NCBI GenBank assembly: GCA_010093815.1
Contig: ML996568.1
Source of the DNA: Pseudovirgaria hyperparasitica
Lineage: Eukaryota
Reading direction: 5' to 3' (one strand)
Length of the DNA: 64,000 nt
A program made the translations under genes and the position numbers. The notes beneath the pieces are model-generated. The model was given only the letters and a program-made list of their open reading frames with translations, did no database searches and was not told the DNA's origin. Within the stretch, counting starts at the first letter, position 1, and each line of letters opens with the position of its first letter. Positions 1-64,000 of this stretch are shown here, piece by piece.

Positions 1-1402
1 AAAAGAACAAGAGACCGACTCACACAGGGCAGACTGTAATACAGCGCTATACTCCCATTCAAGATGCTGTGTATTCCCTCGAATACTAGCATCCGCACGA
101 GAGTGTCCACACCGACTGGCAAACCCAGCCCGGCACATGACTACCAAGCAGACTGAGCAATACCTTGTACATGTATCACAACTCGATGAAGACTGATGAA
201 TTGTTTAGCTCGCTACCTCCCACTGAGTCCTGGATAACAAAGTTAAAGAGCGGAGTGGGTATATTCCGTGGCGGGACGAAAGAGACGGCATGGAAGGGGT
301 TGAGCATCACTCACTCGTCATGTCAAGCATGACGAGCTGCTGGGCACATTGATCTACAGTGTCTCAGTATCTGTGAGTAGATGTAGAAACTTGCGACCTC
401 TATGCGTGTCACTGTTTTTGAAACTCCTAGCATCCAAAAGCCTCGGTCGTCGAACTAGGTAAGTCCTCCAAGGGCATACATCTCAACATCATAGCGTAGC
501 ACGGTGGGACATGGACACGCTTCTTCCTAAGAGACCCCAGAGCGCCGACAGAACAGATACATCAAGACCACAACGACTGCCTCCTTCATCTGCGTACCGC
601 CCGCCACATCGCCGCACCCGCCATCCCATCCTACCTTCCGCCTCATATATCCACACTCCTCAAGTCAAAACGGTATCTAGCTAGGTACGTACAACAGAAC
701 CCAATCCACCTAAAAGCGCGTGCATAATGATGATTCATATATTATGTTGAGTTCCATGAGAGATATTTCTTCGTTCTGATAGTGCGGTTACTTATTAGGA
801 AGTGGATTGGATTTGTGTTGGGTTGCTTGCTAATGGTTTCTATAGTCCGTCGATCATGGGGAGGTGGAGTAGGGATTGGTGTGATGTGGTGTAGGGATGA
901 TGTACGGTGGATGGGATGCTAGGTTGGTGTTTTGAGAGAGCATGAAAGGAGGTTGGTTTGGTGTGATGCCGGGAGTGGATGCGCTTGGCTACGCACACCC
1001 TATCTTTACTATTTAAGGAACTGACTCTTGATATAGTATAATATATAAACGAAACAAAATCCTCTCCACGCCTCAAGATCCCATAAATTCAAGACTTCAC
1101 TAGTCTGATTCCTCCGCTCACACCCTCATCCTCATACCTCCCACATCACCACCACCAAACCCACAAGTCCAACACAGTCCACACACAACCCCCCAAGCAC
1201 TATCCAGCCACCACCTCCCTCTACAACTACATACAATATAACACGCTACACATCTCCTCACACCCCACGCCTCGTAAGACCATAAAAATCCCTCCGCTGA
1301 GCCTCCGTCACAGGCGGCGCATTAACACCCGGGAGACGCAGGGCCGAGAGACTAGATATAATGCTATGCACAGCACTACCACGAGCGCGAGTCTAGCAGT
1401 TG

Positions 1403-2437
1403 TCAAGAGGCGGCAGGCGAGAGGAGGGGCGCGTACCTACCTACCGGCTGATGAGCAGGATCGTGCGCGTGGTACCGACGTTTTCGTCTGCGTGGGTGGA
1501 CATGTATATTGTCATAGGATGCGTCGGCATGGCGCTCGGTGGATGCGGTGTATCGTGTCGGCGTGCTATCCTCATACACGAACCTAGTCCTGCCTCGCTC
1601 GTCGCGGTAACTGTGGCTTTGTGCATCTCGTCTGTGTCGTGCGCGGCCACGCTGTCTGTCGGACTCGGTACCACTCTCTGCGTATCCGTGCTCGTATCCT
1701 TCGTCCTTGCTCGCGCGGTCTTCATTTTCACCCGTCCCACTGCCCTGCTCACTGCCACCGCCCCTGCTCGCTCTCTCCTCCTTCTTCTGCGCATGCCGCA
1801 CCTTATCTACTTCCCATGCCACTGTCTCGCGCACAAACGCGCCTAGCCCCTTTCTTACGCTGAAGCGCGGCGGTGAAGGCCTCTTATACCGTCTGCTTCT
1901 GCGGCGGCGGCGGTGCTGTCGAGATTGTGTCACGAACCCATCGTCGTCGGCGGAGTGGGGTTGAATAGGGCCTGTGGCGCGGGGGTCGTCGGCGGCGAGG
2001 GCGCCGGACATGTGGTGTTCTGGCGGGGCGTTGTGCGGGTCGGGATATGGGCGACGAGAGCGGGAGCGTTGGCGAGGGGGTGATGGGGACTGGGAGGGCG
2101 GACGCGCATGCCGCGGCTGCTGGGGATGAGAATCGGGATGCGCCAGGGTGCGAGGATTGTGTGCGGCGCGTGGATCTGGAGAACGGTGTTTGGCGGGCTG
2201 CTGAGAATGGGCGGTGGATCTTGACTTCTCGGCCAGGACGTCTTCGCGGTGCTGGAGGAGCTCGTTTAGAATCGGGTGGGACGGGGTGTCTTCTGTGGTT
2301 GCGGTGAGGAGGGTTGCGATGTCGTAGTTGACTTTGTCGAGCAGTGGTTTGCCTTGGGGGGTTTTGCGCAGGAGCGTAGCGATACGGGCGATGATGTTGA
2401 ATGCTATGATGCGGTTTTCGCGCGCTTGGGCAGGCAT
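1403..2437 (-). CDS. Hypothetical protein (344 aa, low complexity, R/S/P-rich)
   Basis: Longest local ORF, starts with ATG. Plausible helical N-terminus followed by a disordered region. No family recognised. Confidence 0.45.
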   Translation of the reverse strand: MPAQARENRIIAFNIIARIATLLRKTPQGKPLLDKVNYDIATLLTATTEDTPSHPILNELLQHREDVLAEKSRSTAHSQQPAKHRSPDPRAAHNPRTLAHPDSHPQQPRHARPPSQSPSPPRQRSRSRRPYPDPHNAPPEHHMSGALAADDPRATGPIQPHSADDDGFVTQSRQHRRRRRSRRYKRPSPPRFSVRKGLGAFVRETVAWEVDKVRHAQKKEERASRGGGSEQGSGTGENEDRASKDEGYEHGYAESGTESDRQRGRARHRRDAQSHSYRDERGRTRFVYEDSTPTRYTASTERHADASYDNIHVHPRRRKRRYHAHDPAHQPVGRYAPLLSPAAS

Positions 2438-3946
2438 GGTGGAATACCCAAGTACAGGCTGGGCTGTAGACGGCGGTTAAGAAGGCTGAGGGTGATGATG
2501 GCAGTCATCATGGCGATGGACGTTGTTTGGCAAACAGTGAAGAAGGATATGGGGGATGAGTGTGATTCCACCAGCGCATGCGGAGTGCGACAATGTACAC
2601 ATGACGGTATGTGAGTATTCGTGATGAGTGTAGACTGCTGAGTGTAGGTATTTTGGTAGCCAAAGCAAGACCGCAGGCATGTGCGGTCGTATTGTGGTTT
2701 TTGAATGTGTTTCATGTTGGAGGCAGAAGCCACAAGACGTGTGAGTGGTCGTGTGACACACTCACACGACTTGAAGAGCAGTAGGTATGGACTTCAGGAA
2801 AAGACATGATGATGTTTGTGAATGATGGAGGACTTCAGGATGAATATGAACAGATATCAGAACTGGAATCTAAAAAGAAGGTTGTAGTTACCGTCACCGT
2901 CGCGCATTGTCCCAGTCCCTGTGCAGATCAGTCTTCCACATGCCGCAGCTGGTCAAACCTTCTTTACTTTTTCTACTGCCGGCCCGCTGACACGACCTTG
3001 TCCTCGGCCTCTGTTATCGTCTGTTGATTGTGATTGTAAGCTTATGCATGTTGCCAGGAGAGCAAAAGCCAAAGGTACATTCCATCAGATGGATGAATCT
3101 GATCCCGGGTATTACGGTGTTGCAGCCTCGCATATACGTCCTGGGACAAAGAACGGTAGGAGTATTTGTCAGAAGCCTTGTTTCTCATTCTTTTTTTCAT
3201 TTACCCCATTCCCTACTCTCTTTTCTATTTCCCATTCCATATTTCCTATTTCCATTTTCCCCTTTCACTCGTTCCCGGTTTCCCTTTTTCCCGCCCGTGC
3301 ACGATCCGCTGATACCGAATCGAGATGCCGAAAGTGGGGCGGCCAGGCACACGTGGCACGTGCGCTGATTGGTGTGTGGCTGGGATGTGGCTGCATGTGG
3401 CGTTTCTGCATCAACATCAACAACCAGCCTTGCTTCGATATTTCCGAACATGGTAAATGGGATGATCGAACAGATGAGAATAACACTAGTCGGACGATGA
3501 ATCTGGCAGATCATAAATGCTCGTTACCTCTTCTCCAAGCCTCGTTTTCACTGAATAAAGTATAACTGTCGTTTGCCCGTATCCCGCCCGTTAGTAGTCA
3601 CAACGCGGCATAGAACTCCAACTAGTAGCCTTTCCCCCCAACCTTCAAGCGCCTCGCACTAGGTATATATAGTGTGCGCCATCTTAGTATATACTTAGTA
3701 CCCCCTTTCGGAACTACAGCGCCCTGACCTTATTATCACCACTTTTTCTACTCCAGTTCCAATTTCTATCCCCCTCATCCGTCTCCTTGCAAGTTACCTC
3801 GCCTAGCTGTGCGCTTAGAATACAAGACGGCCGCCCATCTATTCTACCACGTCTTCTCCTGACACTCAAACCGTGTCTGCAAACCTCTCGCAGTCCTCGA
3901 CCATCTACCTTTGCTGACCGCGCCTTGCTGCGCCTGAGTCAGAAAC

Positions 3947-5232
3947 ATGCCCTGTTCCAATCTGCCAGGAATGCCACTGAGGGCAAGTCAAACACTCTCC
4001 CGTCTTCCGACCACAACTAATCTTCGCCTCCATCACAGCCTCCTCTCCCACGCTCCGCATCCGGTCCCGCAGACACCCGTCCAAGACCCAATATCAACGC
4101 CCCAGTCGACCCCAACGACCTCGCCCGCCGCCTCGAAGTCGCACGCCTCGAGGCCGTCGCCACAGAGCTCCGACACCGCCAAACCCGCTCCTCCGACGCC
4201 ACCTCCAAACAACAACCCACAGGCGTCCACTTCAAAGTCACCTCGCAAGACGTCAAACACCACGTCCTCCTCCACGCCCTCCCGGACCCCATAGCCCACA
4301 CCCGCCGTCCACGCCACACATCCAAACCACCACCCCTCCCCCTACCCACCACCAACCCAGAAGCCCTCATCCAAGACCTCGCCGCCTTCCAACGCAAAGA
4401 CATCCCCAGCCCGCAAATCACCCCAATGACAACCTCCTTCCCCCACCTCCACCCCCAAACCCAAACCCGCCCCCGCTCAAAATCAAAACCAAAGCCCAAA
4501 CCAACCTTCCTCTCCCCCTATCCCACCACAGCCACGGCAACAACACCATCAACCCTCCCCACACCCCCCCTCTCCCCCCAACCCGCAACCCTCTCAATGT
4601 TCCCCACCGCCCTCCGCGCCAGCCCCTTCTCCTCCTCCATCCGCCGCCCCCGCTCCGCCCCCCTCGAAAGCATCCCCATCTCAGACTTCTCCCGCTTCCA
4701 CCTCCTCCTCCACCCCCTCCTCCCCGCCGCCCCCGACCCCACCGCCTCGTCCCCCGTCATCCCACGCGGCTCGCTCGATCTCGGCCGTCCCTCGTCATCC
4801 GCATCCGTATCCTCATCACTAACGACGAAAACACACCTCGGACTACCGCGGATGCGCACGCGAACACGGGCTTTCTCGTCGCTTTCGGGGCGCGCGAGGC
4901 CGGGCACGGCGCCACATGCGGAGCGTCGGGATGGGGAGGGGAAGAGGGGGGAGAAGGAGGATATGACGCCTGAGTGTCGGGCGTTGCTGGCGGAGCAGGA
5001 GCGGTGTTTGGCGGATTTGCGGCGGCTGCGGCGGGGGGCGGGGGCGAAGCGGGGGAAGGAAGTGGGGGTTGAAGGCGGGGAGGGAAGAGATGTAGAGGGA
5101 GAAAAGGGGTTGGGGAAGAAGGAGGGGAAGGAGGGGGAGATGCCGTGGTTGGAGAAGCAGCCGGGGCGGCGGTCGGGGTGGGGATGGCGGAGGTGGAAGT
5201 GTTTGCTGTTTTCGGGGGCACGGACGAGGTAG
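3947..5232 (+). CDS. Hypothetical P/S-rich protein, 2 exons (GC-AG intron 3983-4038)
   Basis: ATG at 3947, GCAAGT donor at 3983, CTAAT branch, CACAG acceptor at 4038. Splicing joins exon 1 in frame to the open frame that includes ORF 4426-5232. Confidence 0.6.
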
Positions 5233-5458
5233 GTGGGGATGGAAGGGGGTGATGGAAGGAGGAGGGGAGGCGATTGTATGTGTGTGTTTGTGTGGTGTTG
5301 GGGTGCTGGATAGCATTTGATGTCCGTGGTGTTTGAAACAAAAGTAGCGATACCCCCTGACCTCAAAAGGGACAAAGGCGATTTACATAGACTCGTACAT
5401 GTTGTACCATATATGTATACATACGTCTATTACCAGCGGGTCTATCGACTCGCCTCGA

Positions 5459-8400
5459 CTACTTTACAACTATTCCCTTCTTTCTCCTCCCCTTCCTCAC
5501 ACTCGCCCTCTTCCTACCCCCTTTACTCTCCGTATCGTCACCACCATCGTCATCGTCGTCAATCTCATTAAACGCCTTCCAGTTCTCCCTCCCGAAGATC
5601 TTCTGCGGCACAGCTAGTCTGGCCATCGCACGCAGCGGCTCATGCTCGCGCTCCCCCACGGGAATGATCTTCGCGTTCAGCAGAACATCCCTGATGCGCT
5701 CGTTCCGCGCCATGCCCTCGCCCAGCTCCTTGCGCGTCATCTTCATGCTCATCTCGAACAGCTCCTCCTCCACGGTGCCCTTAAGTATCAGCGTCTCGAC
5801 GAGCACGCGTCTGGTCTGCCCGATGCGATGCGCACGCTTGATAACCTGGGCCTCGAGCGCTGGCTGGCAGATGGGATTCACAATCAGCACCACGCTTGCG
5901 GCGTTCAGATCTAGGCCCTCACCGCCAAGCTTGACGTCGATCAGCAGCACTCTCACGAGCGGGTTTTCCTGGAAGTCGGTCTTGTTCTTGGCGCGTGTGC
6001 GAGTCGGCATGCGGTATGCGAAATGGCGGGAGCCGATGTGTAGGAGGTCGAGGAGGGATTGGATGTAGCGCGCGGTGGTGATGCAGTCGAAGAAGACGAG
6101 GACTTTTTCGTGCGGCGTGTAGCGGGTGAAGGCGTCGATAAGATAGCTTGCTTTGGCGGAGGTTGTGCCGAGGAGAGTGGAGGAGTGGAGTTGTGTCAGA
6201 TTCTTCTGTGTGCCGGAGTCAGTCGATGGACCTGTTGATGAGGATGTGGCTATCGATGGCTTGAGAATGCTGGGCTTTTGAGGTTGGCTCTTTGATGAAG
6301 AGGACTGTGGCGTAGCGTGGCTGTTTGATGAGTGGCCTAAGGATTCCGTTGTGATTCGCATCGGGAGGTCGCTGGCAGAGCCTGCGCTTTTCCGTGGTTT
6401 CGTTGGTGATTGCGATGGCAGTTCGTCAGTGGTGAAGCCGACACACTTTCTAGCGGCGGATAATGAGGCAGATGTGGATGTGTTTGATTCCGCATCCTCA
6501 AACTCAGGGCTGGCGACCGCGACATGGCCAGGCGTGAGGTTGAATTTGGGCCGCTTTGACGGTGATGTAACTTCTTCAAACTCATCCATCGCTTTGCGCT
6601 TGAGTAGATTGGGTGACTTTTTTCCGGCCTTGTTTGGGCTTCGATTCGATAAGATGCTCCTTCGCGCTCCCCCGTCCCCGTTGCTAGTGAGAATGGAAGA
6701 CGGAACGCCCGAGTTGAGGATCTTCCCTGCCGACTGCGACGTTTTTGCGTCTTTTGGATCCCTTTTGTGCTCCGTTTCCGCCTTCCGATCCTTGAACCTG
6801 CGTTTCATATCAATGCCAATCGCATTGAAACGCTCAAGCGGATCCTCATGTGCAGATTCAGCGCTGTTCACATGAATTTGTGCCTGGTACAGCGACTCAA
6901 GTCCGATCGGAGCGGGCTGATCTTTGTGATTCAGAGCCCATATGTCTAAGTAATCTTCGGGCCATGGGTCTACATATATTCCAAGCTCATGCGAGAAGCC
7001 CATCGCTTCCCATGTACTGATCCCAGGCAGTCTTTTGATTGTGTCCATGCTTTCCAACAATGCCTTGCGATCCTCTGCTGTGCATTTGGCTTCTGCTTTA
7101 TCAAGATAGGTACTGCAAACATCAAGGGACGATGCAACGTCATCGGGGCTGAACCCGGTCCAGAAGAAGTTGGCCTGCCGAAGATTTCGAATCAATTCAT
7201 GTCGTGGCTTTTCGTTGTCCTTGTGGAAGAGATAGTCACGATCGGCCCGTTCACTGGTGATGGCGTTTCCGCGCATGACTTGTACAAACATGTTGGTCGT
7301 CATCTTGTCGTAGAATGAGGGTTCTAGCCGAACCACTCGGTGGTTTAGTGGAGGCAGCTGGAGGTCTTTCTCTACATCTTCTGGGCGAGTCTTGATGATC
7401 AGCCTCTCCAGTGTCCTGGATAGACAACTTGAGTAGCCCGATAGTCTCGCGTCCTTTCCTGTCCCTCTATAAATATAGTCATTCCAATTGGCCGCGTTGT
7501 CGCCCTTCAAAGCCCCGGTAAATGGCTGTACTTTGAGAAACCGTGAGGCAAGCAGTCCAAGAGCTTGAGCGCCGTGCGTCTCATCAGGCGTGCTAAGAAA
7601 TCCTTTCCTTGCCTCTCGAACAGCTTTCCAGCGCTCAGAGGCGGTGGCATGGTCGCTGAAGTCCAAGTTCTCATGGTAGTGGTCGTCAATCTCCACGCCG
7701 ACTAATCCTTTGGCCGGAGTCCCGGACACGACCCACCGTCGCTCTGCCTGCAGTTGATTCGCCACCCGGACGGCCGCAGACGTAGGCGAGGCGAAGCCAT
7801 GTCCTTCGTCAACGACTATGCGGAGCCAATGAACTTCTTTGAGAGGAGATTTATAGATTTCCTCAGGCGTAAGACAGGTACAATCTCTGAGACGAGATGC
7901 TCCTATGTACGGACACCTGTGTGAGCGGCTGTCAGATCCTGATATCCATGCTAGGAGCAGAAATTCAACTCACTGGCAAGAAGTTTGTGGTCCCTGGCCC
8001 AATGATCGACCTTGGACATCTTGACCATCCAAGATCTCCAATTCAAACCTCGATTTTGTGAACAAAATAGTGTCATAGGTAACCAGTTCTGAGGCGCATG
8101 GTAATTTTTGGGTCCTTTCACCAATGTACAAGACGGAGAGGACTCCAGGTTCTACGTGACTGTGGATCTGACTGATCCATTGATCAAACAAATGATCCGG
8201 TACAACAAGCAGCGTGCAATGTGAGAGCGTGAGATGGCGTATAGGTAGCTTTGAGGGATTTCGATTGAACCGTATCGGGTCCGGTGGTATATTATAGGCT
8301 GGCACATAACTCTGGAGCAGCTCCACAAGATGAGGAGGGACTTTCGATCTTCTCCACGGAAGTGCGTGGCGAGCTATATTGGCTGCTGTCATAGAGAGCA

Positions 8401-9447
8401 GAGATGCGGTATGTTCTCTCTTTGGCATGATGGGAGGATACTCAACAGGGAAACGGGGCATGTGATGCTTCGTGGCTACTATAACCGCGAGGCAAATCAA
8501 CGTCTTGCCGTAACCCTTGGAGACATTAGTATTAGGCGAAAAGATAGCGAAGGCATGCCAGCTCACCATAGACTCGGCCAATATGCCGCCCCTAGTCGTC
8601 TCGTACTGTTGCGGCTCGCGGAGAAAGACGGCGTCTTTGGGAGAGAAATAGTATCTTCGACCATCCTGATCGGTCCGTTCTTCGAACCGGGGATCAAGAT
8701 AACTTTCGGGCGCGGTCTCCCGTTCAACCTTGTTTAGTGTTAGTACATACAAGACACCCCAAAGATTTGTGGGAAGATATCTACCATTGCTGCTGCGGTT
8801 CGAGCCTGAAACGGATAAAGCTGAGTCTTGATGCCATCCAAGGGTCCATATAACAAGTCCTGCATTGATTCTGAGTCGTGAGACGCGATTGGTCTGTCTA
8901 CATCCGGCGCTGGTGAAGGCACGGTGTTGAAGATGTACCACAGTGAACGGTCACCGCCGTTAGCAGCACGCGGCCGAGGGTCCAACCGCTCTCCAAAACG
9001 GCCATCATCTTCCGTTTGGAGGCGAGAAAGGAGTTTCTTCAACTGCCTTCGAAGCTTAGAGCTACTTCTGTCTACTGTCGCTCGACTTACGTCCTCTGAA
9101 AGGAGATAAATTCTGATTGCAGAGGTCGTTTGATCAACGTTCGTCCGCAAGAATAAGCGGAGCCATCCTGTGCTAACAAGAGGGAGTAATAAGACGCCCA
9201 GGGAGTTGGAAGCATCTAGATCGGAGGTTGCGACCGCATCCAGTTCAGACCAGCTTGTGGAGTCATACGATTGAGCATCCTTCCATGATTCGCATTTGAT
9301 GACAAGTGTGCCGATGGCTATATATTTGTCAAGATCGAATTGTTGGAGAATGCTAGACAGAGTGAACTCTTCAGTTGTATTCGATGTAGCGATAGAGGGG
9401 GTTGTAGCTGTAGAATGATATATAGATGGCGAAGGAGACGCTTCCAT
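5459..9447 (-). CDS. SNF2-family helicase/ATPase (Rad5/Rad16-like), introns ~8729-8784, 8516-8566, 7917-7973
   Basis: After splicing: GGILAESM-GYGKT (Walker A), LLVVPDHL, WLRIVVDEGH (Walker B), RWVVSGTP, and helicase C-terminal motifs GGEGLDL and QVIKRAHRIGQ. Confidence 0.9.
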
Positions 9448-10464
9448 GTTGAGTCACTCGAGTGGCGATTTACGCCTTAGGCGACAGGCATCACCTCACC
9501 GGTCCGAAATACCTCGATATACATGGACAGATCCTAGTGAGTAATACGTGTTGATGAAAGAATCCAAACTTGAGATGTCAGGGCAACAGATAACCTAAAG
9601 TGTAACAACATCTAGCAAAGCCACAGCCTGCAGGCGTCAACTTACGGACACTCAGATCGCGTGTCCGCAGATGATGCGCTACGCCGTATTCGTGCATGTC
9701 ACGTGTTGGTCGATTTCAAAACGTTCTCGCCGTCGGGACATCTGTGAGAGAAGTTGTTGATCTGACAACACTCAAGTATTGATGAACTTGGATTGTTCAT
9801 ATAGTTGTTCATCGGTCTCCCCGGCGGAGCGTGTTGGGAAGAAGTTGCTGGCCGTCAAGAGTTTGGCCGTGGACCGAGGGGACGACGCTAAGAGTGAGGA
9901 ACTTGAACGACGATAATCCATCCGCTTGTGGACTCGATCACTGTTCCATCGTGACAATGAATGGAGCTGCTCGGCTTCGTAAATGGAAGCAGTATATGAG
10001 CAGTCTATGCCATCCGCGCTCTAGAGCTACGCAAACCAATCTGGTCGTGCACCGTGCATGGTACTCGTCTCGAATCCCAGACAAATGGCTCTGTCGAGCA
10101 ACCAGCAAAGCCATTACAAGGCATGCAGCAACTCGGCGATATGACCCGTCAGAGCGTGAGGACGGGCAAGTTGTTCCGTCTGAACAGGGGGAACAGAGCT
10201 CATGGATCAAATCCTTGTAGGCCGTTAAGTTGCATCCTGGCCCTGTCTTGCGTCAGTCGACAGACTCCTGTGGCTTGACCAAGCACACCCATTCCAAAAG
10301 CTGTGTAAGATGTAATCTCCAAGCAGGTTCTTGTAACCTTGCACAGCCTTTTTCTTTCCAATTACTCTGATTCTTGTCCTTCCCTCTGCGTCACTTAACT
10401 TCTCCCTGCTCCGAAGCCCCCATAATACCCTGTCACGTAATTGTTTCACCCATTCCCATATACG

Positions 10465-11250
10465 ATGGCGGATACAACCACCGAAGAATCCAGTCTCAAC
10501 GCCGGCGCAGAAGCTCAAGGCCAGGCTCAAGCACAAGGTGGCATTGGACTGAACAGCTCTAGCAAGAAGACAACTGAGAAGAAGACACCAAAGAAGCTTG
10601 GAAAGAAAGCTCCCGAGCCTCAACAGCAACCTACGCCTGGACCTGAAACCGACGACGGCACTGAAGGAGAAGTCAGTGTCGAACAAGAAAAACCAAAATC
10701 AAACATGTCGGAGAAGGAGCAGTCAGTAGCTCCTAGTCAAAGTCGTCGTCGCCAGTCGCGCGGCCGTGGTCGACGAAATGCCCCAGAGAGTGATGCTGAG
10801 TCGGTCGCTCGCTCTGATGTCTCTTCTGGCGGTGGAGGCCGTCGCAACCGACAACGCCAGCGCCAACAACGGCAAGGAGGCCAGCAGACACAGACACAGG
10901 AGAAGCAGGGCGGCGGCCCCTTGGATGGCATCACTGAAGACCTCCCCGGCGGCGAACTTGTGAATGGCGCCGGCGATATGGTACAAGACACAGCTGGCAA
11001 AGCTGTTGGCCAAGTCGGCGATACTGCAGGCAAAGCCCTCGGTGGACTTACTGGTGGTGGCAAGCAATCAAAGGGAAAGGAAGACGGGGATGAGGGTGGT
11101 GGTGAGCAGCTTCGTCTGCGTCTCGAGCTCAATCTCGATATCGAGATCCAATTGAAAGCGAAAATCCATGGCGACCTGACATTAGGACTGCTGTAAGTGC
11201 CCGAGGCATTCCATTATCCCAACCTTACTGATGATATGACTAGGAACTGA
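10465..11250 (+). CDS. Hydrophilic LEA-like protein with conserved C-terminal LRLELNLDIEIQLKAKIHGDLTLGLL motif (terminal intron 11193-11243)
   Basis: Hydrophilic ORF with 11-mer-like repeats (VQDTAGKAVGQ/VGDTAGKALGG). GTAAGT...CTGAT...TAG intron before GAACTGA. Confidence 0.75.
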
Positions 11251-12535
11251 GAGTTATCGCATCGATCTACCTTATGGAGCTCTTAAGCACTATCGCATTG
11301 CTCAATTGTTAGATTCAGTGAAGGGGTTCTTGAAAGACATAATCATATCTAGCTTTGGCCATATAGGCATAGTTGAACAGAATACCATCTCTTCACACAC
11401 CTTCTCTCCATGACCTTTGTTAATGATGCTATTGTACTAAGCCAGAATATAGTCCCCGTGTTGTGACCAATTGGATCTGTTTGCCCCATTCCCGCTGTCT
11501 CTTTCCACGCGCTCGCAACGTCGTTGTCGATACTCGTCTTCCCCCTCAATCTAAGCCTAGCCCCAATGAACGTCTAACCTATACTTCTACATTCACGCAA
11601 AAGCGCGCATCAACTTGGCGAGTTTGTTCTCACTTTCACGAGCCACAGCACCCCACAAGCATTGACTGATCACACGTCATCGGTGGGGCCGCGTCAACGA
11701 GGGAGCTGTAAGGACAGGGATATAAGCAAGCTCTGAGAGCGCCACAATAACCGCAAATGTTGTGCACGGTCTAGTTGTGGCGCGGGCATCAGCGATTACA
11801 CTGCTTTTACCTTCATCTTAATCCCTCGCAATAGGTCTGTCGACGACTCATACACTCGATCATCGGAAACGCCAGAACTGGGACGCGCGTGGATGTGCAC
11901 TCACAGGGCAGGTGGCCACATCAAAGGCGGATACCTCGCTGTTACTCTCGACTACTGAGTAGTCTCTTGCCGCAGCGCAAGGATGTAGTATCCTGGCAGA
12001 TGTGGACCGATGATGGAACAATAATGGCTCCTAAGCGGGATGATATGCCGCATGCGTCCATGCCCGCAGCACAACCAGGATGCGCGGAAGAGCTGGGAAG
12101 CTGCCATGATTTATGTGCTTCATGGCGTAAGCAGACGTCAATCTGTGGTATCGTCTCGGTGCGGTGCCGTCGGCGGGTGTCACGACCCCCTGCTGGGACC
12201 GGGTGTGGGTTGGAGAGGTGATTCCTTGGTTTAGTGGAGGCTGTAGGTGTTTGGATCTGACTGAGCTTGGAGTACGTTTTGGCCTCACAGCGTTTCTTGC
12301 GTTGGTACTGCTCTGCATCAAGCTTCGTTGGAGTCTCATCGTACTGCTGTTGCCATCTACTCCTTTTTTCTCTCGTACCGTACTGGTACCACTACAGGGA
12401 GCGGCACCACGAATCGTCATATCTATTCTTGCTCTGTTCGAACAGTCCTCGTTATCCTGGTCGCTATCTAGACGAGCATTCTCTTACTGTCTCCCACTCC
12501 TCTACGCTGTGATATAGCATAGAGCATTGTCAATC

Positions 12536-13075
12536 ATGGCAGACAAGGAGAACAACGACCCTCGAGACTCGGGCAACGAAACCGGAGAAGAATCCAGCCA
12601 CTCAGAATACCAACACCGCACCGTTCAACGACAGAAAAAGCAAGAAGAAGCAGTGAAGAAAGAGCAACGAGACGCCGGCCAAGAAACAAACCGCACTCGA
12701 TCAGCGTCCCGGAGAGCGCGACGCAAGCGGATCCAGAAGGGCATAGACGAAGGCAAATACATGAAGACCAGCAGTCTGGAAGCCCTCGAGGAAGCCGACG
12801 CCAACGGCGAACTGAGCACGATGCAGGCCTTTGAGCGCATAGGGCCCGATAGCACAAGTATGGATGGTCCGGTAACGAAAGCGAGGGCGTTGAGAGGAGA
12901 AATACCCATGCGTGGTACAAACCCCGATCAGCCTTACAGAATGGATCCGCAAGAGGCTAAGAAGGGAGGACTTGACGAGCAAGATGGACTGAAGCTGAAG
13001 CTGGAGGCTAATCTGGAAATCGAAATCGAGCTCAAAGCCAGCATTCGTGGCGATTTAACTCTTTCTCTGTTGTAA
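12536..13075 (+). CDS. Hydrophilic paralog with C-terminal LKLEANLEIEIELKASIRGDLTLSLL motif (probable terminal intron from 13072; last exon not located)
   Basis: ATG at 12536. Same C-terminal motif and same-phase GTAAGT donor as the 10465 gene. Confidence 0.72.
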   Translation: MADKENNDPRDSGNETGEESSHSEYQHRTVQRQKKQEEAVKKEQRDAGQETNRTRSASRRARRKRIQKGIDEGKYMKTSSLEALEEADANGELSTMQAFERIGPDSTSMDGPVTKARALRGEIPMRGTNPDQPYRMDPQEAKKGGLDEQDGLKLKLEANLEIEIELKASIRGDLTLSLL

Positions 13076-14012
13076 GTTTGACCCTTTTTCGAACCTTTGT
13101 TTCCCAGATCACTCAGAACCACTCCATCACTCTCCGGTCTCTTTGTATACTTCTTTCGGCACGCTGCTCAGATGCTTAGCTCCGAGTTACTCCCTGATTT
13201 GAAGATCTCACTTCCTCATCTTCTCTCTTGACCCTGACGCACATACAAAGTAAATAACCGTTGACAACACAGTGCATGAACGAGGCTGCTGACGACGCCT
13301 ATCGCAGGCAGTGATCGACTCAATGGGTTCCGACGCAGAAGTCATGATGCGAACGCGATAGATATTATGTACACGCAGACGTGGTTGAATTTTTCCGATG
13401 CTGGGAGTCTTGGCTGGGATAGTCAAGTTACAATGCAAAATACATGCATTGGCGTATCTCCAATCCACTTGAACTGTGTTTAATACTTATCCTGGAACCT
13501 CGAATGAGCTATCTTCGGCCGTGATATATGACGTAACGTCCCAAGTCGAAGTGTGAAGCCGTTTCATCCTCTAAGCAGGCAACCCATTATGTAGGAAGAA
13601 GGTAATATGCTCTTGATTTTGGACCTCATACATTCATTTTCAAGTCCGTTAAATTATCCGACAACAGTTCCGAATGGACGGACAATGTATTGCTTCATTG
13701 TAACTATCCAATAGAACGGCGCTAGCGGAACTGGAAAGTGTAGAGGCCCGTGCTTTCTGTAAATCTTGCCTGGCTTGTCCGTGACGGGTATTCACATCGC
13801 ACAGCGCAACACCAAACAACCTACAACCGCCGCGCCACTGTCCTCGTACGCGTAGGACTCATGCTTGGGTGCTTTACTAACCACACAGATTTCCGACGAC
13901 CCCATCTTCATGTCCCATACCAGTATCAAACTTCGACAACGCCGTCGCGCCTGGCCCACGTCACTTTTCCCCGCGCTTGTTCCTCTCCGTCGACATCCTT
14001 CGCGAGCCTGCA

Positions 14013-17000
14013 ATGGCTGAATTGACCTCGAAAACACGCTTTCTGCCGCCTTCATATGACTCGCGTGCCATCTCACCAGGTCTGTCGCCTCGCCGTGGGC
14101 ACCGCAGATTACACTCTACCAGCGACGAGGCGCCATACGACGTGTCGCCCGTTGCAATCCTAGACGCATTCTCCGAGAACGTCTTCCCAAACAACGACAC
14201 AGAAGAGTACCGCTATCTAGCCTGTGCAGAGGGTGCGAGCTCGGCGCAGAAAGGACTTGCGATCAAAGCCGCAAAGGTCGCAATCAGTGCCCAAGACTGG
14301 TACCTGGAGTTGAAGCGGTGGAACTGGCCAGGCAGCTTCGCACAACCAAATGTACAGGATGGAATAGACACGGTGGATATCACCGGGAATGATGGCCGTG
14401 TGCAGAGGATCCCACTGGAATATTGGGGGTGTTTGCCCGCAGCCATGGTTGAGGCATACGAAACGAGAGTAGAGGAAATATTGAAAGAGATGGCAGAGTT
14501 GGATATTGACGAGCTCAAAGGATACGTACTTGATATACATGGCTCAAGGTCGAGACCTTCCAGCAGCTACGAGCGCCGGACACGGGCAACGCTCAACCTC
14601 ATGGATGATGTGAGCTTGCTTGTTACAGGAACCATAGTCCAAGCTCTCCCGGTATTGAACTTGCTGAATGGACTCCTGGATACATGGTCAATGCGGTTAG
14701 GGATCTTGCGAGATATCCCCACCTTTCTGTCAGACTTGAACGAGGCAAAGCGCGCCTTAGAACTGGCCTGGGACGCGATCCAGTTACCAAAAGACGAAGC
14801 GATGGACCCACTGAACATCAAGAAATGGAAAGGGGCAACAGACACCATAGCGACAGTACTAGATGGGAAGGCCTCAAGCCTGGGACAACGCCTAGACGGC
14901 ATGTTGGACACACTAGAGGGACGAGATGATGTCATCCCGGACGATTGGATAGATGAGTTTGAAGCTTTGGAGACTGATGTTGGACAATGGAATAGTGAAG
15001 CACGGCGAAAGAGATTCCAACTAGACTGGTCATGGCCTGCCAGTGCTCGACCGGACCCTGTACTGGCCACATTACCTGAAGTCACTGAGAAGAGACGACC
15101 AACACTAACCCTCCAAGAGACTGCGAGTGGACATCTCTTGACTCCAAGCGAGGATTCATCGGTACCTCTTGTGACACCAACAGCCGAAAGCTTCCCGTCT
15201 CCCCCGACCTTTTCGCCCTTGAGACAGGCCCAATCTCCGCAAACCCCTTCGAGGGGTTCACGAAGTTTTGCATTGGCTAGTCCCTCTACACCTCAAGCTT
15301 CTTACTCTGGAAATACTGTGAGGGATCAACAATATGATGATGATATCCTGAACAGGCCCCTTGACACAGACAATGAGGTGGATCCCGACAATCTCCAGAA
15401 GACGCCAAGGGCTAGGATGTCCGTCAACATGTCACCGGAAAGTGGTTGGAAGCGCTCCGGCATGGTGTGGGTAAATGAGTCTAATGACAAGTACGAAGAA
15501 GAAGACGAAGAGAAATCAAGTCAAGCAGAGGCTAGACCTGTTATGATGAAGCGTGCCTCGACAACTTCCATTGAGTCATTTTCTCGGGATAAAGTATGCT
15601 TAATATATCCAATGTCATAATAAACCTACTAATCTATATACAGGTAAAGACGGTCACGTTATCACGACAAAACTCTACTAGCTCCATAGCTTCAGGACGC
15701 CGTAGCATCAGTGAAAGACGTGTGTCCGTGGGATCTGCTAGTAAGGAGAATGTTGCCGCTTCGAGTGGACGCCTTGGGAGAAGCTCCGTGTCGCTTCCAT
15801 TCACTGAAGAGGAGGACGCAAGACCTGTATTTCCACAAAGTTCGCCAAGCAGACCGCAAACACCCGATTCGAGTCCACAAACGCCTGATCGTTCATCCTC
15901 ACCAGTCACACCATCTCGTTCACCAGATGATGTATTTGGCAACGAGTCCCCTTCATTGAGACCTGGGAGACTAAATCCTTTACGCGCCCATCCACCTCTC
16001 AATGCGTCGATCAAGAAGTTTCGAAGGGCAGAGGACCGTAGTAGTGAGAGCCCTACAGACTCCCTGGGAGCTCCGCCAAGCGTATTGCTATCCGAAAGTG
16101 AAAATGGGGGCTCCGTATCCCATCCTGCCTCGCTGAACAAGACTCGACAAGGCCGTAGTTATAGCACTACTTCTAACGCCGAGCTGAACAAACAGATATC
16201 GGAAATCTTGAGTTCTGTTCCTGCAAATATTCGACTGACAACAGGGGCGGTGGAGTCAGATGCAACATCTTCTGTCGGCGCCCAAAACAAGTCTCCTCGT
16301 TCAAGCTCTGGGTCGCATAGATTTTCAGCCTCTACACTGTTCCGCTCGTCACGTTCTGCTGTCAAGTCTCCTGAGATGACTCTCTCTCCTGTCAAGAACG
16401 ACGAGTTACCCTCCCTACGCCGACAGGGTGGTTCTGAGCACTCGGACATCAAACTATATCATCTCATCCAACCAGGCCGCGACAAGCCCATTAAGTTGTT
16501 CATTCGCCGCGTGGGCGACAATGGAGAGCGTGTCATGGTTCGCGTCGGTGGCGGCTGGGCAGACCTCGGTGACTACCTCCGTCAATACGCAGGCCATCAC
16601 GGACACCGTACTGTCTCGGATGGGAAGTTCGAGGTTCTCGGTCTTAATATTGATCCAGCTTCAGGCACATCCAGCGTCACTCCACAAGGCACACCGACAA
16701 AGACGACCTCCAGGAGCGTATCGCCCCTACCGGGTGCGGCAGCAGCCCACAACGGGGCCATCATTGCAGCACAAACAGCTGCTGCAAATCACGCGTTGAC
16801 TCCAGGCAGCGCAACCGCACACATGTCCTCGCGTCTCGTCAGCGGCAGCCACGCAAACACGCCAGACTCGGTGAGGAGCGATACATCGCGTGGCTCATGG
16901 CGTGACGAAGGTAACGTAGGTCTTGCGGGCCCGGCAGCGAAGAAAAAGCTGGATCTCAGTGAAGAGAAGTTGGAATGGATCGACAACATGATGAGCCAGG

Positions 17001-17179
17001 CACGGCGCATCAGCGGCGGCGTGAAAGACGGAAAAGATTTGGGGAGGGATGGCAAGGACAAAGAAGGTGTACAGGACTTGGGAAGAGTCGGTGGGACGAG
17101 GAGAGTGTTTCTGAGGGGCACTGGGAATGGCAGTGGGCGTGAAAGCGCGGCTGGAGACAGAAGCGGGAAGGATCACTGA
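14013..17179 (+). CDS. GAS2/GAR-domain protein (cytoskeleton-associated), intron 15594-15643
   Basis: Two long ORFs joined by a GTATGC...CTAAT...CAG intron. GAR signature KLFIRRVGDNGERVMVRVGGGWADLGDYL. Confidence 0.85.
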
Positions 17180-20100
17180 AAGGGAGGGCAAGATATGGGC
17201 GCATTGATACGGAGTATTGAAGAGGTATGCATACATGGCGTGGCCGGAGTCCTGCTTTGGGATTTTGTATAATGGATGGCACATGCTTGATCCTGCAATG
17301 ATGCGGCGTTGGACTTAACGCACAGCATACATAGGAGGGCGTTGGTCGATAAGGGCAGAGTGTGGCACTAGCAATACGGAGTCTTCGGTCTTGGTAAATC
17401 TGCTATACTTGTTGGAATAGGCGCGAATTCGTCTTCATTAAGCTCTTACACACTATCTAATCTTAATCAACACAATCTGGCTGATCGTTTCCTTCATCGC
17501 CGGATTCTATCTTCTACCTTCAATGTAATTATCTGGTCTCATTGCTATTTATGGCATCATTTATACTCATACATGGATTAGCCTCCGATAGTCTATCTGC
17601 CCTGATTGGCGCGGCCCGGCCTCCGAACCGTCCCGACGCGAGTTAGTTACTTCTGTGCGCCCATCACGACCTCTTACCAAGATTTGCGCACGCTACTGTA
17701 CTACGTAGTCAGCCCTACCATCCCGTTGCATTGAGTTAAGGCAGAAGGAAGCCCCGCTACGCCATTTTCGGAATCTCGAGCCTGGCTAACCTGAGTAATA
17801 GACATGACGGCCGGTGAGTGGTGAGCTGAGGCGAACGTGTCGATTGGCCTTTGAGCCGGGCGTGTCTCCGACACGAAGACCGACGACTGTGCAGCGGTCT
17901 TTCGATTACCTCTCAGCATCATAGCCCAGCCAATGAAGGTCTACTCCTGACTGACGAATGCGTCCTGGTGGTTTTTCTAGGGGGCTGGCCCATGGAGATA
18001 GGCGGGTTTGGCTGGTATGATATGACAGGACGTTTTTACTTTGCTGCTGAGGTCTTCTTCCGGGGAGCGGTATCATTGGAAGGCATGCCGGTGCTGCCTC
18101 CGACACGACGTTCAACGACAACACAGCAGGCTCATTATTTCCTTCTGAGAGCCCGCCTGGACCATTGACAGACCGAGTTGCGAAATCAAGACTTATCATT
18201 AACGGTGTGGATCCTGGCGCGTCTTGCATGGGGCCGGGTTCTGTCAAGTCGAGAGCTGAGCAAAGGCACCACTGAGGACCATCACGGCACTGCCTCCGGT
18301 TCACGAACTTCCACGATGAACGGGGGGTCGTAGTTCTTGCCAGATTGAAACGCGCGTGGCCAATGAAAGAAACAGATGGAGTGCGCATCGTCACGACGCT
18401 CCTCGACACTCCCAGGGGGTAGAAGGATACGAATGTGGAATGTGCCTGACAGCGCTTTACTGATATGCTAAGCACCAACGGCGCTGATTCCGGCACGCAA
18501 TACCACGTTTGTCGATATCTGCCAGCGGACACAAGGGCCTTGGCCGATGACTAGTCATTCTAGAGCCATCGGATTTTGCAAAGACGGTCCAGGCTATTTG
18601 CAGCACTCTACACCCGACGGCGGCTCATTGGAGTCACGTCGCGGTGGCAGCTCCGGACGACATCCGACGATATCCAACGCGGACTGTATTGCCTCGTTGT
18701 GTAGCACAGGGCCAATGGAAAGGCATAGGGCCCTGAAAGGTGGCACAGAAACGCGAATGACGCGGTGTGCGGTAGCCGATGGATGGCATTTCAAATTTCA
18801 CGGTGCTCGTGTCGTGCCAGGGCCTGGGGGCAGATTGGGTGTTTCAGGGCAGGACGAGCAAGGCGTCGATGGGCATTTCTATTGACGCATCGGCGATCGG
18901 ACCGTAACGACATTCCATGGCCCTGTGAGAAATTACCAGTTTGGAGGGAAGAAGGGCCAATGACTGGGTGTTTTCACATGTGCGTGTGTCACGCTGGGGA
19001 TCGCTTGGTTCGACTGTGCTTTCGTCGGTGTTGGATTTGGGTTATTCGTTATTTGTAATGACGATGCTTCGATGGTACGATATGCAGGGCGCGTTCGATA
19101 TGACATGACTGTATTTGCGACTGGTTGTGGATTGAGATGATGGCGTCGCGTATCGAGGCAGGTCCACCCCTAAGGGTAATCTTCACAACGGGTATCTCAG
19201 AAAAAAGTCGTAGGGACCCTTATAACCGAAGACGTGGCACTAACTCCATCGACACGTGGGTAGAGGATTTTCGAGCAGACAGCCCTATCGAAGAAAGGGT
19301 TCTAAGGGTCTTTACTATACCAGTGTTCATCAACAACATCATCAACCACATATGCACTCGCCCAAAATCTGCACCACGAATCAAGCCCCGCCAAACCCAT
19401 CGCCAACACGCACCACCGCACACGCAAACATCACATCACATCACATACTCTACATGTGTAATCAAGCCGCATGTCATTCTCCAAACCCTGCTCGGCTCCA
19501 TACTCCCTGCATCCACCACTCGGCTCGCCGCACGCCGCCGCACGCTCGCCATTTTCGGAAAACATCTCCCGGGCCCCCCTGTCCCCCCGTCCCGGTCCCG
19601 CTCGGACCCACCGCGTAGCAAATCCTGTCCTGTCCTGCCCTTCCTTCCTTCCTTCATTCTTGGCTGGCGAACATAATTATCCCCGACCATACTAGTTTGC
19701 CCCTCCGCCAATCAGTGCCGGTCCGACGTCGCGCCCGCGGCCACCCTCCCCCCCCTTTCAATCGCAGCCGCTGCTGATGATCGAAGATGCGAGTCGGGGG
19801 TTGAAGGGGAGGGGGACATGGGTCTGATGGGTCTGATATGTGGTTCTCCGAGCAGCGGCGGCGTGATTACGAGTCTTGGGTGCTGACCTTGGCTGTGTGT
19901 GTGAGAGATGGGCATGGCTGGTTATTGGTTGTTTGGGGCTTTATTGAGGAAGTTTTGTGCTTCGGCGTGAGAGTTCGTGGGGAGAGACGCCGTGAGTGTG
20001 ACCGAGATGTGGATAGGGGGGGGTTGATGGGTGGTGGGTGTGGGTGTGGTGTTTGTGGCTGGTTGCACAGTCATCAGTGTCGCACAGAGAGTTGAGCGAT

Positions 20101-23100
20101 GGAGGGAGAGGCCGCGCTGGGTGGACGAGATGTGGTGATGATGGTGGTGCGCTGTAGCTTGCGAGTGTTTGGTGTGTCGAGATGATCAGCCCCTTATTTG
20201 GTGTATTGAGATCAGTCACTGTGGTGTTGCTTGCTTGGTGATCCGTATATCGACTCTGCGTCATTGCCTCTTGCTGCCTATCGTTCTCCGGTGCATCCAT
20301 ACGATGAGAAGCGCAACGTGGGCAGCCTACTCTTGTGATCCTGTCATCCACTTTTCAGTTTCTGCATTTCGAGAATGATATAGACAGAGAGCATCACGCT
20401 TAAAACGACCATCACACTCGACAAATACCATCCAAGCCCATCACATCTTGCCACTGACCTCACTCTTCATCATCTGCCCCTGTCTACAGTACCCCAAAGT
20501 CCGCTTCCATTCTGACCACATCACCTCTGCCAAAACTAAACGCTTTTGCTCAACACACAACAGCATCACCTCCTCCTAGAAGATCCATCGCAGCATACTC
20601 GCGTATCTCCAACCCTTACCCACGCCACTCTACCCACCCGCCCACACAGATGTCACGAAGATGCACATACATACGTACACACCCTTCTTTGCCACGACCT
20701 CGAACGCAAATGATGTATCCATCAACCCTAACAGTCCTACCATACTCCAGTCTTTACCTCATCGAGACCGGCCACACAATCCAGCCCTCCCAAGCAGAGT
20801 AGAAAAGAAGAAATACAACAGCACACACGCGTCATCACAATATCCATATTCATCCGCTAAATAATCCGTGTAGTCTTGTTGCGTGCCCTCGACTAGACTC
20901 CCTCCACTTCACACACACACACCCCACACACTGAGGTCCAAGACTTGAGTACACTAGCTGGGGAATGTCACGGTGTGACGTTAACGTCGGCTGGCTCATC
21001 ATAAACATCCTGACTACCATGTCGTCTAGAATGGCAGAATGGAAGAGAGTATACCTTTGCACTCTTCAACATAGGTTTCGTCTTGGGACACGTCGTCACT
21101 GAACCTACAACTGTGTCCGACGGGCACGGGAACCCTAACCTTGAGCGTGAGATCATCAAGGCTAACCTCGTACCTAGCCAGACTGAGATTAACTATTCCA
21201 TCTCGAGCGTCATCGTGGATGGTATACGCACTATTAAAACTCGCGTCTGTCTGTCAAATCTCGCCTTGGCATCGTCCTGGTGCTGCTATACTCTACATTA
21301 ATGGCAAGATACAGTGCGTCGTTTCGCCTAAACTGACTTTGATACTAGATACCCACCAGCCCGATCACCGGCGTCATCCCAGGCGTGTTCGACTCACGGT
21401 TAGCCTTCTTCATCGTCCGCGACGTAAAGTCGTCCGCTTGACACGGATATCTACCGCAAACACATTAGTGTTCCCAGCTCTTCAGTCCCAGCTCTTCGTT
21501 CCAGTCGTTCGGACCGCACTCAGCATACTACGCTCGATATACCTTTGGTGGAAGCTGTATGAATAAACGAATTGAAGACACACACGCAAGAAAAGAGACT
21601 GTCCATCGTAAAAGAGGTCGAACCTAGCAACAGAGTGTTCTGCACGAAGTTCTCGGTAAAACGGAGCATGGACTGGAATAGATGTGTGGACACTCGCATT
21701 ACAAAGAGCTATATGTGCACCACACCAAACATGCAGAATTAAGATGCGCAATGAGCGATACCATAACATCCAGAAAACGTCGTCTGCGTAGAGTCATTTA
21801 CCTGTGCGTACCACGCAGCAACAACCTGTCTGGTCTCTGGAATAGCGCATCATAGGACTGAATAACATCCTGAGGTGGATGGTGTCTCACAACATGAAAT
21901 GTGTCGGTATACTGTCGGCCTGGCCGGGCTTGAACTTTTGCTGTCCCGATCTCGCTGCTGAAATCCGCGGTGTGCTATGCTGCTCGGACCATGGGACGAC
22001 TCGTCGGTTCGAGATCAGTGGCACTTCAAAGTCAGTCATGTAGGTAAGGCAAGTCAGACTTCGTTTGACGTCCTTATTCGGTCGTCCTTCAAGAACTGGT
22101 TGTTTTAGAATTGATTGCGTTCCTTGACAATCAAACACAGTTGACCTAAGCATTTTCCATACGTACAATATAGCGCTGATATGAGAAACATGAGTAAGAT
22201 CAGAAGGGTAGGAACATACGACTGACATTATTCACGACCAATCCGCGCAGTGCTCTCTTTACAGGCTTCGAAGTCATAAGGTACTGGCAGAACACTGGCA
22301 ACTAGCTCCAGCAATCATCTTCATCGACTGCGAAACTCTTGAGATGGAAAGATCTTATCGTGCTCGTGCTGGTCGATGCGGCTATGCAGTGCTGTGGCAG
22401 AGTGATCAGGAGCATGGATATTCATACCACTCTGCATCAGTGATGGCGGCTGATTTGACTTACATGGGCGGCGTGAGCGTAGGCAATGATGGCGTCGTAC
22501 AGTTCTCACGCTGGACGGAGGACTTTGACTTGTCAAGGATTGGTTGAAATATATACTAACACAGTGGATTTGGAAGTTCGCATGCTGAATGGCCGAGACA
22601 CTACAAGACAAAACATGTGAGTCTGAGAGAGCTAGTGGTGCAGCTTTCGATCTACACAATCCGAAACGACTCTGCACCATATATTCACGCCGCACGCGTG
22701 CCACGATCCTCGCTGCAGCTGCAGGACAGGTGAGCAAGAACGCACAACGATCGGGCGGCATATAGAGATCATCTCGGCTCCATCTACATCTACATCGATT
22801 GCAATACTACAGGTCCTGCTACTACGAGAGGATATGCACAGTTGTGGGATAACGAGGAAGTATGAATCATAGAGACGGGCAGAGATTCCTCTTTGTAACT
22901 GCACCAGTATCGCATCGCAGCAGTGGCATGGGGTGGGAAGAAGGAAAGTATGTATTGGATACCTCCATATGTGCTATGGTGGAATGATATAAGGATACGT
23001 CCTGCAGTCGACTTGGGACCTGTGCATTCGTATATCAAGAACACAATTACATATCCTACAGCAGCTAAACGCATAAGATAGTCGCTCGCGAGACAGGACT

Positions 23101-23324
23101 CGAGTCGAACACAATGACAGTGTCAAGAGCAGTATCAAAAAAGGGACCTAGTGTGAATCCCGAACGCTTGTGTCAACGGACTCACTCCGTCCGGAAAAGT
23201 GGTCCCGCGAGCTCGGGAGCTCTGCCGATCTCGGCTCCGTGTGTCCCGCACTTCCTCAAAACATTCGTGGATCGCCAGTCCATGAGTGTTGCCAAACCTA
23301 ACACGACCTTCTAAACAAAAAACA

Positions 23325-24402
23325 ATGAGCTCGCAAGCAAGACCGAAACCGCCGCCTGCGGGCGTCTGGTAAGCCTCATACATCTACATATACCTTCTAT
23401 CAAGTAAACCACCCACTAATCGACCACCCAGGTGTCCCGCCGTCACACTCTTCAACCCAGCAACCGACACCATCGACCACGAAGCCCAAGCAAAATGGTA
23501 CACCTACCTCTCCACCACCGGCCTCACAGGCCTCGTAATCCTCGGTTCGTCGCACCCACCACACCCATCCCCAAGCCCACCCTAACCAACAAACCATCAA
23601 CCCAGGCACCAACGCCGAACCCTTCCTCCTCACCCAAGCCGAACGCAAATCCCTCATCCACCTCGCCCGCTCCTCCGTGCCCCCCAACTACCCCCTCATA
23701 GCCGGCGTAAGCGGCCACTCAACCGCCCAAGTCCACGACTACATCGCCGACGCCCACGCCGCCGGCGCCAACTACGCCCTCCTCCTCCCACCAGCCTACT
23801 TCGGACCCGCCACCACGCCCGCAGTCATCGAGCGCTTCTACGACCGCATCGCCGCAACCAGCCCGCTGCCCATCATCATCTACAACTTCCCGGGCGTGTG
23901 CAACGGGGTCGATCTCGACTCGGACCTGATCGCGCGACTGGCGCGACGCAACGCGAATATCGTAGGCGTCAAGCTAACATGCGGGAGTGTGGCGAAGATC
24001 ACGCGGCTTGCTGCTGTGTTGCCGGCTTCGGAGTTTAGTGTGTTTGGCGGGCAGAGTGATTTTTTGCTTGGGGGGTTGGCGGTCGGGAGTGCGGGGTGTG
24101 TGGCGGCGTTTGCGAATGTGTTTCCGAGGGCGATAGTGCGGGTTTATGGGCTGTATAAGGCGGGGGAGGGTGCGGAGGCGTTGGAGTTGCAGCGGAGGGT
24201 TAGCTTGGCGGAGACGCCGTGTAAGGCGGGGATTGCGAGTACGAAGTTTGCGGCGGGGGAGTTTGCGGGGAGGAGGGCGGGGATTGAGGGGGCGGAGGGG
24301 AGGTTTGTGCCTAGGCATCCGTATGGGGAGGTGGGAGAGGAGGTGAAGAGGATGATTAGGGGGCATATGGCTGAGGTGGCTGCGATTGAAGACGGGTTGT
24401 GA
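23325..24402 (+). CDS. Dihydrodipicolinate synthase/N-acetylneuraminate lyase family class I aldolase, introns 23369-23431 and 23545-23605
   Basis: Spliced product MSSQARPKPPPAGVWCPAVTLF...LVILGTNAE...PIIIYNFPG...IVGVKLT (Schiff-base Lys)...GCVAAFANVFP. Substrate not determinable from sequence. Confidence 0.88.
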
Positions 24403-25464
24403 TTTTAGTATACGCTTATGCGGACGTCGAAGGTATGGCTTTAGTGACGGAACATGGCCGATAAATGTCGACGTCTTTGTGTACTGTGTACATGTTAGTC
24501 TTGGTCGTGTGTTTTTGTTCGGACAGGAAGTGCACTCTCAGGTTTCTCACCCCTGAACAGAGCGAACTGGCACACTGTACGAGTATAAAGATGCAGAGGA
24601 CCAGCTCTTCACAAGACAGCAACCTGAAAAAGACGAAGAGCACCGGCGAGACATTTTAAAGAAGCATACATACCAGATCAAACAAGACAAGGTCTTTACC
24701 GTAAAACACAACAAGACCCGGCTGATGGGTATCGCAGGTAATGACCTGTGCAATAACAACTCTCCCAATCTAGGAGAAGGTGGCATATATGATGACTAGG
24801 CTTGCTTATTGTTCTTGAATTTCTCCCTGATTTGACTTCCAATATCAGATTTGCGCTCTGCAACCTACGTTCGACTCAGTTCTTATGACTTCTAGATCTT
24901 ACTTCTGCCCACCTATGAAGAAAGGACTCTCCGTACGTCAATCCATGCAATTGGAAACACCATCATGACTGACTCGGACGACTGTTCAGAGCTAAGATGC
25001 AATCGAGGAGAACGTACTATGGAGGTGGTGTATTGCCCTCACTGAAAGCGTTAAATTCGAATGCAGCGCAGTGCGTTTCAGCTCTCAAAGTCTACACTTC
25101 GTATACGTTCTGAAAAGGGCTCAAGCACCAAGCGTAAGTTAAACATCGGCAAGTTGGTCGACAATTCTTTACGGGGCTTCAGTAGCAATGTGGCTGATAC
25201 TCGACAGCGAAGTCAATCACGGGTCACGGTAGGTTGAGGAATCATTGTTTATGTCCAGGAATCATTTGTATTACTATGGAAGACTGGAGCCTACGGATCA
25301 CTTGCCAGAAATGTTGGCCATTCATAATCTTCACGACCTACCTTGAGCTATGAATAGGTGACTGTAGTAGGGGATGCAAAAGGACGAGAGTGGTAAACCT
25401 GAGACAAACAATGTTAGCTTTTGGATCGAAAGAAACAAATGTAGCAAGATTGTTTGTGGGTGTG

Positions 25465-25572
25465 AGGATCAGACATCCAAGGAAGAATTTGCGCTCAACG
25501 ACTCCTCGGTTGTAGGTTCAAGTGAGGGCTAGCGTGGAAACTGCGAATGTAGGAAATGTTTCATCATGCAAG
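25465..25572 (-). ncRNA. U14: U14 box C/D snoRNA (snR128)
   Basis: Minus strand: box C ATGATGA (25567-25561), domain A CATTCGCAGTTTCCACG, domain B TTCCTTGGATGT immediately before box D CTGA (25472-25469). Confidence 0.93.
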
Positions 25573-25756
25573 ACAAGATGTAGGAGGAAATAGGATAGAA
25601 CTGACCTTCTCCTTGACTACGATGTATGCATGCGATGGGTACTACGAGCGGTGCGAGAGGTCGACGTTAGCTATGTGCGCCCGGTGAGGGTGAGATCTGT
25701 GATAGTGAGTTAGCAACAGTTTTTCAACGCGCTAAGCAAAGCATGTGTTCATCGTG

Positions 25757-25875
25757 GTTGTCAGACGGCATGTACTGGCAAGTAGCAGACCGCTTGCGAG
25801 GCAGTCCGGGGTGTGAGGCTCTTCATGGTCGAATCTGCTGGGGAAAGAAGAACTTTCTGTATATCATCACTCGAG
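25757..25875 (-). ncRNA. snR190: snR190-like box C/D snoRNA
   Basis: Box C GTGATGA (25870-25864). Guide TCTTCTTTCCCC is complementary to the conserved LSU rRNA GGGGAAAGAAGA, followed by D' CAGA. Box D CTGA at 25764-25761. Lies directly upstream of U14, as in yeast. Confidence 0.78.
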
Positions 25876-26709
25876 GGTAGGAGGGGGACAGAGAGAAGCT
25901 TACCAGTGGAGTGAGCAATGCATGAGGAAAAGAAGAGACGCATGTTGATGTTGTTGTGTGTGGTGGAAAGGTAGAAAAAGAAGAAAAATAGATGTGAGAG
26001 AATAAATAGTGCCGGGCGTGCGATAAAATACGGTAAGCGGTGAGGGTAAATGAGATGAGATCAGCCACACGTGACTAAAATACACGCACGGATCTGCACA
26101 TGGCCTTGCCCTCACTAATTCCCTACACAGACCGAGACAGAAGACCGACCAGCCCGACAACAGCTGAGACTGACTGAGAGAGACACACAGACTCACAGAG
26201 AGACCACAGACAGACCCGCTACCCGCTACCCAAACTCGCTGCCTCACCACACAACTCTTAGTAGTCGTGATAGAACACCTGTTTCATCTCGCGACTCGCC
26301 CTCCATACACCTTTTCCTCTTGCTGACTTCGCTTCCGCTACCGTTGTTGCTCTTCCATCGCCATTCTGATCCCTTATCGCACGCGATGCCATAATATCCC
26401 CTCACCATCGCCATCCATCCGCTTCCTCAACTCGTCCAACGCTCGTTTCCCCAGCCACCCGGGAACGTACGATTTCGCGGTACGCGCGCATCCACCTGTC
26501 CACTGGCTACGTATCTTTGCTTTATTGCATTCTATTGCGATTGTCATCCGACGATATCCTCAACCTGCTCGTCCTGCTCGTCCTGCTCCAAAAGCGCATT
26601 ACTTCTCCAGCCCACACAGCTGGCTACCTCCTCGCGCACGTCCTGCCCGCACTCTCCGCACTGGTGATCATTCACTAAACATACGCTGCTCTTCCACGGT
26701 ACCCTTCCC

Positions 26710-26917
26710 GTAAGCGTTTTATTTTTCTTTTATTTTTCTTCTTTCTCTTCGATACATCTCTGATGTGATCTGATGCGTCTTTCATGATCGAGTCAATTCA
26801 CACTGCTGACACCTTTCTGCTTATAGTGGCCATTTCTTAATACCCATGGTCCTCGACACCGCATTGGAAGTGCACATTGGGACCCCCGACATCGTTCCAT
26901 CAACCTATACATCTTAG
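26710..26917 (+). promoter_or_regulatory. Putative 5' UTR intron (26710-26826) and 23-codon uORF (26846-26917) of ptaB
   Basis: GTAAGC donor, T-rich tract, GCTGAC branch and TAG acceptor. ATG...TAG uORF ends ~105 nt before the main ATG. Confidence 0.5.
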
Positions 26918-27021
26918 CTCGACACAAGCCGGTAATAAGAGTGCCGACAGTGATAGCTTCGTGAGCCCAGAGGGCAGAGGGGGCGCATCTTGGCGTCAAA
27001 CTGGCCGTATAGATTGCCAGG

Positions 27022-29434
27022 ATGATGACCAGTGGATTCCCTCACCATGGAGGCGGTCCTGGTGGAGGGCCTCACCCCGGAATACCTCAAGGTATGGGAC
27101 CTGGCATGGGTGCTCCAATGATGCATCCTGGCGGCCCAGGTCCAGGAGGGCCTCATGGACCTCAAGTCACCCAAGGTGCCGGCCCGCACATGATGGGTAT
27201 GCAGCCTGGTGTAGGTGGACCACAAGGACAGCCAAGCCAGCACGCCATGGCACATCTCGGGCCTCAGCAGCAACAGATGATGATGCAACAGCAGCAGAGT
27301 GCGTATGCTGACGAAAACTACGGGTGAATGGAAATGCTGACTCTGCTCCAGTGAACACCAATTTCCACATGCAACAGCAGCGTGCATTCATGCAGCAACA
27401 ACAAATGCTGCGGCATCAACAGCAGCAACAACAGGCGCAGCAGCAACAGGCACAGCAACAGCAACAGGGCATGGGCATGGCCTTTCAGAATGGGCAACCC
27501 GGAGGCTTAACACCACAGCAGATGCATGCTATGCAGCAACAACATCAGCAGCAGCTTGGTGGTGTTGGCGCTCTTCCTAACCTTCCTCCTCATTTCATTG
27601 AGGCACAACAGCGCCTGCGTCAACAGCAGCAACAGGCACAAGCCCACCAGGCTGCCCAGGCCCAGCAACAGCAGCAGATGCAACAGCAGATGCACGCCAT
27701 GCAATCCCAAGGCAGCAATCAGGGACACCCCGTCTCGCAACCTCCACAAGGTCCCCAACCACAAGCACAGCAAGGACCCATGCGACCACCATCTCAGATG
27801 GGCGGCCCACGAGAAGCGCAACCGTCGCCAGCGCCGCAAGCAGCTCCACAGCAGCCTCCGACTCCGCAGCCACAAGGGGTACAATCAAATCCCGGTCAGC
27901 CTCAAGCGTCGAACAACCCTCAGCAGAACACGCCACAGCAGGGACAACCAGCGCCAGGTTCACAATCACAGCCTCAGCCTGGAACCCAGCCGACGTCTGG
28001 ACCCCCAAACCCGCAGCTACAGCAACAGATGACCGCAACCCCACTCCAGCAGCAACAAGCTCAGCAACAGGCGCAACAACAGGCCCATCAACGTATGATG
28101 ATGCAACAAATGGCACGGGCGCAACAACAACGATCCAACAGCGGTCACCTCATCCTGAAACTTATAGCGTTCTCAGATCGACTCGGCGCGTTCACTGTAT
28201 GATGGTACATGAAATCTTCAGGCTCGCATGCACTAACATATCCTAGGCTGAACACAACAAGATCGAGCTATGGCAGCAATTTGTTAGAACCTTCTTTTCA
28301 GAAGACGGAAGTTTCAATTACATTCTGGCCCACAAAGATAACGGAAAAACGAAATTGTACGACATTTCCGCAGCGTCACTCCCGCGGTTCTACATGGCAC
28401 ACTTCGAAGGCCAAGAGCGAGTCGAGTCCATGCGCTTCTCACTGGAAGGCCTACACGAGACCGTATCACAAACAGGAGGTGTGGTCCATGCCAGCCGTGC
28501 GAAGCTGATCTACGATTTCCAAAACGGCACCCAAGTAAGTACTCCATGGCATGACAAGATAACGTAGCTAAGACTTCTGGTAGCTCATTTGCAGTGGCAC
28601 ACTCGCAGCTATCCTCACGACAGACGACAAGATTGAGGTCCTCCATTTTGAAAGTACCAGCTCGCAGGACTATGTTCCGCGCGATAGGCTGGCTGAACTT
28701 TTTGCTGAAGATTCGCCGGTGCAGACGATCAAGCAATCTCCAAAACTCAACAAGAACGCCAAAAATCGAAACCAGCGCCAACAGCAACCTCGTACCATCC
28801 GAGAGCAAGATATTCCCAGAGCGCCCGTCAACGAGTACGGTGTACTGAGAAAGGTTGGAGGCTTTTTGGAGGTAAGTAGTAGATGGATCTGCCACGTGTG
28901 AGTTGCGAGCTGAACTGTTGCCAGATCTCCGAGACGCTTTCCCATATGCAAGGACTCATGGGCCACTACGTAGCGAATCCGAATATGTCAGTCAGTGCAG
29001 CGTTGGGCGATTACGTTCAAAGGATGCAGGCTATGCAGCCTCAGCAGCAACTCGGACCAGGTAACATGCCAGGTGCGCGCACGCCTTCAGGCATGTCGAG
29101 TGGAAATTTCGGCCCTGGACCAGCCGGACAGTACATGTCTCCAGCTATGGCGAACATGGCACTGCCTCACCAAGTCAACGGTTCTCCCCATCTCATGCAG
29201 ACTCATACTCCTTCACCTGCTCAGACACATAACCTCGCTACTCAACATTCTCAACAAGGTACCAACAGTTCCGCAACTGCAAGCGCAAACACCAGTCCTA
29301 ATGTCTCCAATAAGCGCCGTCGTAGCACGGTGAAGCAGGAAGGCGACGATGGCGAAGTCAATGGCACAAACACCAAGACGAAGCCAAGTCCTCGAGTCGG
29401 AAACAATAACAAGAGGTTGAAATCTGGGGCATGA
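27022..29434 (+). CDS. ptaB: Q-rich LIM-domain-binding (LDB) transcriptional co-regulator, PtaB/Mfg1 homolog; introns ~27299-27351, 28197-28246, 28535-28583, 28872-28924
   Basis: G/P/M- and poly-Q-rich N-terminus, then ILKLIAFSDRL...WQQFVRTFFSEDG...VNEYGVLRKVGGFLEISETLSHM, and a C-terminal NLS-like NKRRRS. Confidence 0.82.
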
Positions 29435-30618
29435 AACGGCCGTATCGACGCTTGATACGAGTACCAAAACGATCCTCCCACCACGTTCGAAAAAACGTCT
29501 TCGATCCATCATCATGGCCTTGACTCGTTCTCGACACCCAAAAATTCATCGCATCTGATGAACGGCGCAGCGCGGCATTGTCTTTTGCTCTCTCATACAC
29601 ACCATCTCTCATCTTACGCATTTCATTTCCACCATATACCTCGAGTCTCCAGGGCTCATCATGTTCAATTCCACTGGCGCGTCATTCGGCGCTCGCATGT
29701 CCGACACGACCGGCAACATGTATCGGCGCCGTTATATCCTCCGCATGGTTGATCATCTCAGCATTTGATCTCACGGGAAAGAGTGGGACTGCAGTGCCCT
29801 GCCTCTTCACTGATTTACTCATGCTGAATTCCTTGTACAATATTACGAAGACTTCACCACATCTATGAGGTGCAGATGTCGCGACCGGCGTTATGGGGTC
29901 CATATCTCTACCAGGGCGGCAGAACACCTTGATGGGTGTTCGATCTGTGTTTTATTTCGTCATGCGTCGTTGTGCTATTCTACTTTGGTACTTCTGTGTC
30001 TTGCATATGCGCTTTTTCTTACTGTTGTTGGACTACCGAGTCGTGGGGACCTTTGAGTAGTTCTATCCATACCTAGCCGGTGGTTGAAAGGAGGGGCTCA
30101 AACTTGGGTCCTAATGGGAAGTCGACTTTTGTCACGGCTTCCTGAATTTTATACGTTCCAAAATACAACTTAATGCATGCGCTTGTAACCCTGGTGACCG
30201 GGAGGATGATGATGATGAAGAAGCCTCGTGATGTTCAAACAAGCACGTTCATCAGTACGTACCTGAGGCTCCAGCTGCAGCACCTAATACCAACGGTCGC
30301 TAGCCGGAAAGGGTATAGCGCCATGGTAGAACAGGACCCTCTTTCACATGTCAGACGTCCCACGCTGCTCGCTGACGTTACGGATATGGCTTGAGTTCCA
30401 ATGCACCTGAGCAGCATTCGTTCCCCATGTCTCTGCCACATTCACATGGCGGCTGATTCCTGACTTCGTGAATCTTCAGCCAACCTAAGCTCTCTTTGTC
30501 CTCCGCTCATACGCCTCACGCGCTGTACTGATGCAATGCATTCTTCCTGCTCTGCTTCGGTCTCTGCTTCCTAGGTCTCTGTGTGTCCTATACTCTGCTA
30601 CTATAAGAGCTTGTGACC

Positions 30619-32927
30619 ATGATTGGTAAGTAGAAATCGGCCGTGGGTATGCAAATGCTCGAGCTAATGTGTTGTCTCAGATCATGTCTTGGGAAGGCCA
30701 TCGGTCAAGTTCCGTAAGATTCAAGTCTTCGCCGTCCTTTCATTTTGGTCTATATACCTCTACAAGTATGTTGACAGCTCTATAAGTCGTACAACGTGGC
30801 TAACGGTACAATAGAGGTAATCGCCATGGTCCTCCTGTCCTTCGCCGCATCTCCGCTCTCCTCCAGAATCGCCTCACGACTTGGCAAAGCCTTGTGATAA
30901 CGCTTCTCTGGCTATACGTGGCTCGCAATTTCGGCAAAGTGGTTGGCCTCGAGTGCCCTGAACCTCTTGCAAATCTATACAGTCGCTCATACTTCCGAGC
31001 AACATGGGTGACAACGGCGCTGGACGCAGGCTTCTGGTCTGCGATGCGCATTCGCCGGAAATGGGCAAGAGACTTCCTCTCTCTCGTCTTCTCAGTATAC
31101 TATCTGATATGTGCGGAGCAAGCGGATGAGAAGGTAAGAAAGGTTCGAGGATCCTTAACAGTGGAGCATATGCGCGTGAGCTGGAATAAGGGCACAACGC
31201 CATACCTGGGATTTCTCACGGGGGTACTTAGACCTAGACTGATGAGATACCCACCGAGAGCTATTCGGATACCAAGACCACAGGAATCTTCTTATCAAGA
31301 GCCTGTACAAGCATGGCTTTACTTTGATGGACCTCTGTCAGCATTGAAAAAGCAGCGTAAAGTGGTCTTGGACATTCCAGGTGGAGGCTTCGTCGCCATG
31401 AATCCACGAACTCATGACGACAAACTGATGGCCTGGGCCGGGAAGACAGGGCTTCCAGTACTGAGTCTCGACTATCGTAAAGCTCCGGAGTTTCCGTACC
31501 CGTACGCCCTAAACGAATGTTACGATGTATATCATATGATTGTGTCAAGTAGAGGGAGGTGTCTCGGTCTTTCAGGGGACGAATCTCCAAAGATTGTTGT
31601 TGCCGGAGATAGTGCTGGCGGGAACTTGGCTGTTGGTATGGTCTTGATGATTCTTCAAGCTGGTTCCACAGATAGTCGTCGCTGGCAAGGAGAACAAATG
31701 CTACCACCCCCCGAGGGCGTCGTCCTCATCTACCCGTCGCTGGATATGAACATTGGAAACTGGATGACGGACGAACAAATGGCACTGATTCGCGACCGTC
31801 GTGTCCGTAGGACCAATCAAGGTATCCTCCGACGTAAGAGCGACGATTACCGTAATCTTGCCCCAGACACTCCCCACGTTTCGGACGACGAAGAGGACGC
31901 AAACCCTCCACTACACAAATCACCCTCTACACCTACCACCGCAGCGGGCCAGATCACTTCGCCGGTGACCGCAATTCATCTCTCTGCCGCCCACACTAAC
32001 ACCAACACCACTGCCGTTGCAACTCAAGACGCCCAAGCCCAGAAACCACAACCGCTCAAGACCCGCCTCGCAATGTCCTCCATGATATCTTACTTTAACG
32101 ATCGCATCCTGACTCCTGAGATGATGCGCGCCATGATTGTCCTCTACATTGGGCCACACAACCGCCCAGACTTTTCCACTGACTACCTGCTCTCCCCGCT
32201 CCTTGCCCCGGAATCACTGCTGGCCCACTTCCCGAAGACATACTTCCTGACTGGCGAGCGCGACCCCCTTGTGGACGACACTGTCATTTTCGCGGGCCGC
32301 ATACGGGCCGCGAAAGCCGCGCGCCATGCAGATCGCATGGAGCTGGGTCTCGTGCCACGTGACCGTGAAGTCTTCTGGGAAGCAGAGCATGTCGAGGTCA
32401 TGTTGATCCCGGGTATCTCGCATGGCTTTTTCCAGTTCATCAGTCTGTTTCCCGAAGGCTGGAAGTACGTCTTCCGCTGCGCGAAATGGATGCGTGAAAT
32501 CTTCGAGCGTGCGGATGCGGATGACGCGGACGCTGAAGTTAATAACCGCGAAGGGCATCATCGCGCAGGCGACTACTTCTCCTCCCGGTCCGTCGTCGCA
32601 AACGGAGCCGCTCGTGCCTATCCCACGCAGATATCGCTTCGCACCGACCTTGACAACAATAAGCAGTCTCGCCATCACCGCCGTGTGCGCACGGGCGAGA
32701 GCTCGGGCGACGACGATAGACCGTTGGAGATGACGTTTGGACGCGGGAGTCCGCCGCACAAGATCAATACGGATGCTGCGCCGCGTGCGAGACGGCGGCG
32801 GGCGCCGGGAAGGACGAAGAGTTTGGTTAGTTTGGCGAGTGAGGACGATTTGATGGGCAGGCGCATGAAGAGCCTTGCGACTGGGCTGATGGGCGGAGGG
32901 AGCGGAGAGGAGCCGCCGACGCCGTGA
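30619..32927 (+). CDS. Hormone-sensitive-lipase family alpha/beta hydrolase; introns 30626-30680, 30766-30814
   Basis: PGGGF oxyanion motif, DYRKAPEFPYP, GDSAGGNL nucleophile elbow, GERDPLVDD and HGFF. Confidence 0.88.
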
Positions 32928-33249
32928 ATGGTGCTGTGATGGGATGTGGGTGTGGTACGGTATGGGAATGCGGGATATATGCATTATATAGACTATGTGT
33001 GTGTGCATCGCTGCTTTTCTTCGGGGATAGAATATGCATTTACAGTGATTGATTGCGATTCGATGATGAGTATGGTGCAGTGGAGTAGATGAAGATTATA
33101 AAACGCGGCTCGCGTGCCATTACATTATTACCTTGGTACTTACTACTACTGTCTTGTCCTTGTTGCAAGAAATCCATCCTGTATCTCTTCATCGCATCGC
33201 CATGCGAATTGAGTCCGCCCTCTCTCTTCCCCCTTTTTTTCCCACAAGC

Positions 33250-33324
33250 CATACATACATACATACATACACCGCGCCCCATTATCTTTCCGCCTTATTA
33301 TCCCTCAACACACACACACACACA
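33250..33324. repeat. (ACAT)n and (CA)n microsatellites
   Basis: atacatacatacatacatac at ~33250-33269 and a CA repeat at ~33307-33324. Confidence 0.8.
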
Positions 33325-33393
33325 GAATGAAGAAACATACAACCAACCACACCATTCCATCATCCTCTCCCCTCCATATCAACCAACCCAACC

Positions 33394-33427
33394 CTACCCC
33401 AAATCCACCATCCCCACCACCCCCACA

Positions 33428-33459
<32 letters not shown>

Positions 33460-35809
33460 CCCCACTCCACCACCCCCCCCACCCCCACAAGAACCACCCC
33501 CCTCCAAAGCCCTCCCCCTCAAAAAAACCCCAATCTGAAACCTCAACGCCCGCACCCTCTCCTCCTCCACCCTCCTGCCCCCCCTCTCCTTGACAATCCG
33601 AATCGCATTACTCCGCGGCAGCAAATGCACCGCTTCCTCCCTGCCCAGCTGCGCTCTGCTGACGTCGCGCAGGTAGACGGTCAGGTCGGGCCCTGTGATG
33701 CCGCGCCAGAGACTGGCGAGGTGGGCGTAGTGTGCGTCGGGCGAGAAGGCGTCGTGGATGGGGATGAGGGTGGTGAATGTGTCGGTGGTGTGGAGTTGGT
33801 AGTTTGGGGTTAGGAGGACGGGGAGGGGGGATTGGGGGGTTGTGGGTTTGGGTTGGGGGGTGGTGTCGCTGCCGCGGAGGTAGGTTGTTATGGCGAGGTT
33901 GCGCGTGTGCCAGGCGGCGATTGTGTTGATGTAGTCGCGCATGCTGAGTTCTTGGTTTGTTTCGCGTTTGCCTTCGGCTTCTTTTTCACTTTCTGCTTCT
34001 CTTTCTCCTTTTCCTTCCCCATCACGCTCTGTCTCTTCCACCTCCTCCCTCTCCTTCCCTTGTTCTTTGAACACATCCCCAACACCCTCCTCCAACCGCG
34101 TCACAAAATCCCCCTCCTCCCTCCCCAGCGTCGCATGCAACAACCGCGCCAACGCCGCCGCCGCAACCGCGTCGTCGCCCTCAACGGCAATCAACACGCC
34201 TCGTGCCCCCGGGTAGCGCTCCCGCACGGGCCTACTGACGCGAGCGAGCCTTTCGATTTTCTCTGTAAAGGGGCGGCTTGTGGCGAGGGTTGAGGCGGGG
34301 GTGGGGCGGTCGTCGGGGGAGGAGATGTGGTGCTGGGCTGTTGTAGGGGTGGAGAGGGGGACAGGGGTTGAGGGGCCGAGGGGGGCGAGGCGGAGGCGGG
34401 AAGAGGGGTCGTTGGGTGGGGAGAGGAGGGGGGGAGGCATGGAGGGGGGCAAGGGGAGGGGGGAGCGCATTACCTCTGCGATGCCGGGGAGGTGGCGGGT
34501 TGGTGTTGTTGCTGTTGCTGTGTTTGAGGTTGGATTGGTGATGCTGCTTCCTGGTCCGTGGTGCGTGGGTGTATGCGGGACATGGACGATGCTGCGCGCC
34601 GACACAGGGGGTTGTGATTTCGCACTCGGCCACTGCGCGGAATTCGGCGGACGGAAGCCTGGCGAGGGGGCCTGGCTGGCTGCCACGTCGAGCGGTGTGC
34701 GGCGATTGTACATTGATGGCGGGGGCCCGTTATGGCCGGATTTGCTCTGGGGCTCGCGCTCGTGGCGGGCCTGGCGAGCGTGGTGGTGGTGGTGGAGGTT
34801 GTGGAGGTCGAAATGAGCGGTGTATGGCGAGTAGGGGGAAGGGGTGGGCGGGATCTCGTGGCTCATGCGGCGGCGCTTGGAGTCTTGGGTTGAGGTTCTG
34901 CGGTTGTGCGGGATGATGTCTGGTTCTGAGAGGCGTTTTGTGCGGGATGAAGGGGTTGTGCTGGGAGGGTGGTGGTGGTCGGAGCGACCGGTGAGGCTGT
35001 CCCGGTTGCTGGATGGGAGGGTAGAGCCGGTGGCGAGCATTGTGGGCGATTGGGGTGTTGAGTTTGGGAAGGGAGTTTGGAAGACTGGGCTTTGATATGC
35101 GCTGGATTGTGTGGAGGGCGAGGGCAGTGTATGCTCTGCGAGACGCGGCGATGCATTCGAGTGAGGGCTACTCGGCGGCGCTCCGATCAGTCGTTTACCA
35201 CAGACGTTACAGGTGCTGGCATTGGCGGAGCCGGAAGCGCGGTTCTTGCTCTTTGGTTGGTACTTGTAGTTCGGATACTGCTGTTTGTGGGAAGCTTTCC
35301 TCTTCTGTATGCACACTTTAGCTGTTTGGTGGTCTTGTGGATGAACTTGGAGACCTACCTCAGCTTCTGCTTTCCAATAGTCCTTGACAGCAGGATCTGC
35401 TCTTTTCCAGAGGTCCCCTATTTTGATCGATATCTCAGGCTGGTTGTTGCCGCCAGATTCACTCAGCTGCTTCTGATGCGCCGACCTGAACAGTATGAAA
35501 CCTGGCAAGGAGCGGTGTCAGCTTGAGTTCTTTGCCAGTGGTTTGACTCTGAGCTCGATTGAAGGGATAAAAAAATCTCAACTCACAATTTTCTGGCCTT
35601 GGCGGCTGTGGAGGACAACAGCAGTGGTCTTCACTACCCGAACGACTAGGAGACGAGACAGGAACGTTGGACGTGACGGGCGAATGCGTATTTCGCAGGT
35701 CAATAGATGCTTTCTTCTCCTTGAGCGTCGGCCTAGAGACGTCTCGACTGGGTGAGCCGCAGTGAAGAGCGGACCCACGGACGATATTGAGTGGCGGCGG
35801 TTTCGACAT
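33394..35809 (-). CDS. HMG-box transcription factor (Rox1/Rfg1-like); introns 35502-35586 and 35305-35358
   Basis: Spliced CCCPPQPPRPENCFILFRSAH...PEISIKIGDLWK...YWKAEAEKRKASHKQQYPNYKYQPK. The C-terminal end is uncertain because of the poly-G tract. Confidence 0.85.
33428..33456 (+). repeat. C29 homopolymer inside a C-rich tract
   Basis: Directly visible in the sequence. Confidence 0.9.
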
Positions 35810-36790
35810 TCGAGCTGAGAGTGCGACTTTGTAGTCCAGTCGCAGCTTTGTCTCAAGAGTTTTCGGTTTATTTTAATATGACAGAGTTGCCATGTGAATG
35901 ACCCTCGTCACAGGCATGAAATTAGTCGTGGACTTTTTTTTTCTGTTGACGACCAGACGCGGGCAGGGGACTGCGTCAATGTTTGCAATGACGAAATTCG
36001 TTCGCAGATTTGAGCTTCGCCGACTGTGGTTATGGTTATAGTGGGACGGGTAGAACGAATGCAGAACTATAGGGGACAGCGGTGAAGTGCATCGTCGTCT
36101 GAGCTCGTCTTTGTCATGGATCCGTGGTTAACACTGTTCAAGTACGCCAAGGCTTCTTTGTGAATACCAGAGACATACGGAACGCGGATAGTGTTGTCTA
36201 GGTAGCAAGGGATACTGTATGCCATGAGACAGGAATGCAACTAGTGATGTTCGGGCGCAAACAATGAGCAGCCCTTTGTTATCCTTACCGAACCCGCAAA
36301 CAACAAGCGATTCATCTTTTATTGACATCACGAGACATCACCTAGACTCGTTGGCTGGTGCTGTTCCCGGTTCGCGATACTCGTCAGTTTTGGGAAACGG
36401 TCGAAGGCGATCCACGTGGAAACCTTCACTTTACAGTAAGCTGTGAACGCCCTGTCTTCCACCAGTCATCCCTTGGTCGAGAATTTGCCAGCCGGGATTC
36501 TTTGTTCAGCATGACCGTCAAAACAGGCAAACGTCATCTTGGGACATTCCACACTGATGCGGCACGCAAGATAAACATGGATACGTTTGCGCAACTCCAC
36601 CAAAACTCATGGCTAGATCGCTGCCCAACACGTGGAGAATGCCGAAATGAATGTTTGTTTTGAACAGTTTTGGAAAGGTATCTTGGAATGTACTAACATG
36701 CCTATCTTTTAAAGCATGCAACGGGGATCTAAACTACGCAAGCCTGGTAAATTATATTCTGGCGGTCGCATCGCAATGTTTTCCACACGA

Positions 36791-38088
36791 TCAGCGCAAC
36801 TCCTCTGGTGGTAAAATAAGTGTGAAGTTTGTCGTTTCGGCTTCGCCATCTGCATTGTTTTGATGGCGCGCATTGGCATTGATCGTCTTGTTTTCATGTA
36901 CAAGACTCGCGGCTTCGTCGCCAAACAGCTGGTTTGCTTTGCCTGACAAGTGCATTTCATCCCTAGTTGCAGTGTGTCAGCAAGGTGCATTCTTGAGGAT
37001 GAGAGAGGCTTTTGAGATTGCATACCAGAACAAATGGTTGGTCGGTTCATCGCATTGCTGCTGCGATCCATGCGACGCTGCGCCGGCCGACTGGAAGTTT
37101 TCTAGAAACGGCAGTGTATCCGGCCGCAATAAACACGGCAGCTCGACGTTGTTGAAAACGGGACTCTGTCGGCCATTTCCAAATGCATCGCTGAGGTTGA
37201 GTTGCCAGAGCTGTTTCGACTGCACATTTGACACCACAAAGTGGTTGAGGTCTGGCATAAACACGTCGCCTCCAGTCCACTGCATTGCCGCGCGCATCAG
37301 CGCCGTATTCCAGTATGTGGACAAGTACATCGCGTGGTGCTGCAGTTGAGCCAAGGATAGTCCTGAGGTAGAGTTGGCTACTTGACTCGGGAACCCAGGA
37401 AGCAGAGAGATGTCTATCGTGAAGGGCAAGACTATGCGAACAGGAAAATTCGCGTGGTCTACGATCTTGTCCATTTGTTGAAATATCTCGAGGACCGCAG
37501 AGTCGATCGCTCGCTTTCCTGCTTCCTCCGACAGGTGCACGTAGTCGAGCAGATCCCAGAGCCCAAACATTATCGTGAAAAGCGTATCCTCCTTCTTCTT
37601 GTATCGTCCAGATGGTACCGAGCTCCTCTGTTTTTCATGTTCGATCCACTGGAGTACCTGCTCCTCCAAGTCTACATGTCTTCCAGAGCTGGCTGCCGGT
37701 CGACCATTAGCCGTTGCATCTTTATGCTCGATGGTAGATCCATCTCGAGCAAAGTTGTCGATAGTGTCACAGAGCAGCTAATGAATGCACTTTAGTGCTA
37801 ACTCAAGCAAGGATCATCAAGTGGCCTCACCTTTTTACTCAGAGACTCGGTCCAGATTTTCCCACTTGCGGGCTCTCGTATGAGTACGGATTCTGGACGT
37901 GGAGCAGCAATGGGAGACGTCCCAATGTCAGACCAGTCATCACCAAACACCACTATCCGGCGCGCAGAGCCAGAGAAGACCTTTTGTAGCCGTGTTTTGA
38001 CCTCCAGAGAAGGCCATACCCAGCCAAGGTAGAGTATGAAGAAAAAAGCGCAAGCAACGACAATATGCAGACGACGGAGAGGTCTCAT
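36791..38088 (-). CDS. SGNH/GDSL-like (CE16-like) membrane-anchored or secreted protein; introns ~37778-37830 and ~36963-37025
   Basis: N-terminal hydrophobic segment, block I-like IVVFGDDWSD, NFA motif, TIMFGLWD and C-terminal HLFWDEMH. Confidence 0.7.
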
Positions 38089-39418
38089 GTTGAAGACTGC
38101 GATGATGAACAATGTACGTTGTGCGCAAAGATGAGTCGGAATCGCACGGTAGACGGGAATATCAGAAGAGTGGCAATCTCTAGACAGGAAACAGCAATGT
38201 ACAGTCCTGCGAGTGCAGCAGCCAGCGAGACAACAAGGAAAGGACAGACAGTGCAAGTGAGTGAGGAAAGTTTAATAATAGATCACGCGACACAATGCGA
38301 GAATTTAGGGGAATGCTTGGTAGATAGGAAACGCACAATACCTCACCAGGGGCATTGGAAGCACTCGCAGTGAAAGCGAAAGAGAGAAACTGAGCACGCG
38401 ACAGTGCTTACGTCTCTCGAGATATTATGGCATCCACCACGTTACAAGGCTGTAAGATTCGGGATAAGAGAGCCCCACGAGCGTTACATATCATTCGACC
38501 GACGATCAGAAGAATCCCTCTTGGCAGTTGGATATAGGACAAGGGCTACGACCCGCTTTGTGCGTGATTTGTTCGCCATGGTGGTAAGGTGAGGTGACGG
38601 AGCGGCAGTCTATATCCGGGACGCGTACATTCATGTATGTGTCAGTCTCGGGGTGCAGTGTGGGGACTAACTAGTGCACACGAATCTTGAAACCGCCAGC
38701 GTCTGCAGGTTGACCGTTGACGGGCTTCTCTTTGTTCGAGATGTCGGATGTGTGATTCGACTTTGAGGCTCACGGGCAATGAAGGCATGTTATCAGTCAC
38801 GCTGTGTCATCCGTCTGTCTGTTGGAATATCAGATCGGAGGCAGCCCCGACCGATGGTTTGCGGCTCATCGACGCGACTCAGCCTTCTAGCTGCCAAGAG
38901 AGGTGGAAGTGAGAACGGATACGAAGATGACATGCCTGTGGATGCGGTGGTAGTGAGCGTTGAGCGTATAATAAAAGAATAACAATAGTTGGGTGATACG
39001 TACTAATTACATACAGTACTAATTAATTAGATGGATGAAGTCCTTGATTGTCCGCGTCCCCGTTCATGTCCCCGTCCCGCAAAGGCAGCCGCGGCCCCAC
39101 AACTGGCTTCAGGCTAAATTAGGGGCCTTTTGCCGCTGCCGTTGCCGCTAAGTCGCCGCAATATCTTCGGCGGCTCATCCATATAATCTTCATCTCAGCC
39201 ACCCGTCAACAACTCCTCAGCCGCTTCCTATACAATTACATGTAGACCTTCAATTCCGTGAAGTGACGAGAATCCCTGCTCAGCTATCTACGTCTATATC
39301 TACATCGACATCTCCGCCTTCAACGATGGATCAGTCTCTCGTGCTAGGAGTCGAAGGTCCAGAACCGCGATGCCAGAATCACCCTCATCATCCTCTTTCA
39401 CCGTCCATCTCACAGCGA

Positions 39419-41283
39419 TCACACATTGCAAGCTGCCAATCTCGCAACTAAACGCAAGCAGTCCTCCTCCTGTTGCATCCTCGCGTTCGGTCTCATGCTC
39501 TCTTTCGATTGCACTCCCAGACATGTCTGCACCACTGCCATGTATGTTTCGCCGCAGCAATGCTTGAGATGCGGCACAACCTGGCCTACAATGTATGCAT
39601 GCACATCGTCGGCACTCCAATGTGATGTCTTAGCCGGCCCAACATAGCCATCGAGATCTCTCCACAGCCCAATCTCGAGTAGGACCAGTCCCAAAGAGTA
39701 CATGTCGTACGTAGGCTCGTATACTCGCGAGGGATCGTTCTGTTTGTCGGGATGCTGGTACTTGTCGAGCTTGATGAGTCTGGGCTGTGCGGAGCGCTTT
39801 GGACCAGGTGCTGCGTACTGTTGAACGAATTGTGTGTGGCGTGAAAAGCCCCAGCCCATGAGGTTGACGCGTTGCCATTCAATGTCGTTGCGATTGATCG
39901 GCCGCTGGTCCCTTGGAAAGAAGATGATGGACGTGGGTCGGATGTTCTTGTGGATCCAGCCTGTGGCGTGCATTGCTGTCACTGCCTCCAGAAGCTCTTT
40001 GGCGAGAGAGAAGCGTCTGTTAAGAGACATGGCATTGAACGTGCGGAGTACTTCAGCTAGAGAGACAGGCGTGCGAGGTATGAGCGCATCAGGAACCATC
40101 CGGGCCCCTGAGATTGAGATCCCCAGATTTTGCGGTAGCTTGTACACGAAGCCTATACGGTGATGCTCCGAGTCCTTGAACAGCCCATAGCAGAAGCGAG
40201 AGAGAAGTGACGTTGGCGCTTGTTTCGAGGTCACCAGATACCCAAGCTTGAGGACATTGTCATGCGTATCTTGATCGGGCCTACCATGGTCGTCCAGGTA
40301 AGACTTGAACTCTATCAGTACGACCGCCTCAAATCCGCGGTCCATATCATTTCTTCCCCTCCAGATTGCCATACAAGACATTGGATTCGCGTCAAAACGG
40401 TTCTGGTGTAGCTCAAATTCATCTCTGCGGAGATTGACCAGTCTGGCCCTGCTTGTATCGTTGAGCGGCTGCGAAACGCGCTCTGCTAGGACCCGAATCG
40501 AAGTGAGATCTGCCATTGCATCGTATGTGCCTTTTGCCATTGGGCCCGCTTGTGCAGATAACTCTTCCGCAAGAGAGCGGTCCAGCGCTAGGCCGACCTT
40601 ATTACCGCTCTGTCCTGCGACCAGGCTGGTCACAGAGAGAATCTTCAAAGGTCCCAGCGCTCCATCAGGGCATAGGAAGTGAAGTGAATTGTTGTACGAT
40701 TCAAGATCCCTAGTCAACTCTGCGACCTTGTCGCGGTCTTTCAGAACCCACGTGCAACGCCGGAGAATGGTCAGCCGCTGCCGCAGGAAAACAGCCTTTC
40801 TCTGTATCTGTTTCGTCTGATCCCGAGACGGCTGGGGTAATGCATCCCGATTCTTCTGACCCAGGAATCAGCGCGTGGTACATTAACATCACAGAAATTC
40901 CATACCATATTCTCACCACGCGGATATCTCAATTCCACCCCGTACTTCTTCAGTACATCTTTGTCCGAGAACAAGCTCGCGATACTCTCCAGCGCCAGCT
41001 CTACCCCCGTGATCTTGGCCGGATTCTGCAACAGGTACTCCCCAATCTTGCGATTGCGGTGCATCAACTCAAGCGACCCCTCATTTGCCGTGATGGCTGG
41101 ATCATGCCGTGATATCTCCCAATAGAACCCCCAAGCCCACAGACGGGACTTCTGGATGAGCAGTGAGCGCGTGAATTTGAGCGTGCTCTTCTCTGCACTC
41201 TTCACGTTCTCGTAGAAGAGGTAGCCGTCGCGACAGGCAGAATACAGCCCGATGATGCCGATAGCAAGACCGGCAGCTTCCAT
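39419..41283 (-). CDS. HeLo-domain + protein-kinase-like (pseudokinase) protein; intron 40856-40905
   Basis: N-terminus MEAAGLAIGIIGLYSAC...RLWAWG...WVLKDRDK...L...N..L (HeLo). C-terminus WIHKNIRPTSI, MGWGFSR, YQHPD and DMYSLGLVLLEIGLW. Confidence 0.85.
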
Positions 41284-42611
41284 GGTTGGAAGCTCGCAAG
41301 TGTTGAGGTTCGGAGAGTGCAGCTCCAGCAGTCTTTATTCTGCAGCTGATACGAGGTTGCGCAGTCTGTGTTCCCATCAGCTGCATGGCTGGATTCCTCG
41401 CTAGTCGTCGGTGGCCTAGAACATCTTAGTGGCTTCAAAATACGAGATGCTCCAGCCATGGGTGGCATTGCTTAGCATATGTGGGGTTGGACACTCGAAT
41501 GTCAACTCTGGAGAGTCTGTAGTAATAACGTAACATGGCACGAGAGTCTCTTAATGAAGAGATTAAGTAGTTTCAAGGTCCACGACCGTCCAAACAAACG
41601 CAGCGCCAAGGCTATACGAACATGCATATATGGCCTCATCCAATCGTAGATCTTTCTGTGGAACTCCTGTATCGAGCGCATCACCTTTATCATGGTATTC
41701 AGACTAGCAAGACGAACTATAAAACAGTCAACAACCTCTCACGGAGCCGCCATTGTAAATGATGGACCTGAGTCCACCAATAACTTGTAAGCTGTGTTGA
41801 GGTTGTTCAGTCTCACGGTTAGATGATGCCTGTGCCGTATACAGTCAATGTCACACTGAATGCAGCACTCCAACGTAAGATCATTCAAGAGACAGATCAG
41901 ATGTCCAGTAGATACGCACCTTATATGTCCTAAAAAACTCCAGAACGATGGAGACAACGGTATGGGAGAACCTTCAGGTTGACGCCAAAAGCAAGCAAAC
42001 AATGACAGAAGACAACATCCTACTACCAAAAAAATAGTATCACCACTCTCCCCTGAAGCGTCCCCGACAAACGCAAAAAAATCCAGACTGTAAGCCCGCC
42101 TAGCCACCAGCCTCCTCCTCAACACCGCCCGAACAGCCGAAGAAGGCTGGCCGAACGGCTGAATACAATGAGAAGGAATGATGACCAGGCCCCGGGCCCG
42201 CTGATACAGGACACCCCCATGTGTGAGACGGGTTGTGAATGGAATCGAACCATCCGGCATCTTTGGTAAATAAGCGGAATATTGGGGGTACTACGAGACT
42301 CGAACCGCGTACCTCCCCGGGGTGCGTATGGTATGGACTAGGGCGTACAACTATAGTCGAGGCATCTATAGAGGGCAGCACGATACCATTGCACCAACGG
42401 AGAATATGGAAGCTGTACAAATTAAATAACCTATATTTTGTCTTTCGAGGAGACGAAGTGGTGTTGGGAGCGAGGGTGGGCGGGTGGATGGTGGACGTCG
42501 GCGTTGTGTTGTTGAGCGCGCTGTTCACCTTGCGGGAGGGTCTGTGCTTGGGCGTCGTCTGGTCGCGTGGCAGGTGAACTGGTCTCTTCTGTGTACCGAC
42601 TAGTGTACCGA

Positions 42612-44038
42612 TTAGATAAAGCTAGAGACTCCCTCTGAAAACCTGTCGAACAGCTCGAGAGGAAACGCGTCAGCCAACGCTTGGTAGCCCCTGACGTTCG
42701 GATGCAGATAGTCTCCAGAATCATATTGAGGATCCAGCATCGTCGAATTCCGCGGATCGCGTAAAACAGCATCGAAGTCCACCACGCGGTCAAATACACC
42801 ACTTGTCCGAATCCACTCGTTCACCTTCGACCTCGTTGCCTCTCTGAGCGGATCTGAATACGGTTGAATTGTCGAGTTCGGTGCGCTAAATGGTGTTATC
42901 GTTGCTGCAAACAATGGTATACTGAAAGCATGAATACGAGTCGCTAATTGCTGGTATGCGAGAAGGAGACGTGAGTATACGGCGTTTTGAGCGGCAGTCG
43001 TAGCTGCGGCACTCCCAATATCGTTCACACCCTCGAAGAGCATGGCATATCGAACACCACTGTGAGAAAGCACATCACGATCGATTCGACCCTGAGCGTT
43101 TGGACCGAGCCCGTCCGCGAGAACACGGTTCCCTCCAGCGGCTTGGTTGAGGACGGCGATGGGACTCGTGCTGGGCTGCTTTTGCATGCGAGCCAGTAAG
43201 AGGTCTGGCCATCTGCTGGCATGTCAGTATCAGCTTCCAATGAACGAGAAGACGAAGCTACCGATTATTCTTGTCTGTCTCGCTACCTCGACCGTCTGTG
43301 ATACTGTCTCCTACGATAGCAAACGCCCTCGAAGTGTTGGGCAGCCAAGCCTCTACCGCGCTGAGATAATACCAATGAGCAACACTAGCCAGCCCGGTAC
43401 TGGTCATATTGGCATCATTAATAGTATTACCACTAGTCAACCACGACGTTGTACGGCTGCCAGGATGCGAGGTGATGGCAAAACCTTGTTGCCCATCTGA
43501 AAGATACATCGACACGGATATCATCGATCCGCTGTGAACCAAAAAGTCGATAGGATCTGATACCGCCAGAGCACCGTTCGGAATGACGATAGACTGACTG
43601 CCGCTGAATGTTAATGGCATGACTGTCTGTGGTTGTACTGCTGCGACGCCGGCAGAACCGTTGGCGGGCAGTGCAACTGTCATCGCCGTGACCAGGAGAT
43701 CGGTCAGACCAAATACATTCGTCACACGGATGCGGATCTGATCCGCTGAAAGGGTCATACGAAGCGTCTGCCGGATGGTCGAATTGGAGAAGACAGTTCG
43801 AGACCCATTCTATGGCAGGTCAGCCACTCGTTGTTGGCTCAGTACAATGATGGCAACATACAAATGGTGTTGGCGGTAAGTTACCAGGCTCTGTGAGCTG
43901 GGGCATGGACGTCCATATATCAACCCAATGTCCTCCACTGGGTCGTGGACCAGGTACAGATCGTACAAGACGCTCCGCACTCACCGACGTGACAACTATC
44001 GCTATGATGGCAGCCCAGCCGATGGCAAGGAACTGCAT
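42612..44038 (-). CDS. Secreted GDSL/SGNH lipase/esterase (3 exons)
   Basis: Signal peptide, then GDSITDG, AGGNRVL, EGVNDI and GDYLHPN motifs. Confidence 0.88.
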
Positions 44039-44346
44039 GACGGATATGATGGTTTCATATACTGTCGTCCCAGAATACCGACGAGCAATGACATTACGAT
44101 GGGGACCATGGCTGTATATATATACATAACGCCGCGTTTGCTATGTGGATGAGTCGATCGTACTCGGTATCCTCGGATGGAAATGAATTTGCATCCGAAA
44201 CGAAACCGTGTTACGGCAGGTACTTTAGACCGGGTAAATCCATGATGCTAGCCAGAGACGTGGGGGAAGTCGGCTAAAAGTTTCGACCCACTTCTCCTCA
44301 CCACTTCAGGAAATTCTGATCAGATGTTGGATTTCAGTTCACTGGT

Positions 44347-46834
44347 TCAATCGTTGCTTCCATCCTGTCTGTCTCCACTCTCTTCTACCTCAAGAGGGAC
44401 ATTATCGAGGTTTATCGCAGAGAGTTGCGCGGGCCTTACATGACCTCGTTTTGCATACCGCGATAGACTTTCACAGAGTCGATCGAGAACGAACTCGGGT
44501 TCACTCTGCTTTGCCATCATGGGACTATCCTCTCCAATCCAGTCCCAGTCGACGAGGCCTTCGTCGTCTTGTTCACGGGCGTCTTGATTCTTCTCGGTGG
44601 TAAATCTAATTAGTCTTGTGAACTCTGCCCACTCCTCATAGCTGTAGCGTTTGGGTTTGTCATCTTTGAGGTCGTTGGCCGTGCGGCGAATGGCTCGTGC
44701 AAGGCGATGGGCGAGTTCAGATTCGTCCGCTTCTCCGGTGTCATCGTGCTCAGCTTCGGCAGCGAGGGTCTCGAGATTTGGTGTTGTTTCTGGGTCTTCG
44801 AGATCCTCATCCGGTGGGCCTAGCATTCCTTGCTTTATGCGCTTCTTTCGGGCACGATCCTCTGCTTTCCTCTGTAGGTAATTAAACAGTGTGGGGAAAT
44901 TGTCCAGAAAAGTTCGCCATATGCCAGCCTTTGGCAGTACGGTGAAGTCGGCAACTTTGAAAGTTCCTCTCTTGAAGTTCGAGATGATAGTATCACCCAC
45001 TTTGAAATTCTTCAGTATTGGCAAGCAGCGATATTCTATGGTTTGACTTACTATCGGAAATCAGAATGGTCATAGTGGGTACAGCGATAAGCGACCACAC
45101 AACGAAGAAGCATCGACCTGCATTCGATCTAGGTGAGAGATCACCATACCCGATGGTCAGGAGGGACACGTAGCAAAAGTAGAGAGACTGCTCAAGGTTG
45201 GCTCATTATATATGACAGCACGATAGCAGAGCGCGATCTTACCTGAAAGTATGTCAGCCCCTGGGTATCTTGCTCGGCCTGCCAAAAGACTACTGCGCCA
45301 ACAGCCCACAAGATCCCAAATGCTATAATGCTAACACACAGGCGCCACCATTTCTTATATGTCGCGGTAGACTTCTGAATGCTGCGCATAGCATCAAAGC
45401 GATCTTTCTCTTCTCGCAACAGAAGTAACTTCGGCTTCCGTCTTCTGATGGTAGGAGCGATCGAAAAAGACTTTTTATCGTGCACTACAGCACCCATTGG
45501 AGTTCGTGGCTTGCTCGAGATCTTACGCGACAAAGACTGGTTTACGGCATTGAAAGGCGCTGAAATAGTCCGACGGACATCAATTTGGGCTGAAAGCTGT
45601 CCCTCACGTCGTTGCAGTTCACGCGAGGTCGTGACAGTGCGATCCCATGTCCGGAGTCGGGTCTTCTCGAAATGGCCTTTGACGATCTTATCTGCACCAA
45701 GTTCCTGTACGAATCTATGGATACTATTGATGACGAGACCCAGCATGATTATCCCGCCGACTGAGTAAGGGAACACTAAGCCCCGTCCTAGATCTGATGC
45801 GGGAGCTAGATCTCCAAAACCCACGGTAAGAATAGTCACGTCGCAGAAGTACATCTGTCGTTAGTCAGAATGATGCATCTTGTCGCAGACACATGTGCCA
45901 ACTTACGGCATCAGTGAATCCCCATCCATCATTTCCAGCATCTGTCTCAATACGAGCAAAGACAGCTCCACCCCCAGCGAGCCAAATAAAGAAGAGCATG
46001 GTTTGCAAGATTAGTGTGCGCTGATGATCAGTAAGATCGAATTTCTGGGGATATTTCCCGAGGAAGTACCCCAGCATATTGACCATGAGCAGCATTGAAG
46101 ACACCAGATACATAGCAGCGGCGGCCATACCATACCAGAAACCTTGAGTGTAGGTCTGCCCGTTGGCTCGATCAGGGGGAACATATATGTTCATACATGC
46201 CAGGATACCAATTAGCTCCAATGCGAGTCAGTATTCAAGACCGAGAAACGGAATCGCTACTCAACTTACAATACCGGTAGCAATATACCAGAGAATAATG
46301 GTCGCAGGAAGAGCAATGATATAGCGGATCCGTTGGGTGAAATTCATCAGCAAAAAGAAGTTTCCGATAAAGCCAAGTATGAGTGACACCACATTCAACC
46401 AGTAGCACCTTTCTCAAATTAGTCAACCTGATCACTGAGTATCGTGAGGCATACTTACCAGCGAGGGTCAGGAAAAGGGATGCCATCGAGCTCCGCCAAG
46501 GCATTCCCGTCTCCATCGACAACGGTCATGCGCCAGTACGTTACGAGCGCGCCTATCGACAGAACGTTTGCGAGCGGGCCAAGTGTAGCTGCAAGAAGGG
46601 GTACACCTATAGAGGCAAACCACCAGTCGCTAGTCTGATATCAGCTGTCCGATCACATTTCAACCGGGACGACACATACCTCTCCTGGCCATTCTCGTAG
46701 TTCTTCTCTCCATCTTTCCATCGTGAGACTTCATCCAGAGGCTCATTTACATCCTTGAGGTTGGTGGAGCCGCCCGGGCCGTCTCCATCTGTACCAGATG
46801 ACGATGGCTTTTCATCTTCGATCGGCCTTTCCAT
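44347..46834 (-). CDS. TOK1: Two-pore outward-rectifier potassium channel (multi-exon)
   Basis: Two pore loops ([28 protein letters not shown]), multiple TM segments and an N-terminal [16 protein letters not shown] motif. Confidence 0.88.
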
Positions 46835-47278
46835 AGGGCTTGATGCCAAGATGCAAGTCGCCAGCAATATTGGTCGATATCATTAGGAAGATCTGAGAAG
46901 CGCGCACTGTGACGGTTACTGGAGTGGTCTCATCTATCAAAATGCAGGGGCTGTGTCTTCAGGCCATAGAGAGGACTCGTTCATGATGGTCCTGCCGCCA
47001 GGACGATCACACGCTGCACGTAATGAAGTGGCTGGGCCGAGCACGAACCTAAATGTCCTTAGTTAACGGTTCAGCCCCACTACTAACCCATACGTGGATA
47101 GGCCTGTCGAATGGTAATTATTACTACTATTAGGTATGTACGTAGGTGAATGAGGAAGTGTCAGGCGCTATTCGTAGAGCATACACAAAAGATACATTCT
47201 ACAGTATATATCGCTGGAGAATAGTTGAATGATGCCACCTGATCTCCTATTTACAGAAACACCATGCCGGCTACAAGC

Positions 47279-48426
47279 TTACTGCTTCAGCTTCTCTGTC
47301 AACTCTGGCACCTTTTCGAACAGATCTCCAACCAACCCTACATCGGCGACCTGAAATATCGGCGCGTCAGGGTCCTTGTTGATAGCTGCGATAACTTTGC
47401 TGTCCTTCATGCCGGCCAAATGCTGGATTGCGCCAGAGATACCTGCGCAGAGGTAGAGTTGTGGCGCAACATTCTTGCCGGTCTGTCCTACTTGAAGACT
47501 GTTGTCTGCAAAGCCACTGTCTACAGCAGCTCGCGAAGCTCCAATGGCGGCTCCGAGGGCATCCGCCAAAGGAGGCATGAGCCTGTCAAACTCCTCTTTT
47601 GACTTCAAGCCTCGTCCTCCCGACACAACTTTGCCTGCTGTTGCTAGTTCTGGTCGATCTGACTTCGCCAAATCTTCCGAAACCCATTCAATATTGCATT
47701 CTGCCTTGGGGTCGATTCCCTCAGACGCCTCACCAGAGCCTCCCTCGAGCTCAGGCGATGGGAACGCGGTGGCACGGACTGTTATAAATTTGATAGCGTC
47801 GGATGACTGAACCGTGAGTATGGCATTTCCGGCGTATATGGGCCGAACGAAAGCTGTGGTACAGTTAGCAAATAGCATAAGCAAAAGAGACCAGAGCACC
47901 CACTGTCTTCGCTCTCTACTGCTGTGATGTCTGATATTTGCTGCGAGTCAAGCATGGCAGCTACTCTGGGTATCAATGCCTTCCCGAATGCTGAGTGACC
48001 TGCGAAGATGTGTGTGAAGCCACCCTTCTTTATGTTTTCTACGAGCAGCGGTGCATAATTCTCTGGCAGGCCCTGTAAAGCTCTTTGTCAGCTGAGTCCA
48101 GGACTACTGAGTAGACATCTCACCCGATCATAAGCTGCGTTGTCGACATATATGATCTTTTCGATGCCCTTAACCTTGGCAGTTTCGTCTGCTACGGCTT
48201 TCACTCCACCACCAGCAATAAATGCTGTTATTGTGCCTCCAAGTTTCTGTGCAGCTGTCACCGCAGCCAGCGAGGACGTATTGAGCTTTCCATCTCTTTG
48301 TTCAAGGACTGCGAGTGTTGACAGAAGTCTCCTGTATGCTGAGAGTCGCGAAATCGCTATCGGTTGGTTGTGACGCAGGCAGAAGCGAGCACTGCGCAGG
48401 GTCGATTGCCGCGCTAGAGAATGCAT
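47279..48426 (-). CDS. ETFA: Electron transfer flavoprotein alpha subunit, mitochondrial (3 exons)
   Basis: Presequence-like N-terminus, [26 protein letters not shown] and [16 protein letters not shown]. Confidence 0.95.
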
Positions 48427-48933
48427 TTCAAGCTTCTGAGGACAATTGTAGGATATTAGCTCGACGTGTCGGCGGTAGTAGATTGAAGGCCCTCGTGAGA
48501 AATAGAACTACCAATTTGGAGACATTCAACGGAGATCTGCTCGCTCAAGTCCTGCGGGCATCACCAGTAACATACCTGCCCCGAACCGAGGTGGTGCTTC
48601 ACGTGGGTGGGTGTTCTTATAGAACTATATCCGGTTAGTGCGTTGCTTACACAATGCGTAATTTTCGTAAGGCTGTGCTGGTCTCAGCGCTCCTGGCACG
48701 ACTTCTTGTCGCGTCGAGATGAACCATCAAAGTTCACGACGCCGATTCATCCCCTCATTTTATAACAACCATTCCCACTCTCTCGACGCCCGACCTTGTT
48801 GTAAAAATCTATAGCTCTCGTCGCGACAGTCCCGCCCGCTCGCACTACTATACTGGGTGCGCGCTCATTCCAACTTCATCTCGACCTCGCTGCCCCCTTC
48901 TTTCATTATACGCGACAATCGCTGCTTCTCGAT

Positions 48934-51358
48934 ATGGCCGATGAGATCGATCCCAGACAGCAGGTATCGCAATCGGGTCAGACTGCAGATATGAACACCG
49001 CAGGTGGAGGCGCGACTGATGCGCCCGCTGCAGAAGGATCAGAAATTCAGACTGGGAACGTGACAGGTAAGCTACATTAATTTTCAGTATTGTTCGAAGT
49101 ATTGTCGGGAAACTGTTCTGCATTGTAAATTGGCCAGGGCAGAATGGCCAGAGCACAAAGGTCATCCTTATCTGATTCGGTATCGACAATGTCATATCGC
49201 TCCGAGTCGTATTCTCCTACAGGTTCTGCGACAAGCGATCTTTGCACCCCGCTTAGCCATCATAAAAAGAGATTGATTCTAATATTCAAAGTTGGCTCGC
49301 GCGAACCTTCAACAGCGACCCCGGTAGTGATATCAGACAATCCGCTCGATGCTCCTGATGGGCCCCGCCCCGAAGCAGAAGACACAGACGCTGCACAAGA
49401 TGAAGAGATGGGAGGCGTCGGCGATGATGTCAAGAAAGAAGGAGATGCTACTCAGGACGGAGCTGAGGGCGCCGATAGTACTGGGGACAATCAGGCATCT
49501 GCGAAAGCAGCTCTTGAGTCAAGTGCTCGCAACCACTTGATCGCGCAAACACATTCCATCATCCTCCCGAGTTACAGCAGTTGGTTTGACATGAACAAAA
49601 TTCACAAGATCGAGACGAAATCGTTATGGGAATTCTTCAACGGAAAAGTGCGCAGCAAAACGCCCGCTGTCTACAAGGATTATCGAGACTTCATGGTCAA
49701 TACATACCGACTAAACCCCGCGGAATACCTTACCGTCACAGCTTGTAGAAGAAACTTAGCAGGAGACGTCTGTGCCATCATGCGCGTCCACGCATTCCTA
49801 GAACAATGGGGACTGATCAACTACCAGGTGAGATCAAATTGACAAAAAGCAACCCTTGTTTTCCTATGCTAAATGTAGTTCTAAGGTCGATCCTGAGACA
49901 CGACCATCAAACATCGGACCTCCATTTACTGGCCACTTTAAGGTTACTGTGGACACACCAAGAGGTTTGCAACCACACCAACCCGCGCCGCAAATAGTCA
50001 CTACGCAGGGGAAACCACATGCTGGTACAGAAAGACTAGCCAGCGCTGCCCCATCTTCGAAGTCAGATCTCAATTTGGAGATCCGACGGAATATCTACGA
50101 GTCAAACGGCAAGGAGGTTACTCCTGCCGAGGGCAAAGAAGGAGATGCCAATGGCGAAAGCTCCGAAACAAATGGCGCGAAGTCACTAGCCGACACGCTG
50201 AAAGAAGCCGGTAAACAATACAACTGCTACACTTGCGGTATTGACTGCACGAAAGTGCGTTATCACAATACCAAGTCGGTTCCACATTCGGCGACAGGAA
50301 AAACTGCTCAAATGATGAAGTACGACCTTTGTCCAACGTGTTTCCTCGAGGGGCGCTTCCCAGCCTCGACGAATGCTGTTGACTATACCAAGCTCGAAAA
50401 CGACAAATACTCGGCCATCCCTGATCGCGATGCGCCTTGGACCGACGCCGAAACTCTCCTTTTACTGGAAGGTCTTGAACTATTTGATGAAGACTGGAAC
50501 CAGATTTCTGAACACGTCGGCAGCAGGACGAGAGAAGAATGTGTGCTCAAATTTCTCCAACTCGAGATCGAAGACCCCTATTTGGAAGGCGAACCGACTC
50601 CGAACGGAGCGGATGCAAACCTTGGAAGCCTGTCATACTTGAGCAATGGACGCGTGCCTTTCTCTCAAGCTGACAACCCGGTCATGTCTGTGGTTGGATT
50701 CTTAGCAGGTCTTGCTGATCCATCAGTTGCAGCTGCAGCCGCTGGGAAGACTGTAGAAGAAATGCGCCGCGTTCTTCGAGAGAAGATCGAGAAGACGCCC
50801 GGCGCAAGGTCAGACAAGGAGAAAGAGAAAGCTCCTGCCGCAGAGCTCAAGAATGAAGATAGCATGGACATTGACGTTGCGCCAGCTGTGCAAGCACCTT
50901 CGGATAAGCCTGCATCGATTCCGAACACGGTCTTTGCCCTGACTGCTGCCCGCGCAACCGCTCTTGCCTCACACGAGGAGCGTGAGATCACCCGCCTCGT
51001 CTCCACCGCTGTCAACACCCAGCTTCAGAAACTCGAGCTCAAGCTTAGTCAATTTTCCGAGCTCGAGTCCCTTCTCTCTGCCGATCGCCGCGATCTGGAA
51101 CGCCGTCGCCAACAGCTCTTCCTCGACAGACTTGCATTCCAGAAGCGTTCACATGGCCTCGAAGACGCGCTCCGAAAGGCTTCGCAGATGTCGGATCCAA
51201 GTGAGGGCATGAAGGCTGTCACCGCGGCCATGGGGCAATTTGGCATCGCTGGTCGAGGCGACGGCATGGGCGTCAAGCGCGTACCTACGGAGCCAAAAGA
51301 AGATGCTATCAAGCCCCTGAACGCGAGCGACCCGGGATACAAGGCTCTGGAGATTTAG
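48934..51358 (+). CDS. RSC8: RSC/SWI-SNF subunit Rsc8/Swi3 family (SWIRM, ZZ-like, SANT, coiled coil); introns ~49067-49291 and 49828-49885
   Basis: [10 protein letters not shown]...[22 protein letters not shown]...[25 protein letters not shown], and EEREITRLV...KLELKL. The first-exon structure is less certain. Confidence 0.9.
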
Positions 51359-51686
51359 CTAAGGTACAAAGTGAAACCACAAACAAAGGGAAAAAAAATT
51401 TAGAATCTGAGTTTCATCTGCTGCATGACTGGTTTATCTGTTCGCTTTTGGGCGGCGGTTACCCTGCCTTGGTGTTTGAGGAGAAATAATGGCTGTCAAC
51501 AGTATATCTGGACGGACTCTTAGGATGGATCATGGGGTGTATGAGCGGCGTGCGGCTTTGTATACTACGTCTTCAACACGCAGATTTGGACGTCTCGTTT
51601 CGTCGTCACACTCGTCCTTCATGTACCCAATGATCGAATTTTACTTTTATTTTATTCCGTTCTGTGGTATGTGTGCTACGTTTCCT

Positions 51687-53146
51687 TTATCCCGCCGCCG
51701 CGGCAGACATTACAGTTTCCCTAGTCGTCCTGCCCAGGCCCTCGCGCGCATAGAAGTCCATCGGGTACGCTGCATCGTCATTCCTCGGCCTGCCCTGATC
51801 CAAATTCTCCTTCCACGGCGCCTCCCTCACTCCCAGCGCGACTAGCGCCTCGTACGGACTCAGCAAAGGCCGCGGAAACGCATATCCCCAGTCGATGCTC
51901 AGCCGCGGACACGCAATCTGGACCCACGCAGTGACATCCGGCATCAGCGCCAATTTCCCCGGAAAGATTTCAGAAAGCAGGATGTTGACCCACGGTATGC
52001 CGCGGGCGCGTAGGTGGGTCTCGATGAGCTCGAGGGTGTGCGGGTTGCCTTGTCGGCCTAGGGCACCGAGGATGATGCCCCATTTCTGGGCGGATGAGGC
52101 GGTGTGGATGGCGGTGCTGCGTAGTGAGTATAGTTCGTCGTGTGCGTATTCTTCGCGGGTGAGACGCCGCGAGTAAGGGTCGTAGCGGTAGGATGGCAGC
52201 GAGGGGTTGGCGATCATGGCGGATTCGAGGTGGAAGCGGCCGTCGCCGATGTATAGGAGGATATCGGGGGTGTTTGCGTCTGAGGTGGAGATGGACGTGG
52301 AGACGGGCATGCTGGGCGATGTGCAGCCTAGGATCTCGCCCTTGGAGAGCGGGGTGATTTGGGGGATGAGGATGTTGAAGCCGTCGCGGCGCAATTGGGG
52401 CGCGATGGCGTGGATGGTGGTGTTGAATTGGATTGTGCCGACGAGGGCGAGGGTCTTGCCCGGGGTGAAGTTGCGCGCGATGGTGGCGAGGAGGTGTTGG
52501 GTGTCGATGGAGATGGAGACGAAGACGTAGAGGGTGGTGATCTTTGTGACGGCGACTGGGATCAGGCAGCTATGGGCATAGTGCACGAGCAGGTCGCAGC
52601 CAAGGGCGCGAGCGGTGAAGTCGTCGATGCAGCAGGCGCCGTAGGTCACGTCGCCCATGATGAGGGTGGAGATGTCGGGGCAAAAGCGCGTGAGGATGTC
52701 GGAAATTGTGGTTGCGAAGAGGAGGAGGCCTTCGGGGAACTGGAGAGCGATTTTCTTGGAGCCATTGCTTCGTATGCGGTGGATGGTCTTGTGGATCTCG
52801 AAGTTGTAGTTGATAGGAAGGAGGGCGATTGCGTCGTTGATATCGGTGTCTTGGAGGATGTCGGGAGGGATGTTGTTCAGGGTTCGCGCGAATCTTCGAG
52901 GTCTGGAGACTATAGATAGCTGGTCAGCATATGGACACGAGGACAGAGGATAACATTGTGTTCCGCACCTTGTATGGCTTTGCTGTCTTCGATATTACTG
53001 TTTGGCGCATTCTGTTCCTCCAACTTCTGTGCAGCTCGCCGGCCCACGAAGCGTTTCTTTGGCTGCTTCGCTTGAACGGGTATATCTTCGTTCAGTTCCT
53101 CGGGTACTGAAGGGCCTAAGTTGGATTTCTCTCGGTCATCCTCCAT
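51687..53146 (-). CDS. DPH1: Diphthamide biosynthesis protein 1; intron 52910-52968
   Basis: [48 protein letters not shown] and [12 protein letters not shown]. Confidence 0.95.
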
Positions 53147-54471
53147 TGTTGTGTAGATTCAATGGTGTGGCGACGCGTGCTAGGACATGATGTGAAAGCT
53201 GGGGAAACTTTTTGATAGTGGGGCCTGATCCATTGCTGGTGGTGGAGTTGAAGCCTTATACTTCTGCCTCAGGCTGACAGGCAGGTCCCTTGTTGTGGAG
53301 GCTAATGCATAGGATTGCGGTCTTAAGACGAATATGACTGAATAATGACCTCTTTAAGGTCCTATAAAAACAAGCAACTCATCATCCAATAGCTATATCT
53401 GGCGGGACGTGGGCTTAAGGTCTATAAGATGTTTGAGCAAGGCAACTCCTCCCTCCTTCATCTCGTAGATTCAAGTGTAACAGCCTAGATTCATACACTG
53501 TATACCAATGTCTGAGACCGCTCCCCGAGTCGTTTCGTATCAATGGTAACCTCCGCATTAGATTATTTGGCCCTGACGTCAAGCATCCAAATACGCCAGG
53601 ATACAAATATCCGTCATCCTCTCCTCCACCCGTATCTCATGCCGTCTAAACATCTTCACCGTAATCATCCTCAGCTTCATTCACGTAATTTTCTCACATC
53701 ATCGCTCTGTATACACTCTCGAGCCTCGGCTGAACGTCGCAAGCCATTCATTCATGTATGCGGGTCAACCAAGACTCAAGTCTGTTTTTCTCCATCTTAG
53801 GCTCCGTCCTCTTGTCTCGCGATCCGCAAACCTCTCCAGTCCTTCGGAAGCCACGGACTACGCAGGACACAAACTGATTCGCGTCAGGCTACATCCTGAT
53901 GATGCAGACATCGTTTGGTGTCCAGCCATAGCAGACTGGTAGAGCAAAACAATTGCGCAAGTTCCAGCTACGATTTTGTACAAGATTTCATTTGACGGGG
54001 ACTAGGCATGTACTGTAAAAAAGCCGAACCTCTATTCAAAGATGAATCACGATACCATGATGGTGTTGAATATTCCGCGTTCCGAAAGAAAAGCCCGTAG
54101 CCGGCCAAAGTCCCGGTCTTCGCCGACGCGGACCCACAGTATCACGCAAATGATCTCGACTTTGATTATTTCCAAAACGCATCACAGGCCCATGCATTGC
54201 ATTTATCAACATCCGACCACGCTCGTGCGCAACCGTTGATAAGCTCTTAGACGCGATTTTCTCGCGATGCCGAGGCACCTCATGACGCGCTTTTGTCACT
54301 CACATGGTGGCAACCGCGCCCCTTAATATAGGCATCATAGAAGCATGCTATGCTCCTGTTGCTTTGTCGACACGTTATAGATTTACTTTTTGCGTAAATC
54401 AGGCTCAGATAGCCTTCTTGTCCCTCTGACCTTTCGAGATTTGTTGCATATATTTCAACTTGCCATAGACG

Positions 54472-55490
54472 ATGTCAAACTCAGGCAACTATGAGGCCGT
54501 AGCGGCTGATATCAAGAAGCTGCTACACCAGCCTGAATACGACGATGGGAGTGCTGGGCCTGTTCTTGTCCGTCTAGCATGGCATAGCGCAGGCACATAC
54601 GATGCGGAGACCGACACTGGCGGCTCTAACGGCGCCGGAATGCGCTACGAGGTACGTGGTCCCTCGTCCGTCCTCATGTGGGACAATCTCTAAGTCAATC
54701 CCAGGCTGAAGGCGGTGATCCAGCCAACGCTGGTCTCCAACATGCGCGTACGTTCCTCGAGCCAGTTAAGGAGAAGCATCCGTGGCTTACGTACGCCGAC
54801 CTGTGGACGCTCGCCGGCATCATCGCCATCAAAGAAATGGACGGACCAACTATACCATGGAAACCCGGTCGCACAGATTATGTCGATGACAGCAAACTCC
54901 CACCTCGTGGTCGACTCCCCGATGGCGCACAAGGCGCTGACCACGTTCGCTTCATATTCTACCGCATGGGCTTCAACGACCAAGAAATCGTGGCGCTGAG
55001 CGGAGCTCATAATCTCGGCCGCACGCACAAGGATCGCAGCGGCTTCCATGGACCGTGGGTGCCTAACCCGACACGTTTTTCGAACCAATATTTCCGATTG
55101 ATGGTAGAATTGGAGTGGAAACCGAAGACTTTGGATAATGGTGTCAAGCAATTCGTGCACTACGATGAGGATCTAGATGAGGAGTTGATGATGCTGCCGA
55201 GTGATCTGGCGCTGATTCAGGATAAGGAATTTGCGCCGTGGGTCAAGAAGTATGCCGCAGACAAGGAGCTGTTCTATCGAGATTTTTCGGCCGCGTTTGC
55301 GAAGCTCGTTGAGCTGGGAATCAAGCGTGACGAGAGCGGGAAGATTGTCAATGCGGACAATGTGAAGGGTGGATATATATCAGCGCCGAAGAAGAGTAAT
55401 ACACCTGGCAAGCCTCAGTCATCGGGTGACGGGGCGTCGGAGCCTTTGAAGAGAGAAAACGAGGAGTTCAAGGAGAGGGCGAGGTTGTAG
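54472..55490 (+). CDS. Class I heme peroxidase (cytochrome c/ascorbate peroxidase family) with PTS1-like C-terminus; intron 54652-54704
   Basis: [27 protein letters not shown] and LMMLPSD motifs. No mitochondrial presequence; ends in ARL. Confidence 0.92.
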
Positions 55491-56721
55491 AGCTTAGAGC
55501 TTAGTGGCTTTGTGCGACGTTATAGAGCACATATAGATTAAAAACTGTGTACCACATAGATCGTCGAAGGCATAAATCGGATATAGACATAGATGTGAAC
55601 CTCATATCTTACAACCCTTCCGACCTTCTTTGTGGCGATCGCGCTGTGTTTACCTTAGTCCACCAAATCTTGAAGCAGGCAATCTGTTGCGGCTCACCTG
55701 TATGCCTTTATACCTCAGGCATTCATATTCCCATATATCAACAAGCGAGTCTACTTCGCTGCTTGTGATTGAAAATGGCAAGTCGATCGACAATAGCGCA
55801 ATCGTTGGACATCGCGCAGATACAAACCTTACCCTCGGAATAATGAGAGGGGCCTTGGGCATTAGTTCAGGCTAGGCTTAGATAGTATTAGGTGGGCAAG
55901 CACGTCGTCTTCCAAGGTTGATAAAGGGTGATCGACATTCGAGGGGTTTATGTTGTACCGTGAATACGCAACTACTTGGACATCGCTTTTTTCGCGCCAT
56001 CTGGTAATTGAATATCAAATATGTCATTTATACTGAATGAGAAGCGTCTACTTCATTGCCATAGATCTCAGTACAGCGAGGCAATCGACGCTTGCACAGT
56101 GAAGCTTTACAGATAGATCTACAGAGTGAGTTCAGACCGTGCGATACTATGTGACCCTCATTATCGCATCTCTCGGCGTAAGGCAGCCACCTGCCCTGTC
56201 CATATTCGAAATACAAGGGCCAAGCACTTCAAAACGCTACGTCCCTGCAGACATCATCGTGGGATGACGTACGGAATTGATTTCATAGTTGGCGCCGTCG
56301 AGCGCCTGTGTATTCGACACGCCTAAAGTGCCAAAGCATAAAATCGCAGCTACGGCCTTGAGATCGCAGATCCCAGACTATGCCAGCCCTGACATTGATT
56401 TCTACCGGAAATGTGGCCTGTCAATCGCTGGCTAGAAATAAACCTCGACGCTAAATCTGTTACCGTTCCGCCTAAGCAGTAGTGGGAGCGGCCCACGAGA
56501 CCGATACGGGCTCTCGGATCACACACTAGTGCCTTTATACCCTTTCGCCGAAATTTTTAGAGCCCTGAAGGATTGACTCTAGTGCTGATAATGAAAAGGG
56601 CAAGTCAACTAAAAGTTCGGCGCCAACCTTGTTGTGTACCTTATAAGATCTGACAGGCAGGCATATCCTTTTCCCATGTACAGTTTCACAATCCTGTACC
56701 TCGTTTTCAGCAGTATTCGAC

Positions 56722-58162
56722 ATGGCGTCTGATCTTAGTCCGACGCAAAGAGCGAAGCTCGAGAGTGACGACTTGGGTCAAACAACGCTTGCAATTGTCA
56801 TTGCGTTTGAAGTCGGCGCTCTGGTCGTTGTGCTTATGAGGTTTTATTCACGTATGGCAGTAACGAAGGGGTTGGGGAGGGATGATTGGTTGATGCTCGT
56901 CGGCATGCTGTTTTCGATCGGGATGGGCGTTTGTCAGATAATGCGTGAGTGTTCGCGCCTCGATGTGAGGAGTCTGGCTGACTGCATGTAGAGGTTCAAT
57001 GGGGCTCTGGGAAACATGTTCAATTTCTGTCGCCGTACCAACTGCAGAAGCAGAGATTTGTGAGTAGGATCGAGGACCTTTTTCGACGTTTCGATCAGCC
57101 TACTAACTGTTGATAACAGTACCTATACTGGAGCATAGCTCTTTATGGTGTCGCTATTACATTCACGAAGCTCAGTATTCTTCTCTTGTATCGACGCATT
57201 TTCCACGCCTCGAAGAGCCTTATGTGGGTCGTGTGGATTCTTGGTTCGTTCGTCCTGTGCTTTGGACTCTCGATTGTGTTTTCTGGACTTTTCACATGCA
57301 CGCCGGCGAATGGGTTCTGGAATTTAAGCGTGAAGGCAAAATGCGTCAATATGTTTGCGTGAGTACAGCATGAAAGTCGGCTACAGACCTAAGCTAACGG
57401 CTCCTAAGGCTCTTTGAAGCCAATGCTGCCATCAACATTGGTACAGACTTCGTCATCACTGTATTACCTCTGCCTAGCATATGGCGACTTGGTCTCCCAA
57501 TCCACCAGAAGATCGGTGTGAGTTTCATTTTCGCCATCGGGTGGTTGTGAGTTGTCCTGTCCCTTGAGGCACTGTTCCAGTCTGACCAAAGTGATAGCGT
57601 TTGTGCAGTATCAGTCTTACGCCTGTACTCACTCATCCGATTCGCACACAACTTCACCGACGCATCTTATTACGGCTCCATGACAGCCTGGTGGTCCTGT
57701 ATTGAAGTCAACACTGCAATCATCGCCGCATGTATGCCTCCGCTCCGTGCGCTCATAGCCGAGCGATTTCGCGACCTCCGAAAATTAAGCTACAGAAGTA
57801 TGCGATCGTTCCGACAAGGCAGTCAAACAACAGCCAACACTGATCGCACGCGCGTTTATCCCTTGTGCGAAATACCAGAGGAGCTCGCGCTGACGCCACG
57901 CCAACTTGAAGCTGTGCTGCCGAGTCCGGAGCCAAGTGAGCCGTCGATACATGAGGATGAGGAGGACAAGGAGGAGAAGAAGGTGGCGTGGAATAGAACT
58001 CCCAAACTATACTCACAGACCAATGGGAGTCGTGGTATACTAAAGTCGCCAGCGCCGAGCTTTCATCCCAGGAGGACCGATCCGGTGCAGCTGGCAATTG
58101 AGAGACAGCAGGAGAGCCTTCGGATGCAGTCCGGCTGGCTGGCTGAAACTTCTGATGGTTGA
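56722..58162 (+). CDS. PTH11-like integral membrane receptor without CFEM (about 5 exons)
   Basis: VVLMRFYSR...GRDDWL, GSGKH, KLSILLLYRRIF, CTPANGFW, DFVITVLPLP and WSCIEVNTAIIAACMPPL. Confidence 0.85.
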
Positions 58163-58636
58163 AACGTGTGTAGACGAACCATGACGCTGTCTCCGAAGAC
58201 TCAATCCGAGTTCCTCGATAGGATTTCGGTGCCGCTGATCGTCGCTATCGAACGTTCGCGCTTGTGCGTCACCCCCGGCGCTGGGCCTCAGCTGCTCTGG
58301 TATAGAGATGTGTGCTAGTCCCCGGGAATACAGACGAACTTCAGGCTGTGTCTGAATGACATCAGAGGCAGCACAGGACTGATATACTGTAACTATGTGT
58401 TTTTCACGATTGCATGATAGGAACCAAGGGTATTATGTGACGTATGACCGTCTCGTACTTATGCATCATAAGCATGCCCCTCACTCATACTTTCACGTGA
58501 CTATAAAAAAGACCTGCTCAGCCTCGTCGCAATTGAAAGTCTCTGCTGATCTATCCTCACCTCTCTATTGCCATTACTTTTGAGCCTGGACCGTGATCTC
58601 TATTCTCCTCACTTCTCCGCCAGCAGGGTCATCACA

Positions 58637-61600
58637 ATGCGCTTACTCAAAGTCGGTCGCAGTGGATTCAATTTCGCTCCGCCTTGCGATGAAAACAAGG
58701 CTCCGCCATATGCAATTCTCTCTCATGTCTGGGGCCGACCCGAGGATGAAGTCCAATACGATGATATTGGCACTGGTAATTGCAAAAAAAAAAAGCTGGG
58801 TACCAAAAGCTCTGGTTCTGCAATCGCCAAGCCCAAATAGATCATCTGGAGTACTTCTGGGTCGACACGTGCTGTATTAACAAGAGGGACACTTCTGAGC
58901 TCTCAGAAGCACTGGTCTCTATGTTTCGTTGGTACCAAAAGGCTACCAAATGCTATGTGTATCTATCAGATGTCTCGACTACGGTTCATGCCCTGGCTAC
59001 ATCAGAGACAAGTTGGAAGCAGGAATTTCGAATGAGTCGTTGGTTCACTCGGGGCTGGACATTACAAGAGCTTATAGCGCCACGAACTGTCGAGTTCTAC
59101 TCCAAGGAGGGTGGACGTCTTGGTAACAAGCTCTCACTCGTCGGTGACCTATGCGACCTGACTCACATCGACGCTGATGTTCTCCGTGGTACTACTTCTG
59201 TCAGTGACATTAGTGTTGACCAGATATTTTCCTGGGCATCTGGACGTCAAACAACCCGGGAAGAGGACAAAGCCTACTCACTCCTTGGAATGTTTGGGGT
59301 CTCAATGTCTATCATATATAATGAAACTCTGGAGAAGGCAATGTTCAGGCTCCGAGAAGAGATTTCGAAGAAGTCTGCCCTTCAAGGCCGATATACGCCT
59401 GGAGCCGTTAAGGAACTATTGGCCAGTTTGAAATTCGACGAGTACGGAGCACGTCAACGATCAATCAAAGCGGCCCATGCTAGGACCTGCAAATGGTTCC
59501 TGGAGCTTCCATCTTATAAAAGATGGCTAGAGCATCAAGGCACAGACAACCAAGGCTCATTGATATGGATCAGGGGTAAGCCAGGAAGTGGAAAGTCCAC
59601 CTTGATGAATTTCCTCGACTGTACCAGAAAAAATAACATCACGGGTGATTGAATCCACTTGTCATTTTACTTCAATGCGCGAGGTACAGAGCTGGAAAAA
59701 ACGACCATCGGCGCATACCGTTCCCTCCTTGTCCAGCTTCTAGAGAAGGTTCCATCGCTGCGTTCGGTGTTGGCTGCCGTAGACTTCGGGTCAACCCGTG
59801 GGCCTTTTGGAGAATGGGAATTGGAGCCGTTAAAATACCTCTTATTCACGGCCGTTGAGAATCTCCAGCATCAATATGCTCTATGCTTCATTGATGCTTT
59901 AGACGAATGTGGCGAGGCTGAGATCCGAGACATGGTCTACTTCCTTAAAGAGCTTTGCGAGGTTGCAACAACCTCAGACTGCCAAATACGAATATGTTTT
60001 GCCAGCAGACACTATCCTAATATTACTCTTCAAGAAGCCGAGAGCATCATACTTGAAAATGAAGCTGGGCACTCAGAAGACATTGAGCGATACCTGAGCA
60101 GTATGCTACAGATTGGAAAAACAACTCGTGCCGACATGATAAGAAGAGAAATTCTAAAACGAGCTTCTGGTGTCTTCATGTGGGTCGTGTTGGTGGTAGA
60201 ACTGCTTAACAAAGAATACGACAAGGGCAGACTTGACAAGATAGAGAAAAAGCTCGAGAAGATACCTGACGACCTACATGCCCTCTTTCGCAGTATTATA
60301 GTGAGGGATTCTACGGGAAATGATAAACTAGAAGTCTGCTTACTGTGGGTCCTGTTTGCTCAGAGACCACTGAGTGCTCAAGAGTTGGTCATGGCGATCC
60401 TGCATAAAGTTGAGGGCACTATTCCGAGCTCTTCGGACACAGACACTATGGATATGGAGAAGATAATCGTGGATGCGTCAAAAGGCTTGGCCGAGAAGAC
60501 CAAGGCGAAGAATAATCCCACTATCCAATTTATACATGAGTCTGTCCGTGATTTCCTACTAAACGGTGGTCTCGAGGATGTCAACCCTCGATACGCAACT
60601 GACCCCGTTGGAATGAGCCACGAGACGTTAAAATTACAGTGTGAGAAATATATCGCAGCGGTCAACCTACGCCACTATAAGCCATCTGCTAAAAAGTCAC
60701 GACACGACCACCTTGAAACGCGAGATGCTATCATGAAAAATTTTGGTCTGCTAGGGTACGCGACGGAAAGTATACTATATCATTCGGACAAAGCAGCCAG
60801 ATACGCGATACCGCAAAATAAGTTCATTAAGGAGTTCGAATTCAATCTCTCCGACTGGATTGAAAAGTATAACGCCTGTGAGAGATTTGTAGCTAGAGGT
60901 TATGGACGGGAGACACGAATGGCATACGTTCTCGCGGACAGGGGCTATGCACGTCTCATTGCCCATCACATTGTCGGTGATGCATATGTGGCGCTCGATA
61001 ATAATTGTCGGTATAAGCTACCGCTTATAGCTGCACTTGCACAGGGTCACAAAGAAGCCGCCATATCACTTCTAAGAGTTCGTGTAGAGCACGCTGAAAC
61101 GGAACACCTACGTCAGCTATGTAAGGTATATGCAGCTTCAAACGACTGGCGCGGCAAATTCAAAAAGGGGGTCGAGTATACCCAGGGCAACATGAGTCTT
61201 CCTACAATTGACCATGCCAATGATGCTTTGCTTAACTTCATTGCTGAGGCAAATGACTATCCATGGTCTCGCTGTGATCGAGACAGATGTATAGTAGCAG
61301 CCGCAAATCGAGGTCACCAACGGCTCACCTTTATGTTTTTAAAAGAGATGCCTGGACGTGCTTCAGAAGCCTTCACAGCAGCCGCTTCGCGTGGTCACCG
61401 AGGTTTGGTAAGCGCAATCTACAGTGACTATAGGGATCAGCTTGGTAGATTTACAATCAACCATGTCCTCGATACTGCACATGAAAGTCGCCATGACGAA
61501 ATGGTTGAACATCTATTCGGGCTTGGAATCGATATTAGGCAAAAAGACATTCTTATACCATTTGTCGCCAGAGACGACCAAAAAATTGTGCGACGGTTGC

Positions 61601-62097
61601 TCGACCTTGGCGCCGACATCAATGGATTACCCAACCACGCGGTTATCATAGAACCTGGAGGATGTGTCAAGAGTTTCAGAGTAAGCTGTATGCGTGACGT
61701 TACGATATGGTATCATAAGCCGGGCGTGGTACAACAGCGTCCTCCGAATAATGTCAACATGGATAAATATAGCCCTCTTGAATTAGCCTGTTTTCTCGGC
61801 AATGAGAGAATGGTCCGACTACTGCTCGATAAGGGCGCTAGAATAGGCCAGGCACTCCTCGTAACCTTTCTAAGAGACCTTCGATGTGCATCCGGTAGCT
61901 GCCTAAGCATCATGCGAATCCTTTGCGACCACGGTGCCAACCCTAATGACGCCCCAGATAGGATACGGAACGACCTAAAGTTGAAGGTTGCCGAAGCGTA
62001 CAAGACCTCTATAACACCTCCCAACGAGCCTGTTTCTTCAATTCGAGATGGATACTATCATGTCGCATCCGAAAAATTCGGACCCCAGAGGTTTTGA
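58637..62097 (+). pseudogene. HET-NACHT-ankyrin NLR-like gene with a frameshift (A11 at 58784-58794) and an in-frame TGA (59650-59652)
   Basis: HET motifs YAILSHVWG, FWVDTCCINK, WFTRGWTLQEL. Walker A GKPGSGKST, Walker B FIDALDEC, then ASGVFMWV, FIHESVRDFL and ankyrin-like SPLELACFLGNERMVRLLLDKGA. Split across three ORFs with no splice signals at the breaks. Confidence 0.82.
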
Positions 62098-63064
62098 AGA
62101 GGAAGCAGAGCAGGTGGAAGATTCGGATTAAATGAATAATGGCTAATATATTTCATGATATTATGTTCCCAACGAGAATCATCGTTGGAATACGTACTAA
62201 AGAGGTTACTAAGTAGAGATATTCTTTTACTATATGATACTGCTCTGCACATGGATTTATCTCCTGATCCATAGCTCAATATGAAGCTTGAACAACATAC
62301 CCCTTCCAAGTAACACGAAAAGACGTAACAGACGGACTAATTACCTAAATTAAGATATTTGTCGTATCGCAAAAGACTTGAATGGTCCTCTCCTACTCGA
62401 TCCACCCAGTACAACGAAGATCGATTAGTTTCACACTAACACAGCCGAGCTACATTCGTATCCCTGACTAACTTCCGAATTATCCAATAACTCTCTACTC
62501 CAGTCTATCAAAGCTGTTTGTATTACAAGGACTAAGAATAGAGACAGGAAAAAAATCGTGTCCGGGTCCTATCGTCCATGTGCCAGAACGTGATCGAAGC
62601 TATCACGATGGCAAAGCTTGTGTCATGCGCTGTAGGTACGGCTCACTAAGCTTGAGCTTTAGTAATGCCAGAGGAGGGCTTTTGGATGATAGAGAGTTTA
62701 AGAGTAAGCTCTTGTGGTTGAATACAATAGAGGTGAAGATTGTGGTTGGATTATATGGGGCTAACGTGTATAGAATCACTGGCTTGGAGTTCGGTTGTAT
62801 AGAAACAATTTCGATTCCTATTGGGTAGTGCATGGTATTACTAATGTGTTCTACTATGCATTTTTAAGTAAGAACTCCTTGAAGATCGAGATCCTTTATA
62901 CAGCGGGAAATTTTTAGCTTGAAACAAACATTGTGCTCTGCTCAACACCGATCGCTCAATGCAATGTAAGACAAAGAAAATCTAAAAGATCTTGCTCTTG
63001 CTATCCATCTTCGACTTCTTATCGGCGAAGATATAACGTCTAAAAAGGTTTTTTTTAGATCTGC

Positions 63065-64000
63065 CTAGAGTCTCTTCGCAACCTCTCTGAAGTAAATTTG
63101 ATGTCCATTGTCTAGCGGACTTGGTAGATGGTCTAAAATTGTGACCATGTCAGATTTTAACTTGAACTTATACGCGCACCCGGCGTGCACGTTGGTAGAA
63201 TCTTGGTAGGGTATTGCTTTAATCTTTTTGACCTCTTGGCACAGATATAATAAGCTGTGCTTCACATCTTTGGCTTTCGGAATAGGCCACAGTCCCTTTA
63301 GCAGGAGGGCTTTGGTAATACAGCCCATGGTGATAGTGTAGCATTTATCTTTCCTATGTGAAGTGCTGCAGTCCACGCCGGAATAGGCCCTGGAAATTCG
63401 ACTACTCAGGCATTGGAGAACTCTTCCGATAGCATCCTGACGAATTTTTAGAATGTTACCTACGACACAAGCAATTAGCGAACAAGATCTAAATTTTGAA
63501 ATGTAGAGCTATGTGCATACTGATAATTCGTGGAGGAGCATCTATCTTCTTCAAGCTCTCAATGTGCATCCGTATATCATAAGAATTATCTGTTTCGTGG
63601 GTATGAAGGACCATCGTGTGCGCAAGGCTTGAGAAGTAGCTCTCTAGGCCAAAAGCCCAATATATCTTGAAGTGCGCTGGATCTTCAGCGCAGGAGAGCT
63701 CCTGATCTAGGTCCTGGACCCATTTTCGGTAGAATGGAGAGATGGTAGATTGGATCTCAAACTTGTCGACAAACTTTGCCAGGGCAGAGAGCTGTTCCAA
63801 GCTGAGGGAACACTGTGGAATCTTCTTAAAATGACCATTAAGAATGTTTAAGACGATCTCAACGGCATATGGACTCTCCTCGGGCCATTCGACAGAATGA
63901 ACATCTGGTACTACTGTTTGAAGACTCTCTGAGAGTGCCATTGCTAGCATTGGGCCAGCGAGGGCGAGGGCTTTTCGGGAAATGATGAAAGGAACCCTGT
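63065..64000 (-). CDS. Fungal BTB/POZ-like domain protein, 5' end beyond the window; intron 63460-63520
   Basis: FIISRKALALAGPM...EESPYAVEIVLNILNG...LAKFVDKFE pattern. The intron joins ORFs 63489-63950 and 63065-63376 in frame. Confidence 0.7.

Follow-up and report, generated by a model that had tools for sequence, protein, structure and literature searches.

In cluster V of Neurospora crassa, as described by Liu et al. (2009, PMC2780460), the snoRNAs CD16 and CD37 (U14) are both intronic and are co-transcribed as judged by RT-PCR, and their host is UHG-like with only short open reading frames (ORFs). CD16 is a 122 nt homologue of snR190, with HBII-99 also listed as a homologue, and is assigned to 26S-Gm2357 via D' with a 13/0 guide; CD37 is assigned to 18S-Cm411 via D (PMC2780460). 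Both sequences belong to the GenBank set EU780925-EU780999. In Schizosaccharomyces pombe, the lncRNA mamRNA carries snR107 in an intron, immediately upstream of U14 (PMC11971394); U14 itself belongs to the downstream exon, and Pac1 cleaves it free once splicing has taken place (Migeot et al. 2025, PMC12508059). Both snR107 and human SNORD12 are described as orthologues of Saccharomyces cerevisiae snR190 (Leroy et al. 2025, PMC11971394), which according to the same report does not methylate G2395. Canzler et al. (2018, PMC5824354) detected neither U14 nor snR190 homologues among basidiomycetes, and according to Migeot et al. (2025, PMC12508059) it 'was not evident' that the locus with an intronic snR107 is conserved in more divergent organisms outside Schizosaccharomyces.

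We describe here a locus of this type in Pseudovirgaria hyperparasitica, a Dothideomycete, which has the same two snoRNA families as the published description of N. crassa cluster V, in the same order, with one intron each and a host with short ORFs. The class differs, as N. crassa belongs to the Sordariomycetes, and the evidence for co-transcription is RT-PCR in the published N. crassa work and spliced contigs in P. hyperparasitica. As far as the N. crassa targets are given there, the predicted targets are common to the two fungi, an LSU G via D' and an 18S C via D; the intron 1 RNA of P. hyperparasitica (snoRNA-1), with a 117-nt Rfam match and a 12-nt run, differs slightly from the 122 nt and 13/0 guide reported for CD16, in a comparison made by description only. 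As in the account of S. pombe mamRNA (PMC11971394), snoRNA-1 is directly upstream of U14, although U14 here has an intron of its own. The S. cerevisiae snR190-U14 dicistron has the same pair in the same order on one precursor, but it is intron-less and is cut by Rnt1, whereas the P. hyperparasitica pair is intronic. Human ZFAS1 is also a non-coding host, with SNORD12, SNORD12B and SNORD12C in consecutive introns (PMC11971394), but it contains three SNORD12 paralogues and lacks U14, unlike the P. hyperparasitica host. Our reading of the locus, which we hold with a probability of roughly 0.88, is that it is a UHG-like non-coding host gene on the minus strand, with two spliced introns that each release one box C/D snoRNA.

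The window analysed is a 64-kb stretch of contig ML996568.1, to which all positions refer. Contigs from two public runs, X1 and X2, which derive from one sample with no library type on record, were mapped onto positions 22000-29000. All eight joints listed in this 7-kb stretch have canonical intron ends: at both host joints these are CT..AC on the plus strand, equivalent to GT..AG on the minus strand, and the other six are GT..AG introns of two plus-strand neighbours. Because all eight joints correspond to canonical introns, we conclude that the X1 and X2 contigs are transcript-derived. An X2 contig joins 25696 to 25904, corresponding to removal of 25697-25903, and contigs of both X1 and X2 join 25398 to 25606, corresponding to removal of 25399-25605 (the coordinates given for the latter joint are 25396->25604, with 'cut +2'). 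Both host introns are covered by a single contig. One X1 contig retains intron 1 and has intron 2 removed, so that partly spliced host RNA is present in the sample. Both host introns are therefore spliced. The first-pass annotation of this DNA, made from the sequence alone, had placed minus-strand introns of 207 nt each at 25903-25697 and 25605-25399 and had suggested RNA-seq junctions as a check; transcript-derived contigs of X1 and X2 skip both introns, and the joints agree with the predicted coordinates to the base and with the strand.

The host transcript extends at a minimum from 25281 to 25966 on the minus strand. Exon 1 occupies 25904-25966 in the contigs, its 5' limit not being fixed, and is followed by intron 1 (25697-25903), which has a GTAAGC donor, CTAAC at 25713-25709 and a CAG acceptor. 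Exon 2 is 91 nt long (25606-25696), and intron 2 (25399-25605) has a GTCAGT donor, CTAAC at 25417-25413 and a CAG acceptor; the branch-point contexts are TGCTAAC in intron 1 and AGCTAAC in intron 2. Exon 3 spans 25281-25398, its 3' limit being the end of the X1 contig with no mapped poly(A) site. Towards the 5' end, host sequence in the contigs extends to 25966 and there gives way to unrelated low-complexity letters; the true 5' end of the host is somewhere up to about 26008, where there is a TATTTA. Contig cover is absent at 24808-25275 and 25978-26211, and these gaps are uninformative on the transcript ends. On the 3' side, the X1 contig in which intron 1 is retained has 115-116 nt past the intron 2 joint and ends at about 25281. 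The locus had been proposed to end at 25342, and this boundary needs to be moved, since the X1 contig neither stops nor is spliced at the GTAGGT at 25341 and the last exon is thus at least about 60 nt longer than had been claimed. We had considered this GTAGGT as the donor of a third intron, with a third intron or snoRNA downstream, and rejected it on the basis of the same read-through. There are zero Rfam matches for a third snoRNA in this downstream region. A scan of both strands of 24700-26300 for C/D candidates with a 4-bp stem was also empty, which is a weak negative as the same scan missed the two real snoRNAs.

Global alignment of intron 1 with intron 2 scores 6, compared with a mean of -20.8 (sd 5.9) for shuffles, and 128 of the 226 aligned columns are identical. 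We do not claim from this that the introns arose by duplication, as the score could be accounted for by the boxes, splice signals and composition that the introns have in common, and we treat the equal 207-nt lengths as either coincidence or a product of common spacing constraints.

The spliced host RNA contains no long ORF, the longest being 27 codons, and the description of the exons as non-coding was borne out, both for the 91-nt exon 2, in which ORF analysis agrees, and for the spliced host revealed by the contigs. An ATG at 25943 opens a 21-codon ORF that crosses the exon 1/2 junction, and it could be argued from this ATG-initiated, junction-spanning frame that the host is not non-coding and specifies a functional micropeptide. 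However, the frame is just 21 codons, none in the spliced RNA exceeds 27, and the comparable host genes of N. crassa, which have only short ORFs, are regarded as non-coding in the description by Liu et al. (2009, PMC2780460); we consider a functional micropeptide extremely improbable. No function is known for the short host exons as such.

Sequence features of U14 and of the snR190 family are present in the two introns. The RNA in intron 2 (25465-25570, minus strand) matches the whole of the Rfam SNORD14 model (RF00016; positions 1-111 of 111) at 45 bits, with an E-value of 1.3e-7 in 2.4 kb and of 3.5e-6 in the 64-kb window, and the next best of the seven matches in the window-wide E-value list is at 0.74. 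The score is below the RF00016 gathering cut-off (45 vs 64 bits). A C box, UGAUGA, is present near the 5' end (25566-25561) and a D box, CUGA, near the 3' end (25472-25469), and in the SNORD14 alignment the hallmark elements CAUUCGCAGUUUCCAC and UUCUUCCUUGGAUGUCUGA are at top posterior probability. U14 is an essential snoRNA, and the human U14 copies are found in host genes other than ZFAS1. Its two guide elements are both recognizable here: domain A, CAUUCGCAGUUUC (25549-25537), pairs at 13 of 13 positions with GAAACTGCGAATG, near the start of rDNA units, in the 5' part of 18S, and domain B, UCUUCCUUGGAUGU (25486-25473), directly upstream of box D, pairs at 14 of 14 positions, one of them a G-U, with ACATCCAAGGAAGG in 18S. 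Five bases upstream of CUGA there is a G, which faces the first C of the CC in 18S ACAUCCAAGG, a position that we take to be C414 of yeast and C411 of N. crassa. The U14 identity proposed in the first-pass annotation thus stood up well, with the full-length model match significant window-wide and both 18S-complementary elements in place, and the identification of the intron 2 RNA as U14 is sound.

The organism's own rDNA is absent from the window, and the rDNA loci used for these pairings are metagenome contigs. These were retrieved with a search pattern consisting of the complements of both U14 guide elements 297-327 nt apart, which was found in at least 102 metagenome contigs. Eight of the 102 loci reach more than 4500 nt past the pattern match, and four of these eight also carry the LSU site GGGGAAAGAAGA, as expected of rDNA units, which is why we regard the pattern-matched loci as such. 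As the pattern was derived from U14, the independent evidence is the co-occurrence of the two elements and their 18S-like spacing, and not the lengths of the matches.

Rfam marks the pairs of the 4-bp U14 terminal stem as non-standard, and a C/D scan requiring a 4-bp stem found neither snoRNA; neither RNA shows a clear canonical terminal stem. Folding of the snoRNAs with their flanks gave uninformative z-scores of 0.22 and 0.38, as is expected for C/D RNAs.

The RNA in intron 1, snoRNA-1, shares the strand of U14 and precedes it by 186 nt. Its boundaries, 25756-25872 (117 nt), are those of the Rfam match. It matches snR107 (RF04328) at 20.3 bits, with an E-value of 1.2 in 2.4 kb and 0.078 in 161 nt (gathering score 44), and SNORD12 (RF00581) at 17.5 bits, with an E-value of 0.35 in 161 nt (gathering score 43). 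Neither match is significant window-wide, both being absent from the list of matches with E<=10 in the 64 kb. A further overlapping match from the SNORD12 clan was suppressed in the output, which also contains a 22-nt partial match to sR4 at the 3' edge. The intron 1 RNA had been called snR190, a label that is correct for the orthologous family, judging from the snR107 and SNORD12 matches and the position upstream of U14; no match listed for snoRNA-1 bears the name snR190 itself, and snR107 and SNORD12 are the only family matches. For the window as a whole, the Rfam search that had been suggested for both RNAs returned zero hits at gathering thresholds and hits only below them.

The internal organization of snoRNA-1 follows that of the family, with the same order of boxes and both guide elements. 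In order along the minus strand are a C box (25869-25864), the first antisense element ASE1, UCUUCUUUCCCC (25851-25840, from the Rfam alignment and rRNA pairing), a D'-like CAGA (25837-25834) aligned with the family's degenerate D', a C'-like UGAAGA (25825-25820; consensus UGACGA), the ASE2 core UACUUGCCAGUA (25784-25773), which is identical to the snR107 consensus, and a D box (25764-25761). The segments UCUUCUUUxCCC, UCGACxAUGAxGA, UACUUGCCAGUA and GUCUGA align with high posterior probability. Between D' and C' is a UCGAC motif that is aligned with the family, and after C' there is a stem-loop of different sequence that is again self-complementary in the alignment and the fold; these non-guide parts are kept. 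At the sequence level, snoRNA-1 thus has ASE1, ASE2, C' and the kink-loop motif in common with S. pombe snR107.

ASE1 forms a 12 of 12 Watson-Crick run with the conserved LSU site GGGGAAAGAAGA in each of the four rDNA loci that extend that far. When snoRNA-1 was shuffled by mononucleotides, a 12-nt run was found somewhere in the ~7 kb of rDNA in 19, 17, 30 and 13 of 500 shuffles, counting Watson-Crick pairs only; a version of the control permitting G-U pairs was uninformative. Since 13-30 of 500 shuffles reach 12 nt, the ASE1 run by itself is only suggestive, and the weight of the pairing lies in its place next to D' and in a target identical to that of the family. Taking CAGA as D', the +5 rule singles out the third G of GGGGAAAGAAGA. 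This G would be in register with Gm2483 of S. pombe, the counterpart of G2395 in yeast, given the Rfam alignment and the published complementarity of 25S 2480-2493 to snR107 ASE1 (PMC11971394).

For ASE2, which in the family is complementary to domain I of LSU rRNA (333-343 in S. pombe), these metagenome loci do not confirm a pairing. No pairing of 11 nt or more was found in any of the four rDNA loci, and a 10-nt pairing including G-U to TACTGGCG[A/G]G is present in 3 of 14 loci (L001, L041 and L053). The paired site of L001 precedes the ASE1 site by ~2035 nt, a distance in keeping with domain I. Among the eukaryotes sampled, this site varies.

These observations bear on whether the intron 1 RNA might instead be a C/D snoRNA of another family, or a decayed copy, with only U14 being rightly named. 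The family scores of snoRNA-1, far under gathering and short of window-wide significance, would be in keeping with such an origin, as would an ASE2 pairing that could not be demonstrated in the rDNA loci tested. However, both ranked matches are to families published as snR190 orthologues, and alignment with the family extends to the box order, the UCGAC motif, the stem-loop that follows C' and the 12-nt core of ASE2; in addition ASE1 pairs with a conserved LSU site, and the synteny with U14 is as in three other fungi. We therefore consider a different or degenerate identity very unlikely, and refer to snoRNA-1 as a probable member of the snR190 / snR107 / SNORD12 family.

Both snoRNAs are located similarly within their introns. 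The C box UGAUGA starts at intron position 35 in intron 1 and 40 in intron 2, the D box CUGA ends 64 nt and 70 nt, respectively, before the 3' splice site, and the distance from the D box to the A of CTAAC is 51 nt in intron 1 and 55 nt in intron 2. The snoRNAs had been placed 33-38 nt after the donor, in agreement with these C box positions and with Rfam matches at positions 32 and 36. Such stereotyped spacing agrees with the description of intronic snoRNAs of N. crassa by Liu et al. (2009, PMC2780460), where the distance to the 3' splice site is noted, with citation of earlier work, as mattering for the processing of intronic snoRNAs.

We propose that RNA polymerase II makes a single precursor, from a short promoter region that would be shared head to head with the plus-strand gene starting near 26241, and that the two 207-nt introns, with one box C/D snoRNA each, are spliced out. 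C/D core proteins would assemble on each intronic snoRNA, and lariat debranching followed by exonuclease trimming to the snoRNP-protected core would complete its release. The X1 and X2 contigs are of a kind unable to show mature ~105-120-nt RNAs, and both this order of splicing and then trimming and the existence of the mature small RNAs are inferred.

A different route is one in which most of the snoRNA output is cut by RNase III-type cleavage from precursors that are unspliced or incompletely spliced, or is transcribed from promoters of its own, with splicing being incidental. It would resemble the expression of S. cerevisiae snR190-U14 and of S. pombe U14, the latter released by Pac1 in the published account (PMC12508059), and it is compatible with the X1 contig that retains intron 1 and with the putative promoters that Liu et al. 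(2009, PMC2780460) report upstream of each of CD16 and CD37 in N. crassa. The position of the two snoRNAs speaks against it, although position only: both are inside spliced introns, at similar distances from the donor (C box, 35-40 nt) and from the branch A (D box, 51-55 nt). We think that this route is distinctly unlikely to be the main one, and favor release from the spliced introns.

In terms of function, domain A of U14 is predicted to pair with the 5' part of 18S and to serve pre-18S processing, and domain B together with box D would guide 2'-O-methylation to the CC in ACAUCCAAGG, at its first C. Intron 1 would yield an RNA orthologous to snR190 of S. cerevisiae, snR107 of S. pombe, CD16 of N. 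crassa and SNORD12 of humans; its ASE1 would pair with GGGGAAAGAAGA in domain V of LSU rRNA, and its ASE2 may correspond to the element that supports 60S biogenesis in fission yeast. Both predicted 2'-O-methylations presumably occur.

The arrangement is real, and the same kind was already known from N. crassa cluster V; the first-pass annotation was correct in recalling that intronic versions had been described in other fungi, as CD16 and CD37 illustrate in the account of that cluster (PMC2780460). P. hyperparasitica adds a Dothideomycete example of a conserved fungal locus in which a snR190-family snoRNA is followed by U14 on one precursor, and together with Neurospora cluster V it shows that an intronic locus of snR190-type RNA plus U14 is conserved outside Schizosaccharomyces. 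In the Pezizomycotina the two RNAs lie in separate introns, now in two classes, whereas budding yeast relies on RNase III cleavage and fission yeast on a mixed intron/exon layout. As both snoRNAs are below their Rfam gathering scores, standard protein- and Rfam-based pipelines would omit the gene, and the locus is a concrete case of essential U14 and a partner escaping threshold-based annotation.

We note two more speculative ideas. In S. pombe, mamRNA/snR107 scaffolds RNA-binding regulators of sexual differentiation, and this Mmi1/Mei2 scaffolding role is known only in that species. It is conceivable, albeit with very low probability, that the host RNA and the snR190-type snoRNA of P. hyperparasitica have a second, non-ribosomal role of this sort. 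Separately, and as a similarly long shot, the two-intron layout could be the ancestral ascomycete state, in which case both the Rnt1-processed dicistron found in budding yeast and the intron-plus-exon arrangement found in fission yeast would be derived.

The host gene is flanked by two plus-strand genes. The left neighbour ends near 24703 and encodes a DHDPS-family aldolase (Pfam E-value 1.7e-26, in agreement with the Protein Atlas), one exon of which is 100% identical to a P. hyperparasitica protein at NCBI, the next-best hit being at 71%. On this basis we rejected a basidiomycete origin, which would have been notable given the survey of Canzler et al. (2018, PMC5824354). The right neighbour, from about 26241, encodes a glutamine-rich protein of 735 aa and is transcribed divergently from the host, at most 275 nt from the host's assembled 5' end. 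The exon at 27354-28196 gave no Pfam match. A seventh plus-strand intron of the neighbour type, 26710-26826 with ends GTAAGC..TATAG, is seen in contig pieces.

The non-coding snoRNA host transcript was recovered in two splicing states from two sequencing runs of one sample. One transcript contig from the first run (X1; 25604-25932, minus strand) lacks intron 2 while still keeping intron 1 and the snR190-family box C/D snoRNA within it, and a contig from the second run (X2) has both host introns removed. The retention of intron 1 in the X1 contig may reflect ordered splicing, or slow removal of the first intron.

On the 3' side of the assembled host transcript end (25100-25341, minus strand), AATGATTCCT is present as a direct repeat, and a GTAGGT...TTTTCAG pair has the appearance of a third intron. 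The contigs continue straight through the GTAGGT donor-like site, at which the first-pass annotation had ended the locus, and snoRNA models gave no matches in this third-intron-like stretch. Elsewhere in the window, sub-threshold Rfam matches to two C/D snoRNA families, sR53 (5507-5557, minus strand, E 0.8) and GlsR14 (3148-3211, plus strand, E 5.3), are weak and probably due to chance.

The host and a plus-strand glutamine-rich gene are transcribed head-to-head (25966-26260), separated by a gap of at most 275 nt. The region common to both divergent genes contains, on the minus strand, CACGTG at 26073, CTCATCTCAT from 26059 and TATTTA at 26008; CTCATC in this intergenic region may resemble the PAC motif of ribosome biogenesis. 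The plus-strand gene (26256-29000) encodes a 735-aa protein rich in glutamine and proline, and has six short contig-supported GT..AG introns, one of them in the 5' UTR (26710-26826). A Pfam search of exon 27354-28196 returned no matches at E≤0.001; the gene may resemble fungal LIM-binding/PtaB-type regulators.
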